Source: Shigella phage vB_1081. Taken from it: a stretch of DNA of 5,529 nt. Made by a program: the position numbers and the translations under genes. The notes below the pieces were generated by a model. The model was not told where the DNA came from, searched no databases, and worked only from the letters and a program-made list of their open reading frames with translations. Positions 1-5,529 of this stretch are shown in pieces. Location: the sequence record PV477269; one strand, 5' to 3'. Position 1 is the stretch's first letter; the number at the start of each line of letters is the position of its first letter.

Positions 1-3
1 TGC

Positions 4-33
4 TTGACTAATACTCAATCGCCACTCTAATAT
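4..33 (+). promoter_or_regulatory. Candidate promoter PA in the H-A intergenic region
   Basis: -35 TTGACT at 4-9 (5/6), 18-bp spacer, -10 TAATAT at 28-33 (4/6). The predicted transcript start lies just upstream of GGAGG (48-52) and ATG 59. The upstream context is cut by the window edge, as the genome is circular. Confidence 0.45.
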
Positions 34-58
34 GCCTCCCATCAAACGGAGGCTTTTC

Positions 59-1723
59 ATGTTTAAAACTCATTCTGACTACTTTAACAAACCAAACATC
101 GACGCAATCAAACCACTCGTCGAAACTGCTGGTATGTCTGTTCTTACTCAGTCTCCAAACCTCCGCATCTGGAAACAGTGCAATACTCGTATCAAACTTC
201 TTGAAGAAATCCTTGCTCATTACACGAATGGTATCCGCCGTGATGATAATGGTGACTTCTGGATGAATCCAAACTCTCAACTTGCAACCACTATTGCCTA
301 TCGTGCCCACCAAAAAGGCCACAATCCTAAATTCAAACAATACCCAGAGTCGTTTACTCTGGATGACATTATTACTGGCAAACCAATCCCTCAAACCGCT
401 CCTGACGAATTACAACTCTCTGATGAAATCGGTGAAGACTACCGTCTTACAGTCCTCTCCATAATCGAAGAACTGCAGGAATGTTACGATGTGCTCGGAC
501 AACTTGATATTAATAACACTATAGACCACAAACCCCTCGGTAATACTCACTGGGACTTACTCTATGAAAAACCCGTATACAAACATTGGACTCAACTCGT
601 TTCAAAACGACCCCTTAAAGATATCCGCGCCGATTACAACTATGCAAAGGCGAAGGGTATTAAGGATGAATGCTCAAAAATCTTGGAGGAATCTACTATG
701 AAGTCCCGTCGTGGATTTACCGTCCAAAGATTGATGAATGCTATGCGTACAGCCCATACTCAGGGCTGGTATGTGGTATTCGACACTCTTACTCTAGCCG
801 ATGACCGCTTAAAGGATTTCTATGATAATCCCAATGCTCTTCGTGACTACTTCCGTGGTATTGGTCGTATGGTTCTTACTGCCGAGGGTCGTTCGGTGCA
901 TGAGTCATCTGCCGACTGCTATCAGTATTTTTGTGTGCCAGAGTATGGTACACAGCACGGTCGTCTACATTTCCACGCAGTGCATCTTATGCGCACACTT
1001 CCTTTGGGTTCTCTGGACCCTAACTTCGGTAAGCTGGTACGCACTAATCGGCAAATAAATAGCTTGCAAAACACGTGGCCTTATGGTTACTCTATGCCCA
1101 TCGCAGTCCGGTACTCCCAAGATGCCTTTTCTCGTGCTGGTTGGCTCTGGCCTGTGGATACAAAGGGTGAACCCCTTAAAGCTACCTCGTATATGGCTGT
1201 AGGCTTCTATGTTGCTAAATACGTTAATAAAAAATCAGATATTGACATGGCCGCAAAAGGCCTAGGGAATAAAGAATGGAACAATTCGCTCAAAACCAAA
1301 ATCAACCTCATACCCAAGAAGGTGTTCAGAATCCGAATGTCCCGCAACTTCGGAATGAAACTGCTCTCAATGGCTTACCTGTCAGCGGAAACCCTGATGG
1401 AACTGACCCAAGTGGGTTACGACGTGACCCCGTTCAACAACATCTTGAAGCAGAACGCCAAGAAAGAGCTCAGATTGAGGCTGGCAAAGAAATCTGTCGC
1501 CGACGTTTTGGAGGCGCAACCTGTGACGACCAATCTGCTAAAATTCATGCGCAATTTGACCCGAACAATCGGAGCGTCCAGCCTACAGAGTTTTATCGCT
1601 TCAATGACCACGAAATTATCAAGTACGGATATTTCTGATGAAACCAAAACTTACGTTGCTGATGCAGGAATTGCTGTTGCTAACTTACGAATTAAATCGA
1701 AGTGGACTGCTGGTGGAAAATGA
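59..1723 (+). CDS. A: Replication initiation protein A (rolling-circle HUH endonuclease); 554 aa from ATG 59
   Basis: ORF 32..1723 translates to a protein closely matching my recollection of phiX174/G4 gpA across most of its length. It contains the HUH motif ([14 protein letters not shown] codons 968-976) and the twin catalytic-tyrosine motif [10 protein letters not shown] (Tyr codons 1208-1210 and 1220-1222). The start is placed at ATG 59 because GGAGG at 48-52 sits 6 nt upstream and the resulting 554 aa equals the length I recall for G4 A; ATG 32 has no Shine-Dalgarno and overlaps a putative -10 box. Confidence 0.93.
500..529 (+). other. Origin of viral (+) strand rolling-circle replication (gpA recognition and nick site), inside gene A
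   Basis: Exact 30-nt sequence CAACTTGATATTAATAACACTATAGACCAC, identical to the conserved phiX174-family origin as I recall it. gpA nicks between the G and A of CAACTTG/ATATT, here between positions 506 and 507. Confidence 0.9.
698..1723 (+). CDS. A*: A* protein, in-frame internal restart of A (341 aa)
   Basis: In-frame ATG at 698-700 opening MKSRRGF, the same residue context as the phiX174 A* start. It is preceded by GGAGG at 685-689 (8-nt spacer). The 341-aa product equals the phiX174 A* length. Expression is inferred by homology only. Confidence 0.7.
1064..1093 (+). promoter_or_regulatory. Weak candidate for promoter PB inside gene A (upstream of B)
   Basis: TTGCAA at 1064-1069, 18-bp spacer, TACTCT at 1088-1093 (only 3/6 to the -10 consensus). 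It lies about 185 nt upstream of the B start, roughly where phiX174 PB maps. Sequence support is poor; listed only as a place to look. Confidence 0.2.
1276..1638 (+). CDS. B: Internal scaffolding protein B (120 aa), encoded in an alternative frame entirely within gene A
   Basis: The ORF translation (MEQFAQNQ...[10 protein letters not shown]...EFYRF...YGYF) matches recalled phiX174/G4 gpB, including the conserved C-terminal FGYF-type motif. It lies in a different frame from A, and its TGA stop (1636-1638) overlaps the K start in the sequence TGATG. Confidence 0.92.
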
Positions 1724-1808
1724 GGAAATTCAATCTCAACTTAAGAAACTCGAGGTCGTCTTACTTCGCAACCTTTCGCCATCATCTCAACGTGCTGGCA
1801 AAGACTGA
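1638..1808 (+). CDS. K: Protein K (56 aa), small non-essential membrane-associated protein overlapping the A/C junction
   Basis: Not in the supplied ORF track (under its length cutoff). Manual translation from ATG 1638 gives [56 protein letters not shown], ending at TGA 1806-1808. The central [16 protein letters not shown] block matches recalled phiX174 K, and the position (starting on the B stop, spanning the end of A and the start of C) is the same as in phiX174. Confidence 0.85.
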
Positions 1809-1974
1809 CGCCCTTGATGAGGAGAAATACCTGAATATGTTAGGTGCTCTCCTTAAGGACTGGTTCCGGTACGAGGAACATTTCGTACATGGTAAACAAT
1901 CAATGCTTGACATATTAAAAGAACGTGGCCTATTATCCACATCGTCAACTGACGCAAACCACAAAGGAAACTGA
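1720..1974 (+). CDS. C: Protein C (84 aa), ssDNA synthesis / packaging switch protein
   Basis: The translation from ATG 1720 ([58 protein letters not shown]...) closely matches recalled phiX174 gpC. ATG 1720-1722 overlaps the A stop TGA 1721-1723. The track ORF starting at 1702 is an upstream extension in the same frame. Confidence 0.92.
1907..1936 (+). promoter_or_regulatory. Candidate promoter PD (sigma70-type) inside gene C, driving D-E-J-F-G-H
   Basis: Perfect -35 TTGACA at 1907-1912, 18-bp spacer, -10 TATTAT at 1931-1936 (5/6 to TATAAT), about 40 nt upstream of the D start. This is the position where phiX174 has PD. Confidence 0.65.
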
Positions 1975-1975
1975 A

Positions 1976-2434
1976 ATGTCTAAATCAAATGAATCTGCTG
2001 TAGCTTTTCAAACTGCTATTGCTTCTATCAAACTTATCCAAGCCTCTTCCGTTCTCGATCTGACCGAAGATGACTTCGACTTCTTAACTCGCGACCGTGT
2101 ATGGATTGCTACCGACCGCTCACGTGCTCGCCGTGCTATTGAGGCCTGTGTGTATGGAACGCTGGACTTTGTCGGGTATCCTCGCTTTCCTGCTCCTGTT
2201 GAGTTTATTGCTGCCGTCATTGCTTATTATGTTCATCCCGTCAACATTCAGACGGCCTGTCTTATCATGGAAGGTGCAGAGTTTACCGAAAACATCGTTA
2301 ATGGTGTCGAACGCCCTGTTAAGGCCTCCGAACTGTTCGCCTTTACTCTTCTCGTTCGTGCCGGAAACAAAGACCTTATTGGTCATGCCGAAACAAACAT
2401 CCGTGAACAATTACGCGCTCAAGGAGTTATGTAA
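1976..2434 (+). CDS. D: External scaffolding protein D (152 aa)
   Basis: From ATG 1976 (MSKSNESAVAFQTAIASIKLIQAS...), with AAGGA at 1964-1968 as ribosome-binding site. Long stretches (VWIATDRSRARR, ACVYGTLDFVGYPRFPAPVEFIAAVIAYYVHPVNIQTACLIMEGAEFTEN) are identical to recalled phiX174 gpD. The 152-aa length equals phiX174/G4 D. The track ORF at 1925 begins with a GTG upstream extension. Confidence 0.95.
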   Translation: MSKSNESAVAFQTAIASIKLIQASSVLDLTEDDFDFLTRDRVWIATDRSRARRAIEACVYGTLDFVGYPRFPAPVEFIAAVIAYYVHPVNIQTACLIMEGAEFTENIVNGVERPVKASELFAFTLLVRAGNKDLIGHAETNIREQLRAQGVM

Positions 2435-2465
2435 TGAAAAAATCAATTCGCCGCTCCGGCGGTAA
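2154..2465 (+). CDS. E: Lysis protein E (MraY inhibitor), 103 aa as read here, nested in gene D in a different frame
   Basis: ATG 2154 opens MERWTLSGILAFLLLLSLLLPSLLIMFIPSTF..., an N-terminal transmembrane helix with the conserved Pro21 as in phiX174 E. The ORF continues past the D stop to TAA 2463-2465, 12 codons longer than phiX174 E (91 aa). The start is by homology; the Shine-Dalgarno is weak (GAGG 2141-2144). Confidence 0.85.
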   Translation: MERWTLSGILAFLLLLSLLLPSLLIMFIPSTFRRPVLSWKVQSLPKTSLMVSNALLRPPNCSPLLFSFVPETKTLLVMPKQTSVNNYALKELCNEKINSPLRR

Positions 2466-2511
2466 ATCTAAAGGTGCTCGCCTCTGGTATGTAGGCGGAA
2501 CACAATACTAA
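2434..2511 (+). CDS. J: DNA-binding / packaging protein J (25 aa, short G4-type form)
   Basis: Not in the ORF track (too short). ATG 2434-2436 overlaps the D stop TAA 2432-2434 (TAATG), with AAGGAG at 2421-2426 upstream. Translation MKKSIRRSGGKSKGARLWYVGGTQY is basic and carries the conserved GARLWYVGG motif of phiX174 J (..KGARLWYVGGQQF). Stop is TAA 2509-2511. Confidence 0.88.
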   Translation: MKKSIRRSGGKSKGARLWYVGGTQY

Positions 2512-2517
2512 TCTTTC

Positions 2518-2533
2518 GGGGGCTACGGCCCCC
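2518..2533 (+). terminator. J-F intergenic GC hairpin (candidate leaky terminator / mRNA-stabilising stem-loop)
   Basis: GGGGGC (2518-2523) / GCCCCC (2528-2533) form a perfect 6-bp GC stem around the tetraloop TACG (UACG in RNA), 7 nt after the J stop. There is no clean downstream U-tract (AATTTAAGG follows), so any termination would be partial, consistent with phiX174-family read-through terminators. Confidence 0.4.
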
Positions 2534-2551
2534 CAATTTAAGGATACAAAA

Positions 2552-3835
2552 ATGTCTAACGTTCAAACTTCTGCGGACCGCGTACCTCATGACTTATCTC
2601 ATCTCGTTTTTGAAGCTGGTAAAATCGGCCGCCTCAAAACTATCTCTTGGACACCTGTTGTTGCTGGTGACTCTTTCGAGTGTGATATGGTTGGTGCTAT
2701 TCGTCTGTCCCCTCTTCGTCGCGGCCTCGCTGTTGACTCACGTGTTGATATCTTTTCTTTCTACATCCCACACCGTCATATCTATGGTCAGCAGTGGATT
2801 AACTTTATGAAGGATGGCGTTAATGCCACCCCTCTCGCTCCTGTTACTTGTTCATCTGGCTGGGACTCTGCTGCGTATCTCGGTACTATTCCGTCCTCTA
2901 CGCTCAAAGTGCCTAAATTCTTACATCAAGGCTATCTGAATATTTATAACAACTACTTTAAGCCGCCTTGGTCTGACGACTTAACTTATGCTAACCCGTC
3001 CAATATGCCTGAACAGGATTACAAATGGGGCGTGCGTGTCGCTAACCTTAAATCTATCTGGACCGCACCACTGCCACCGGATACCCGTACATCTGAAAAC
3101 ATGACTACTGGTACATCCACTATTGACATTATGGGCCTACAGGCCGCATATGCTAAATTACACACGGAACAGGAACGTGATTATTTCATGACCCGTTATC
3201 GTGACATTATGAAAGAGTTCGGCGGACACACCTCTTATGATGGTGATAATCGCCCTCTTCTGCTTATGCGCTCTGAGTTCTGGGCTTCTGGCTATGACGT
3301 AGACGGTACTGACCAATCCTCACTCGGTCAATTCTCTGGTCGTGTTCAGCAGACCTTTAATCATAAAGTGCCACGCTTCTATGTCCCTGAACATGGCGTA
3401 ATCATGACTTTGGCTGTTACTCGTTTCCCGCCTACTCATGAGATGGAAATGCACTACCTTGTAGGCAAGGAAAACTTAACCTATACCGATATTGCTTGTG
3501 ACCCTGCGTTGATGGCTAACCTGCCTCCTCGTGAAGTGTCCTTGAAGGAGTTCTTCCACTCCTCGCCTGATTCTGCTAAATTCAAAATCGCAGAAGGCCA
3601 ATGGTATCGCACACAGCCTGACCGTGTTGCATTCCCTTATAACGCTCTGGACGGATTCCCGTTCTACTCTGCTCTCCCGTCCATGGAACTAAAAGACCGT
3701 GTACTGGTTAACACTGATAACTATGATGAAATCTTCCAGTCTATGCAGCTTGCACACTGGAACATGCAAACTAAATTTAACATTAATGTCTACCGTCACA
3801 TGCCTACGACTCGTGATTCAATCATGACCTCGTAA
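2552..3835 (+). CDS. F: Major capsid protein F (427 aa)
   Basis: Translation MSNVQTSADRVPHDLSHL...GRLKTIS.TPVVAGDSFE...LRLSPLRRGLA.DS.VDIF.FY.PHRH.YG.QWI.FMKDGVNATPL matches recalled phiX174 gpF (also 427 aa). AAGGA at 2540-2544 lies 7 nt upstream of ATG 2552. Confidence 0.96.
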   Translation: MSNVQTSADRVPHDLSHLVFEAGKIGRLKTISWTPVVAGDSFECDMVGAIRLSPLRRGLAVDSRVDIFSFYIPHRHIYGQQWINFMKDGVNATPLAPVTCSSGWDSAAYLGTIPSSTLKVPKFLHQGYLNIYNNYFKPPWSDDLTYANPSNMPEQDYKWGVRVANLKSIWTAPLPPDTRTSENMTTGTSTIDIMGLQAAYAKLHTEQERDYFMTRYRDIMKEFGGHTSYDGDNRPLLLMRSEFWASGYDVDGTDQSSLGQFSGRVQQTFNHKVPRFYVPEHGVIMTLAVTRFPPTHEMEMHYLVGKENLTYTDIACDPALMANLPPREVSLKEFFHSSPDSAKFKIAEGQWYRTQPDRVAFPYNALDGFPFYSALPSMELKDRVLVNTDNYDEIFQSMQLAHWNMQTKFNINVYRHMPTTRDSIMTS

Positions 3836-3846
3836 GGCAACAAAGG

Positions 3847-3887
3847 CCGCCCCTCTACTGGTCAGATGCCTGCCCAATGTGGGGCGG
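3847..3887 (+). other. Second stem-loop in the F-G intergenic region (possible auxiliary origin hairpin)
   Basis: CCGCCCC (3847-3853) is the perfect reverse complement of GGGGCGG (3881-3887), giving a 7-bp GC stem around a 27-nt loop. Position is consistent with the multi-hairpin G4 origin structure; function inferred. Confidence 0.4.
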
Positions 3888-3923
3888 ACCGTGCCTACGG
3901 AGATACCCGAATCTACGATACAT

Positions 3924-3949
3924 GGACGGCGTAGCCGCCGTCCCTACTG
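3924..3949 (+). other. Candidate complementary (-) strand origin: GC hairpin plus adjacent CTG primase initiation motif (G4-type, DnaG-dependent)
   Basis: 8-bp GC-rich stem GGACGGCG (3924-3931) / CGCCGTCC (3936-3943) with loop TAGC, followed immediately by CCCTACTG with CTG at 3947-3949. A primer copied from T3948 would begin pppAGUAGGGACGG..., which matches my recollection of the G4 primer. It lies in the 136-nt F-G intergenic region, where the G4 complementary-strand origin is located. Confidence 0.6.
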
Positions 3950-3971
3950 CAAAGCCAAAAAGGACTAACAT

Positions 3972-4505
3972 ATGTTCCAGAAATTCATTTCTAAGCACAA
4001 TGCTCCAATTAGCTCTACTCAGGTTACTGTTACTAAAACTCCGGCTGCCACGGCACCTGTTTTAGATGTGCCTGGCTTAAGCCGTTCTACTATTCAAATC
4101 AATGTAACAACCACAGCCGTTACAACTCATTCAGGCTTGTGCCACGTTGTTCGCATTGATGAAACAAACCCAACAAATCATCATGCTCTATCTGTTGCAG
4201 GTTCATTGTCGCATGTCTCTGCTGATATGATTGCTTTTGCTATTCGCTTTGAAGTCGCCGACGGCGTTGTTCCTACTGCCGTTCCGGCTTTATATGACGT
4301 TTATCCTATTGAAATTGTCAATACTGGCAAAGCAATCTCATTTAAAGACGTTGTGACTATTGATTCACATCCCCGCACTGTCGGTAACGACGTTTATGCG
4401 GGCATTATGCTCTGGTCTAATGCTTGGTCTGCCACTACTACCTCTGGCGTTCTCTCTGTTAATCAGGTAAACCGTGAGGCTACTGTTCTCCAGCCTTTAA
4501 AATAA
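3972..4505 (+). CDS. G: Major spike protein G (177 aa)
   Basis: Translation [10 protein letters not shown]...TAPVL...YDVYP...VTID..PRT.GN.VY.G.M.WSN...LQPLK matches conserved blocks of recalled phiX174 gpG. The 177-aa length matches what I recall for G4 G. AAGGA at 3960-3964 lies 7 nt upstream of the ATG. Confidence 0.93.
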
Positions 4506-4515
4506 GGATTATCCT

Positions 4516-5529
4516 ATGCTTGGTTCTGTCGTTGGTGGTATCGCCTCCGCTCTTGCCGGAGGTCTTACAGGTAAATTATTTGGCGGCGGTCAGTCCGCCA
4601 ATTCCACCGGAGTGCAAGGTGATATTCTTGCCTCTGACAACAATGTTATTGGTGCTAATGATGCTGGTATTAAATCTGCTATTCAGGGTTCTAGCCTCCC
4701 TAACTTTAAAGAGGCTGCCCCCTCTGCTATCTCTGGGATTCTTGCCGATTCTGGCAAGCATGCGCTCTCGTCTCTTACCAATGCTGGTACAAATAAACTC
4801 ATGGAAGCTGTCGGCCTTTCTAAGTCTGCCTCTGATAAGGGCAAGGATACAAAAGACTATCTTGCCGCCGCATTCCCCGAACTCAACGCATGGGAGCGCG
4901 CAGGTGCTGGTGCTTCTGGTGCAGGCATGCAAGATGCTGGCTTCCAAAATCAGAAAGAGCTAACCAAGATGCAGCTTGACAATCAAAAGGAAATCGCTAA
5001 GATGCAGAACGAAACTCAGAAGGAAATCGCTGGGCTTCAATCTATCACTTCACGCGAAAATACTAAGGACGCTGTCTATGCTCAAAATGAAATGCTCGCG
5101 TATAACCAAAAAGAGAGTATGTCACGCGTTGGCGCTATTCTCGAAAACACAAGCCTCACCAAACAACAACAAACTTCTGAAATTATGCGGCAGATGCTTA
5201 CTCAGGCTCAGACCACGGGTCAGCATTTTACAAATGAGCAAATCAAGGAGCTTACGCGAAAAGTTGGTGCTGATATTGATGCTGTTCGTGCTAACACTGA
5301 ACGCACCCATGTAGAAACTGACCGCTCAAAACAGGAGGTTCAAAACTCCCGTTACGCTTCCTCGCAGTTAGGCAAAACCGCTAAGGACGTTTCCAATGCA
5401 ATTACTGATACAGCTAGTTCTATTGTTGATTATTTTCGTGGTGTTGATCAAAAAGTGGCAGACGTTTACAACAACTATTTCAAAGATGGCAAATCGAAAG
5501 GAATAGAATCCAATCACCGTTCCAAATAA
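4516..5529 (+). CDS. H: Minor spike / DNA pilot protein H (337 aa)
   Basis: Translation ..[10 protein letters not shown]...KLFGGGQ...[11 protein letters not shown]...[24 protein letters not shown]...[32 protein letters not shown]...[15 protein letters not shown]...[26 protein letters not shown] is near-identical in blocks to recalled phiX174 gpH. The 337-aa length matches my recollection of G4 H. AAGGA at 4504-4508 overlaps the G stop; the ORF ends with TAA at the window end. Confidence 0.95.
4951..5049 (+). repeat. H: Three tandem 33-nt (11-codon) coding repeats within gene H
   Basis: Consecutive units [11 protein letters not shown] / [11 protein letters not shown] / [11 protein letters not shown] at 4951-4983, 4984-5016 and 5017-5049. 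The 12-mer AAGGAAATCGCT recurs exactly at 4987-4998 and 5020-5031, and AAGATGCAG recurs at 4966-4974 and 4999-5007. Confidence 0.6.

Follow-up and report, generated by a model that had tools for sequence, protein, structure and literature searches.

Gene Content and Coding Layout

The window, the whole 5,529-nucleotide stretch of DNA from Shigella phage vB_1081 (sequence record PV477269) that was analyzed, contains 11 genes, A, A*, B, K, C, D, E, J, F, G, and H. All of them lie on the plus strand, start with ATG, and are free of internal stop codons.

59–1723, plus strand: gene A, rolling-circle replication initiator, 554 amino acids (Pfam Phage_GPA, 203 bits)
698–1723, plus strand: gene A*, in-frame internal start in A, 341 amino acids
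1276–1638, plus strand: gene B, internal scaffolding protein, 120 amino acids, in another frame within A (Pfam Phage_B, 165 bits)
1638–1808, plus strand: gene K, 56 amino acids, spanning the A/C junction (Pfam Protein_K, 61 bits)
1720–1974, plus strand: gene C, DNA maturation and packaging switch, 84 amino acids (Pfam Phage_C, 132 bits)
1976–2434, plus strand: gene D, external scaffolding protein, 152 amino acids (Pfam gpD, 277 bits)
2154–2465, plus strand: gene E, lysis protein, 103 amino acids, in D and extending 32 nt into J (Pfam Microvir_lysis, 55 bits)
2434–2511, plus strand: gene J, DNA-binding core protein, 25 amino acids (Pfam Microvir_J, 61 bits)
2552–3835, plus strand: gene F, major capsid protein, 427 amino acids (Pfam Phage_F, 565 bits)
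3972–4505, plus strand: gene G, major spike protein, 177 amino acids (Pfam Phage_G, 121 bits)
4516–5529, plus strand: gene H, DNA pilot/minor spike protein, 337 amino acids (Pfam Microvir_H, 457 bits)

The coordinates of all 11 genes are identical to those annotated in the record of phage NC6 (DQ079907.2), which is also 5529 nt long, and all ten distinct proteins exceed the Pfam gathering scores. This agrees with an earlier sequence-only reading, which had described eleven genes in canonical order on a single strand. The nested overlaps place B in A, K across A and C, and E in D, and the stop codon of D overlaps the start codon of J as TAATG (positions 2429–2440 read ATGTAATGAAAA). The non-coding DNA (positions 1–58, 1975, 2512–2551, 3836–3971, and 4506–4515) amounts to just 245 nt, or 4.4%, and carries homologues of known elements, so that all of the DNA is explained, as the same reading had stated.

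The proteins are 92–100% identical to those of phage ID52 (NC_007825/DQ079877), which has the same gene order and the same D/J overlap. The D, E (103 residues), K, J, and G proteins of the two phages are identical; K and D are also 100% identical to those of NC6, D is 99.3% identical to that of G4 (NC_001420), the type of the clade, and J is the same in G4, ID52, and NC6. The G protein is 97.2% identical to that of NC6, 88.7% to that of G4, and 41.8% to that of phiX174 (NC_001422). Identity to ID52 is 99.1% for gpA (95.3% to G4), 96.7% for B, and 99.5% for F, and the coordinates of gene A are as annotated in ID52, NC6, and G4. The H protein is 99.4% identical to those of both ID52 and NC6 and 92.6% to that of G4. 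It has alanine at residue 47, as in ID52, whereas NC6 carries the Val-47 allele (Knies et al.). The C protein is 98.8% identical to that of NC6 but only 92.0% to that of ID52, where a 9-nt insertion private to that phage, together with changes clustered near the 3′ terminus of the gene, yields a protein of 87 rather than 84 residues. The lytic activity of ID52 gpE, which is 100% identical to gpE of the window, has been demonstrated by experiment (PMC9311611).

The lengths of A, A*, B, K, C, D, J, F, G, and H are the same in G4 as in the window. However, G4 has a 43-nt spacer between D and J that is absent from the window, where the two genes overlap, and its E protein has 96 residues, in contrast to the J-overlapping 103-residue protein of the window (67% identity).

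The mechanically defined open reading frame for A opens at an ATG at position 32 and would encode 563 residues; the length of 554 corresponds to the annotated start at 59, which is used by all reference records.

Replication Origins

Two sequences corresponding to microvirus replication origins are present.

500–529, plus strand: viral (plus) strand origin, 30 nt, recognized and cleaved by gpA, in gene A
3836–3949, plus strand: predicted G4-type origin of the complementary (minus) strand, with three stem-loops and a primase CTG, in the F-G spacer

The viral strand origin is an exact match at 30 of 30 positions, with no chance matches expected. The identical 30-mer occurs at positions 4299–4328 of phiX174, in whose record 4306 is given as the viral-strand origin. 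By homology, gpA is predicted to nick between G506 and A507.

The stem-loops in the F-G spacer occupy positions 3836–3895, 3898–3917, and 3924–3943 and are followed by the primase start CTG at 3947–3949. Across the spacer (3836–3971), the mean column identity among the window, ID52, NC6, and G4 is 98%, and the CTG is invariant. Folding of the spacer as single-stranded DNA gives three predicted hairpins (z = −3.9). The origin is base-for-base identical to that of ID52, and it has the architecture and primer start of the G4 origin, although stem-loop I has a loop shorter by one nucleotide than that of G4. The G4 record annotates an RNA primer at the position homologous to the CTG of the window; the predicted primer is AGUAGGGACGGCGGCUACGCCGUCCAUG in the window and AGUAGGGACGGCGGCUUUCGCCGUCCAU in G4. 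The published description of the G4 origin, with three stem-loops followed by 5′-CTG-3′, agrees with this arrangement (PMC6783573). The conserved sequence and fold thus predict that the F-G spacer is a primase-only origin of complementary strand synthesis. phiX174 uses a PriA-dependent primosome assembly site and is not known to have a G4-type primase origin.

Promoter-like Sites and Hairpins

Three further elements resemble transcription signals.

1–58, plus strand: H-A intergenic spacer, with a pA-like promoter-like site and a GC hairpin
1907–1936, plus strand: pD-like promoter-like site in gene C
2518–2533, plus strand: GC hairpin in the J-F spacer, GGGGGC-TACG-GCCCCC

A consensus scan of the H-A spacer identified a pA-homologous site with a −35 element TTGACT (4–9) and a −10 element TAATAT (28–33), as well as a terminator-like GC hairpin (34–53) followed by TTTTC, with a folding energy of −11.3 kcal/mol (z = −3.7). 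The spacer shows a single-base difference, G21, in comparison with ID52, NC6, and G4, and it is 58 nt long in G4 as well. The TTGAC and GCCTCC...GGAGGCTTTT blocks of the spacer are also conserved in phiX174. From what is known of phiX174, the two elements may act as promoter and terminator. The pD-like site consists of TTGACA and TATTAT separated by 18 nt (11 of 12 positions match) and is likewise a putative promoter. The J-F hairpin has a folding energy of −14.9 kcal/mol but is weakly distinguishable from shuffled sequences (z = −1.9); by analogy with phiX174 and G4, it is presumed to be a terminator after J or an mRNA-stabilizing hairpin. No Rfam family matched the window.

Alternative Reading Frames in Gene H

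The 5′ half of gene H contains two long open reading frames in alternative frames.

4520–4963, plus strand: +1-frame open reading frame in H, 147 amino acids, TTG start, open in the window
4576–4947, minus strand: antisense open reading frame in H, 123 amino acids, open in the window

They could be taken for an undescribed twelfth microvirus gene. The antisense frame, the one for which openness across the clade was tested directly, is uninterrupted in all eight genomes (the window, ID52, NC6, G4, ID12, ID8, NC10, and NC2), and the H gene of phiX174 also has long stop-free stretches in the +1 frame (205 codons) and the antisense frame (183 codons). However, an antisense stop-free stretch as long as the longest one here (133 codons) is matched by 15% of shuffled genomes. 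The third-codon variability of H peaks in this region, with 16–17 variable sites per 150 nt compared with 5–13 further downstream, which indicates that synonymous change is not suppressed. The translations in the alternative frames have identities of 0.75–0.78 to G4, compared with 0.89 for H, and so diverge faster. In phiX174, 71 of 82 conserved cryptic open reading frames have been disrupted jointly. Microvirus transcription, as established for phiX174, is known from one strand only. No signal of selection was seen on the long alternative-frame open reading frames of H, and a hidden gene at this position is very unlikely. The window is an ordinary genome of an already known G4-clade type, and the earlier view that it holds no novel system stands.

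Genome Identity and Relatives

The sequence-only reading had proposed a BLASTN comparison, with best matches in a different Microviridae clade as the outcome that would speak against a G4-like genome. The comparison gave full-length, collinear matches to G4-clade genomes at 92.0–98.7% identity, and the top matches all belong to this clade. Identity to ID52 is 98.6–98.7%, with 71 substitutions and one 9-nt indel that is private to ID52; identity to NC6 is 98.2%, with 101 substitutions and no indels. The identities to ID12, WA6, ID8, and NC10 are 93–94%, and that to G4 over the full length is 92.0%. As judged from pairwise identities to eight G4-clade genomes (92.0–98.7%), the window, ID52, and NC6 form a tight subclade, 98.2–98.7% identical among themselves and 92–94% identical to the remaining G4-clade genomes compared. 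By sequence, the closest kin of the window is therefore the ID52 and NC6 sublineage, with G4 proper more distant. The length of 5529 nt, which had been described as near that of G4-like genomes (about 5.5 kb), is shared with NC6, ID12, WA6, and NC10; ID52 has 5538 nt and G4 has 5577 nt.

The gene set and order, the 30-nt viral-strand origin, and the TAATG overlap of D and J are the same in phiX174, and an assignment to the phiX174 type (Sinsheimervirus) or the alpha3 type (Alphatrevirus) instead of the G4 type was considered on the ground of this shared 11-gene architecture and origin. phiX174, however, has 5386 nt, and its proteins are 42–83% identical to those of the window, with different lengths for A, C, E, J, G, and H. 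The lengths of A (554), J (25), G (177), and H (337), which the sequence-only reading had taken to fit the G4 lineage, are exactly those of G4, ID52, and NC6, whereas phiX174 has 513, 38, 175, and 328 residues. The phiX174-type records fall in a band of 60–80% BLASTN identity, and the F-G spacer carries the conserved G4-type origin described above. The genome identities and the protein identities and lengths all favor the G4 clade; the phiX174- or alpha3-type assignment is refuted, with practically no probability left to it.

The gene set and order, nucleotide identity, protein lengths, F-G primase-type origin sequence, and 30-nt gpA origin of the window are all those of Gequatrovirus, and on sequence grounds its taxonomic place is in this genus, among the phiX174-type microviruses (Bullavirinae). 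In ICTV practice for phages, a genome is placed in a species when its nucleotide identity to the exemplar is 95% or higher over the whole genome. The window is 98.7% identical to NC_007825 across 100% of its length, which is above this threshold for the species Gequatrovirus ID52, and at 92.0% identity to G4 it is below the threshold for Gequatrovirus G4. The window almost certainly represents a lytic coliphage of the G4 clade, a strain of the species Gequatrovirus ID52, whose circular single-stranded DNA genome it covers in one complete turn. The circular and single-stranded form would follow from the biology of G4 and phiX174. As a member of Gequatrovirus, the phage would package this genome in a T=1 capsid and infect Enterobacteria.

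The exact sequence of the window is absent from every collection searched (best match, 98.6–98.7%), and no exact record of its gpA was found in these collections. The window is a strain variant that is new at the sequence level, ∼1.3% from ID52 and 1.8% from NC6. A search of 5,426 complete Escherichia coli genomes found no copy, in keeping with a lytic phage that does not integrate.

Relationship to ID52 and NC6

Instead of forming a simple third lineage, the window could have arisen by recombination between an ID52-like and an NC6-like parent, as a mosaic of the two. Among the 101 columns at which ID52 and NC6 differ (including nine from the ID52 insertion), the window matches ID52 at 60, NC6 at 39, and neither at two. 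It appears NC6-like at approximately 1818–2083 and ID52-like at 1–880, and its shared derived states conflict, nine being common to the window and ID52 and eight to the window and NC6. When the columns were polarized with five outgroup genomes, however, 47 of the 60 ID52-like columns proved to be changes private to NC6; of the 39 NC6-like columns, 30 were private to ID52, the 9-nt insertion included. The apparent blocks are thus due to private patches in the two relatives, at the 3′ end of gene C in ID52 and in the 5′ part of gene A in NC6 (where NC6-private changes cluster in 109–439), and not to patches of the window itself. Shared derived sites number only nine and eight and lie scattered, a pattern compatible with a near-trichotomy and homoplasy. 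A mosaic origin is therefore unlikely.

Completeness and the End-to-start Junction

The window begins within the H-A spacer and finishes on the stop codon of H (TAA, 5527–5529), as noted earlier, and this linearization point, immediately past the H stop codon, is a conventional coordinate. When the end is joined to the start, the junction reads ...CCAAATAA|TGCTTGAC....

Bases of the H-A spacer might have been lost at the ends of the window, for example by assembler trimming, which would make the genome near-complete. The G4-clade records in GenBank have one common start coordinate and thus give no independent evidence on the junction, and exact junction-spanning patterns had no matches in IMG/VR and JGI metagenomes. 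The empty IMG/VR scans are uninformative, because IMG/VR has just two G4-clade contigs, of 5538 and 5577 nt, the sizes of ID52 and G4. The independent evidence on the junction consists of a Logan contig and the phage lillemer. The contig, a permuted circular relative, was independently assembled with a different start point; its ends repeat over 30 nt, and it closes to a circle of 5528 nt. The joined end and start of the window align base-for-base, as a collinear stretch, with the interior of this contig, with no indel at the H-to-A junction, and the sole indel between the two across the genome is a single nucleotide at 3957. In lillemer, the H-A spacer is 58 nt, as in the window (63 nt in phiX174). 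The window also equals four circular 5529-nt records in size and is collinear with them. Together with the contig and the lillemer spacer, these records lead us to expect no extra sequence between positions 5529 and 1, and there is very little probability that bases are missing. The earlier wording, complete or near-complete, can thus be refined to complete by homology, on which both the circularity and the completeness of the molecule would rest.

Proposed Life Cycle and Significance

The analysis directly supports the identity of the sequence, the intactness of the genes, the family assignment of each protein, and both origins as present and conserved. Each biochemical step of the life cycle is modeled here on the biology of G4 and phiX174. 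Host SSB would coat the incoming viral strand everywhere but at the three F-G origin hairpins, and host DnaG primase would start primer RNA synthesis at position 3948, the T of the CTG. Pol III would next make the double-stranded replicative form, and gpA would nick the 30-nt origin in its own gene (506|507) and drive rolling-circle synthesis. gpC may then turn replication toward packaging, in which single strands enter, along with gpJ, procapsids made of F, G, and H and the scaffolds B and D, and gpE would bring about lysis.

The window is a textbook G4-clade microvirus genome whose annotation is complete and conventional, and it reveals no new biology. It adds one strain-level data point on the natural diversity of an experimental-evolution lineage, whose uses include thermal-adaptation studies (ID52 and NC6) and the production of bacterial ghosts with ID52 protein E.

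Comparison with known phages

Megablast of the full window against 50,697 phage records (INPHARED release August 2025) identified ID52 (5538 nt) as the closest relative, matched end to end in one piece at 98.6% identity. NC6 (DQ079907.2; 5529 nt) was also matched end to end in a single piece, at 98.2%. The remaining G4-clade coliphages are 92.7–93.7% identical to the window, and 185 records, phiX174-type phages among them, fall in the 60–80% band. Pairwise values from a MAFFT alignment are listed below; the largest indel relative to G4 reflects a 43-nt D-J spacer, which G4 has and the window lacks.

Differences between the window and three G4-clade phages (MAFFT)
ID52: 71 substitutions, one 9-nt indel, 98.7% identity
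NC6: 101 substitutions, no indels, 98.2% identity
G4: 440 substitutions, five indels, 92.0% identity

The sequence-only reading had described a G4-like microvirus with the full phiX174-family gene set and had proposed BLASTN against G4-like and phiX174 genomes as a check. The full-length G4-clade matches and the 60–80% identity of the phiX174-type phages bear this out, confirming the observation and supporting the interpretation. The exact sequence of the window is absent from the collections searched, the phage records included, its closest match being ID52 at 98.6–98.7%; it is a strain-level variant. An exact-protein look-up found no identical protein on record for its gpA, and a search of complete E. 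coli genomes with the window gave no matches.

Gene content

The complete phiX174-family gene set lies on the + strand of the window. Gene coordinates were carried over directly from the annotations of the reference records (ID52, NC6, and G4), and they are exactly those of NC6.

Genes of the window
59–1723, +, gene A
698–1723, +, gene A*
1276–1638, +, gene B
1638–1808, +, gene K
1720–1974, +, gene C
1976–2434, +, gene D
2154–2465, +, gene E
2434–2511, +, gene J
2552–3835, +, gene F
3972–4505, +, gene G
4516–5529, +, gene H

Every gene starts with ATG and contains no internal stop, and each distinct protein scores above the Pfam gathering score for its own microvirus family. Amino acid identities are 92–100% to ID52, 95–100% to NC6, 67–100% to G4, and 42–83% to phiX174. 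The protein lengths quoted earlier as typical of the G4 lineage (A 554, J 25, G 177, H 337) are the same in G4, ID52, and NC6, whereas those of phiX174 are 513, 38, 175, and 328.

The mechanical ORF of gene A opens at an ATG at position 32, which is in frame and would add 9 residues to give 563 amino acids. This ATG is situated between a −10-like hexamer and a hairpin, and phiX174 retains it as ATGCCTCC. Because its phiX174 counterpart precedes the annotated start of the pA transcript (3962), the annotated A start at 59 (554 amino acids) seems sensible, and ATG 32 is probably off the A mRNA.

In the D/J/E region (2420–2465), D and J overlap as TAATG, as in phiX174; since the 43-nt spacer of G4 is missing, the overlap is formed and E extends to 2465. 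The window E is a 103-residue lysis protein whose last 32 nucleotides are shared with J. ID52, NC6, ID12, and NC10 are annotated with this layout as well, whereas G4 and NC2 have a long D-J spacer and a 96-residue E; in ID8 a 5-nt spacer gives an intermediate form.

Codon 47 of H (GCT, 4654–4656) encodes alanine, the ID52-type allele. The A47V polymorphism in H has been linked to improved growth at high temperature; NC6 falls on the hot-adapted side and ID52 on the cold-adapted one (Knies et al. 2006).

Replication origins and other cis elements

Non-coding sequence amounts to 245 nt (4.4%), at 1–58, 1975, 2512–2551, 3836–3971, and 4506–4515. An exact copy of the 30-nt gpA origin is present at 500–529. 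The identical 30-mer is found in phiX174 at 4299–4328, a stretch that includes the annotated viral-strand origin (4306); the gpA nick in the window is predicted between G506 and A507.

The F-G spacer has a mean column identity of 98% among the window, ID52, NC6, and G4. As single-stranded DNA it is predicted to fold into three hairpins (3836–3895, 3898–3917, and 3924–3943; z = −3.9), and an invariant CTG at 3947–3949 is situated 3′ of them. At the G4 complementary-strand origin, DnaG initiates at the T of a CTG located 3′ of three stem-loops (PMC6783573), and the window spacer has this published architecture. In the G4 record, an RNA primer is annotated at the counterpart of this position, and the predicted window primer differs from that of G4 solely in the hairpin loop.

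The H-A spacer is one base apart from those of G4, ID52, and NC6. Promoter- and terminator-like sites are cited here where they are homologous to known phiX174 or G4 elements, and knowledge of those phages suggests their putative roles.

Promoter- and terminator-like sites of the window
H-A spacer, in a block common to phiX174: promoter-like site, TTGACT-18-TAATAT
H-A spacer, in a block common to phiX174: GCCTCC/GGAGGC hairpin followed by a T run
40 nt upstream of D: promoter-like site, TTGACA-18-TATTAT, 11 of 12 consensus matches
J-F spacer: GGGGGC/GCCCCC hairpin

Consensus scans of the window showed no enrichment over shuffled sequences for either promoters (12 versus 9.0 ± 3.1) or terminators (7 versus 4.7 ± 2.1), and Rfam returned no families in the window at E ≤ 1. 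Every structural feature has a prior description and annotation in the records of ID52 and NC6, two phages credited to Rokyta et al. 2006 by Knies et al.

Probable closure of the circle

When the window ends are joined, the H-A junction reads ...CCAAATAA up to position 5529 and TGCTTGAC... from position 1. A 600-nt query spanning this junction was compared with the phage records. Nearly all G4-clade records begin at the coordinate of the window and therefore split the query into two, which provides no test of the junction; lillemer, deposited in a different permutation, was alone in crossing it. In lillemer the distance from the H stop to the A start is 58 nt, the same as in the window.

A second permuted genome was reached among Logan assemblies through an exact D protein. 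This contig (DRR845691_66607, from run DRR845691; 5558 nt) carries a 30-nt terminal direct repeat, implying a circle of 5528 nt. Identity to the window is 94.2%, with a single indel genome-wide (1 nt, at 3957). Its sequence differs from the window near the H-to-A junction, through which it is collinear with the joined window ends. Given the lillemer spacing and this collinearity, the H-A nucleotides would, by homology, all be present in the window, with none missing from the spacer. The exact 27-nt junction pattern had no matches in IMG/VR or the JGI metagenome contigs. A positive control located just two G4-clade contigs in IMG/VR, matching ID52 and G4 in length (5538 and 5577 nt), so these negatives carry no information on the junction.

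Alternative reading frames

An antisense ORF at 8–394 (128 amino acids) was rejected as a chance occurrence, as it contains a stop codon in six of seven relatives (NC6, G4, ID12, ID8, NC10, and NC2). In the 5′ half of H, two further frames are free of stops: a +1 ORF at 4520–4963 (147 amino acids) and an antisense ORF at 4576–4947 (123 amino acids). Comparison of eight G4-clade genomes showed the antisense ORF to be open in every one, the +1 ORF is open in the window, and the same two frames are long and without stops in phiX174 H.

Hidden genes in these frames were rejected, as there is no signature of constraint. Third-codon positions of H vary most in this region, with synonymous change unsuppressed, and divergence is faster in the alternative-frame translations than in H itself. 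The longest antisense stop-free stretch is equalled in 15% of shuffled genomes. In phiX174, joint disruption of 71 of 82 conserved cryptic ORFs caused a fitness loss of ~50% that was wholly suppressed by one point mutation modulating gene H expression, and protein from the cryptic ORFs was undetectable (PMC6883844). The openness in H looks compositional. The lack of constraint, the shuffle frequency, the phiX174 precedent, and the stops in the 8–394 ORF of the relatives agree with the earlier view that the window has no room for an undescribed system.

Proposed life cycle

Based on G4 and phiX174 biology, the viral strand would be primed at the F-G origin by host SSB and DnaG, and Pol III would then finish the replicative form. 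The gpA nick at 506/507 would drive rolling-circle replication, and gpC and gpJ would act with a procapsid of F, G, and H, plus scaffolds B and D, to package single strands. Cell lysis would be carried out by gpE. The window E is 100% identical to that of ID52, which lyses E. coli and Salmonella experimentally (PMC9311611).

Relationship to ID52 and NC6

The window groups closely with ID52 and NC6; the three are 98.2–98.7% identical among themselves and 92–94% identical to G4, ID12, ID8, NC10, and NC2. Before sites were polarised, the window looked like a mosaic of ID52 and NC6. Polarisation with five outgroups showed that most "NC6-like" sites are changes private to ID52, including its 9-nt gene C insertion, and most "ID52-like" sites are private to NC6, leaving 9 versus 8 shared derived sites. 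A mosaic was therefore dropped as the main explanation; these counts point to a near-trichotomy and make a poor case for the window being recombinant. In NC6, the 5′ part of gene A (109–439) has a dense cluster of private derived sites (~18), and ID52 has a private patch at the 3′ end of gene C (~1923–1993) comprising the 9-nt insertion and clustered substitutions. Both are possibly segments imported into those phages, not into the window.

Gequatrovirus comprises three species in the NCBI taxonomy (G4, ID52, and talmos). The usual species threshold is 95% identity. The window shares 98.7% identity with the ID52 exemplar and 92.0% with G4, so by this rule it is a strain of Gequatrovirus ID52. 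NCBI places NC6 in Gequatrovirus G4, but its identity is just 91.7% to G4 and 98.3% to ID52, and it looks misfiled at the species level. ID12, ID8, and NC10 are likewise placed under Gequatrovirus G4, to which they are 95.2–95.4% identical. The Logan contig has ID12 as its top match among the 50,697 phage records (94.8%); slightly below the species line against all known phages, it may represent an undescribed species-level Gequatrovirus lineage.

Relative to ID52 and NC6, 39 polarised substitutions are private to the window and are spread genome-wide (e.g. 85, 283, 400, 421, 892, and 5268). Viral-strand C>T accounts for 22 of the 39, followed by T>C (7), A>G (5), and G>A (3). We interpret the C>T excess as a probable consequence of cytosine deamination, which would be expected to bias a genome of single-stranded DNA in this way.

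Follow-up and report, generated by a model that had tools for sequence, protein, structure and literature searches.

Complementary-strand synthesis in phage G4 begins at an origin, G4oric, which contains three stem-loops and at which primase and SSB suffice for primer synthesis (PMC6783573). The G4 primer begins at the T of a 5'-CTG-3' located 3' of the stem-loops and reaches a length of up to 28 nt before Pol III extends it (PMC6783573). The DnaG primase of E. coli prefers d(CTG) and starts at the middle base (PMC2978363). The origins of alpha3, St-1 and phiK are described as dnaG-dependent by Sims et al. 1979, as that work is cited in PMC13037366, and the same 2026 review defines a GCG(N)NAGC mini-hairpin consensus that is linked to the origins of G4, St-1 and alpha3. 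The locus considered here is the spacer between genes F and G of Shigella phage vB_1081. A sequence-only reading of this DNA had predicted that the spacer directs the G4 mode of negative-strand initiation, and this prediction is supported by homology to G4oric. The same reading ascribed initiation in G4 to DnaG primase alone, which is correct as to the primase-only route but leaves out SSB, which is also needed (PMC6783573).

The window, that is, the whole stretch of DNA that was analyzed (PV477269, 5529 nt), represents a whole microvirus genome in circularly permuted form. Judged by its sequence, phage vB_1081 is a G4-like microvirus of the genus Gequatrovirus. Its genome is collinear with those of ID52 (98.6% identity) and NC6 (98.2% identity, equal length), while ID11 is approximately 93% identical (pairwise divergence 7.3%) and G4 approximately 92% (8.0%). 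Gene coordinates in the window were transferred from the NC6 annotation (Table 1). On this map the F-G gap of 136 nt is longer than the other gaps without coding, namely H-A (58 nt), J-F (40 nt) and G-H (10 nt), which bears out the earlier statement that it is the largest in the genome. The location of the (+) strand origin within gene A fits the "separate origins" layout of G4. The 40 nt around the (+) origin are 87.5% identical to alpha3, and this is the sole other segment that exceeds the conservation of the complementary-strand origin. It was also observed that only 1 of 58 sites of the H-A spacer (window 1-58) is variable in 12 G4-like genomes, a degree of conservation far above that of the J-F spacer (32% of sites variable) and even that of the F-G origin (8.8%).

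Table 1. Features of the window and of its F-G spacer (positions are those of the window)
Feature	Position	Strand	Description
Gene A	59-1723		
(+) strand origin 30-mer CAACTTGATATTAATAACACTATAGACCAC	500-529		inside gene A, as in G4
Gene B	1276-1638		
Gene K	1638-1808		
Gene C	1720-1974		
Gene D	1976-2434		
Gene E	2154-2465		
Gene J	2434-2511		
Gene F (coat)	2552-3835		
F-G spacer, proposed as the whole complementary-strand origin region (oric)	3836-3971	+	would act on the packaged + strand
Stem-loop III	3845-3890	+	lower stem 3845-3853/3881-3890, bulged A3888
Second CTACTG copy	3855-3860	+	inside stem-loop III
Central block CCGTGCCTACGGAGATACCCG	3889-3909	+	between stem-loops III and II; mostly invariant in 27 spacers from two genera
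Stem-loop II	3898-3917	+	CGGAGAT ACCCGA ATCTACG; 6/7 pairs, G3900·A3915 mismatch; in MFE
Predicted RNA primer 5'-pppAGUAGGGACGGCGGCUACGCCGUCCAU-3'	3922-3948	-	reverse complement of the template
Stem-loop I	3924-3943	+	8-bp GC-rich stem GGACGGCG/TAGC/CGCCGTCC; would template most of the primer
GCGTAGC, instance of the GCGNAGC "mini-hairpin" motif	3929-3935	+	tip of stem-loop I
Single-stranded 3' flank CTACTGCAAAGCC	3944-3956	+	presumed primase-binding region; conserved, judged by sequence comparison
5'-CTG-3', predicted primase initiation trinucleotide	3947-3949	+	4 nt past the stem of stem-loop I
Gene G ribosome-binding site AAGGA and ATG	3960-3964, 3972-3974	+	in the 3' end of the spacer; read from the sequence
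Gene G (spike)	3972-4505		start as annotated in NC6 and ID52
Gene H	4516-5529		

The F-G spacer of the window is 100% identical to that of ID52. Alignment to the F-G region of G4, where the spacer has the same position, gives 94.9% identity (135 nt), and all three predicted stem-loops and the CTG are kept. The spacer had been described as strongly structured, and folding of the region as ssDNA agrees with this description: the predicted free energy is -28.3 kcal/mol, compared to -17.3 +/- 2.8 for 200 dinucleotide shuffles (z = -3.9), none of which is as stable. The G4 spacer folds with z = -4.7 into the same three hairpins. The GC stem-loop that had been described, with 8 bp and a TAGC loop, has exactly the coordinates of stem-loop I. 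For the hairpin given as 7 bp at 3847-3887, the stem CCGCCCC (3847-3853)/GGGGCGG (3881-3887) is present, but the full extent of stem-loop III was missed. Within stem-loop III, inner pairs form between 3859-3861 and 3874-3876 and between 3863-3865 and 3870-3872, and the MFE and centroid folds of this element agree among the window, G4 and ID11. Stem-loop II was overlooked in the sequence-only reading; in ID11, NC2 and others all 7 bp of its stem are paired. The motif CCCTACTG, which had been placed immediately 3' of stem-loop I, lies at 3942-3949 and overlaps the last two bases of the stem, while the CTG near its end and the CTACTG within the left hairpin (stem-loop III) had both been located correctly.

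The conservation of the spacer was examined in an alignment of 27 natural spacers, comprising 12 G4-like F-G spacers (window included) and 15 others, which are the homologous blocks of alpha3-like phages plus two related contigs; WA5 and ID41 were added later, giving 29 natural origins, 14 of them G4-like. The trinucleotide CTG occurs 131 times on the + strand, and about three copies are expected per 136 nt. Consequently, a CTG by itself is uninformative and it is the context that decides. The CTG at the predicted start site is invariant in all 27 spacers across two genera, and the flank CTxCTGCxAAGCC in which it lies is invariant or nearly so. Among the 12 G4-like genomes, 8.8% of spacer sites are variable, whereas the J-F spacer reaches 32% and third codon positions 28-36%, and there is no variable site at all in 3933-3956. 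The F-G spacer is thus under strong purifying selection. Conservation also extends across genera, as the origin is 81% identical to that of alpha3 while long coding matches are 68-74% identical.

The hairpins themselves show evidence of selection for pairing. With the three-hairpin structure imposed on the alignment, 83% of cells are paired, compared to 32-48% in slid controls. For stem-loop I, all cells (100%) are paired over 23 distinct sequences, and there is one compensatory pair, which is C-G in the G4-like origins and A-T in the alpha3-like origins. The lower stem of stem-loop III contains two compensatory pairs, C-G to T-A (five distinct sequences) and G-C to A-T (two). Variation within the spacer is highest in stem-loop II, which accounts for 5 of the 12 variable sites; this hairpin is paired within the G4-like phages, with a C-G/T-A swap, and this pairing is not formed in the alpha3-like origins. 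RNAalifold, applied to the mixed alignment, offered an alternative pairing for stem-loop III and a long-range GGC/GCC interaction, both of which were set aside, as neither has the two-sided covariation that is seen in the classical lower stem. The second CTACTG reads CTCCCG, CTCTCG or CCCCCG in most alpha3-like origins. Given this lack of conservation, a role as a second start site is improbable.

The evidence in this genome consists of homology to G4oric, the fold, conservation, covariation and purifying selection. By analogy with G4oric, the F-G spacer would be a functional G4-type origin of complementary (minus) strand synthesis, with a probability of roughly 0.93. Which proteins are required, and where exactly the primer starts, would be as established by G4 biochemistry, and the importance of the individual hairpins is suggested by secondary sources together with conservation. 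A G4-type origin is a textbook element, already known and ordinary for G4-like phages, so that its presence in an ID52-like genome adds nothing new. What the result does indicate is that a sequence-only reading can tell the priming route of a microvirus, either primase only or through a PriA primosome.

The mechanism proposed for this origin follows that of G4. First, SSB would coat the circular + strand on cell entry, while stem-loops III, II and I would remain folded, leaving short SSB-free flanks. Next, DnaG primase would bind these flanks without PriA, DnaB, DnaC or RNA polymerase and recognize the CTG downstream of stem-loop I, and the RNA primer is predicted to start with pppA opposite T3948, the same start that the sequence-only reading had given. 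The primer would then be copied leftward through stem-loop I (AGUAGGGACGGCGGCUACGCCGUCCAU), to a length of up to approximately 27 nt. This length, given by analogy, assumes that the primer stops at the counterpart of the last position of the 28-nt G4 primer (PMC6783573). Finally, DNA polymerase III holoenzyme would extend the primer to yield the double-stranded replicative form.

An alternative is that the main function of the hairpins is exerted in RNA, as a terminator or attenuator, or as elements that stabilize the mRNA or tune translation between F and G. The same hairpins would indeed form in an F-G transcript, and the ribosome-binding site of G is only 17 nt downstream of stem-loop I. 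Nevertheless, consensus scans found neither a hairpin-plus-T-run terminator on either strand of the spacer, where stem-loop I is followed by CTACTGCAAAGCC with no T run, nor a promoter signature within the spacer, and Rfam covariance models gave no match up to E = 1 across the whole window. Furthermore, the alpha3-like block occupies the G-H gap instead, which uncouples its conservation from the expression of F and G, and there is no obvious RNA rationale for an invariant CTG with a single-stranded 3' flank. A mainly RNA-level function is therefore considered very unlikely, although the hairpins may have an additional, secondary RNA role. A linear consensus scan of 3600-4200 also found no sigma-70-like site of the kind sought for an Ff/M13-type, RNA-polymerase-dependent origin.

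It could also be supposed that the F-G spacer serves for primosome assembly in the manner of phiX174 (a PriA/n' site) and needs the full PriA-dependent primosome, as the phiX174 site occupies the same F-G position and one member of the genus, ID2, has a phiX-like F-G spacer. Local alignment argues strongly against this supposition: against shuffles, the window spacer scores z = -1.3 with the phiX174 spacer and z = 0.1 with that of ID2, whereas ID2 against phiX174, the positive control in the same test, scores z = 23. In addition, the window lacks the hairpin with a AAAAATTTTAATTTTT loop that is common to phiX174 and ID2. The contrast that the sequence-only reading had drawn with the phiX174-type site consequently holds, and a site of that type is exceedingly improbable here. 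The spacer of ID2 (Gequatrovirus talmos; NC_007817, 3830-3928) is 99 nt long and is a homologue of the phiX174 spacer, not of G4oric; it contains the AAAAATTTTAATTTTT-loop hairpin as well as GCGCAAGCGCG. Since the ID2 spacer is of the phiX type, two priming modules have been exchanged within one genus. It follows that genus membership cannot decide the priming mode, and that the assignment made in the sequence-only reading was not implied by taxonomy.

An unannotated small protein encoded across the spacer, which would explain a paired loop deletion and downstream insertion described below, has next to no chance of being correct: all three + frames are stop-free over most of the spacer and an ATG ORF at 3877-4065 (62 aa) spans both indel sites, but in each frame the substitutions seen among 14 isolates change the amino acid, this ORF carries a TGA in NC6, the alpha3-like spacers close these frames and vary in A-run length without compensation, and GC-rich hairpin sequence would be expected to lack stops in any case, and the hidden ORF was accordingly rejected as the source of the -1/+1 coupling. 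With regard to the neighboring genes, the G frame is stop-free from approximately 3828 to a TAA at 3966-3968, two codons ahead of the G ATG, and in ID12 and ID8 this TAA is CAA and the frame continues straight into G. The F frame is open for 32 codons beyond the F stop (3836-3934), and for 52 codons in G4. These open F and G frames are probably a by-product of the GC-rich hairpin sequence.

Returning to the spacer as a G4-type origin, the natural variants of stem-loop I offer some insight into which features of the hairpin are maintained. Six variants of the loop are found in the 29 natural origins, and all fit GCG(N)NAGC: GCGTAGC (window, ID52 and NC6), GCGAAGC (NC10 and NC19), GCGAAAGC (G4 and eight others), GCGTTAGC (alpha3, St-1, phiK and others), GCGTAAGC (ID62) and GCGCAAGC (NC35, NC3, ID32, WA13, WA45 and a dog-faeces virus). 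The changes are confined to the N positions of this consensus, and the nominally unpaired AGC is constant in all 29. By a rough estimate, the chance that at least five changes would all fall in two of five equally free loop positions is approximately 0.01. Hirao is said to have proposed that the form chosen for priming goes beyond the 8-bp hairpin and is an SSB-induced mini-hairpin. The restriction of loop variation to the free N positions fits this proposal, while the C-G/A-T covariation in the stem indicates that the full 8-bp stem-loop I is also under selection. The mini-hairpin review makes no mention of the short GCGTAGC form for G4, St-1 or alpha3 (PMC13037366).

The length of the spacer also appears to be maintained, as it is exactly 136 nt in all 14 G4-like isolates. 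In each of the five G4-like spacers whose loop is shorter by 1 nt, the A run located 24 nt further downstream contains an additional base, either A or T; in the window, the sites of this coupled -1/+1 indel are 3932 and 3957. The coupled indels occur in three lineages, and the nearest relatives are without both changes. In the alpha3-like origins the A run varies (3-6 A) with no such coupling. The coupling may reflect a spacing constraint, a Sanger compression artefact, or chance or recombination; a spacing constraint, if true, would lie in the complex of primase, SSB and origin. That the natural variants reveal selection on both the mini-hairpin form and spacing is a tentative suggestion, and is judged rather unlikely. 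Conservation of the mini-hairpin, the coupled indels, the differing origin slots and the episome copies described below could nonetheless guide a small mutational study of G4oric.

Searches for the origin were extended beyond the microviruses in the alignment. A 14-base pattern returned 120 loci in IMG/VR, almost all of them chance matches in unrelated contigs, and one of these (L083), in which a partial match of 24 nt lies outside any origin context, was likewise discarded. A stricter 24-nt pattern recovered from IMG/VR the known G4-like and alpha3-like genomes plus two contigs of alpha3 size (6143 nt; L150 and L156), and in a metagenome scan it recovered two further alpha3-like contigs and one unrelated match (L146). 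The 24-nt pattern had no match in 185,579 species genomes, and complete E. coli genomes contained no match to the origin. A blastn search of a plasmid collection, on the other hand, identified a homologue of the alpha3-type origin with an intact CTG flank in E. coli episomes.

The episome homologue is located at 1072-1207 of CP057337.1, on the minus strand, and is also present in CP057350, NZ_CP062859, NZ_CP062904 and CP057168. These episomes are 8-9.6 kb in size and non-mobilisable, and come from E. coli from livestock faeces. The parts of the origin retained in the homologue are CTCCTGCTAAGCC, the region of stem-loop III and the GAGATACCCG core, as well as the block that corresponds to 3889-3909 of the window, and the CTxCTGCxAAGCC flank is near-invariant in it as well. 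A rebuilt stem-loop I centres on AAGCGAAGCGCG, a 12-mer that is also found in the phiX174 spacer, and the mini-hairpin of the homologue is GCGAAGC. The homologue lies in an unannotated non-coding gap, in the orientation opposite to all annotated genes. The genes of the episomes include an AlpA-like HTH regulator, an Sf6-like small terminase and a resolvase, and the element resembles a phage satellite.

Several enterobacterial plasmids carry primase-only priming signals that are classed as "G4-type" (ssi). The episome origin homologue, which is alpha3-type with the CTG flank, is a candidate signal of this kind. The phiX174 site shares with the window its intergenic position and the job of starting the complementary strand, and the phiX174 spacer also contains the GCGAAGC mini-hairpin motif, but there is no sequence similarity and the hairpin architecture is different. 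The phiX174 site needs a multi-protein PriA primosome rather than primase and SSB.

The origins of alpha3, St-1 and phiK (Alphatrevirus) contain a homologous sequence of approximately 135 nt, with 79-82% identity to the spacer of the window. Features common to both are the CTG flank, the central GAGATACCCG block and two of the stem-loops (I and III). In contrast to the window, where the origin lies between F and G, the alpha3-like block is located between G and H, directly after the G stop codon. The alpha3-like F-G gap is only approximately 37 nt, and the origin is in the G-H slot in all alpha3-like genomes compared, indicating that the module has been retained while its genomic slot differs. 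The alpha3-like stem-loop I has an A-T pair in place of C-G and a loop that reads GCGTTAGC, GCGCAAGC or GCGTAAGC, and a G4-style stem-loop II is not formed.

The likeness to G4oric itself is close, and the spacer of the window differs from it at 7 positions. One substitution is located just past the F stop, one is in the apical loop of stem-loop III, and three are in stem-loop II, where the closing pair is A-T in the window (G·T in G4) and a G·A mismatch is present. Besides these two pairs, the substitutions number two in loops and one in a flank. Additionally, the loop of stem-loop I is one base shorter in the window (TAGC, within GCGTAGC) than in G4 (AAAGC, within GCGAAAGC), and the A run of the window is longer by one A (3957). 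None of these differences falls in the stems of stem-loops I and III, in the CTG, or in the flank 3' of the CTG. The window and G4 thus agree in the F-G position, the length of 136 nt, the three predicted stem-loops and the CTG with the flank on its 3' side, and both have their (+) origin separately, in gene A.
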